A DNA stretch of 64,000 nucleotides from Escherichia coli (GTDB lineage Bacteria > Pseudomonadota > Gammaproteobacteria > Enterobacterales > Enterobacteriaceae). Positions within the stretch are counted from its first letter, which is position 1; every line of letters begins with the position of its first letter. Under the pieces are notes generated by a model, which was not told the origin of the DNA, searched no databases, and saw nothing but the letters and a program-made list of their open reading frames with translations. The stretch lies in NCBI RefSeq assembly GCF_003334315.1, contig NZ_QOWR01000003.1. The stretch is one strand, 5' to 3'. The position numbers and the translations under genes are program-made. Of this stretch, positions 1-64,000 are shown piece by piece.

Positions 1-355
1 AATCATGTTTGCCACGGCGCTTCACGCGTACGCAGAAGGTTTTGCCTTCCAGCTGATCGCGATACTGAACCAACGCTTTCTCGAAAATATCGTGCATGTC
101 GGTAAACGGCACGTCTTCGACTTCGAGAATATGGTGGATACCCGGAATACGGGTCAGAGCGTCGCGAATAGCCAGACGCTGGTTTTCATCTTTTGCGCGA
201 ACTTCGATGTTATCCCAGTGGCGGACGACAGCGAGCGTCTCATCATAGTGCTTTAAAACGTTACGAATGTTCCCGGTAAGGATTTTTATAAAGCGCAAGC
301 GCACAGATTGGCTTTTGATGGTGATTTCCGGGAACAATTTAATGATAAACTTCAT
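1..355 (-). CDS. thiI: tRNA 4-thiouridine synthase ThiI, N-terminal part; gene continues beyond window start
   Basis: Minus-strand ATG at 353-355; my translation of the reverse complement gives [38 protein letters not shown], matching ThiI N-terminus; divergent from xseB as in E. coli. Not in ORF track because it runs off the edge. Confidence 0.8.
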
Positions 356-560
356 GGCGGCAATGCTTCGTTGGCAAGCCTTAAGCGACTTGTATAGGGA
401 AAAATACAGCAGCCCACACCTGCGGCTGCATCCAGGCGCGGAAGTATACCACTAACATCGCTTTGCTGTGCACATCACCTTACCATTGCGCGTTATTTGC
501 TATTTGCCCTGAGTCCGTTACCATGACGGGGCGAAAAATATTGAGAGTCAGACATTCATT

Positions 561-803
561 ATGCCGAAGAAAAATGAGGCGCCCGCCAGCTTTGAAAAGG
601 CGCTGAGCGAGCTGGAACAGATTGTAACCCGTCTGGAAAGTGGCGACCTGCCGCTGGAAGAGGCGCTGAACGAGTTCGAACGCGGCGTGCAGCTGGCACG
701 TCAGGGGCAGGCCAAATTACAACAAGCCGAACAGCGCGTACAAATTCTGCTGTCTGACAATGAAGACGCCTCTCTAACCCCTTTTACACCGGACAATGAG
801 TAA
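561..803 (+). CDS. xseB: Exodeoxyribonuclease VII small subunit
   Basis: 80-aa [25 protein letters not shown]...; synteny xseB-ispA-dxs. Confidence 0.95.
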
Positions 804-1702
804 TGGACTTTCCGCAGCAACTCGAAGCCTGCGTTAAGCAGGCCAACCAGGCGCTGAGCCGTTTTATCGCCCCACTGCCCTTTCAGAACACTCCCGTGGT
901 CGAAACCATGCAGTATGGCGCATTATTAGGTGGTAAGCGCCTGCGACCTTTCCTGGTTTATGCCACCGGTCATATGTTCGGCGTTAGCACAAACACGCTG
1001 GACGCACCCGCTGCCGCCGTTGAGTGTATCCACGCTTACTCATTAATTCATGATGATTTACCGGCAATGGATGATGACGATCTGCGTCGCGGTTTGCCAA
1101 CCTGCCATGTGAAGTTTGGCGAAGCAAACGCGATTCTCGCTGGCGACGCTTTACAAACGCTGGCGTTCTCGATTTTAAGCGATGCCGATATGCCGGAAGT
1201 GTCGGACCGCGACAGAATTTCGATGATTTCTGAACTGGCGAGCGCCAGTGGTATTGCCGGAATGTGCGGTGGTCAGGCATTAGATTTAGACGCGGAAGGC
1301 AAACACGTACCTCTGGACGCGCTTGAGCGTATTCATCGTCATAAAACCGGCGCATTGATTCGCGCCGCCGTTCGCCTTGGTGCATTAAGCGCCGGAGATA
1401 AAGGACGTCGTGCTCTGCCGGTACTCGACAAGTATGCAGAGAGCATCGGCCTTGCCTTCCAGGTTCAGGATGACATCCTGGATGTGGTGGGAGATACTGC
1501 AACGTTGGGAAAACGCCAGGGTGCCGACCAGCAACTTGGTAAAAGTACCTACCCTGCACTTCTGGGTCTTGAGCAAGCCCGGAAGAAAGCCCGGGATCTG
1601 ATCGACGATGCCCGTCAGTCGCTGAAACAACTGGCTGAACAGTCACTCGATACCTCGGCACTGGAAGCGCTAGCGGACTACATCATCCAGCGTAATAAAT
1701 AA
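803..1702 (+). CDS. ispA: Farnesyl diphosphate synthase
   Basis: 299-aa ORF with polyprenyl synthase motifs LIHDDLPAMDDDDLRRG and FQVQDDILD; start overlaps xseB stop (ATGA-type coupling). Confidence 0.95.
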   Translation: MDFPQQLEACVKQANQALSRFIAPLPFQNTPVVETMQYGALLGGKRLRPFLVYATGHMFGVSTNTLDAPAAAVECIHAYSLIHDDLPAMDDDDLRRGLPTCHVKFGEANAILAGDALQTLAFSILSDADMPEVSDRDRISMISELASASGIAGMCGGQALDLDAEGKHVPLDALERIHRHKTGALIRAAVRLGALSAGDKGRRALPVLDKYAESIGLAFQVQDDILDVVGDTATLGKRQGADQQLGKSTYPALLGLEQARKKARDLIDDARQSLKQLAEQSLDTSALEALADYIIQRNK

Positions 1703-1726
1703 ACAATAAGTATTAATAGGCCCCTG

Positions 1727-3589
1727 ATGAGTTTTGATATTGCCAAATACCCGACCCTGGCACTGGTCGACTCCACCCAGGAGTTACGACTGTTGCCGAA
1801 AGAGAGTTTACCGAAACTCTGCGACGAACTGCGCCGCTATTTACTCGACAGCGTGAGCCGTTCCAGCGGGCACTTCGCCTCCGGGCTGGGCACGGTCGAA
1901 CTGACCGTGGCGCTGCACTATGTCTACAACACCCCGTTTGACCAATTGATTTGGGATGTGGGGCATCAGGCTTATCCGCATAAAATTTTGACCGGACGCC
2001 GCGACAAAATCGGCACCATCCGTCAGAAAGGCGGTCTGCACCCGTTCCCGTGGCGCGGCGAAAGCGAATATGACGTATTAAGCGTCGGGCATTCATCAAC
2101 CTCCATCAGTGCCGGAATTGGTATTGCGGTTGCTGCCGAGAAAGAAGGCAAAAATCGCCGCACCGTCTGTGTAATCGGCGATGGTGCGATTACCGCAGGC
2201 ATGGCGTTTGAAGCGATGAATCACGCGGGCGATATCCGTCCTGATATGCTGGTGGTTCTCAACGACAATGAAATGTCGATTTCCGAAAATGTCGGCGCGC
2301 TCAACAACCATCTGGCGCAGCTGCTTTCCGGTAAGCTTTACTCTTCACTGCGCGAAGGCGGGAAAAAAGTTTTCTCTGGCGTTCCGCCAATTAAAGAGCT
2401 GCTCAAACGCACCGAAGAACATATTAAAGGCATGGTAGTGCCTGGCACGTTGTTTGAAGAGCTGGGCTTTAACTACATCGGCCCGGTTGACGGTCACGAT
2501 GTGCTGGGGCTTATCACCACGCTTAAGAACATGCGCGACCTGAAAGGCCCGCAGTTCCTGCATATCATGACCAAAAAAGGTCGTGGTTATGAACCGGCAG
2601 AAAAAGACCCAATCACTTTCCACGCCGTGCCTAAATTTGATCCCTCCAGCGGTTGTTTGCCGAAAAGTAGCGGCGGTTTGCCGAGCTATTCAAAAATCTT
2701 TGGCGACTGGTTGTGCGAAACGGCAGCGAAAGACAACAAGCTGATGGCGATTACTCCGGCGATGCGTGAAGGTTCCGGCATGGTCGAGTTTTCACGTAAA
2801 TTCCCGGATCGCTACTTCGACGTGGCAATTGCCGAGCAACACGCGGTGACCTTTGCTGCGGGTCTGGCGATTGGTGGGTACAAACCCATTGTCGCGATTT
2901 ACTCCACTTTCCTGCAACGCGCCTATGATCAGGTGCTGCATGACGTGGCGATTCAAAAGCTTCCGGTCCTGTTCGCCATCGACCGCGCGGGCATTGTTGG
3001 TGCTGACGGTCAAACCCATCAGGGTGCTTTTGATCTCTCTTACCTGCGCTGCATACCGGAAATGGTCATTATGACCCCGAGCGATGAAAACGAATGTCGC
3101 CAGATGCTCTATACCGGCTATCACTATAACGATGGCCCGTCAGCGGTGCGCTACCCGCGTGGCAACGCGGTCGGCGTGGAACTGACGCCGCTGGAAAAAC
3201 TACCAATTGGCAAAGGCATTGTGAAGCGTCGTGGCGAGAAACTGGCGATCCTTAACTTTGGTACGCTGATGCCAGAAGCGGCGAAAGTCGCCGAATCGCT
3301 GAACGCCACGCTGGTCGATATGCGTTTTGTGAAACCGCTTGATGAAGCGTTAATTCTGGAAATGGCCGCCAGCCATGAAGCGCTGGTCACCGTAGAAGAA
3401 AACGCCATTATGGGCGGCGCAGGCAGCGGCGTGAACGAAGTGCTGATGGCCCATCGTAAACCAGTACCCGTGCTGAACATTGGCCTGCCGGACTTCTTTA
3501 TTCCGCAAGGAACTCAGGAAGAAATGCGCGCCGAACTCGGCCTCGATGCCGCTGGTATGGAAGCCAAAATCAAGGCCTGGCTGGCATAA
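1727..3589 (+). CDS. dxs: 1-deoxy-D-xylulose-5-phosphate synthase
   Basis: 620-aa [29 protein letters not shown]...; TPP-binding [18 protein letters not shown] motif. Confidence 0.97.
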
Positions 3590-3593
3590 TCCC

Positions 3594-3766
3594 TACTCCA
3601 CTCCTGCTATGCTTAAGAAATTATTCATAGACTCTAAATAATTCGAGTTGCAGGAAGGCGGCAAACGAGTGAAGCCCCAGGAGCTTACATAAGTAAGTGA
3701 CTGGGGTGAACGAATGCAGCCGCAGCACATGCAACTTGAAGTATGACGAGTATAGCAGGAGTGGCA
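3594..3766. repeat. ERIC/IRU-like intergenic repeat (large imperfect palindrome)
   Basis: Contains AAGCCCCAGGAGCTTACATAAGTAAGTGACTGGGGTGAACG core typical of ERIC; flanked by inverted arms CTACTCCACTCCTGCTAT (3593-3610) and ATAGCAGGAGTGGCAG (3752-3767); lies between dxs stop and yajO start. Confidence 0.7.
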
Positions 3767-3768
3767 GC

Positions 3769-4743
3769 ATGCAATACAACCCCTTAGGAAAAACCGACCT
3801 TCGCGTTTCCCGACTTTGCCTCGGCTGTATGACCTTTGGCGAGCCAGATCGCGGTAATCACGCATGGACACTGCCGGAAGAAAGCAGCCGTCCCATAATT
3901 AAACGTGCACTGGAAGGCGGCATAAATTTCTTTGATACCGCCAACAGTTATTCTGACGGCAGCAGCGAAGAGATCGTCGGTCGCGCACTGCGGGATTTCG
4001 CCCGTCGTGAAGACGTGGTCGTTGCGACCAAAGTGTTCCATCGCGTTGGTGATTTACCGGAAGGATTATCCCGTGCGCAAATTTTGCGCTCTATCGACGA
4101 CAGCCTGCGACGTCTCGGCATGGATTATGTCGATATCCTGCAAATTCATCGCTGGGATTACAACACGCCGATCGAAGAGACGCTGGAAGCCCTCAACGAC
4201 GTGGTAAAAGCCGGGAAAGCGCGTTATATCGGCGCGTCATCAATGCACGCTTCGCAGTTTGCTCAGGCACTGGAACTCCAAAAACAGCACGGCTGGGCGC
4301 AGTTTGTCAGTATGCAGGATCACTACAATCTGATTTATCGTGAAGAAGAGCGCGAGATGCTACCACTGTGTTATCAGGAGGGCGTGGCGGTAATTCCATG
4401 GAGCCCGCTGGCAAGGGGCCGTCTGACGCGTCCGTGGGGAGAAACTACCGCACGACTGGTGTCTGATGAGGTGGGGAAAAATCTCTATAAAGAAAGCGAT
4501 GAAAATGACGCGCAGATCGCAGAGCGGTTAACAGGCGTCAGTGAAGAACTGGGGGCGACACGAGCACAAGTTGCGCTGGCCTGGTTGTTGAATAAACCGG
4601 GCATTGCCGCACCGATTATCGGAACTTCGCGCGAAGAACAGCTTGATGAGCTATTGAACGCGGTGGATATCACTTTGAAGCCGGAACAGATTGCCGAACT
4701 GGAAACGCCGTATAAACCGCATCCTGTCGTAGGATTTAAATAA
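3769..4743 (+). CDS. yajO: Aldo-keto reductase family oxidoreductase YajO
   Basis: ORF track 3697..4743 trimmed to internal ATG at 3769 (MQYNPLGKTDLRVSRLCLGCMTFGEP...), 324 aa; upstream part of track ORF lies inside the ERIC repeat. Confidence 0.9.
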   Translation: MQYNPLGKTDLRVSRLCLGCMTFGEPDRGNHAWTLPEESSRPIIKRALEGGINFFDTANSYSDGSSEEIVGRALRDFARREDVVVATKVFHRVGDLPEGLSRAQILRSIDDSLRRLGMDYVDILQIHRWDYNTPIEETLEALNDVVKAGKARYIGASSMHASQFAQALELQKQHGWAQFVSMQDHYNLIYREEEREMLPLCYQEGVAVIPWSPLARGRLTRPWGETTARLVSDEVGKNLYKESDENDAQIAERLTGVSEELGATRAQVALAWLLNKPGIAAPIIGTSREEQLDELLNAVDITLKPEQIAELETPYKPHPVVGFK

Positions 4744-4751
4744 GAGTCCAG

Positions 4752-4784
4752 GCCTGATGAGACGTGACAAGCGTCACATCAGGC
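4752..4784. repeat. REP-like palindrome between convergent yajO and pgpA (likely bidirectional terminator)
   Basis: GCCTGATGAGACGTGACAAGCGTCACATCAGGC, near-perfect inverted repeat. Confidence 0.5.
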
Positions 4785-4796
4785 ATCGGTGCACAA

Positions 4797-5315
4797 CTAC
4801 GACAGAATACCCAGCGGCCAGTGATGACCGATAAAATACAGGATGCCTGCGGAAATCACCCCGGCGACAATATCGTCGATCATGATCCCCATGCCGCCAT
4901 GCACATTGCGATCAAACCAGCGGATCGGCCACGGCTTCCACATATCCAGAATACGGAAAATCACAAACCCGGCGGCAACCCACTGCCAGTCATTGGTCGG
5001 CAGCGCCATGAGCGTGATCCACATACCAATAAATTCGTCCCAGACAATGCTGCCATGATCGTGCACACCCATGTCTTTCGCCGTTTGATGACAAAGATAG
5101 ACGCCGATACAGATCCCCAGCATCACCACCAGCGAATAGAGCTGCCAGGGCAAAAAGGTCATCAGATACCAGAACGGAATCGCTGCCAGCGATCCCATCG
5201 TCCCAGGAATGATCGGGCTTAATCCACTTCCGAATCCGACAGCAAGCAGATGCCACGGATTACTCATCTTCAGGCGACTTTTCGCGACATCTTTATGGCG
5301 TGGCAAAATGGTCAT
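4797..5315 (-). CDS. pgpA: Phosphatidylglycerophosphatase A
   Basis: 172-aa [34 protein letters not shown]...; membrane protein. Confidence 0.95.
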
Positions 5316-6270
5316 ATCCTTTCCAGTCTAACGTGACAGGTTCGCCGTCACGAACAAAACAGAGTCCTTCTATATCGGCGGTCATTTGCCCGATACAGGT
5401 AAATGGTACGCCCAGATGTCCCAAAGCGACATCCAGCGCGCCACGGTTCAGTTCCGGCACCGTGAAACACAACTCGTAATCTTCGCCACCAGAGAGCGCC
5501 CAGCGCAGCGCCTGTTCCGGTTCAACGTGGCGAGAAAGTGCGTCAGAAAACGGCAGCAATGCCAGGCCAATACGTGCGCCGCAGTCGCTGGCTTTCACGA
5601 TATGCCCGAGATCGGAAATCAAACCGTCAGAGAGATCGATGGCTGAATTTGCCAGATCGCGCAGTGCCTGCCCCTGTAAAATACGCGGCGATGGACGGAG
5701 ATGACGTTTGATCAAGTAGTCCGCATCTTTAGCATCGGCAACCTGCAAACGGTTTTGCAAAATCGCCAGCCCGGCGGCGCTATCGCCCGGTGTACCGGTC
5801 ACATAGATCCAGTCACCCGGTTTCGCCCCAGAGCGCGTTAAGGCTCGTCCCATCGGAACAAAGCCGTGGATACCCAACGTCATTGATAATGGCCCACGCG
5901 TGGTATCGCCGCCAATGAGTTGCATATCGTAATAATTGAGAAGATCAAACAAACTGTCGCTGAAGGACTCAAGCCACGCTTCGTCTACGTCCGGTAAGGT
6001 TAATGCCAGCGTCAGCCAGGCCGGATCGGCCCCCATCGCTGCCAGATCGCTTAGGTTCACCGCCAGTGCTTTATAAGCCAGATCAGCAGGATCGATATCA
6101 GGGAGGAAGTGGTTGCCCGCCACCAGCGTATCAGTGCTGATCGCCAGGGTCTGTTTCTCGGGGATATTGAGAAGAGCGCAATCGTCGCCGATGCCCAGTT
6201 CGACATCAAGACGAGAACTTCTTACACGGTCAAAATAACGGGCAATCAGGGAGAACTCGCCACATGCCAT
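5293..6270 (-). CDS. thiL: Thiamine-monophosphate kinase
   Basis: 325-aa [19 protein letters not shown]...; 3' end overlaps pgpA start by 23 nt. Confidence 0.95.
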
Positions 6271-6347
6271 ACGTTATGCCTCAGCAGGTAAAAAAGAAAA
6301 GGCCGGCGATCATGGAACAGTCTTCCGTGAATCTACCGGCCTGGATA

Positions 6348-6767
6348 TTACTTTTTGTTAGGGCGAATCACAGGTGCTGCTTTATCGAGTACGCCGTTGA
6401 CGAACTTATGGCTGTCTTCTGCGCCGAACGATTTCGCCAGTTCGATCGCTTCGTTAATGGCCACTTTGTATGGCACATCGCTACGTTTAGACAGTTCGTA
6501 CAGCGCAATGCGCAGTACTGCTTTTTCTACCTGTCCCAGTTCTTCCAGCAGGCGGGACAGGTATGGCTTCATCAGTCCGTCGAGGTATGCGGTATTAGTC
6601 GCCACCCCGGCCAGCAGCTCACGGAAGTACAGGACGTCAACGTCTTTTACATCCTGTTCAGCCAGGAACTGGTATTCAACATCAGCGATGTCGTTCTGGG
6701 ACAACTGCCAGGAGTAGAGCGCCTGGACGGCACACTCACGAGCGCGGCGACGAGCAGCAGGTTTCAC
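6348..6767 (-). CDS. nusB: Transcription antitermination factor NusB
   Basis: 139-aa [37 protein letters not shown]... Confidence 0.97.
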
Positions 6768-6786
6768 GGATTTCCCCTTACTAATT

Positions 6787-7257
6787 TCAGGCCTTGATGG
6801 CTTTCAATACATTAATCATTTCAAGCGCGGTCAGTGCAGCTTCTGCACCTTTGTTGCCAGCTTTGGTGCCAGCACGTTCGATCGCTTGTTCAATGCTTTC
6901 AGTGGTCAGAACCCCAAAAGCAACCGGAATTTCGCTGTCCTGGGCAACATGCGCCAGGCCGTTGCTTGCACCACCAGCGACATATTCAAAATGGGCAGTG
7001 CCACCACGAATAACCGTACCCAGCGCAATCACCGCGTCGTATTTACCGGTTTTAGCCAGTGCACCCGCCGCCAGCGGCAGCTCATAGGCACCAGGCACCC
7101 AAACAACGGTAATGTTTTCATCTTTTACCTGACCGATACGTTTCAGTGCATCAATTGCACCTTCCAGCAGGCTGTCATTGATAAAGTTGTTGAAACGCGC
7201 GATGGTGATGGCGACGCGAGCGTCCGGGGTAGCAACGTTAGCTTCAATAATGTTCAT
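6787..7257 (-). CDS. ribE: 6,7-dimethyl-8-ribityllumazine synthase
   Basis: ORF track 6787..7353 trimmed to ATG at 7255-7257 ([27 protein letters not shown]...), 156 aa. Confidence 0.95.
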
Positions 7258-7345
7258 TTTCTTCCTTCGGGTTCGAGTATGGCCCCGCAGGGGGGCGGAT
7301 TTTAGCATAATATTTTGTGCGCTGCTTCCCTTTCGAGCCGGGAGA

Positions 7346-8449
7346 TCATGCACCCACTAAATGCAGGCAAACATCCGGGCCTACATGACGTATCTCTTTG
7401 AATTTAAATTGGGGGGCGTCGGCTAATTTCTCAAGCCCTGGCAGCGAGCATAATCCACGGGCGTCGCTGCCTAATAGTTTAGGTGCGATATAGACAATCA
7501 GCTCATCGACTAAACCCGCCTGCAGCAATGCGCCAGCGAGCGTTGGCCCCGCTTCCACCCAGATGCTGTTAATTTGCTGTTTACCCAGTTGCATCATCAG
7601 TACAACCAGATCCAGATGACCTTTATGCGCTGGAATCAGCAAGGTACGCACCGTTTCCGGCCACTCACGAGAATCTTCCTGCGTACGCGCGAACCAGGTT
7701 TCGCCGGGCTGCTGCACAATGCGATGTACCGGCGTCACGCGATTTTGGCTATCAATCACAATACGTATCGGCTGACGGAGATTTTGTTGCGGATAGAGCG
7801 CCTGAGTTTGTTCATCCAGTTCAGACCAACGCACCGTTAAGGCAGGATCATCCGCCAGCACCGTGGCGCTGCTGGTTAAAATGGCATGACTTTGCGCGCG
7901 CAGTAGTTGTACATCACGCCGCGCCTGGGGCGAAGTGATCCACTGGCTTTCGCCGCTCGCCATCGCCGTGCGACCATCAAGCGATGCGCCAAGTTTTAAC
8001 TGAATATAAGGAAAGCCGGTGCGCATCCGCTTGAGAAAGCCTTTATTCAATTGCTCGGCTTCACTCATCATCAGGCCGTGGCTGACGTCAATGCCAGCCT
8101 GTTGCAGACGGTAAAGTCCACGCCCAGCGACCTGCGGGTTAGGATCCTGCATCGAGGCAACCACGCGCGCTACGCCAGCGGCGATGAGTGCGTCACAGCA
8201 CGGTGGCGTACGACCATGATGGCTACAGGGTTCGAGTGTGACATAGGCGGTCGCACCTTTGGCTTTTTCACCCGCCATACGCAACGCGTGTACTTCGGCA
8301 TGTGGTTCACCCGCACGTTGGTGGTAACCTTCACCGACAATTTCGCCATCTTTGACAATGACGCACCCGACATTCGGGTTGGGATGCGTGGTAAAACGTC
8401 CTCGTTGCGCCAGCTTTAGCGCCCGCGCCATGTAATACTCGTCCTGCAC
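7346..8449 (-). CDS. ribD: Bifunctional riboflavin biosynthesis deaminase/reductase RibD
   Basis: 367-aa ORF with cytidine-deaminase zinc motif HAEVHAL...[11 protein letters not shown]. Confidence 0.95.
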
Positions 8450-8452
8450 GGC

Positions 8453-8938
<486 letters not shown>

Positions 8939-9052
8939 TTACCCTGAACTGACGATACAACAAAGGCGCAACGCTTTTGAGATAAAGGATCGATGCTTTC
9001 GCTGCTTTTACCCTCTACCATTAGGCTAATTGCGACGAGAAAGGGACGACCT

Positions 9053-9592
9053 ATGAATACTAACGTTTTTCGACTGCTCCTGCTGGGAAGCCTGTTCAGC
9101 CTTAGCGCCTGTGTGCAGCAAAGTGAAGTGCGACAGATGAAACACAGCGTCAGCACGCTGAACCAGGAGATGACGCAACTCAATCAAGAAACAGTCAAAA
9201 TCACTCAGCAAAACAGGCTGAATGCAAAATCCAGCAGTGGGGTTTACCTTCTGCCTGGAGCGAAAACACCGGCAAGACTGGAAAGCCAGATCGGTACTTT
9301 ACGTATGTCGCTGGTGAATATTACGCCTGATACAGATGGCACCACCCTGACGCTACGTATTCAGGGCGAGTCGAATGATCCCTTGCCCGCATTCAGCGGA
9401 ACTGTTGAATATGGGCAAATTCAGGGAACAATAGACAACTTTCAGGAAATCAATGTGCAGAATCAATTGATTAATGCCCCTGCCAGCGTCCTTGCCCCCA
9501 GCGATGTTGATATTCCGTTACAGTTAAAGGGGATTTCTGTGGATCAATTAGGCTTTGTACGTATCCACGACATTCAACCTGTTATGCATTAA
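9053..9592 (+). CDS. yajI: Lipoprotein YajI
   Basis: ORF track 8993..9592 trimmed to ATG 9053 (MNTNVFRLLLLGSLFSLSAC... lipobox LSAC), 179 aa. Confidence 0.85.
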   Translation: MNTNVFRLLLLGSLFSLSACVQQSEVRQMKHSVSTLNQEMTQLNQETVKITQQNRLNAKSSSGVYLLPGAKTPARLESQIGTLRMSLVNITPDTDGTTLTLRIQGESNDPLPAFSGTVEYGQIQGTIDNFQEINVQNQLINAPASVLAPSDVDIPLQLKGISVDQLGFVRIHDIQPVMH

Positions 9593-9719
9593 ACGTATTG
9601 CGGGGCAATTTTGTGCGTCCCGCAACATCTTTCCCCGTCATTTTGTTACTCCGCTTACATCACCCAGATTGATAGTAAAAGTTTGCAACAAGGGTGAAAG
9701 TCAGTACAATCCCTGCCCG

Positions 9720-9842
9720 AATGTGTGTAAACGTGAACGCAATCGATTACGTAAATGATAGAACTGTGAAACGAAACATATTTTTGTGAGCAATGATTTT
9801 TATAATAGGCTCCTCTGTATACGAAATATTTAGAAACGCAAT
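9720..9842 (+). promoter_or_regulatory. tsx promoter region with CRP-type TGTGA half-sites and TATAAT -10
   Basis: TGTGA at 9765-9769 and TGTGAG at 9786-9791, TATAAT at 9801-9806, about 85 nt upstream of tsx ATG; tsx is known to be CRP/CytR/DeoR controlled. Confidence 0.4.
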
Positions 9843-9890
9843 TTGCGCCTTTTTCACTCCCGCAAGGGATTTTCAAACAGTGGCATACAT

Positions 9891-10775
9891 ATGAAAAAAA
9901 CATTACTGGCAGCCGGTGCGGTACTGGCGCTCTCTTCGTCTTTTACTGTCAACGCAGCTGAAAACGACAAACCGCAGTATCTTTCCGACTGGTGGCACCA
10001 GAGCGTTAACGTTGTCGGAAGCTATCACACCCGTTTCGGACCGCAGATCCGCAACGATACCTACCTTGAGTACGAAGCATTCGCTAAAAAAGACTGGTTC
10101 GACTTCTATGGTTATGCGGATGCGCCGGTATTCTTCGGCGGTAACTCCGATGCAAAAGGTATCTGGAACCACGGTTCTCCGCTGTTTATGGAAATCGAAC
10201 CACGTTTCTCCATCGACAAGCTGACCAATACTGACCTTAGCTTCGGTCCGTTCAAAGAGTGGTACTTCGCGAACAACTACATTTACGACATGGGTCGTAA
10301 TAAAGATGGTCGCCAGAGCACCTGGTACATGGGTCTGGGTACCGATATCGACACTGGCCTGCCGATGAGCCTGTCCATGAACGTCTATGCGAAATACCAG
10401 TGGCAGAACTATGGCGCAGCGAACGAAAACGAGTGGGACGGTTACCGTTTCAAAATTAAATACTTTGTGCCGATTACCGATCTGTGGGGCGGTCAGCTGA
10501 GCTACATCGGCTTCACCAACTTCGACTGGGGTTCCGATTTAGGGGATGACAGCGGTAACGCAATCAACGGTATTAAGACCCGTACTAATAACTCTATCGC
10601 TTCCAGCCATATTCTGGCTCTGAACTACGATCACTGGCACTACTCTGTCGTAGCTCGTTACTGGCACGACGGTGGTCAGTGGAACGACGATGCAGAACTG
10701 AACTTCGGCAACGGCAACTTCAACGTTCGCTCTACCGGCTGGGGTGGTTACCTGGTAGTAGGTTACAACTTCTGA
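9891..10775 (+). CDS. tsx: Nucleoside-specific outer membrane channel Tsx
   Basis: ORF track 9843..10775 trimmed to ATG 9891 ([22 protein letters not shown] signal peptide), 294 aa, ends ...VVGYNF. Confidence 0.95.
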
Positions 10776-10785
10776 TTATGAAAAT

Positions 10786-10810
10786 GCCGGGATTTATTCC
10801 CGGCATTTCT
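10786..10810 (+). terminator. Rho-independent terminator of tsx
   Basis: GCCGGGA-TTTAT-TCCCGGC hairpin followed by ATTTCT, 11 nt after the tsx stop. Confidence 0.6.
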
Positions 10811-10848
10811 GATTGTTAACAACGTGTGCTTTGTTCATGCCGGATGCG

Positions 10849-10936
10849 GCGTAAACGCTTTGTCCGGCCAACAAAAGCACGTAAATTCAATATATTGCTG
10901 AAATAACGTAGGCCTGATAAGCGTAGCGCATCAGGC
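10849..10936. repeat. BIME (two REP units)
   Basis: GCCGGATGCGGCGTAAACGC...TGTCCGGCC and GTAGGCCTGATAAGCGTAGCGCATCAGGC. Confidence 0.7.
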
Positions 10937-10951
10937 AATTTTACGTTTTAA

Positions 10952-11299
10952 TCACTTCTTCTTGTTCATCATCGCTTTCAGGTCAGCGAATGGGTTGTAC
11001 TTCGCTTCACCGACATCTTTCTGCGCATCTTCCCCTGCGATAACGGTCGTACCATACTGATCCGCTTCGGTATATTTCGAATGCTCATGATCGTGGCAAT
11101 AGAGACACAACAATTCCCAGTTACTGCCATCTTCCGGGTTATTGGTATGGTCGTGATCAATGTGGTGAACGGTAAGTTCACGCAGGTTGGAATAAACAAA
11201 CTCGCGGGAACAGCGACCGCAGACCCACGGATAGATTTTTAATGCTTTTTCGCGATAGCCGCTTTCTAACCGCGCATAGTTTTTTGGGATGATAGCCAT
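10952..11299 (-). CDS. yajD: HNH-motif small protein YajD
   Basis: 115-aa ORF MAIIPKNYARLESGYREKALKIYPWVCGRCSREF...HHIDHDHTNN...CLYCHDHEH (Cys pairs plus His-Me finger-like motif). Confidence 0.9.
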   Translation of the reverse strand: MAIIPKNYARLESGYREKALKIYPWVCGRCSREFVYSNLRELTVHHIDHDHTNNPEDGSNWELLCLYCHDHEHSKYTEADQYGTTVIAGEDAQKDVGEAKYNPFADLKAMMNKKK

Positions 11300-11374
11300 G
11301 AAAAGTTACCTGGATGAAATGTAGGGTTACGCGCAGTTTCCCAAGATGCGGGGATTTTCGCAATCTCCATACAT

Positions 11375-11405
11375 CAAAAAAATCCCGATCTTCTGACCGG
11401 GATTT
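11375..11405 (-). terminator. Rho-independent terminator after secF
   Basis: Minus-strand hairpin AAATCCCGGTCAGAAGATCGGGATTT followed by T7 run. Confidence 0.6.
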
Positions 11406-11426
11406 TCAACATCAACGGGAACTTGA

Positions 11427-12398
11427 TTACGGCAGAATTGACGGCTGATCCGCCCCTTCTTTTTCCACTTTCTGCTGCAACATGTGTTCGCGCTTCATAC
11501 CCAGTTTCAGAGCCAACGCAGATGCCACATAGATGGAAGATGCAGTACCGATGGAAACACCGATAAGCATGGTCAGCGAGAAGCCTTCCAGTACCGGACC
11601 ACCGAAGAGGTACAGCATCAGGATAACCATCAAGGTAGTACCGGATGTGATCAAGGTACGGTGCAGCGTCTGGGTCAAGGACACGTTAAAGATTTCGTAA
11701 GGCGTACCGCGACGGATCTTGCGGAAGTTTTCACGAATACGGTCCGATACCACGATACTGTCGTTAAGCGAGTAACCGATAACCGACATCAACGATGCCA
11801 CAATGGTCAGGTCAATCTCGATATGGAATAACGACAAAATACCCAGCGTAATGATAACGTCGTGCGCCAGCGCAATAACCACCCCTGCCGCCAGTCGCCA
11901 CTCAAAGCGGAAACCTACGTACACGAGGATAGACAGCAGCGCTGCCATCAACGCCATCGCACCGGTTTGCGCAAGGTCTGCCCCCACGCTCGGACCGACG
12001 AACTCAATACGCTTCACTGCTGCATTCTGATTGGTGGATTCGTTAATCACCTTCAGAACCTGGCTGCCCAACACCTGACCGCCGGTTTCGCCTTCAGCAG
12101 GCGGCATACGGACCATGATGTCATGGCTGCTACCAAAGTTTTGCAGCATCGGCTCTTCAAAACCGGCTTTTTGCAATGCATCACGCATTACGTCAATTTC
12201 AGCCGGTTTTTCGAGCGTAATTTCAATAACCGTACCACCGGTGAAATCCAGCCCCCAGTTAAAGCCGCGCACGCCCATAATAACGATAGCAGCGATTAAC
12301 AGCAGACCAGAGATGCCGAAAGCCCAGTAGTCCCAGCGCATAAAGTCATAGACTTTACGGCCGTGGTTTAGTTGTTCAACAGTATATTCCTGTGCCAC
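11427..12398 (-). CDS. secF: Protein translocase subunit SecF
   Basis: ORF track 11427..12443 trimmed to in-frame GTG at 12396-12398 ([20 protein letters not shown]...) preceded by GAGGAG Shine-Dalgarno; 323 aa. Confidence 0.93.
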
Positions 12399-12408
12399 AT
12401 CGCACTCC

Positions 12409-14256
12409 TCAGATTGACAGCTTCTTGACGCGCTTGCCGCCATATAGCAGGTTTACGATGGCACGCGTACCGACAATCGCGGTAAACATCGACGTCGCCA
12501 CACCGATACCGGTAGTAATCGCGAACCCTTTAATTGCCCCGGTACCCACTGCGTACAGGATGATGACTTTAATCAGCGTGGTGATGTTCGCATCGAAGAT
12601 AGAACTGAATGCGCCACGATAACCTTCATCAATTGCCTGTTGAACAGTACGTCCGTTGCTCAACTCTTCTTTAATACGTTCGTTGATCAGTACGTTCGCA
12701 TCGACCGCCACCGCAAGGGTTAAGACGATACCCGCGATACCTGGCATACTCAGCGTTGCGCCTGGCAACAGCGACATAATGCCGACGATTAAGATCAAGT
12801 TGGCAATCAGAGCACTGGTCGCAATCAGACCAAACTTCTTATAGAAGATGATCATGAACAGAATAGAAACCAGCAGACCGGCAAGGCAAGCCTCCAGCCC
12901 CTGTTCAATGTTCTGCATACCCAGGGTTGGGCCAATGGTACGTTCTTCAACAATCTGAATCGGCGCGATCAACGCACCGGCACGCAGCAGCAGTGACAGC
13001 TGACGGGCTTCGTTCGGGTTGTTGATGCCGGTGATACGGAAGCTGTTACCCAGACGAGACTGGATGTTGGCGATGTTAATCACCTCTTCCTGTTTCACCA
13101 GAACCGCACGACCATTTGCATCTTTCTTACCGCTGTCTTTGTACTCCACAAACAGGGTTGCCATCGGTTTGCCGATGTTGTCCTTAGTGAAGTTAGACAT
13201 GATGTTACCACCAGCGCTATCGAGCGAGATGTTAACCTGCGGTTGGTTGTATTCGTCCTGGCTGGAAGTGGAGTCGGTGATATGGTCACCGGTCAGAATT
13301 ACGCGTTTGTACAGCACAACTGGCTGACCTTCGCGGGTCTGTTTCACTTCAGAGTCGCCCGGTACGCGACCGGATGCCGCAGCGGCCTGGTCAACGTTGG
13401 TGTTTACCAGACGGAATTCCAGCGTTGCCGTCGCACCCAGAATCTCTTTCGCACGCGCAGTGTCCTGAATACCTGGCAGTTCAACAACGATACGGTCAGC
13501 ACCCTGACGCTGAACCACCGGCTCCGCCACGCCAAGTTGGTTTACACGGTTACGCAGGATATTAATGTTCTGCTGCACCGCATATTCACGCGCTTCACTC
13601 AGACGAGCATCGCTCATTACCGCACGCAGCTGGTTGCTGCCCTGGCTGCTAATCACCAGGTCCGGATGGCGCTTGCTCAGATACGCAATGGCTTCATCAC
13701 GAGCTTTAGCATCGCGGAAAGTGATGCTCAGGCCGTAGTTGTTTTCTTTACGAACAGTGGTATACGGGATGCCCTTTTCGCGCAGGTCACTGCGTAGGCT
13801 ATCGATATTTTGTTCCTGGAGTTTGCCAAGCGCGGTGTCCATATCCACTTCCATCAGGAAGTGAACGCCGCCACGCAGGTCAAGGCCGAGCTTCATCGGC
13901 TCAGCGTGAATAGCTGCCAGCCAGCGCGGCGTTGCCGGGGCAAGGTTAAGCGCCACGACGTATTTGTCACCCATAACGCCCATTAATGCTTCACGAGCGC
14001 GCAACTGGGTGTCAGTGGAGTCGAAGCGCGCAAGAATAGCGCCCTCTTCCAGTGCCACAGACTTAGCAGTTATTTTTTCTTCTTGTAACGTTTTCTGGAC
14101 CTGGATCAGCGTTTGCTCACTGGCGGCGACTCCGCGCGCACCAGTGATCTGAACAGCCGGATCCTCACCAAACAGGTTGGGAAGCGCATACAGCAGACCG
14201 ATGACAATCACCACGATCAGCATGACGTACTTCCACAAAGGATAACGGTTTAACAC
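12409..14256 (-). CDS. secD: Protein translocase subunit SecD
   Basis: 615-aa [34 protein letters not shown]... Confidence 0.97.
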
Positions 14257-14283
14257 GGCAATTCCCTTAGGGAAAAATTTTAA

Positions 14284-14616
14284 TTACAGCGCCTTCATGG
14301 TGCCTTTCGGCAGGACGGCAGCTACGAAGTCACGTTTAATAACTACTTCAGTGGTGTCATTCAGCGCGATAGCAATGTAGCCGTTTTCCGCTACTTTGGT
14401 TACGCGACCAACCAGGCCACCGTTCGTCAGAACTTCATCACCTTTGGCAATGGAGTCCATCAGCTTTTTGTGTTCTTTGGTGCGCTTCTGCTGTGGACGC
14501 AGGATCATGAAATAGAAAATCAGACCGAATACCACCAGCATCAAAATCAAAGACATCGGGCTACCTTGCGCCGGTGCACCCGTTGCCGCTACCGCATCAG
14601 AAATAAAAAAGCTCAT
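14284..14616 (-). CDS. yajC: Sec translocon accessory subunit YajC
   Basis: ORF track 14284..14646 trimmed to ATG 14614-14616 (MSFFISDAVAATGAPAQGSPMSLILM...), 110 aa. Confidence 0.93.
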   Translation of the reverse strand: MSFFISDAVAATGAPAQGSPMSLILMLVVFGLIFYFMILRPQQKRTKEHKKLMDSIAKGDEVLTNGGLVGRVTKVAENGYIAIALNDTTEVVIKRDFVAAVLPKGTMKAL

Positions 14617-14638
14617 TAAATTTCCCTCATTATTAATA

Positions 14639-15781
<1,143 letters not shown>

Positions 15782-15821
15782 TCAGAAAAACAGTCCAACG
15801 TTTTAAACCAGCGCCGCGGAA

Positions 15822-16892
15822 TTACTCCCCGACGCGCTCATTAATTGCCTGCGGATTGTACGTGATAAACATCGCATCACCGTAACTAAAAAAGCGATAT
15901 TTCTCTTCTACCGCTGCTTTATAGGCGTTCATGGTGTGTTGATAACCGGCAAAGGCCGAAACCAGCATAATCAGCGTCGACTCTGGCAAGTGGAAGTTCG
16001 TCACCAGCGCATCGACCACTTTGTACTGGAAGCCCGGATAGATAAAGATTTGGGTATCGTCGAAGAACGGTTCAATGAGATCGTTTTTCGCTGCCTGAGC
16101 CGCGCTTTCCAGCGAACGTACTGAAGTGGTGCCAACCGCAATCACCCGGTTACCGCGCGCTTTCGCCGCCAGTACCGCGTCTACCACATCCTGCGGTACT
16201 TCAGCGTATTCCGAGTGCATGATGTGATCTTCAATGGTGTCGACGCGCACCGGCTGGAAGGTGCCCGCACCAACGTGCAACGTCACAAACGCCATCTCCA
16301 CGCCTTTGGCGCGCAATTTTTCCAGCAAAGGCTCGTCAAAATGCAGACCTGCGGTCGGGGCTGCAACCGCGCCCGGTTTTTCGCTATAAACGGTTTGATA
16401 AAGTTCGCGGTCAGCGTCTTCGTCCGGACGGTCGATATACGGCGGCAGCGGCATATGGCCGATGCTGTTGAGAATATCCAGCACCGAGCGTTCATCATTA
16501 AATTCGACTTCAAACAGTGCGCCGTGGCGCGCGGTCATTGTTGCGTTAATACTTTCGTCATCGCCCAGCAGCAGTTCTGCGCCAGGTTTTGGCGCTTTCG
16601 AGGCGCGAATATGCGCAAGAATGCGTTTGTCGTCGAGCATCCGTTCAACCAGCACTTCAATCTTGCCGCCGCTGGCTTTACGCCCAAACAGGCGCGCCGG
16701 GATCACGCGGGTATTATTAAAAACCAGAAGATCGCCGGGGTTGAGCTTATCAAGTAAATCGGTGAAAGTACCGTGCGTCAGCGCGCCCGTCGGCCCGTCC
16801 AGCGACAGTAAACGACAGCTACTGCGTTCAGGCATGGGATAGTGGGCAATCAGGGATTCGGGCAATTCAAAGGAGAAATCGGTAACGCGCAT
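15822..16892 (-). CDS. queA: S-adenosylmethionine:tRNA ribosyltransferase-isomerase
   Basis: 356-aa [32 protein letters not shown]... Confidence 0.97.
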
Positions 16893-16984
16893 GACACTGA
16901 CTCAGACTAAAATAAGAGGCGGGTAGTCTAGTGCCGGGGCGCTCTCCCTGCAACCTTTACCCCCTTTTGGATAGAATATAATCG

Positions 16985-17566
16985 ATGAATTTTTTAGCTC
17001 ACCTGCATTTAGCCCATCTCGCGGAAAGCTCGCTTTCCGGCAATTTACTGGCTGATTTCGTACGCGGAAATCCTGAAGAAAGTTTTCCGCCCGACGTCGT
17101 GGCTGGCATTCATATGCATCGACGTATCGACGTATTGACTGACAATCTGCCGGAAGTCCGCGAAGCACGGGAGTGGTTTCGTAGTGAAACGCGCCGCGTT
17201 GCGCCTATTACGCTGGATGTCATGTGGGATCACTTTCTTTCCCGCCACTGGTCGCAGCTGTCGCCGGACTTTCCGCTACAGGAATTTGTCTGTTATGCCC
17301 GCGAGCAAGTGATGACGATTTTGCCGAACTCACCGCCACGTTTTATCAATCTGAACAATTACTTGTGGTCAGAGCAGTGGCTGGTGCGCTATCGCGATAT
17401 GGATTTCATCCAGAACGTGTTAAACGGCATGGCAAGCCGCCGCCCACGTCTGGATGCCCTGCGTGACTCCTGGTACGATTTAGACGCTCATTATGACGCC
17501 CTCGAAACCCGCTTCTGGCAGTTTTATCCGCGGATGATGGCGCAGGCGTCACGCAAGGCGTTATAA
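16985..17566 (+). CDS. acpH: Acyl carrier protein phosphodiesterase
   Basis: 193-aa [35 protein letters not shown]... Confidence 0.93.
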
Positions 17567-17570
17567 AACG

Positions 17571-19385
17571 TTAGTTCATCCATACCGTAGCCGAAATGGC
17601 AGGCAAAGCCAGAATCCCGTCAGTCAGTTGCCCATGCCCTTCTTTGCATTGCCATTGCACGGCATTGAGAAACGGTGACGCGGGTAGCACCACTTCACAG
17701 GCCTCGCCACGGTTGATTGCCACCAGTACACGTTGCTGATTCAGCACGCGGACAAATACCACCACGTTATCTTCCGCATACAGCACCTGACAGCCGCCAT
17801 GACGTAGCGCCTGACTTTTCTTACGCAGCGCAATCATTCGCTGGTACAGCGCGAATAACGCCGTATCCTGCTTTTCCACCTGCCAGGGGAACGGTTTACG
17901 GCAAAACGGATCGTTTTTGCCATCCAGTCCTACTTCATCACCGTAATAAATGCACGGTACACCAGGCCAGGTGAACAGCCAGACCACCGCCAGCGGCAGG
18001 CGCGCAATATCCCGACCGAGCAGCGTTTTAAATCGCGCAGTATCGTGGCTGTCGAGCTGATTAAACATACGTAATTGTTGTTGATGAGAAAGCCCTGCGC
18101 GGTAATTATCCATCCAGGCCATACAGGTTTGGGCATCAATTTGCTGCGGATCGTAAGAGATATCGGTATTGGCAAGAAATCCCCACAACGGGAATGTGAA
18201 GCCACGATAGTTCATGGCGGCATCTTCCACATCGGCCTGTAACCATTGCCGTGCATCGCCAAAATGTTCGCCGACAATATACGCTTCCGGCTGGGTTTCT
18301 TTCGCCGCTTCGGTGATCCCGGCAACGTGCTGCATATTATTGCGCGCCCCACCCGCCTCCCCCAGCATATGCACCACATCCAGCCGCCAGCCGTCCATAT
18401 TCCACGGCGCTTTCAGCCAGTGGCGGACAATACTGTCTTCCCCGCGATAAATTTCATTCACCAGACTTTCCGACTGATAATCCAGCTTCGGCAAGCTGGC
18501 ATAGCCAAGCCAGTCGAGCGCCGTGCCATCATCACTAAACGAGTACCAGTCGCGCCAGGGCGATTCGGGGTTGTGACAAGCACCACCCGTGCCACGATTA
18601 TGCCTGTCAAACCAGGCATGGGAATCGCCACTGTGGTTAAACACGCCGTCCAGCACCAGCCGCATTCCCAGCTGCTGCGTATTGTGTCGCAAACGCAGCA
18701 ACGCCCCATCACCGCCAAACTGCGGATCGACATGGCGATAATCCTCGGTATCGTATTTATGTACGCTGGGAGCTTTAAACACCGGATTGAGATACAGCGC
18801 TGTCACGCCAAGCTTTTTCAGATACGGCAGTTTTTCGCTTATCCCGTCCAGATCGCCGCCATAGAACGTTGATCCGCCCGCCTGCGCCGTGACCGGTTCA
18901 TCCCAGTCACGCAAGATGATCTCTTGTCCGGCTGCATGATGGTAATAGACATGATCCTGTTCAGCTTCACGAGGAAGACTACGCGCAAAACGATCAGGGA
19001 AGATCTGATAAAAAATCTGATCCGCAGCCCATTGTGGGCCGATATCCGGTACATCGACGGCAAACTGCTCCAGTCGTGCCGGCGGCATTCGGCTGAAGCC
19101 CTGCGGTGTAAACCAACGCTGGCGATCGTGCCACAGCAGTTTGAAACTGTAACGCCGCCGGGGTTGTCCGCTGGAGAGATCAATCGCCGCACGCCATGCG
19201 GTGACGCCAGGCTGCGGCTGACTGCGCTGCTTATGCATCGGTACTGACATTTCTTCGTTATCGTGTTCTGTACGCAGCATAATGCGCTGCGGTGGGTCTT
19301 CGCCCGTCAGCCACAGTGTAATGAGCAGTTGATCTTTGCTTTGTTTAACAAATGGGGGCACCGGCAGGTGCCATGCATTTAACAT
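17571..19385 (-). CDS. malZ: Maltodextrin glucosidase
   Basis: ORF track 605 aa ([18 protein letters not shown]...); start placed at second Met to give 604 aa; GH13 alpha-amylase family motifs. Confidence 0.94.
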
Positions 19386-19543
19386 CATAATTCCCCTGTG
19401 ATGAAAATCTGATCACCTTGCCATAGCCTAATGCAGGATCACTCATCATCTGAAGGATATTTGGGGGAGGAGGACGGGGGCGGATAACTTTCGGAATAGC
19501 CGGATCAGGATTTCCTCCTGAACCGGCTTACAGAACGCAAGGA

Positions 19544-20917
19544 TTACTGGTTTTCAGCCAGCTGACGATCGTGGCGGCGTTTAAACATCCAGCCAATCAA
19601 CAGCACAACAATCCACGCGAAACCGACATACAGCGAGATACGCGTATCCGGGTGATAACCAATCAACCCGATAATAAAGAGCAGGAAAATCAGCCCGCCG
19701 ATGGTCGTTGCTACCCCACCCGGCACTTTAAATTTCAGCGCCTTAACTTCTTCTGGCGGCAAACGGCGACGGAAGGCAATTTGCGACAGCAGGATCATAA
19801 TCCACACCCACACCGTGGCGAAGGTTGCCAGCGAAGCGATCACCAGGAAGACGTTTTCCGGCATGATGTAGTTCAGATACACCGCAAACAGCAGCGCGGT
19901 AGTCATCACCAGCACCGTAACCCACGGAATACCGCGACGCGACGTTTTGCTGAAAATTTTCGGCGCGCTGCCCTGCTCTGCCATACCGTGGAGCATACGG
20001 CCTACGCCAAATACATCACTGTTAATTGCCGACAGCGAAGCAGTCAGCACAACAAAGTTAAGAATGCTGGCGGCAAAGGTAATGCCCATATGCTGGAACG
20101 TCAGCACGAACGGGCTACCGGCAGTGCCAACCTGATTCCACGGGTAGATAGACATAATGACGAACAGCGTACCGACGTAGAACACCAGAATACGCATCGG
20201 CACGGAGTTAATCGCACGCGGTATCGATTTCTCAGGATCTTTCGCTTCACCGGCGGTAATCCCGATAATTTCGATCCCACCGTAAGCAAACATCACCATT
20301 TGCAACGACATTACCATGCCAAGCCAGCCGTTACTGAAGAAGCCGCCGTTGCTCCACAGGTTATGAATACCGGTCGGTTGCCCGCCGTTGCCAATCCCCC
20401 AGATGATGATGCCGAAACCGGCGACAATCATGATGATGATGGTGGCGACTTTAAAGAACGAGAACCAGAATTCCAGCTCACCGAATACCTTCACGCTCAT
20501 CAGGTTTACGGCGCAAATGATCAGCACCACGCTCAGTACCCAAATCCAGTGCGGCACCGTCGGGAACCAGACACCCATATAGATACCAAAAGCGGTCACA
20601 TCGGCGATGGCGACAATAAGGATTTCAAAGCAGTAGGTCCAGCCGGTAATGTAACCTGCCAGCGGGCCGAGGTTTTCCTGCGCATAACGCGAGAAAGAGC
20701 TGGCGGCCGGGTTATGTACCGACATTTCCCCCAGCGCACGCATAATGATATACGCCGCGATACCACCGATAATATAGGCCAACAACACGCTCGGACCGGC
20801 CATTTTGATGGCGTCTGCCGAACCGTAAAACAGCCCGGTGCCAATTGCTGAACCCAGTGCCATAAAGCGTATGTGGCGGGTACTTAGCCCACGCTTTAGC
20901 TTGTTCTTACTTTCCAT
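19544..20917 (-). CDS. proY: Proline-specific permease ProY (APC family)
   Basis: ORF track 458 aa ([34 protein letters not shown]...); start at second Met. Confidence 0.93.
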
Positions 20918-20992
20918 CAATTCCTAACCCATCAACACAATAAAAAACCACGGGGCATCGCAGCCCCGTGGTTAAAACAAATGTTCAGTGAT

Positions 20993-22312
20993 TTAGTGAG
21001 CGCTGGAGGTCACCTGACGACCTGCCGCGCGATCCCAGATAATGGCCAGAACCACCATCACCACTGTTGGCATTAACCACGCCAGACCTTGTTCGGCCAG
21101 CGGTAAACGCTGCGCCCAGGACGGTAAGATATCGCTGAATGCAGATGCTTTGATCCCGTCGAGAATACCAAAAAGCAGGCTGATAAACATCGGCGGAGCA
21201 ATCACGCGGGACGAATTATGCCACCATGAGCGTGTAAAACTTAATACAACCAGTGCGATACACGGCGGATAAATAGCGGTCAGCACCGGTACGGAGATCT
21301 GGATCAGCTGGCTTAAGCCGAGGTTAGAAACCACCATCGAGAAGCCGCCGAGGATAAACACCAGCGTACGATAAGAGAGCGGTACGTACTGGGCAAAGAA
21401 TTCTGCACAAGCACAGGTAAGGCCAACTGCCGTTACCAGGCAGGCGATGAAGATTAACGCCGCCAGCAGGAAGCTACCGCCGCCGCCAAAGGTGTGCTGA
21501 ACGTAAGCATGCAGAATAGCAGCGCCGTTTGCAGACTGATCGACCAGCGACGCGCTGTCTGACCCCAGACGGAACAGCGCCAGGTACAGCAGAGTCAGAC
21601 CAACACCCGCCATCAGGCCAGCCCAGACGGTATAACGGGTCAGCAGACGCGCTTCGGTAACGCCACGAGAACGCGCCGCGTTAACAATAACGATACCAAA
21701 CACCATTGCGCCCAGCGTATCCATGGTCAGATAGCCGTTAACGAAGCCGTTAGAAAACGCAGCGTTTTGATAAGCCTCAGTCGCCGTGCTGATAGAACCC
21801 GCCGGCCAGACAATCGCGGCAACAGACAGGATGACCAGCGCGATAATTTTCAGCGGCGCAAGGAAGTTGCCCACGGTATCCAGCAGCTTGCCCGGATAGA
21901 GCGAAACCAGAATAACGATAGCGAAATAGACCAGGCTGTAGATAAACAGCGGCAGCGCGGAATCACCCGTCAGCGGCGCAATCCCCACTTCAAAAGAAAC
22001 GGTAGCTGTACGCGGCGTAGCGAAAAGCGGCCCCACCGCTAGGTAACAAACCGTTGCCAGCAGTACGCCAGCGACTTTACCGATTGGCGTGCTGAGGCTG
22101 TCAACACCGCCGCCAACTTTTGCCAGCGCCACTACCGTTAATACCGGCAGGCCAACGGCAGTAATGAGGAAGCCGAATGCCGCAGTCCAGACGTGTTCGC
22201 CTGCCTGTAAGCCGACCATTGGAGGGAAAATAATGTTACCTGCGCCGACGAACAACGCAAATGTCATAAAGCCCAGAGCGATGATATCGCGCGATCTTAA
22301 TTGATGGGTCAT
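20993..22312 (-). CDS. brnQ: Branched-chain amino acid transport system II carrier
   Basis: 439-aa [34 protein letters not shown]... Confidence 0.95.
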
Positions 22313-22661
22313 AAATCATACTGCCTGTGGATGTGGTGTTGTAACGTTAAATTTTTGTGCCAATCCCTGGGGATGATACAGCGGTATATTTAAACAATTT
22401 TAGCGGGAAATACTCCCAACCAGGCGCGGCGAAGAATAGTTTTTCGATTTACCGCGTTAATGCAGTCAGTATGACAGCACCTGAAGCGCAATTTAAACGC
22501 TTATAACGTTTTAAAGCAAGGAGGGATCTAAAAACCAGAGGTATATAGCGATAAGAAATCACCAACCAGTATAAAACACTATTTCCGTGAAAAAGACATG
22601 GCTAATCATGCGAACAAAAAACCACCAACCGTTGTAAAATCTAACGCCCATATTTTGACTG

Positions 22662-22691
22662 CAAAGAAAATAAGCCAGCATCGGCTGGCTT
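22662..22691 (-). terminator. Putative rho-independent terminator of phoBR
   Basis: Hairpin AAGCCAGC-ATCG-GCTGGCTT then T-rich run on minus strand just downstream of phoR stop. Confidence 0.5.
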
Positions 22692-22718
22692 ATGGCAATA
22701 AAAGATGACAAAGGCGGA

Positions 22719-24014
22719 TTAATCGCTGTTTTTGGCAATTAAACGTTCCGGGATAACAAAACTGAAACGTGTTCCTTTTCCTACTGTACTCTCAATATTC
22801 AGGCGACTTTCGTGATGATTCACCGCATGTTTCACGATCGCTAACCCTAATCCGCTACCGCCGGTTTGCCGGGAACGCGCTTTATCAACGCGATAAAAAC
22901 GCTCGGTCAGGCGCGGAATATGCTCCGGTGCAATGCCCGGTCCGTTATCTTCAATGCTAAATTCGGCACCGTGCGGCACTCGCTGCCAGCGTACGGTGAT
23001 ATGCGTACCTTCCGGCGTATGATTCACGGCGTTATAGACCAGGTTCGAAATCGCACTGCGTAGCTGATCTTCGTTGCCAGACACCTTGAGGCCGTTATCT
23101 ATCTCAAAGGTAAATGTCTGTTTTTTCTGACTCAGAGTCTGAGCCTCGCGCTCAACAACGCGCAGCATCATCGGCACATCAACCTTTTCATTGAGCAAAT
23201 GCGTCGGTGCGGCTTCTATTTTCGACAGCGTCAGTAATTGCTTCACCAGCCCTTCCATCCGCTGGGTCTGCTCGCGCATGGTGTGCAACGCTTTTTCACG
23301 TACCGCGCCTTCCAGCGGTTGCTCATCCATCATCTCCAGGTAACCCTGTAACACGGTCAATGGCGTACGTAACTCATGGCTCACGTTGGCAAAAAAGTTA
23401 CGCCGCGCCCCTTCCAGTTGATGCATTTGCGTGACATCACGCGCCACCATCAGTAACTGTTTGTGGGTATAAGGCATGACGCGAATTTCCAGATGCCGCC
23501 CGGTGTTGAGCACCAGATTGAGCGGGCGAGAAAAATCACGCGTTTTCAAATATTGCGTAAACTCCGGGTAACGCAGCAGGTTAAGGATGTTCTGCCCGTT
23601 ATCTTCCGGCCAGCGCAAACCAAGAATCTGTTGCGCCAGACCGTTACACCAGAAAATACCGCCCTCTTCCGTGGTCAGCACCACTGCGTCGGGCAGCGAC
23701 TCCGCGCCGCTACGAAAGCGTTTAATCAGATTGCCCAGTTCACGGCGGCGTTTTTTATTTCGCAGCTGCATCTGGTGTAAGCCGTATAGTAGCGGCTCCC
23801 AGCTACCACGCCCCGGTGGCGGGGTCATACTACGATCCACCCACAGCCACCATGAAAGGCGCAATAAATTCCAGAAATGCCAGATAAGCAGTCCCGTTAC
23901 CGATGCCAGCAAAAACCAGGGCAGGTAACCAAAAAATGCACCCAGGATGAAAGCCGGGAGGCAGCAAAGTAGCAGCTCCAGCACCAGCCTTTTCCACGAC
24001 AGCCGTTCCAGCAC
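22719..24014 (-). CDS. phoR: Phosphate regulon sensor histidine kinase PhoR
   Basis: 431-aa [30 protein letters not shown]...; H-box [11 protein letters not shown]. Confidence 0.97.
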
Positions 24015-24071
24015 GTAAGATACTCCAGTTAAGAAATCATAAGCCCTGCTCTGCGTCCGATGAACAAGGCG

Positions 24072-24761
24072 TTAAAAGCGGGTTGAAAAACGATATCCTG
24101 TACCGCGCACGGTCTGCACCATGCGGTCATGCCCGCCGGGCTCCAGTGCTTTACGCAGGCGACGAATGTGGACATCGACCGTGCGGTCTTCCACATACAC
24201 GTTAGTTCCCCAGACGTGGTTTAACAGCTGCTCGCGGCTGTACACGCGCTCAGGATGCGTCATAAAAAAGTGCAGCAGTTTAAATTCTGTCGGCCCCATC
24301 TCCAGTGGCTCTTCGCCCGCCATCACCCGGTGAGATGTCGGGTCGAGGCTTAGCCCCTGCATCTCAATCACCTCTTCCACCGCCATTGGCGAAATACGGC
24401 GCATTACCGCTTTGATTCGCGCCACCAGCTCCTTCGGCGAAAACGGCTTGGTGATATAGTCATCCGCGCCGGTTTCAAGGCCGCGCACGCGATCTTCTTC
24501 TTCCCCTCTGGCGGTCAACATCACCACTGGAATATCCCGGGTCATCGACTCGCGCTTGAGGTGTTTGATGAACTGGATACCGGAGCCGCCAGGTAACATC
24601 CAGTCAAGGAGAATTAAATCCGGCCAGGGTTCATTCAGTTGATTCACAGCACTGTCATAATCTTCCGCTTCGACCGGCTGAAAGCCATTTTGTTCGAGCA
24701 CGAAGCAGACCATTTCGCGAATTGGAGCTTCATCTTCTACGACCAGAATACGTCTCGCCAT
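24072..24761 (-). CDS. phoB: Phosphate regulon response regulator PhoB
   Basis: 229-aa [42 protein letters not shown]... Confidence 0.97.
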
Positions 24762-24814
24762 GATTTGCCCTGTTGTAATAAATAGGTTGCGATCATTAAT
24801 GCGACGTCATTATG

Positions 24815-24842
24815 CGTCAGATTTATGACAGATTTATGAAAA
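24815..24842 (-). promoter_or_regulatory. Pho box of the phoB promoter
   Basis: Reverse complement reads TTTTCATAAATCTGTCATAAATCTGACG (tandem CTGTCAT-type repeats) about 55-80 nt upstream of phoB ATG. Confidence 0.7.
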
Positions 24843-24950
24843 GCTCGTCGCACATATCTTCAGGTTATTGATTTCCGTGGCGCAGAAAAAAGCAAATGGC
24901 ACATCTGTTTGGGTATAATCGCGCCCATGCTTTTTCGCCAGGGAACCGTT

Positions 24951-26153
24951 ATGCGCATCCTTCACACCTCAGACTGGCATCTCGGCCAGAACTTCTACAG
25001 TAAAAGCCGCGAAGCTGAACATCAGGCTTTTCTTGACTGGCTGCTGGAAACAGCACAAACCCATCAGGTGGATGCGATTATTGTTGCTGGTGATGTTTTC
25101 GATACCGGCTCGCCGCCCAGTTACGCCCGCACGTTATACAACCGTTTTGTTGTCAATTTACAGCAAACTGGCTGTCATCTGGTGGTACTGGCAGGAAACC
25201 ATGACTCGGTCGCCACGCTGAATGAATCGCGCGATATCATGGCGTTCCTCAATACGACCGTGGTCGCCAGCGCCGGACATGCGCCGCAAATCTTGCCTCG
25301 TCGCGACGGGACGCCAGGCGCAGTGCTGTGCCCCATTCCGTTTTTACGTCCGCGTGACATTATTACCAGCCAGGCGGGGCTTAACGGTATTGAAAAACAG
25401 CAGCATTTACTGACAGCGATTACCGATTATTACCAACAACACTATGCCGATGCCTGCAAACTGCGCGGCGATCAGCCTCTGCCCATCATCGCCACGGGAC
25501 ATTTAACGACCGTGGGGGCCAGTAAAAGTGACGCCGTGCGTGACATTTATATTGGCACGCTGGACGCGTTTCCGGCACAAAACTTTCCACCAGTCGACTA
25601 CATCGCGCTCGGGCATATTCACCGCGCACAGATTATTGGCGGCATGGAACATGTTCGCTATTGCGGCTCCCCCATTCCACTGAGTTTTGATGAATGCGGT
25701 AAGAGTAAATATGTCCATCTGGTGACATTTTCAAACGGCAAATTAGAGAGCGTGGAAAACCTGAACGTACCGGTAACGCAACCCATGGCAGTGCTGAAAG
25801 GCGATCTGGCGTCGATTACCGCACAGCTGGAACAGTGGCGCGATGTATCGCAGGAGCCACCTGTCTGGCTGGATATCGAAATCACTACTGATGAGTATCT
25901 GCATGATATTCAGCGCAAAATCCAGGCATTAACCGAATCATTGCCTGTCGAAGTATTGCTGGTACGTCGGAGTCGTGAACAGCGCGAGCGTGTGTTAGCC
26001 AGCCAACAGCGTGAAACCCTCAGCGAACTCAGCGTCGAAGAGGTGTTCAATCGCCGTCTGGCACTGGAAGAACTGGATGAATCGCAGCAGCAACGTCTGC
26101 AGCATCTTTTCACCACGACGTTGCATACCCTCGCCGGAGAACACGAAGCATGA
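24951..26153 (+). CDS. sbcD: Nuclease SbcCD subunit D
   Basis: ORF track 24909..26153 trimmed to ATG 24951 ([20 protein letters not shown]...), 400 aa, calcineurin-like phosphoesterase. Confidence 0.95.
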
Positions 26154-29100
26154 AAATTCTCAGCCTGCGCCTGAAAAACCTGAACTCATTAAAAGGCGAA
26201 TGGAAGATTGATTTCACCCGCGAGCCGTTCGCCAGCAACGGGCTGTTTGCTATTACCGGCCCAACAGGTGCGGGGAAAACCACCCTGCTGGACGCCATTT
26301 GTCTGGCGCTGTATCACGAAACTCCGCGTCTCTCTAACGTTTCACAATCGCAAAATGATCTCATGACCCGCGATACCGCCGAATGTCTGGCGGAGGTGGA
26401 GTTTGAAGTGAAAGGTGAAGCGTACCGTGCATTCTGGAGCCAGAATCGGGCGCGTAACCAACCCGACGGTAATTTGCAGGTGCCACGCGTAGAGCTGGCG
26501 CGCTGCGCCGACGGCAAAATTCTCGCCGACAAAGTGAAAGATAAGCTGGAACTGACAGCGACGTTAACCGGGCTGGATTACGGGCGCTTCACCCGTTCGA
26601 TGCTGCTTTCGCAGGGGCAATTTGCTGCCTTCCTGAATGCCAAACCCAAAGAACGCGCGGAATTGCTCGAGGAGTTAACCGGCACTGAAATCTACGGGCA
26701 AATCTCGGCGATGGTTTTTGAGCAGCACAAATCGGCCCGCACAGAGCTGGAGAAGCTGCAAGCGCAGGCCAGCGGCGTCACGTTGCTCACGCCGGAACAA
26801 GTGCAATCGCTGACAGCGAGTTTGCAGGTACTTACTGACGAAGAAAAACAGTTAATTACCGCGCAGCAGCAAGAACAACAATCGCTAAACTGGTTAACGC
26901 GTCAGGACGAATTGCAGCAAGAAGCCAGCCGCCGTCAGCAGGCCTTGCAACAGGCGTTAGCCGAAGAAGAAAAAGCGCAACCTCAACTGGCGGCGCTTAG
27001 TCTGGCACAACCGGCACGAAATCTTCGTCCACACTGGGAACGCATCGCAGAACACAGCGCGGCGCTGGCGCATATTCGCCAGCAGATTGAAGAAGTAAAT
27101 ACTCGCTTACAGAGCACAATGGCGCTTCGCGCGAGCATTCGCCACCACGCGGCGAAGCAGTCAGCAGAATTACAGCAGCAGCAACAAAGCCTGAATACCT
27201 GGTTACAGGAACACGACCGCTTCCGTCAGTGGAACAACGAACCGGCGGGTTGGCGTGCGCAGTTCTCCCAACAAACCAGCGATCGCGAGCATCTGCGGCA
27301 ATGGCAGCAACAGTTAACCCATGCTGAGCAAAAACTTAATGCGCTTGCGGCGATCACGTTGACGTTAACCGCCGATGAAGTTGCTACCGCCCTGGCGCAA
27401 CATGCTGAGCAACGCCCACTGCGTCAGCACCTGGTCGCGCTGCATGGACAGATTGTTCCCCAACAAAAACGTCTGGCGCAGTTACAGGTCGCTATCCAGA
27501 ATGTCACGCAAGAACAGACGCAACGTAACGCCGCACTTAACGAAATGCGCCAGCGTTATAAAGAAAAGACGCAGCAACTTGCCGATGTGAAAACCATTTG
27601 CGAGCAGGAAGCGCGCATCAAAACGCTGGAAGCTCAACGTGCACAGTTACAGGCGGGTCAGCCTTGCCCACTTTGTGGTTCCACCAGCCACCCGGCGGTC
27701 GAGGCGTATCAGGCGCTGGAGCCTGGCGTTAATCAGTCTCGATTACTGGCGCTGGAAAACGAAGTTAAAAAGCTCGGTGAAGAAGGTGCGACGCTACGTG
27801 GGCAACTGGACGCCATAACAAAGCAGCTTCAGCGTGATGAAAACGAAGCGCAAAGCCTCCGACAAGATGAGCAAGCACTTACTCAACAATGGCAAGCCGT
27901 CACGGCCAGCCTCAATATCACCTTGCAGCCACTGGACGATATTCAACCGTGGCTGGATGCACAAGATGAGCACGAACGCCAGCTGCGGTTACTCAGCCAA
28001 CGGCATGAATTACAAGGGCAGATTGCCGCGCATAATCAGCAAATTATCCAGTATCAACAGCAAATTGAACAACGCCAGCAACTACTTTTAACGACATTGA
28101 CGGGTTATGCACTGACATTGCCACAGGAAGATGAAGAAGAGAGCTGGTTGGCGACACGTCAGCAAGAAGCGCAGAGCTGGCAGCAACGCCAGAACGAATT
28201 AACCGCGCTGCAAAACCGTATTCAGCAGCTGACGCCGATTCTGGAAACGTTGCCGCAAAGTGATGAACTCCCGCACTGCGAAGAAACTGTGGTATTGGAA
28301 AACTGGCGGCAGGTACATGAACAATGTCTCGCATTACACAGCCAGCAGCAGACGTTACAGCAACAGGATGTTCTGGCGGCGCAAAGTCTGCAAAAAGCCC
28401 AGGCGCAGTTTGACACCGCGCTACAGGCCAGCGTCTTTGACGATCAGCAGGCGTTCCTTGCGGCGCTAATGGATGAACAAACACTAACGCAGCTGGAACA
28501 GCTCAAGCAGAATCTGGAAAACCAGCGCCGTCAGGCGCAAACTCTGGTCACTCAGACAGCAGAAACGCTGGCACAGCATCAACAACACCGACCTGACGAC
28601 GGGTTGGCTCTCACTGTGACGGTGGAGCAGATTCAGCAAGAGTTAGCGCAAACTCACCAAAAGTTGCGTGAAAACACCACGAGTCAAGGCGAGATTCGCC
28701 AGCAGCTGAAGCAGGATGCAGATAACCGTCAGCAACAACAAACCTTAATGCAGCAAATTGCTCAAATGACGCAGCAGGTTGAGGACTGGGGATATCTGAA
28801 TTCGCTAATAGGTTCCAAAGAGGGCGATAAATTCCGCAAGTTTGCCCAGGGGCTGACGCTGGATAATTTAGTCCATCTCGCTAATCAGCAACTTACCCGG
28901 CTGCACGGGCGCTATCTGTTACAGCGCAAAGCCAGCGAGGCGCTGGAAGTCGAGGTTGTTGATACCTGGCAGGCAGATGCGGTACGCGATACCCGTACCC
29001 TTTCCGGCGGCGAAAGTTTCCTCGTTAGTCTGGCGCTGGCGCTGGCGCTTTCGGATCTGGTCAGCCATAAAACACGTATTGACTCGCTGTTCCTTGATGA

Positions 29101-29296
29101 AGGTTTTGGCACGCTGGATAGCGAAACGCTGGATACCGCCCTTGATGCGCTGGATGCCCTGAACGCCAGTGGCAAAACCATCGGTGTGATTAGCCACGTA
29201 GAAGCGATGAAAGAGCGTATTCCGGTGCAGATCAAAGTGAAAAAGATCAACGGCCTGGGCTACAGCAAACTGGAAAGTACGTTTGCAGTGAAATAA
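26150..29296 (+). CDS. sbcC: Nuclease SbcCD subunit C (SMC-like ATPase)
   Basis: 1048-aa ORF, Walker [10 protein letters not shown] at N-terminus, long coiled-coil with CPLCGS zinc hook, C-terminal signature [19 protein letters not shown]; start overlaps sbcD stop. Confidence 0.97.
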
Positions 29297-29421
29297 CTAT
29301 TCAGCAGGATAATGAATACAGAGGGGCGAATTATCTCTTGGCCTTGCTGGTCGTTATCCTGCAAGCTATCACTTTATTGGCTACGGTGATTGGTAGCCGT
29401 TCTGGTGGTTGTGATGGTGGT

Positions 29422-30606
29422 ATGAAAAAAGTCATTTTATCTTTGGCTCTGGGCACGTTTGGTTTGGGGATGGCCGAATTTGGCATTATGGGCGTGCTCA
29501 CGGAGCTGGCGCATAACGTAGGAATTTCGATTCCTGCCGCCGGGCATATGATCTCGTATTATGCACTGGGGGTGGTGGTCGGTGCGCCAATCATCGCACT
29601 CTTTTCCAGCCGCTACTCACTCAAACATATCTTGTTGTTTCTGGTGGCGTTGTGCGTCATTGGCAACGCCATGTTCACGCTCTCTTCGTCTTACCTGATG
29701 CTCGCCATTGGTCGGCTGGTATCCGGCTTTCCGCATGGCGCATTTTTTGGCGTCGGAGCGATCGTGTTATCAAAAATTATCAAACCCGGAAAAGTCACCG
29801 CCGCCGTGGCGGGGATGGTTTCCGGGATGACAGTCGCCAATTTGCTGGGCATTCCGCTGGGAACGTATTTAAGTCAGGAATTTAGCTGGCGTTACACCTT
29901 TTTATTGATCGCTGTTTTTAATATTGCGGTGATGGCATCGGTCTATTTTTGGGTGCCAGATATTCGCGACGAGGCGAAAGGAAATCTGCGCGAACAATTT
30001 CACTTTTTGCGCAGCCCGGCCCCGTGGTTAATTTTCGCCGCCACGATGTTTGGCAACGCAGGTGTGTTTGCCTGGTTCAGCTACGTAAAGCCATACATGA
30101 TGTTTATTTCCGGTTTTTCGGAAACGGCGATGACCTTTATTATGATGTTAGTTGGGCTAGGGATGGTGCTGGGAAATATGCTAAGTGGCAGGATTTCAGG
30201 ACGTTATTCACCACTGCGCATTGCAGCAGTGACTGACTTTATAATTGTACTGGCACTGCTGATGCTCTTTTTCTGCGGCGGCATGAAAACAACGTCGCTT
30301 ATTTTTGCTTTTATTTGTTGCGCGGGATTATTTGCCCTTTCAGCACCGCTACAAATATTGTTACTACAAAACGCCAAAGGCGGAGAGTTATTAGGTGCCG
30401 CAGGTGGGCAAATAGCGTTTAACCTCGGTAGCGCCGTCGGCGCATATTGCGGAGGTATGATGCTGACGCTGGGGCTGGCATATAATTACGTGGCGCTGCC
30501 TGCCGCCCTGCTTTCATTTGCTGCGATGTCGTCGTTGCTGCTGTATGGTCGCTATAAGCGCCAGCAAGCGGCGGATACTCCGGTGCTGGCGAAACCACTG
30601 GGGTAG
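29422..30606 (+). CDS. araJ: MFS transporter AraJ
   Basis: ORF track 29338..30606 trimmed to ATG 29422 (MKKVILSLALGTFGLGMAEFGIMGVL...), 394 aa. Confidence 0.9.
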   Translation: MKKVILSLALGTFGLGMAEFGIMGVLTELAHNVGISIPAAGHMISYYALGVVVGAPIIALFSSRYSLKHILLFLVALCVIGNAMFTLSSSYLMLAIGRLVSGFPHGAFFGVGAIVLSKIIKPGKVTAAVAGMVSGMTVANLLGIPLGTYLSQEFSWRYTFLLIAVFNIAVMASVYFWVPDIRDEAKGNLREQFHFLRSPAPWLIFAATMFGNAGVFAWFSYVKPYMMFISGFSETAMTFIMMLVGLGMVLGNMLSGRISGRYSPLRIAAVTDFIIVLALLMLFFCGGMKTTSLIFAFICCAGLFALSAPLQILLLQNAKGGELLGAAGGQIAFNLGSAVGAYCGGMMLTLGLAYNYVALPAALLSFAAMSSLLLYGRYKRQQAADTPVLAKPLG

Positions 30607-30633
30607 GTTATAGTCTCGGTGCTCATTACTTAT

Positions 30634-30725
30634 TGCCGGATGCGGCGTGAACGCCTTATCCGCCCTACGCGGTTCTGGCACATTTTGCAGGCCTGATAAG
30701 ACGCGGCAAGCGTCGCATCAGGCAT
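30634..30725. repeat. BIME (REP units) between convergent araJ and mak
   Basis: GCCGGATGCGGCGTGAACGCCTTATCCG... and GGCCTGATAAGACGCGGCAAGCGTCGCATCAGGC. Confidence 0.7.
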
Positions 30726-30748
30726 GATGCGCCAATTGCCTACGTTTT

Positions 30749-31657
30749 TTACTCTTGTGGCCATAACCACGCAGCGCCGCGTACGCCGCTGGAATCACCG
30801 TGCTTCGCCTTACGCACCGGCGTTTCACATTCGCCGCCGAAGACAAATTGTTTAATCAACTGCCCAACCGTTTGATATAAACGGTCTACATTGCTCATCC
30901 CGCCCCCCAGGACAATCACATCCGGATCGAGAATATTCACGACATGTGCCAGCGATTTTGCCAGCCGCAGCTCGTAGCGACGCAATGCCAGTTCCGCTAC
31001 CGGATCGCTTTCTTCAACCAGGCGGATAATTTCACTGCCTTTCAGCGCATGTCCGCTCAAACGACGATAATCCATCGCGAATCCCGTGCCCGAAATAAAG
31101 GTTTCAATACAACCTTGTTTACCGCAATAACAAGGGACTTCCTCGCGATAACGCAGTTCGTCTTCGTCCATCCACGGTAGCGGATTGTGTCCCCACTCAC
31201 CTGCCGTGCCATTGCCGCCGATATGCGCCCGCCCATTGAATGCCACGCCCGCGCCGCATCCCGTGCCGATAATCACGGCAAATACCGTCTGCGCTCCCGC
31301 TGCCGCGCCATCTACTGCTTCTGAAACCGCCAGACAGTTAGCGTCATTTGCCAGCCGCACTTCCCGCTGCAACCTCGCGCTTAAGTCTTTATCGAATGGC
31401 TGACCGTTGAGCCAGGTTGAATTGGCATTCTTCACCACACCGGTGTAAGGCGAAATTGAGCCAGGAATGCCCATACCTACCGTTCCGCGCTGCCCCGTCG
31501 CCTGCTCCGCCATATCAACCAACGTGGCGATCGTTTCAATAGTCTGCCGGTAATCATCACGCGGCGTGGGCAGACGATGGCGGTACAACTGCTCCCCTGC
31601 ATCGCCCAGTGCAATCACTTCAGTTTTGGTGCCGCCTAAATCGATACCTATACGCAC
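30749..31657 (-). CDS. mak: Fructokinase/manno(fructo)kinase Mak (ROK family)
   Basis: ORF track 30749..31795 trimmed to in-frame GTG at 31655-31657 ([15 protein letters not shown]...) preceded by AAGGAGAG Shine-Dalgarno; 302 aa. Confidence 0.9.
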
Positions 31658-31781
31658 GGTACTCTCCTTATTTTTTTCAATATCAATAGCGTAGAGACGG
31701 ACAACCGGATTGGCAATGCAAGGCCGCCGACAATTCGTTATCATGCCCGCTAAATTTAACGACAAGGCCGTGGAAATTATC

Positions 31782-32693
31782 ATGCTGTGGTTCAAAAATT
31801 TAATGGTTTACCGTCTTAGCCGCGAGATTTCGCTGCGTGCAGAAGAGATGGAAAAACAGCTAGCCTCGATGGCATTTACCCCATGCGGCAGCCAGGACAT
31901 GGCGAAGATGGGCTGGGTTCCTCCGATGGGATCGCACAGCGATGCGTTAACGCACGTTGCCAATGGTCAAATTGTTATCTGCGCGCGCAAAGAAGAAAAA
32001 ATCCTCCCGTCTCCGGTGATTAAACAGGCGCTGGAAGCGAAAATCGCCAAACTGGAAGCGGAACAGGCGCGTAAGCTGAAGAAAACCGAAAAAGATTCGC
32101 TGAAAGACGAAGTGCTGCACTCTCTGCTGCCGCGTGCTTTCAGCCGTTTTAGCCAGACAATGATGTGGATCGACACGGTTAACGGTTTGATTATGGTGGA
32201 CTGCGCCAGTGCCAAAAAAGCGGAAGATACGCTGGCATTACTGCGTAAAAGCCTGGGGTCGTTACCGGTTGTACCATTGAGCATGGAAAACCCGATTGAA
32301 CTGACGCTGACCGAATGGGTACGTTCCGGTAGTGCGGCACAGGGCTTCCAGCTGCTTGATGAAGCCGAGCTGAAATCGTTGCTGGAAGATGGCGGCGTGA
32401 TCCGCGCGAAGAAACAAGATCTGACCAGCGAAGAGATCACCAATCACATTGAAGCCGGAAAAGTGGTGACTAAACTGGCGCTCGACTGGCAGCAGCGCAT
32501 TCAGTTTGTGATGTGCGACGATGGTTCGCTCAAGCGTCTGAAGTTCTGCGACGAGCTGCGCGATCAAAACGAAGATATCGACCGTGAAGATTTCGCCCAG
32601 CGTTTTGATGCCGATTTCATCCTGATGACTGGTGAACTGGTAGCGTTAATTCAAAACCTGATTGAAGGATTAGGTGGCGAAGCACAACGTTAA
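31782..32693 (+). CDS. rdgC: Recombination-associated protein RdgC
   Basis: ORF track 31710..32693 trimmed to ATG 31782 ([28 protein letters not shown]...), 303 aa. Confidence 0.93.
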
Positions 32694-32712
32694 TTGCTGA
32701 TTTTCCTTTAAT

Positions 32713-32745
32713 GCCGGATGCGACGCCTGCCGCGTCTTATCCGGC
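32713..32745. repeat. REP element downstream of rdgC
   Basis: GCCGGATGCGACGCCTGCCGCGTCTTATCCGGC. Confidence 0.6.
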
Positions 32746-32850
32746 GTACGAAGCCACACCAGGCATATAATTATTCGCTACGGCGAGCAATAATTTTTAG
32801 CGCAGCAATATTATGCGTTTTACGCTGTAACTTGCTCCATGGACGTTGTG

Positions 32851-33132
32851 TCATTGTTTTTCCTCAAGCCGGTGACGCGCTTCACTGCGAATTTTCCGCG
32901 TTGCCCCGGTTTTCACTAAATCACGTAACAGCGAAAGATCGGGTTGTTCGACAAATAAGAGTAATGATGGATCCTCTTTTAACCACGCCGTTTTCACATC
33001 GGCAGCCAGCTGTGGATTATTAATAGCCAGCGACCGATCCTGAGGCTCAGTCAATGTCGTTAACAACAACGCCGGGGTATGTGCGTTGCGCAATGCCGTT
33101 TGGCGTAAATGATCATTGCGACTTTGCAGCAA
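32851..33132 (-). CDS. Hypothetical small protein at the position of the K-12 ykiA locus (start uncertain, TTG in ORF track)
   Basis: 93-aa ORF between rdgC and ppnP; no recognisable motif; position corresponds to an uncharacterised K-12 gene (from memory). Confidence 0.3.
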   Translation of the reverse strand: MLQSRNDHLRQTALRNAHTPALLLTTLTEPQDRSLAINNPQLAADVKTAWLKEDPSLLLFVEQPDLSLLRDLVKTGATRKIRSEARHRLEEKQ

Positions 33133-33339
33133 TGCACGCCACCATTCATCATCTGATTTATCTTTTATCGTAGCCAGTTCCGCAACAATATCTGGAGATC
33201 TTCACTGATATTTATATCAACCTTGATAAATTATGAATATATCGGAAATTGAAAAAATCGCAGCAAAGGAAATATTATTATGGGTTAAAGAAAGGATATT
33301 TCAGAAAAATGCCCTCCCGTTCAAGGGGAAGGCGAGGAA

Positions 33340-33624
33340 TTACAGATAGCGGCACAGATAAGAGGTGGGTTCGGCAACTTGCAGATGAAACTCACTGTGA
33401 CCGGGAACATTAAACACCGAACCGGCTTCATACACTTGCCAGTCGGTCGCGTCAGGCAGTAACACATTCAGCGCGCCACTGATTACCGTCATCTCTTCCG
33501 GCTCAGCGGTGCTGAAGGTGTATTCGCCTTCAACCATAACACCCACGCTGGCGCGACCAGTGCTGCTGCTGGAAAAGCCGATCGATTTCACTTTGCCGGA
33601 AAAGTACTCATTACTTTGAAGCAT
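33340..33624 (-). CDS. ppnP: Pyrimidine/purine nucleoside phosphorylase PpnP (YaiE)
   Basis: 94-aa [40 protein letters not shown]... Confidence 0.93.
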
Positions 33625-33695
33625 AAACTGGCCCTGTCTGGTAGTTGAACATCTACTTCACTATAGGGGCCAGAGGCGCTGGCTGTCACGCAAAA

Positions 33696-34373
33696 TTACA
33701 CCAGTAATTCCGCAGCCAGCCGTGCAATCAATACGTTAGAGAGCAAGACAGGAACATCGAGCTGTTTTTGCAGTAAATCGCGATGACGCTGGTTAAATCC
33801 CAAACAATCCAGCATGATGACATCAGCCCCTTTTGCCAGTAATTCTTTCCCGGCATCAATGATTTTTTGTTCTGAATCATGAATGGGGTTACCCAATGAA
33901 AATACCGGCGGTTTCTGCAAAATTTGCCATTTTTGCGCCTGAACGGTCAGCAACTCCTCAACCGGTACGATAACCCCTACCTGATGATCTTCAACAATAG
34001 AGGAAACCAGCGGTGGCAATATCCGCGACGGCTCAAGAAAGATCGTATTACGCGCAGTCATACTACTAATGTTTGCCGTACTCATTAATATAATGACGTC
34101 GTAGCCCTGATTATCGAGCACTTCAACCACACCTTGCAGGTCACGCTCTACTTTGCGACGCGAAACATGGGCCAGATGGTTGTCATTTAATAATGTGAGA
34201 ATTGTGTCTTCGCCTGCTTCTGGCGCGTACTCCGCCATCACTTCTTCGCGGCTTAACTTCCCCAGCAGGCTATGATGGGAAATATTATCTTCGTCAATGT
34301 ATTCTGTCAGGAGCGGCAAAACTTCCTGCATAGGTACAATGCCGATGGTTAGAATCGCCAACGACGCACTCAT
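33696..34373 (-). CDS. aroM: AroM family protein
   Basis: 225-aa [33 protein letters not shown]... Confidence 0.92.
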
Positions 34374-34630
34374 TGTTCTTCCACCTTACTTTTATTTCGT
34401 CGTTAATTACCGGGCAAGTGTTAAGCACCACTGCTGACACTTACTTGTGCTACAAATGACAAAAAGCGTAGCAGCAGACGTGCACGGCATAATGTAAAGA
34501 TTCCAAATGATTCCAGTAATGGATTGTTATTGTTTAATATTCTAATTATTTGAAAAACATGAATTATGAAAAATGTGACGCAGATCCCTTGTAGTGGCAC
34601 TCAGAATCCCTTCCGAGCAGTCTGATGCGG

Positions 34631-34831
<201 letters not shown>

Positions 34832-34871
34832 TTATTTCACGGGATGAACGTTAAGTATAGGCGCTCGAAAA

Positions 34872-35396
34872 TCAACAATTGATCGTCTGTGCCAGGGCGC
34901 TGCGAATTTCAGAAATCACCTGGCTGGGTTCGTTTGTTGCGTCGATGATAATATGCGCAACTTCGCGATATAGCGCATCGCGTTCTTCCAGCACTTCCTG
35001 AACTTCTTCGCTCAGCGGTTTTCCCGTTAAGGTTGGCCGTAAATCTTCTTCCGGTGCAGCTTGCAGTCGGTTAACCAGGACTGATACTGGCGCACACAAA
35101 TAAACCACGATCCCGTTATTTTGCATGAAGTGACGATTAAATTCCGTCAGAATAATGCCGCCGCCTGTAGCGATAACGGTGGATGGCGCAGTTACCGCTT
35201 CCAGCGCCGCCGTTTCTCTGGCGCGAAATCCCGCCCACTCTTCCCTTTCGACGATCTCCGCGACCGTCATATTGAGCTGTGATTGCAACCACTGATCGGT
35301 ATCGACAAACCGACGGTTAAGCGAATCGGCAAGGGCCATTCCGACCGTTGTTTTACCACAGCCCCGAGGCCCGATCAGAAAAAGAGGTTGTGTCAT
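34872..35396 (-). CDS. aroL: Shikimate kinase II
   Basis: 174-aa [29 protein letters not shown]... (Walker A). Confidence 0.95.
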
Positions 35397-35459
35397 CGTG
35401 GGTTTTCCCCAATAGGTCGCAATGCGGCGAAAGCCGGTGTCATGAGAATAGCGATCATA

Positions 35460-35577
35460 CCATCAAACTAGTACAATTTCGATTGTAAAGGAAAAATTCC
35501 ACTTAAAGTGAAAATCTCAATACACCCCTTACTATACCAATAAATATTCAAGAATGAAGTGTAAATAATAAATTACA
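35460..35577 (-). promoter_or_regulatory. aroL control region: TyrR boxes and TrpR-like operator
   Basis: Strong TyrR box TGTAAATAATAAATTACA at 35560-35577, weaker TGTAAAGGAAAAATTCCAC at 35484-35502, ACTAGTAC (TrpR core) at 35467-35474; aroL is known TyrR/TrpR regulated. Confidence 0.55.
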
Positions 35578-36037
35578 TTTGGCCGCGACTACGTTGCACT
35601 TCCAGCCACCATTTCTCCAGCTCCGCAGCAAAGGCCTGGCGGTCACGTTGTGAAAGACTATCTGGTCCGCCGGTCTGGATCCCACTGGCACGTAAGGTAT
35701 CCATAAAATCGCGCATCGTCAGGCGCTCACGAATGGTCGCTGGCGTGTAACGTTCGCCGCGCGGATTAATCGCCGCAGCGCCTTTCTCGATGGCTTCAGC
35801 AGCCAAAGGTATATCTGCGGTGATCACCAAATCGCCCGCTTCACACTGCCGGACAATTTCGTTATCGGCAACGTCGAAACCTGCCGCGACGCGCAGCGTA
35901 CGAATAAATCGCGATGGCGGCACGCGTAAACTCTGGTTTGCTACCAGTACCAGCGGCATCTGCATACGTTCCGCCGCGCGATACAAAATCTCTTTAATTA
36001 CATTGGGACACGCGTCGGCATCCACCCAAATTGTCAT
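35573..36037 (-). CDS. yaiI: UPF0178 protein YaiI
   Basis: ORF track 35573..36157 trimmed to ATG 36035-36037 ([31 protein letters not shown]...), 152 aa. Confidence 0.9.
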
Positions 36038-36156
36038 AAAGTCATCCTTTGTTGGGTAATCCTCTATTGTGTCGCGCTTTTGCCTTCCGGCATAGTTCTG
36101 TTTATGCTTCTGCCAGCGATTATCAAAACAATGAATTTCACGGCAGGAGTGAGGCA

Positions 36157-36966
36157 ATGGAAAAGAAAATCGGTTTTATTGGCTGCGGCAATATGGGAAA
36201 AGCCATTCTCGGCGGTCTGATTGCCAGCGGTCAGGTGCTTCCAGGGCAAATCTGGGTATATACCCCCTCCCCGGATAAAGTCGCCGCCCTGCATGACCAG
36301 TTCGGCATCAACGCCGCAGAATCGGCGCAAGAAGTGGCGCAAATCGCCGACATCATTTTTGCTGCCGTTAAACCTGGCATCATGATTAAAGTGCTTAGCG
36401 AAATCACCTCCAGCCTGAATAAAGACTCTCTGGTCGTTTCTATTGCTGCAGGTGTCACGCTCGACCAACTTGCCCGCGCGCTGGGCCATGACCGGAAAAT
36501 TATCCGCGCCATGCCGAACACTCCCGCGCTGGTTAATGCCGGGATGACCTCCGTAACGCCAAACGCGCTGGTAACCCCAGAAGATACCGCTGATGTGCTG
36601 AATATTTTCCGCTGCTTTGGCGAAGCGGAAGTGATTGCTGAGCCGATGATCCACCCGGTGGTCGGTGTGAGCGGTTCTTCGCCAGCCTACGTATTTATGT
36701 TTATCGAAGCGATGGCCGACGCCGCCGTGCTGGGCGGGATGCCACGCGCCCAGGCGTATAAATTTGCCGCTCAGGCAGTAATGGGTTCCGCAAAAATGGT
36801 GCTGGAAACGGGAGAACATCCGGGGGCACTGAAAGATATGGTCTGCTCACCGGGAGGCACCACCATTGAAGCGGTACGCGTACTGGAAGAGAAAGGCTTC
36901 CGTGCCGCAGTGATCGAAGCGATGACGAAGTGTATGGAAAAATCAGAAAAACTCAGCAAATCCTGA
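36157..36966 (+). CDS. proC: Pyrroline-5-carboxylate reductase
   Basis: ORF track 36049..36966 trimmed to ATG 36157 ([21 protein letters not shown]...), 269 aa. Confidence 0.95.
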
Positions 36967-36974
36967 TGACTTTC

Positions 36975-37015
36975 GCCGGACGTCAGGCCGCCACTTCGGT
37001 GCGGTTACGTCCGGC
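36975..37015. terminator. Bidirectional terminator hairpin between proC and dgcC
   Basis: GCCGGACGT...ACGTCCGGC inverted repeat followed by TTTCTTT on plus strand; overlaps the 3' end of dgcC. Confidence 0.5.
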
Positions 37016-38098
37016 TTTCTTTGCTTTGTAAAGCGCCAAATCTGCCGATTTCAACCACTCACGATAGTGACTCATTTGTGGGTTCAGCGGCGCAACCCCC
37101 ACACTAATCCGTAAAGTTACCTGTGGCGTATTCGGCAAACGTAATGTATTTAGCCCTTCATGCACTCGTAACATGGCGGTAATAGCGCTCTCAGCTGGCG
37201 TACCGGACATGATTACTGCAAACTCATCGCCGCCAAACCGACCAATCACATCGCTACCGCGCAGGGTAATTTGTAACTGTCGGGTAAGCGCCACTATCGC
37301 TTCATCGCCCACATCATGGCCCCAGGTATCGTTGATGCTCTTGAAATGGTCGATATCGATAATCAGTAACGTTGCATCGCGATTATGCCGCCGACAGTTA
37401 TCAAATTCATTGCGTAACATAGTTTCCCAATGACGTCGGTTATACACGCCCGTCATGCCGTCGCGGGTACTCATGACCTGCAACCTGCGTTTATGTTCCG
37501 CCAGTTTGGTTGCCGTCTGGTAGCTGACCCAGCCAAACAGCAGAGGATAAATGACAATAATGGGAAGGGAGAGCCACCATTCCAGCGGCGCATTATTGAA
37601 CGACACGGTAATGCCCGTCAGCTCGAGGGTGACAAGGCAGGAAACCACCATCAACACCAGACCCGCGACAAACAGACGGGGGCCGCCTGCCCCCATCAAA
37701 TTCAGACACATAATCATCAACATCGCGGTGGAAGGCAGCACGTTTACGCCCATTACGCCTACCCACATTCCCGCTAATACTGCATCGGTTTTTAAGTTGT
37801 AAATTTCCCGGCTAAGCGGATCGACGGCCCTGCTCGCTATCTGCCAGGCTAAATGCGGCCAGACGAACGCCCAGCCGACCAACACCAGCCACCACCAGCC
37901 CGGCGGCGGGTGCGAAACCAGCGTTGAAGCAATCGGTAAGAACATGCCAGCCAGGCCAACCGCACGGGGTAGTCTGACGCGACGGGCGAAGCGCAGCCCG
38001 GACCGCTGATGTTCGTTTTGAGGAGTTAAAGGAGGTTCCTCCCCATGCGCCGCCGCTTTTTTGAAAAAGTTTTCATCATTCATTATTTTTGGGAACAT
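36983..38098 (-). CDS. dgcC: Diguanylate cyclase DgcC (AdrA/YaiC)
   Basis: 371-aa ORF; N-terminal MASE2-type membrane domain and C-terminal GGDEF domain (RFGGDEF). Confidence 0.93.
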   Translation of the reverse strand: MFPKIMNDENFFKKAAAHGEEPPLTPQNEHQRSGLRFARRVRLPRAVGLAGMFLPIASTLVSHPPPGWWWLVLVGWAFVWPHLAWQIASRAVDPLSREIYNLKTDAVLAGMWVGVMGVNVLPSTAMLMIMCLNLMGAGGPRLFVAGLVLMVVSCLVTLELTGITVSFNNAPLEWWLSLPIIVIYPLLFGWVSYQTATKLAEHKRRLQVMSTRDGMTGVYNRRHWETMLRNEFDNCRRHNRDATLLIIDIDHFKSINDTWGHDVGDEAIVALTRQLQITLRGSDVIGRFGGDEFAVIMSGTPAESAITAMLRVHEGLNTLRLPNTPQVTLRISVGVAPLNPQMSHYREWLKSADLALYKAKKAGRNRTEVAA

Positions 38099-38199
38099 TC
38101 AGAAACAATTTTCCCAAATTATAGAGACGGGGCTAAAGGCAGAAGTATGAAATTTCGGGTGAGCCACTTTCGTAGCTCACCCGTTAGCACTATCAGGTA

Positions 38200-38520
38200 T
38201 CAGGCGGCTTTCTTGAGGCAGGCACTCATAAACTTATTACGATCATCACCTTTCAGAGATTGTTGCGTTGCTTGATTATTACATTCGCGCATCTTTTGCT
38301 GCTGTGGCGTCAAACTTTTTTCACCAGGCGCAGACTTGCTGTTCTTCAGGCAATCACTCATGTAGGTCTTACGAGCATCCCCTTTCAACGCCTGCGCCGT
38401 CGCCTGCTGATTACAGGAGGTCATACGCTGTTGTTGCGGGGTTAAGGTTCTCTCGGCAGCGCCGACGGTGGTTAAAAAAACCAGTCCGAAAAGCAAGGTA
38501 ACCAGTAATGTTATTTTCAT
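38200..38520 (-). CDS. psiF: Phosphate starvation-inducible protein PsiF
   Basis: ORF track 38200..38538 trimmed to ATG 38518-38520 (MKITLLVTLLFGLVFLTTVGA...), 106 aa, internal duplication TPQQQ(R/K)M..CN.QAT.Q.LKGD. Confidence 0.9.
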   Translation of the reverse strand: MKITLLVTLLFGLVFLTTVGAAERTLTPQQQRMTSCNQQATAQALKGDARKTYMSDCLKNSKSAPGEKSLTPQQQKMRECNNQATQQSLKGDDRNKFMSACLKKAA

Positions 38521-38638
38521 AGCACCATCCCTCTTCATGTTTTAACCATGAGCGTTTGCGCCCGTGATCTGCCATTAAGTCTGGTTGCTAACAGCAAAAA
38601 AACCACCCGACAGCGAAAATTCACCGCCGGGCGCGGTT

Positions 38639-40054
38639 TTATTTCAGCCCCAGGGCGGCTTTCATGGTGTAGAAGAGATCGGTCTGGTCGGTCAGTCCAA
38701 CGACATTGGCGGCATGTGGGCCATACGCCGCAATACGCAGCTGACTACCGGTATGTTCTTGTGAATCCTCTTCGGAGTTCCCGTAACTCATCACCATCAC
38801 TGCGCCATCTTTGGTATTTAGCGCCTGGGTGAGGCCCGGCGCTTTGGTGTCCGGCGCAACAATCTGGCTGGCGTGGGCGTGATCAGCGGTGACTATGACC
38901 AGCGTGTTGCCATCCTTTTTAGCGAATTCCAGCGCCCGTTGTACGGCTTCGTCGAGATCGACCGTCTCGCCAATTTGCCCACAAGGATTCGCAGCGTGAT
39001 CCTGTTTATCGATTGATGCACCTTCAACTTGCAGGAAAAAGCCTTTCTCATTTTTACTCAACAATTCAATGGCTTTATCAGTCATCTGCGCCAGGGTCGG
39101 TACGCTGTCATTACGTTGCGGATTAGGCGTACAGGTAACTGCGGGCTTGTCGATATTGCCGTGGTACGTTGCTTTCGGTCCTTGCCAGCGCACTGGCATA
39201 TTGCCGTCAGCAAACAGTCCTAGCAGGGGTTTTTGCTGGTTCGCTTCCGTCACCGCATTCAGTGAGGCAGCATCGCTCACCAACTGATAACCACGCGCCT
39301 GTGCCTGTTCACGCAGCGTTTTTCCCTGCCATTCACCGGCGGTTGCCGTTTCAGCAAAGGTTTTTGCGCCGCCGCCAAGCGTAACATCGGCACGAGCGTT
39401 AAGCAGCTGTTCGGTAATCGATCCTCTCCCGCCTTTTTCTAGCGCGTTACCCGGACATTTTTCACTGGTCGCGCTCGGACCGTAGCATTTGCGCGAGGTC
39501 ACATGTGCCACCAGCGCAGCGGGCGTGGCATCCTGCAACTCTGCGGTAGAAACGTTACCGGTCGCCAGACCTGCGGCTTTTGCCATTTCCAGAATCGTTG
39601 GGTGATCTTTTTCGTGAATATCGACGCCCAGCGCGCCGTTATAGGTTTTGACACCGGTTGACCAGGCGGTTGCTGATGCAGCCGAGTCGGTGACGTAGTC
39701 CGGTTTGCCGGTTTTTTTATTCAGCGCATAGTGAGTGTATTGCCCGGTAAGCGGTAAGGCATCGATACCTTTAAAAAAGCCGCCCGCACCTTCGGCATAA
39801 TTACGTGCGGCAGTAATTTCCGAATCCCCCATCCCATCGCCAATCAGCAAAATAATATTTTTTGCAGGTTTATCGCTAAGAGAATCACGCAGAGCGGCGG
39901 TCTGATCACCCGTTAAGCGGCGAGCACCGCCGGGTGCAGTAATATCGCCCTGAGCAGCCCGGTTTTCCAGAACAGGCATTTCTGGTGTCCGGGCTTTTGT
40001 CACAGGGGTAAACAGTAACGGTAAGAGTGCCAGTGCAATAGTGCTTTGTTTCAC
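38639..40054 (-). CDS. phoA: Alkaline phosphatase
   Basis: ORF track 38639..40123 trimmed to GTG 40052-40054 ([22 protein letters not shown] signal peptide), 471 aa; GGAGA Shine-Dalgarno upstream. Confidence 0.95.
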
Positions 40055-40114
40055 TTTATTTTCTCCATGTACAAATACATTAAAAAATAAAAACAAAGCG
40101 ACTATAAGTCTCGG

Positions 40115-40134
40115 CCGTGACAACTTTATGACAG
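40115..40134 (-). promoter_or_regulatory. Pho box of the phoA promoter
   Basis: Reverse complement reads CTGTCATAAAGTTGTCACGG, about 60 nt upstream of phoA start. Confidence 0.65.
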
Positions 40135-40154
40135 CTGTTGAAAAGATTAACTTT

Positions 40155-40415
40155 TTACTGACGAGGATGCTTCAATAACTTCTTTACGTAATCGCGCAGC
40201 AGCTCCGTATCGTCGTCAGGAATGCTGGCATCGGGCTTTACCTCGTACAGCGCCCCCTCTACCTGATCAATCAACCGCTGTTGGTCATTTTGCGCCATAT
40301 TGCGAAGCATTGCAGTGACGATAATCTCCAAAGCTTCTACCTGCGCACACAGTTCTTTCGACTCTTCTTCTTTTTGGGCAAGCTTAAATAACAACTCAGC
40401 AATGAGATTTTTCAT
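40155..40415 (-). CDS. iraP: Anti-adapter protein IraP
   Basis: 86-aa [43 protein letters not shown]... Confidence 0.93.
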
Positions 40416-40877
40416 GTCTGTATTTCCTTATCCAAAGTATGGAGAAGTTAACATTATGTTTCACAACTTCATAGTGTCTGGAAGTATTATTTTTATGACA
40501 AAGGAAATACTTTGCGCAAATATTTTTTGTTTGATTACCAGCGAAACGTTTCTCTTATTTAAATAACTACCCACACAAAATATAGGCTTTTAATTATCAA
40601 CCTTTATTATAAATAAAAGTTATGAAATATATTCTCTTCGTTAACTTATAATTAAGAGAAAAAAACTCACCGCATGGCCATTTAAGCCAGGAATAAATTA
40701 GCTTCCCGTTCATCATTTTTGTGATCTTGCGCACATCTTTGAGATAACGCACTTTCTTCACCAGTACGTTGCACGCTTTGTCAGCAGAAGATTGCAACAA
40801 TCTTTCAGAAGGCCGCGAATCCCCCGTTTTGTCGTGGTAATGTATGCACTTTGTGTTAGACGGGATAGGTTTTTAAG

Positions 40878-41972
40878 ATGGAAAAACTGCGGGTAGGAAT
40901 CGTTTTTGGTGGTAAATCAGCGGAACATGAAGTGTCTCTGCAATCGGCAAAAAACATTGTCGATGCCATTGATAAAAGTCGCTTCGACGTTGTGCTGCTG
41001 GGCATTGATAAACAAGGGCAATGGCACGTCAGCGATGCCAGCAATTATCTGCTAAATGCAGACGATCCTGCCCATATTGCGTTGCGCCCTTCGGCGACCA
41101 GCCTTGCGCAGGTGCCAGGTAAACATGAGCATCAGCTTATCGACGCGCAAAACGGTCAGCCGTTGCCGACGGTGGATGTCATTTTCCCGATTGTCCACGG
41201 TACGCTGGGCGAAGATGGTTCCTTGCAGGGAATGCTGCGGGTCGCCAATTTACCGTTTGTAGGTTCTGATGTTCTGGCTTCAGCAGCCTGTATGGATAAA
41301 GATGTCACCAAACGTCTGCTACGCGATGCCGGGCTGAACATTGCGCCATTTATTACCCTGACGCGCGCTAATCGTCACAACATCAGTTTTGCCGAAGTGG
41401 AGTCTAAACTGGGGTTACCACTGTTTGTAAAACCGGCTAATCAGGGCTCTTCTGTTGGTGTCAGCAAAGTAACCAGTGAAGAACAGTACGCAATTGCCGT
41501 CGATCTGGCGTTCGAGTTCGATCATAAAGTGATCGTTGAGCAAGGGATCAAAGGTCGTGAGATCGAATGCGCAGTTCTGGGCAACGACAATCCGCAAGCC
41601 AGCACCTGTGGCGAGATCGTACTCACCAGCGATTTCTATGCCTACGACACCAAGTACATTGACGAAGATGGCGCGAAAGTGGTAGTTCCGGCAGCCATTG
41701 CACCAGAGATCAACGATAAGATCCGGGCGATTGCCGTTCAGGCTTATCAGACGTTGGGATGCGCAGGCATGGCGCGTGTAGACGTGTTTTTAACCCCAGA
41801 GAACGAAGTGGTGATCAACGAGATCAACACACTGCCTGGCTTCACCAACATCAGTATGTATCCGAAGCTGTGGCAAGCCAGCGGTCTGGGTTACACCGAT
41901 CTGATCACACGTTTGATTGAGCTGGCGCTGGAGCGTCACGCTGCGGATAACGCATTGAAAACCACAATGTAA
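40878..41972 (+). CDS. ddlA: D-alanine--D-alanine ligase A
   Basis: 364-aa [53 protein letters not shown]... Confidence 0.97.
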
Positions 41973-41995
41973 TATTTTAACGCCCGATAATATTC

Positions 41996-42208
41996 TTATT
42001 GGGCGTTTTCAGTTTCTTCATCGCGACGACGAATAATCAACCCCGCCAGCCAGAAACTAATCACCCACGTCACCAGACCGACGGCATAGGTCTGCCAACC
42101 TTTTGCTTCAAATCCCAGTAACCCCACCACGCCATTAAGAATGAATATAAGGCCAATGGCGAACGCATAGTAGTGCCAGTCACGGCGGATTTTTACAGGC
42201 AGATTCAT
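41996..42208 (-). CDS. yaiZ: Small inner-membrane protein YaiZ
   Basis: ORF track 41996..42340 trimmed to ATG 42206-42208 (MNLPVKIRRDWHYYAFAIGLIFILNGVVGLLGF...), 70 aa, two predicted TM helices. Confidence 0.8.
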   Translation of the reverse strand: MNLPVKIRRDWHYYAFAIGLIFILNGVVGLLGFEAKGWQTYAVGLVTWVISFWLAGLIIRRRDEETENAQ

Positions 42209-42467
42209 GGCAGCTCCGTTAACGAAAAACAACATCCTTGCATATTCTGTAACAACCGTCTGTGGTGTAGACAACATTTTCGTAATTGTTAATAAATTTA
42301 ACTTAAGGTTGCCATTTTGTGACTCACAACGAAGATTCACGCTTCGGGAATATTCCCAACATCAATTTACCATGATTCTGATATTGACAATCTAAATGAC
42401 CTGTCAGACTTGCCATAAGCCGCTGGTATCACACCAGAAGAGAAGCAGATGACTTCCGGAGGTTTTT

Positions 42468-42776
42468 ATGGCTGATTTCACCCTGTCAAAATCGCTGTTT
42501 AGCGGAAAATATCGCAATGCCTCTTCAACGCCTGGCAACATTGCCTATGCGTTGTTTGTGCTGTTTTGCTTTTGGGCTGGGGCGCAATTGCTGAACCTGT
42601 TAGTGCATGCGCCCGGCGTCTATGAGCGTTTAATGCAGGTCCAGGAAACAGGTCGCCCACGGGTGGAAATTGGTTTAGGTGTCGGCACCATTTTCGGGCT
42701 GATCCCGTTTTTAGTAGGCTGCCTCATTTTTGCAGTGGTGGCGCTATGGCTGCACTGGCGACATCGCCGCCAGTAA
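42468..42776 (+). CDS. yaiY: Inner-membrane protein YaiY
   Basis: 102-aa [45 protein letters not shown]... Confidence 0.9.
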
Positions 42777-42834
42777 GATTTACGTTGCCAGATACGGCCT
42801 AAAACGCCTTATCTGGCATGACATTCCTGTTTGA

Positions 42835-43929
42835 TCACTGTTTCATACAACGCGCCCGCCGTTCGTCTACGCGCTTCGCAAACCAGGCCGTAGTCAGGTT
42901 GCGGGTGATTTTCGGGCTTTCCAGTTGAATGCCAGGCAACATTTCGCGGGGTAGTGATTTACCCGTTTTCGCTTCGGCAAGTTGATAAACTTTCTTGTAC
43001 AGCGCCGTCTCCTCAAAAGAGAAGCTGTCACCTTTCTCTAACTGACGGCGAATTTCGCTGTCGCTCATCCCCAGTTTTCCCGCCAGTTTGCGCGTTGCCA
43101 GTTCGGTTTTCCCGGGTTCTTTACTGTCGTAACGAATTAAATCACCGTCCAGTGCCAGCTTCACGCCGCTGGCCTTACTGACTGCGTTCTGAAACGCGGC
43201 ATTACGGCTGGCGTACCAGCCAGCGTTAAAATCAGCAAAGCGGTATATCGGTGCGCTATAGCTGGCGGGATAATTCAGTAAATGGTAAGTACCAAACCAC
43301 AACCCGCCGCGGCGACTGAAGACTTCCTGACGAACTGTACCGTCCATTTTCCACGGATACCCTTTGGTATGCTGTTCGGCAAAAGCAATGCTGACCTGCA
43401 TCGGCCCACCGGTGCGCACCGGATTAAGCGAACCAAACAGCGTCTGCCCCATTGGTACCATGCTGATCAGATCGTCAAAAATCGCGCTCAATTGCTTTTC
43501 TGTACGCACCGAATCTAACCGTTCGCTATAACTTTTGCCGTTTGGCGATTTGATTTTTAGCGCGGTATGAACCAGAAAAGCAGGAATGTGCATCCGTTCA
43601 GCACGACGGTCAATCTCTTGCCAGGCGATCTTGCTTAAGCCCGGAACGGCCGGATCTGCCTGATAATTTGACTCCTGCTGCGCCACCGCCAGCACCGAGC
43701 AGACGTTTTCCAGCGTCGGTGCCAGCCCCTGACTTTCAAAGGTGGTGGCGAGATCTTTCGCCCAGGCATCGCGGTCTTTCACGCTCGCAGGCATCTTCTG
43801 CCGCACGACGCTCGCCACATCTATCGCTTTTTCGCCCTTTTTCAACGGTTGCGGAGCCTGACTACTACACCCCGCTAAAACCAGAACCGCCAACAATGAC
43901 AGCGAAGATAGAGGATTGACGCGCGACAT
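42835..43929 (-). CDS. yaiW: Lipoprotein YaiW
   Basis: 364-aa ORF MSRVNPLSSLSLLAVLVLAGCSSQ (lipobox LAGC); immediately downstream of sbmA on same strand. Confidence 0.93.
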   Translation of the reverse strand: MSRVNPLSSLSLLAVLVLAGCSSQAPQPLKKGEKAIDVASVVRQKMPASVKDRDAWAKDLATTFESQGLAPTLENVCSVLAVAQQESNYQADPAVPGLSKIAWQEIDRRAERMHIPAFLVHTALKIKSPNGKSYSERLDSVRTEKQLSAIFDDLISMVPMGQTLFGSLNPVRTGGPMQVSIAFAEQHTKGYPWKMDGTVRQEVFSRRGGLWFGTYHLLNYPASYSAPIYRFADFNAGWYASRNAAFQNAVSKASGVKLALDGDLIRYDSKEPGKTELATRKLAGKLGMSDSEIRRQLEKGDSFSFEETALYKKVYQLAEAKTGKSLPREMLPGIQLESPKITRNLTTAWFAKRVDERRARCMKQ

Positions 43930-43941
43930 TACTTCTCCTTT

Positions 43942-45162
43942 TTAGCTCAAGGTATGGGTTACTTCCTGAATTTTGTCACCATCCAGTTCATGTTCAAAGC
44001 TGCGCAGACGTTTGTAGATAGACATCAACTCAACCAGTGTGGTCCATGAGTTAATCAGGTACTGGAAAGCACCGCGAACCTGACCAAAAACGTTGGTAAT
44101 CTGCGTCATCAGGCCGAGCGTAATCGTACCGGCAACAATTGACGGAAACAGCAAGAACAAACCGAAAACGTTATCGACCTGCAAATAGAGAATGCGGGCG
44201 ATGTTGAAATACATATAGTGAAAATAGAGGCGGAAATAGTTTTTCCGCACGGCGCTAAACAGCTCGCGTACCGTAGGCGGCGTCGCACGCGTGGCATCGT
44301 CTTCACCATAAACCAGCTCTTTACGGTAGGCGGCCTCTACTCGCTGGTTTTTAAACTCCAGCCCCGGCAGTTTGATCCCTACCACTGCCAGCAATCCGGT
44401 CCCCATCAGCGACCAGACGATAGCGGCAATCACCAGACCATACGGAATGTGCCCGATAATCGGCAGCTCCGGCACATGCGTGGAGAGCGTTACCAGCACC
44501 GGCAGGAAGGCGATCAACGTCATGATGGCGTTGATAAAACTGACGCCCATATTCTCCAGCGTTGAAGCAAAACGCATGGTGTCTTCCTGCACACGCTGTG
44601 CGGCCCCTTCGATATGACGCAGTTGTTGCCAGTTCGCCATGTAATATTCGTTCATCGCCGTACGCCAGCGGAACACGTAGTGACTGACAAAGAAGTTGTT
44701 CAGCACACTGATCACCACAGCGATCAGCGCAATCCCCAGAAAGACGCCCACTTCGCGGTAAAATTGTTCGATAGTGACTTTATGCGGCGAACTTAGCGCG
44801 GTTTGAATCAGATCATAGAACGGTGCATACCAGGCGTTGACGGCGACCCCGACTTCCACCAAAAACCAGGTGACGAAGATGATCAGTGCAGTACCGAGTA
44901 TTGACCAGTATTGCCAACGGTGCGGGCTGTAGATAAACCAGAAAAATGCAAAAAGTCCTACGCAAACAATGTAGTAAGCGTAAAAAATCAGGAAATCCAA
45001 CGACCAGAAACGCGCGGCGCTAATCGGGATCTGCCCGGAAGCGCCAGTGATACGCGCCACCCAGTCTCCCCCACCGGCTTGCCAGAAGATAACGGCAATC
45101 AATGCCCAAACAAAGGCCGAGAGAAAAAACGCTCCCGGCTTTGGGAAAAAAGACTTAAACAT
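43942..45162 (-). CDS. sbmA: Peptide antibiotic transporter SbmA
   Basis: ORF track 43942..45168 trimmed to ATG 45160-45162 ([31 protein letters not shown]...), 406 aa. Confidence 0.95.
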
Positions 45163-45513
45163 ATGCACTCCTGCTAACTTCTTATCGTTTTAACAACTGC
45201 TGTGTATTAACCGCATGACCACTACAAAGCGTCAGCCAAATGAAACCGCCCATTGTGACCCATAGCAAGGTGCTTAGTTCGCCAGCCTGACCATAAGAAT
45301 TGTTTCGACGGATTTCACAAACCAAAGATTGTTTACATAAGCGGATTAACACGCGCAGGATCACAAATGCAGGCATTGGTGAGCAGGAAAAAGATCGTGT
45401 TTACGCGCCGTTACGTTTTTAACACTATTATTGCACTAATTCGCCCTTTGCAATCCATCAATGAGTAGTATAAATACGCTCAGTTACCTTCATTCAATTT
45501 ATGGACACCACCG

Positions 45514-46671
45514 TTGAAACGTAGTCTGCTTTTTTCTGCCGTGCTGTGTGCGGCGTCATTGACCTCCGTCCATGCGGCGCAGCCGATCACTGAACCGGAG
45601 TTTGCCTCTGATATTGTCGATCGTTATGCCGATCATATTTTTTACGGCAGCGGTGCCACGGGGATGGCGCTGGTTGTTATCGACGGTAACCAGCGCGTCT
45701 TTCGTAGTTATGGCGAAACGCGACCTGGTAATAACGTTCGCCCGCAGCTGGATTCGGTCGTGCGTATTGCTTCCCTCACCAAACTAATGACCAGTGAAAT
45801 GCTGGTGAAATTGCTCGACCAGGGGACCGTAAAGTTAAACGATCCGCTAAGTAAATATGCTCCGCCAGGCGCACGCGTGCCGACCTACAATGGGACGCCC
45901 ATTACCCTAGTGAATCTGGCAACCCATACCAGCGCCCTGCCCCGTGAACAGCCCGGTGGCGCGGCACATCGTCCGGTGTTTGTCTGGCCAACGCGCGAGC
46001 AACGCTGGAAATACCTTTCTACGGCGAAGCTGAAAGCCGCGCCAGGCAGTCAGGCGGCGTACTCTAACCTTGCGTTCGACCTGCTGGCAGATGCACTGGC
46101 GAATGCGTCCGGCAAGCCTTATACCCAGTTGTTTGAAGAGCAGATTACCCGTCCATTGGGGATGAAAGACACCACCTACACCCCCTCACCGGATCAGTGC
46201 CGCCGTTTAATGGTTGCTGAGCGCGGTGCCAGTCCGTGCAATAACACGCTGGCGGCAATTGGCAGCGGCGGCGTCTATTCCACGCCTGGCGATATGATGC
46301 GCTGGATGCAGCAGTATTTGTCATCTGATTTTTATCAGCGCAGTAACCAGGCAGATCGCATGCAGACGTTGATTTATCCGCGCGCGCAGTTTACGAAAGT
46401 GATTGGCATGGATGTCCCCGGCAAAGCGGATGCGCTTGGTTTAGGCTGGGTATATATGGCCCCGAAAGAGGGTCGTCCGGGGATTATTCAGAAGACAGGC
46501 GGTGGTGGCGGTTTCATTACCTATATGGCGATGATCCCGCAGAAGAATATTGGCGCGTTTGTGGTGGTCACTCGTTCGCCGTTGACGCGCTTTAAAAATA
46601 TGAGCGATGGCATCAATGATCTGGTGACCGAGCTAAGCGGGAATAAACCGTTGGTTATCCCCGCATCCTGA
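45514..46671 (+). CDS. ampH: D-alanyl-D-alanine carboxypeptidase/endopeptidase AmpH (class C beta-lactamase fold)
   Basis: 385-aa ORF with signal peptide and SLTK (S-x-x-K) active-site motif. Confidence 0.95.
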   Translation: MKRSLLFSAVLCAASLTSVHAAQPITEPEFASDIVDRYADHIFYGSGATGMALVVIDGNQRVFRSYGETRPGNNVRPQLDSVVRIASLTKLMTSEMLVKLLDQGTVKLNDPLSKYAPPGARVPTYNGTPITLVNLATHTSALPREQPGGAAHRPVFVWPTREQRWKYLSTAKLKAAPGSQAAYSNLAFDLLADALANASGKPYTQLFEEQITRPLGMKDTTYTPSPDQCRRLMVAERGASPCNNTLAAIGSGGVYSTPGDMMRWMQQYLSSDFYQRSNQADRMQTLIYPRAQFTKVIGMDVPGKADALGLGWVYMAPKEGRPGIIQKTGGGGGFITYMAMIPQKNIGAFVVVTRSPLTRFKNMSDGINDLVTELSGNKPLVIPAS

Positions 46672-50346
<3,675 letters not shown>

Positions 50347-50868
50347 TTGTCATCCCTCCTCAGGGACGTAATAAGTTGATCCATCAATTATCAATGCATA
50401 GAAAACATATTATGTTTCGCGCTAACGATTATGCTGTGTTACAGACGAATGGTTCAATTATTCTTTCCCCTAAGTCCGAATGTGGACATATATAATTTAT
50501 GGAGAAAAACACGCATCGAATTGATAAAAACACCATATTTCAATATGTTGCAGATGATGTTATTTTTGATACATACGCGTCACAAATATCACGGACACAA
50601 ACCAGATAAATATCCTATCAATATGCAACAAAGTTTTAATTATTCAATTTATAGCAGGGCAACCAAACTCCCAAAATAATAACCAAGAGCTATTAATAAA
50701 GATTAAAAATATTTTCAGTGAATATGAAATTATTGCTATTTCTATTACAACGATGTCCTGGTCTCTCTTTCATTCTCTTCTTGTCAACATCGCGACAACT
50801 TTCGTAAAACACTCCTGCCCCGCTTCAGGTATACTGTGCACCTTAATTCCACAAACATCAGGCAGACC

Positions 50869-51843
50869 ATGACAGACTTAATCCAACGCCCTCGTCGCCT
50901 GCGCAAATCTCCTGCGCTGCGCGCTATGTTTGAAGAGACAACACTTAGCCTTAACGACCTGGTGTTGCCGATCTTTGTTGAAGAAGAAATTGACGACTAC
51001 AAAGCCGTTGAAGCCATGCCAGGCGTGATGCGCATTCCAGAGAAACATCTGGCACGCGAAATTGAACGCATCGCCAACGCCGGTATTCGTTCCGTGATGA
51101 CTTTCGGCATCTCTCACCATACCGATGAAACCGGCAGCGACGCCTGGCGGGAAGATGGACTGGTGGCGCGTATGTCGCGCATCTGCAAGCAGACTGTGCC
51201 AGAAATGATCGTCATGTCAGACACTTGTTTCTGTGAATACACTTCTCACGGTCACTGCGGTGTGCTGTGCGAGCATGGCGTCGACAACGACGCGACTCTG
51301 GAAAATTTAGGCAAGCAAGCCGTGGTTGCAGCTGCTGCAGGCGCAGACTTCATCGCCCCTTCCGCCGCGATGGACGGCCAGGTACAGGCGATTCGTCAGG
51401 CGCTGGACGCTGCAGGCTTTAAAGATACGGCGATTATGTCGTATTCGACCAAGTTCGCCTCTTCCTTTTATGGCCCGTTCCGTGAAGCTGCCGGAAGCGC
51501 ATTAAAAGGCGACCGCAAAAGCTATCAGATGAACCCAATGAACCGTCGCGAGGCGATTCGTGAATCACTGCTGGATGAAGCCCAGGGCGCAGACTGCCTG
51601 ATGGTTAAACCTGCTGGAGCGTACCTCGACATCGTGCGTGAGCTGCGTGAACGTACTGAATTGCCGATTGGCGCGTATCAGGTGAGCGGTGAGTACGCGA
51701 TGATTAAGTTCGCCGCGCTGGCGGGTGCTATAGATGAAGAGAAAGTCGTGCTCGAAAGCTTAGGTTCAATTAAGCGTGCGGGTGCGGATCTGATTTTCAG
51801 CTACTTTGCGCTGGATTTGGCTGAGAAGAAGATTCTGCGTTAA
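50869..51843 (+). CDS. hemB: Delta-aminolevulinic acid dehydratase (porphobilinogen synthase)
   Basis: ORF track 50836..51843 trimmed to ATG 50869 ([26 protein letters not shown]...), 324 aa. Confidence 0.95.
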
Positions 51844-51849
51844 TTTTTT

Positions 51850-51935
51850 TCCTCTCAGAAAGGGGGAGTTAACCTGTTGAAAGTACGGTGAACGCCCCCT
51901 CACCCTAACCCTCTCCCCAAGGGGGCGAGGGAACC
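51850..51935. repeat. GC-rich imperfect palindromic intergenic element (boxC-like)
   Basis: CCTCTCAGAAAGGGGGAG and GCCCCCTCACCCTAACCCTCTCCCCAAGGGGGCGAGGGAACC between convergent hemB and tauD. Confidence 0.35.
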
Positions 51936-51948
51936 GTCCGCACTCGTA

Positions 51949-52800
51949 TCACCCCGCCCGATAAAACGGTTTATCCCCAAGAATCGTCGCCCGATGCATA
52001 ATCCGCCGCTGTGGCAGGTAATCGGCATTGGCATAGTGCTGAGTCACGCGGTTATCCCAAATCGCAATATCATTCGGTTGCCAGCGCCAACGCACCTGAA
52101 ACTCCGGTTTAGTGATATGGGCGAATAAAAAGCCTAACAAGGCTTCGCTCTCTTTCTCGCTGACATCGACAATTCGCGTAGTAAAGCCTTCATTCACAAA
52201 CAGCGCCTGTTTACCGCTCACCGGATGCGTTCGCACCACCGGATGTAGCAACGGAGGATTTTTCGCGACCGCCTCGCGCCAGCGTTGATGTTCCTCCTCG
52301 GTTTTGCGGTATTTGTATTCCGGGAACGATTTACGGAAATCATGCTCCGCACGCAGCCCGCTCAGCAGCTGGCGGAAGGGAACAGAGAGCGCCTCATAGG
52401 CCGCAATACCGCTGGTCCAGAGCGTATCACCGCCGGTCGAAGGTAATTCTTTAGCTGCCAGAATCGCCCCTGCGGGTGGCGTTTCAATAAATGTCACATC
52501 GGTATGCCAGTTGTCGTTATCTGGCGGATTATCGTTATGGGTATCCAGCACGATGATCTCGTCAACCCCTTCGGCATGAGGGTAAACAGGGTGAATATGC
52601 AGTTCGCCAAAACGCTGGGCCAGCGCGCGTTGCTGCTGCGGCGTAATGGCTTGATCGCGCAGAAACACCACCTGATGGCGCAGCACCGCATGGTAAAGCT
52701 GTTCAAACTGATTATCGCTTAACGGGCGCGTCAGGTCGGCACCCGAAATTTGTGCGCCGATATACGGCCCCAGCGGGGTAATGCTCAGACGTTCACTCAT
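51949..52800 (-). CDS. tauD: Taurine dioxygenase
   Basis: 283-aa [43 protein letters not shown]... Confidence 0.97.
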
Positions 52801-53624
52801 TGTACTTCTCCATGCCAGGGCGTCAGACGGCGCTGTAACGCGCGCAAACCCAGTTCTAAAAGAAAGGCGATAATCGCAATCACCGCGATTCCCGCCAGCA
52901 CCACGTCAGTCGCGAGAAATTCACCCGCTGACTGAACCATAAATCCTAAACCGCGCGTCGCGGCAATCAGCTCCGCCGCTACCAGCGTAGACCAGCCCAC
53001 ACCCAGACCAATGCGTAATCCGGTGAGGATTTCCGGCAGCGCGCCGGGCAAAATGACAAACCACAGCACCTGCGCACGGCTGGCACCCAGCGACTGGGCG
53101 GCACGAATGCGAACCTGCTGCGCGCTTTTCACCCCCGCCAGCGCCGACATCGCCACCGGTGCAAAAATCGCTAAATAGATCAGTAAGATCTTCGAGGTTT
53201 CACCAATACCAAACCAGATCACCATCAGCGGCAAATAAGCCAGCGGCGGCACCGGACGATAAAGTTCGATTACCGGATCCAGAATGCCGCGCACCGTCGG
53301 GCTTAGCCCCATGGCGATCCCGACCGGAATACCGATCACCACCGCCGCGAGTAGCGCCAGCACAATGCGCGTCAGGCTGGCTGCCAGATGCTGCCACAGC
53401 GTGGCGTCCATAAATCCCTGCGGTCCGGCAATGGTGAGCAGTTTTGCCAGTACTTGTTGCGGCGGCGGCAAAAACAGCGGGCTAATCAGTTGCAGCGCCG
53501 CCACCGTCCACCATACAGTGAGTAAAACCGCTAACGTGCCAATGCTTAAGGTCACCTGACGCGAGAGCGGCCAGCGCCATTTCAGCCGCCGCGAATGCAG
53601 TTTTTCATTAATGAGCACACTCAT
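52797..53624 (-). CDS. tauC: Taurine ABC transporter permease
   Basis: 275-aa [32 protein letters not shown]...; 4-nt overlap with tauD. Confidence 0.97.
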
Positions 53625-54388
53625 GAGAACGCCTCCCGTTGCTCAAATACGCGGCTTAAAACATATTCGTGCATGGCGATGAATTGTGGATCGGACTTGA
53701 TGCTGCGGCTCGACTCTCCCGCAACAAAGCGGCGAGCAAAGTTGAGCGGCAGCCGCTCCAGCACACGGCCAGGGCCGGATGAAAGCAGAACCAGTTCAGT
53801 CGCCATAAACACCGCTTCTTCTATATCGTGGGTAATCAACAGCACCTGCTTGCCCGTCTCCTGCCAGAGTTTCAGCAGCAGAGTTTGCATCTGGTCGCGG
53901 GTGAAGGCGTCCAGCGCACCAAACGGTTCGTCGAGTAATAACAGCTGGGGATTCGCCGCCAGCGCGCGGGCAATCCCCACCCGCTGACGTTGACCACCGG
54001 AAAGCTGCCAGATGTAGCGTTTTTCTGCGCCTTCCAGCCCCACTTTTTTCAGCATCTGGTGCGCGATTTCCAGTCGCTGCATTTTCTCTATACCTGCCAA
54101 TTGCAGGCCGAACGCCACGTTGTCCTGTACATTGCGCCACGGTAGCAGCCCTTCATTCTGAAAAACCACCCCGCGCTCTGCTCCCGGTCCCTCAATACGC
54201 TTACCCGCCAGTTGAATGCTGCCATGCTGATAAGGCACAAAACCGGCAATCAGATTCAGCAGGGTGGTTTTACCGCAGCCGGACGGCCCCAGCACCACCA
54301 GTAGCTCGCCGCTTTCCAGCGTCAGGTTGATATCTTCCAGTGCCGGTTTGCCGCCATAATCGGCATAGAGATGAGAGATTTGCAGCAT
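53621..54388 (-). CDS. tauB: Taurine ABC transporter ATP-binding protein
   Basis: 255-aa ORF, Walker [10 protein letters not shown], signature LSGGQRQR. Confidence 0.97.
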
Positions 54389-54400
54389 CTGCGCCTCCTT

Positions 54401-64000: not shown

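Follow-up and report, generated by a model that had tools for sequence, protein, structure and literature searches.

A BoxC repeat between the convergent hemB and tauD genes of Escherichia coli

What is the GC-rich palindrome that separates the convergent hemB and tauD genes of Escherichia coli, and does it end their transcripts? We addressed this question in a 64-kb window, by which we mean the whole stretch of DNA that was analysed. A hemB-like open reading frame (ORF) ends at 51843 (+) and a tauD-like ORF occupies 51949-52800 (-), leaving a spacer of 105 nt (51844-51948); based on the RefSeq annotation of identical E. coli records, the genes encode porphobilinogen synthase (hemB) and taurine dioxygenase (tauD). 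The original prediction placed an imperfect palindrome at 51850-51935 and suggested that it might be a boxC-type repeat and a bidirectional terminator. Both of the palindrome arms that it quoted are present on the plus strand, CCCTCACCCTAACCCTCTCCCC at 51897-51918 and GGGGGCGAGGG at 51921-51931. The BoxC element lies entirely inside the spacer, between the two stop codons listed below, and is thus intergenic. The hemB mRNA carries its C-rich strand and the tauD mRNA its G-rich (TMECO-sense) strand.

51841..51843 (+), hemB stop codon TAA, 53 nt before the BoxC core
51949..51951 (-), tauD stop codon TGA, 17 nt before the BoxC core

The palindrome belongs to a repeat family that has been described under several names. 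BoxC is the name reportedly used in a survey by Bachellier and coworkers in 1999, and the PIT elements are said to go back to work by Hoyne and coworkers in 2000 and by Hoyne and Maher in 2002. The reverse complement of window positions 51896-51931, CCCTCGCCCCCTTGGGGAGAGGGTTAGGGTGAGGGG, matches as a regular expression the core consensus CCCTCNCCC-N3-6-GGGNGAGGG-N3-GGGNGAGGG[G/T/C/-]. This 36-nt core is identical at 36 of 36 positions to K-12 TMECO no. 5 (type A, one mismatch), located at MG1655 388664-388699 in the tauD-hemB spacer (Holder et al. 2015, Table 1, PMC4666352); the same authors equate the TMECO family with the BoxC repeat of the 1990s and with the PIT elements of Hoyne and Maher. 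A second catalogue lists the tauD-hemB locus as the G-quadruplex/hairpin motif HPG1 no. 13, 31 nt from tauD and 54 nt from hemB with a midpoint at 388688 (Kaplan et al. 2016, PMC5100583), and the sequence common to that motif and the window copy is GGGAGAGGGTTAGGGTGAGGG. The boxC-type assignment was therefore correct: the element is already known, at exactly the hemB-tauD locus and in two papers, and we are nearly certain of its identity as a BoxC copy. Annotating it as BoxC settles the finding, which has little importance for the window itself.

A BLAST search with the 48-nt core, which carried out the genome-wide copy search that had been proposed as a check, found copies in 5426 of 5426 complete E. 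coli genomes, with a median of 18 and a maximum of 32 places per genome, and the motif is multi-copy rather than unique. From K-12, 23 copies at 18 loci were re-extracted by pattern and aligned. Only one BoxC copy occurs within the 64-kb window, where the 22-mer arm and the double G-block pattern are each found once, compared with 0.00 and 0.03 occurrences expected from shuffled sequence; the palindrome is not a chance occurrence. An Rfam scan of 51700-52100 returned chance-level matches only (E ≥ 1.4, far below gathering scores). The REP consensus GCCKGATGNCGRCGY-N5-RCGYCTTATCMGGCCTAC was not matched in the window even when up to 3 mismatches were allowed, which rules out a REP identity for the element and bears out the view that the palindrome is unlike REP. 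By the same result, the REP units that had been described elsewhere in the window are not confirmed with this consensus pattern.

BoxC is a non-coding dispersed repeat, found mostly at gene 3' ends. It is a G/C-rich imperfect palindrome of 50-70 bp, in which a core of three 9-nt blocks sits inside a weaker outer palindrome. Read along the minus strand from 51931 to 51896, the window copy is CCCTCGCCC-CCTTG-GGGAGAGGG-TTA-GGGTGAGGG-G, and its parts and surroundings are as follows.

51923..51931 (-), block 1, CCCTCGCCC, forming the hairpin's pyrimidine arm (regular-expression match to the published consensus)
51918..51922 (-), loop 1, CCTTG (RNA fold)
51909..51917 (-), block 2, GGGAGAGGG (pair-by-pair check)
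51906..51908 (-), loop 2, TTA, which marks type A elements
51895..51905 (-), block 3, GGGTGAGGG, with two additional G
51932..51943 (-), 5' outer flank, GTGCGGACGGTT, conserved in type A BoxC (profile of 15 type A copies)
51882..51894 (-), 3' flank, GCGTTCACCGTAC, unlike the consensus of type A copies, GAACAGGCCGGCAC
51861..51900 (+), inverted repeat AGGGGGAGTTAACC / GGTGAACGCCCCCT, specific to this locus and outside the repeat family, with 12 nt in its loop

Blocks 1 and 2 form 8 Watson-Crick pairs and one G.A mismatch, which corresponds to type "A mm" as assigned from Table 1 of Holder 2015 (PMC4666352), and if the outer C and G of loop 1 also pair, the stem reaches 10 bp and the loop shrinks to CTT. 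Block 3 can bind block 2 under reverse-Hoogsteen rules (G.G, T.A, and A.A), with 9 of 9 triads allowed, or can alternatively pair with block 1 through one G.T wobble; on the minus strand, RNAfold prefers the block 1:block 3 pairing. Together, blocks 2 and 3 make up a canonical four-tract G-quadruplex motif, GGGGAGAGGGTTAGGGTGAGGGGG, at 51895-51918 (-), where canonical denotes four G-tracts of at least 3 with loops of 1-7. Only two such motifs occur in the 64-kb window, the other being GGGATAGTGGGCAATCAGGGATTCGGG at 16836-16862 (+).

The type A copies of K-12 share ∼20 nt on the 5' side (AAAAAcG.GC.CGGACGGTC) and ∼14 nt on the 3' side (GAACAGGCCGGCAC), indicating a full BoxC unit of ∼70 nt. The 5' flank of the window copy, separated from the tauD stop codon by 5 nt, agrees with the type A consensus in its proximal part and differs from the K-12 consensus G.GC.CGGACGGTC by a one-base deletion and a C-to-T change at the last base. 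The A-run of this flank is lost, with the end of tauD and its stop codon now in its place. The whole 3' flank is unlike the consensus, suggesting that the element is truncated or rearranged on that side. Apart from these flank differences, the window copy resembles BoxC/PIT/TMECO in its 36-nt core, three blocks, type A loop TTA, intergenic position, multi-copy nature, and 5' outer flank, and it departs from the family in nothing essential. Within the predicted interval of 51850-51935 the repeat is real, but its boundaries shift, with the core at 51896-51931 and the conserved outer flank reaching 51943, and the left part (51850-51895) is locus-specific sequence rather than repeat. The inverted repeat listed above has 14-nt arms at 51861-51874 and 51887-51900, the right one overlapping the BoxC C-run; it folds at -17.6 kcal/mol (z, -1.5) and is absent from all other K-12 copies.

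The RNA of a 38-nt core folds at -16.7 kcal/mol on the plus strand and -22.3 kcal/mol on the minus strand, and a GC-rich stem-loop of the kind found in intrinsic terminators is thus present in both strands. Folding had been proposed earlier as a check. The hairpin is stable in both strands, but RNA and DNA folds of several sub-regions reached z-scores of only -1.0 to -1.8 relative to dinucleotide shuffles, which is not significant. The folds are not significantly better than those of shuffles because any sequence with such G/C blocks folds well, and the reality of the element therefore rests on family membership and not on thermodynamics.

Could the hairpin itself release RNA polymerase arriving from either side? 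A stable GC-rich stem in both transcripts and a position between convergent genes are what a bidirectional intrinsic terminator would have. An intrinsic terminator also requires that a U-tract follow the stem immediately, which neither strand of this copy provides. The hemB-sense RNA continues past the hairpin with AACCGUCCGCACUCG (also cited as AACCGUCC), whereas the tauD-sense RNA continues with UUAGGGUGAGG (also UUAGGGUG) after block 2 or, if block 3 pairs, with GGCGUUCACCG (also GGCGUUCA). The A-run in the 5' flank of type A elements does yield a T-run on the C-rich strand, ∼15 nt beyond the core, which would suit a terminator, but at hemB-tauD the tauD stop codon occupies the place of this T-run, accounting for the lack of a U-tract. 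A scan for promoter and terminator consensus sequences found nothing in the hemB-tauD spacer. The copy between adk and hemH is followed by a canonical terminator of its own (GGCCGGATATTCATTCGGCCTTTT), a point against BoxC as a terminator. Earlier reporter assays were likewise negative, with PIT elements described as devoid of promoter and terminator activity (Hoyne and Maher 2002, as cited in Holder 2015, PMC4666352).

Published K-12 transcript data allowed us to ask where transcription leaving hemB stops. The curated Term-seq set, which covers three growth conditions (Adams et al. 2021), has no 3' end in the spacer (3884xx to 3888xx), and the proposed 3'-end mapping thus has no entry for this copy; in those media hemB is weakly expressed and tauD is silent. 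The same study reports a bicyclomycin-sensitive, and hence Rho-dependent, termination region at K-12 388499 (-), antisense to tauD (Adams et al. 2021, Supplementary file 2). Upstream/downstream reads there were 86/33 untreated and 146/213 with bicyclomycin, corresponding to a Rho score of 3.8 (p, 2e-9) that is taken over 800-nt windows and locates the termination point imprecisely. We converted the position to the window via the tauD end positions, the K-12 core being identical, as follows.

52090..52100 (+), ∼52096, equivalent of the K-12 Rho region 388499 (-), ∼165 nt past the hairpin

The location of this region indicates that minus-strand transcription leaving hemB in K-12 passes through BoxC and is stopped further on by Rho. 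Minus-strand reads near 388499 could come partly from an antisense promoter instead of hemB. On the hemB-sense strand of the window, the C:G ratio exceeds 1.2 from 51884 to 52003, and this C-rich character fits Rho loading. Separately, we noted a small terminator-like hairpin with a T-rich tail (AAGCCTAACAAGGCTT CGCTCTCTTT) inside antisense tauD at window position 52130-52155 (+), ∼40 nt beyond the equivalent of the Rho termination region.

Sister copies of the repeat do appear in the Term-seq data. We searched for the BoxC sequence in the curated table (Adams et al. 2021, Supplementary file 1), and four K-12 sister copies, representing both orientations, have their dominant 3' ends exactly 4 nt beyond the hairpin formed by blocks 1 and 2.

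3781065 (+), primary end of lldD (copy 17), C-rich orientation
3959467 (-), end of the ppiC transcript (copy 20), G-rich orientation, block 3 being downstream of the mapped end
847200 (-), orphan end at a degenerate copy, G-rich orientation
4231270 (-), end antisense to rluF at a degenerate copy, C-rich orientation

A U-tract is missing after the hairpin at all four. Some 150 nt further on at lldD-trmL lies another 3' end, flagged as Rho-dependent (Rho score, 3.68), and the layout of a hairpin followed by a Rho-dependent end is the same as at hemB. REP elements, and Rho-dependent transcripts generally, are known to undergo exonuclease trimming back to a stable stem. In the simplest reading of the sister ends, Rho terminates the transcripts downstream and exonucleases then degrade them as far as the BoxC stem. 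The BoxC family does define RNA 3' ends in vivo, and the most likely mechanism is a block to exonucleases, not termination of RNA polymerase. The ends at +4 nt could instead reflect non-canonical termination.

Taken with these sister ends, the proposal of a bidirectional terminator keeps one element of truth, in that BoxC copies do mark RNA 3' ends, and in both orientations, as an intrinsic terminator would. The rest of the proposal is not supported, given the lack of a U-tract, the negative terminator scan, the negative reporter tests as cited, and the bicyclomycin sensitivity of downstream transcription. BoxC and intrinsic terminators are alike in placing a GC-rich stem-loop downstream of a stop codon; BoxC differs in having no U-tract and in the Rho sensitivity of transcription beyond it. 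We regard release of polymerase by the hairpin itself as highly improbable and conclude that the hemB-tauD element is not a factor-independent terminator.

The Rho data raise a second possibility, namely, that the C-rich hemB mRNA strand is part of a rut site and promotes Rho-dependent termination of hemB in a strand-specific manner. The C:G ratio reaches 2.7 in the 40-nt window 51884-51923, the C-rich stretch continues for ∼120 nt, the Rho termination region ∼165 nt downstream lies at a typical distance, and lldD-trmL is laid out equally. However, the C-rich blocks are predicted to be paired, the C-rich stretch is shorter than a full rut site, and alleles without BoxC exist. Among K-12 tandem solo copies, 3 are C-rich and 2 are G-rich, with no clear orientation bias, and we therefore rejected a rut site as a family-wide function. 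For the hemB-tauD copy, we consider a contribution to a rut site quite unlikely.

We instead favor, as a likely explanation that includes the BoxC identity, a stem-loop repeat in the transcribed 3' UTR, through which RNA polymerase reads and which probably acts as an exonuclease stop. The element occupies 3' untranslated space common to two convergent genes and is transcribed from both sides. RNA polymerase would read through it, Rho would end hemB transcription ∼150 to 250 nt further on, inside antisense tauD, and the block 1:block 2 stem-loop would then stop 3'-to-5' exonucleases. Stable mRNA ends would be expected ∼4 nt beyond the stem-loop, at about 51935 in hemB mRNA and about 51905 in tauD mRNA. 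By analogy with the sister copies, we infer that the hemB-tauD copy defines mature 3' ends and that these ends are probably made by exonuclease trimming and not by termination. Triplex and G-quadruplex forms are not needed for this RNA-level behaviour and may explain the instability of the locus.

The genomic distribution of the family agrees with a function at transcript ends, and other observations weigh on the opposite side. The 18 K-12 BoxC loci comprise 7 convergent, 9 tandem, and 2 divergent gene pairs, indicating a preference for 3' ends. Against the stem-loop explanation, this copy has no entry among the curated Term-seq 3' ends, although at such low expression this amounts to absence of evidence. 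The stem of the window copy also contains the G.A mismatch, and its z-scores are unremarkable. Substitutions in block 1 of O157 and RM10466 are uncompensated, which suggests that selection on the stem is weak. Any function must also be dispensable or replaceable, given that a third of E. coli genomes have no element at hemB-tauD.

The closest functional likeness is to REP/BIME elements, which were reportedly described by Stern and coworkers in 1984 and which protect mRNA 3' ends as stabilisers. Both REP/BIME and BoxC are dispersed, transcribed GC-rich palindromes at gene 3' ends; neither has a U-tract, and in both, RNA 3' ends map to the base of the stem. They differ in that their sequences are unrelated, that REP occurs in hundreds of copies per genome and BoxC in ∼20, and that BoxC has three blocks with triplex/G-quadruplex potential. 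We know of no RAYT-type transposase for BoxC.

Previous work on the family has concentrated on DNA structure, from which a third explanation follows. The single-stranded G-rich strand would form a triplex or G-quadruplex that stalls polymerases and lets the locus rearrange, any effect at the RNA level being incidental. Every triad of the window copy obeys the triplex pairing rules, a canonical G-quadruplex motif is present, and others have described such forms of single-stranded DNA in vitro, including a stable triplex proven biophysically with a type A mm oligonucleotide, along with higher variability around TMECO loci (Holder 2015, PMC4666352). The HPG1 "G-quadruplex-hairpin-duplex switch," which has the same locus and the same sequence, was read as a regulatory G-quadruplex switch (Kaplan et al. 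2016, PMC5100583), whereas the 3'-end data point to a simple RNA block 1:block 2 hairpin with block 3 trimmed. On the other hand, neither duplex DNA nor DMS footprinting in vivo gave a triplex signature (Holder 2015, PMC4666352), and Hoyne and Maher, as cited there, describe no in vivo effect.

The variability that such structures might cause is evident in the alleles of the locus. The hemB-tauD locus was present in 5424 of 5426 complete genomes, and 3564 of 5426 carry the BoxC spacer (105/106 nt). About one-third of E. coli genomes, for example, Nissle 1917, have instead an unrelated 39-nt spacer with a 10-bp hairpin, ATGCCGGGTT-ATCC-AACCCGGCAT, whose fold is much more stable than that of shuffled sequence (z, -5.0 and -2.8). 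A third, RM10466-type allele, found in 229 genomes, consists of the BoxC spacer plus a 51-52-nt segment that adjoins the element and has GGAC[GA]GTC repeats at its flanks. We considered whether this segment is another repeat and rejected the idea, as it is single-copy and confined to this locus in the 229 genomes. At adk-hemH (K-12 497550-498180), a 158-nt BoxC allele that includes the separate canonical terminator contrasts with a 54-nt allele containing a different hairpin, and the BoxC form is missing from ∼2500 of 5426 genomes, or nearly half. Almost all genomes retain BoxC at zntA-tusA.

We sought a clean empty site at hemB-tauD, adk-hemH, and zntA-tusA and found none. At hemB-tauD and adk-hemH, the BoxC-free alleles replace the whole spacer, so that insertion boundaries are not readable. 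Whole-spacer replacement agrees with the raised variability that Holder and coworkers described around TMECO elements (PMC4666352), and the three very different spacer alleles at hemB-tauD, with similar replacement at adk-hemH, favor an effect of DNA structure. However, recombination between lineages also yields variable intergenic alleles without any structural cause, and a primarily DNA-level action appears unlikely to us.

The dispersal of the family suggests a fourth explanation, in which the hemB-tauD copy is the relic of a small, non-autonomous mobile element (MITE- or REPIN-like) that was moved by a transposase in trans and has no present function here. The copies are dispersed and near-identical, inverted doublets of type A plus type B occur at 5 K-12 loci, and the core is found in Mitsuaria, Contendobacter, and an unclassified metagenome-assembled genome (MAG) with lineage-specific flanks. 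For this comparison, species-representative genomes were scanned with the TMECO pattern, and the matches listed represent three organisms rather than a taxonomic survey. In the MAG "bacterium GL140_5_metabat_74_sub," the core is part of a ∼115-nt repeat with two flank subfamilies, a subterminal hairpin (GCGGGCTCCGCCCGC), and TTAG (sometimes TTGG) on both sides, a unit that looks like a MITE or an IS200/IS605-type miniature element. The presence of the core in a 115-nt unit bordered by TTAG is in keeping with past mobility of the family.

The TMECO pattern also occurred in at least 120 stretches of viral or proviral IMG/VR contigs, which also speaks for a mobile element; in E. coli itself, no association of TMECO with phages or plasmids was reported (Holder et al., PMC4666352). 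The 48-nt core BLAST (E-value limit, 10) gave 368 matches on plasmids, and those listed are weak, at 81-89% identity, with two inside arcC. Several observations argue against the relic. No clean filled-versus-empty site was seen at the two loci examined, where whole spacers are replaced, a target-site duplication was not seen in E. coli, and no transposase was linked to BoxC.

An organism that bears on the choice between a relic and a role in transcripts is Mitsuaria chitosanitabida NBRC 102408 (Burkholderiales), whose genome contains at least 145 copies of the three-block core. These have the loop GCTTGC, and a conserved flank, TCTTCGGGCTC, that differs from that of E. coli, and no U-tract follows the copies. 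Among the copies listed, 41 are in convergent, 44 in tandem, and 5 in divergent contexts, and 29 of 38 close pairs share one inverted configuration, mostly between convergent genes. Also among the copies listed, those within 30 nt of a stop codon place the C-rich strand in the mRNA in 56 cases versus 7 (binomial p = 1.4e-10), and several stop codons overlap the edge of the element. The Mitsuaria genes were called with our own GC3-based ORF filter, not a gene finder, and the tight distribution of distances to stop codons would not arise from random calls. This strong bias in position and orientation points to selection at the transcript level, and we consider the functionless mobile relic rather doubtful as an account of the hemB-tauD copy. 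In at least this one genome, the placement of the copies suggests a role, or selection, acting at the 3' ends of transcripts. The core is thus a module common to distant bacteria, with flanks that are lineage-specific.

A wider claim may be drawn from these comparisons and is offered as tentative, namely, that BoxC/TMECO is primarily an RNA 3'-end module and not a DNA triplex/G-quadruplex element. Its block 1:block 2 hairpin would set the mature ends of transcripts, mostly Rho-terminated ones, in either orientation, and its 33- to 36-nt core would have spread across beta- and gammaproteobacteria as a stop-codon-proximal 3'-UTR cassette. If true, this would overturn the published view of the family as having no terminator activity and an unknown function and being a source of instability. 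BoxC has been without an accepted function for ∼30 years, during which the literature has centred on DNA triplex and quadruplex structures. The 3' ends 4 nt past the hairpin and the placement of the Mitsuaria copies at stop codons in a fixed orientation suggest that it may serve as a 3'-UTR stem-loop, a role that is simpler and can be tested. Natural E. coli strains with and without the element at hemB-tauD supply a ready-made comparison for this role.

The surroundings of the locus may include one further difference from K-12. Just upstream of hemB, the window contains an uninterrupted 987-aa ORF at 47383-50346 (-) in what we take to be the place of yaiT, presumably a pseudogene split by an IS in K-12. 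If K-12 yaiT is IS-split, the window strain would carry the intact form.
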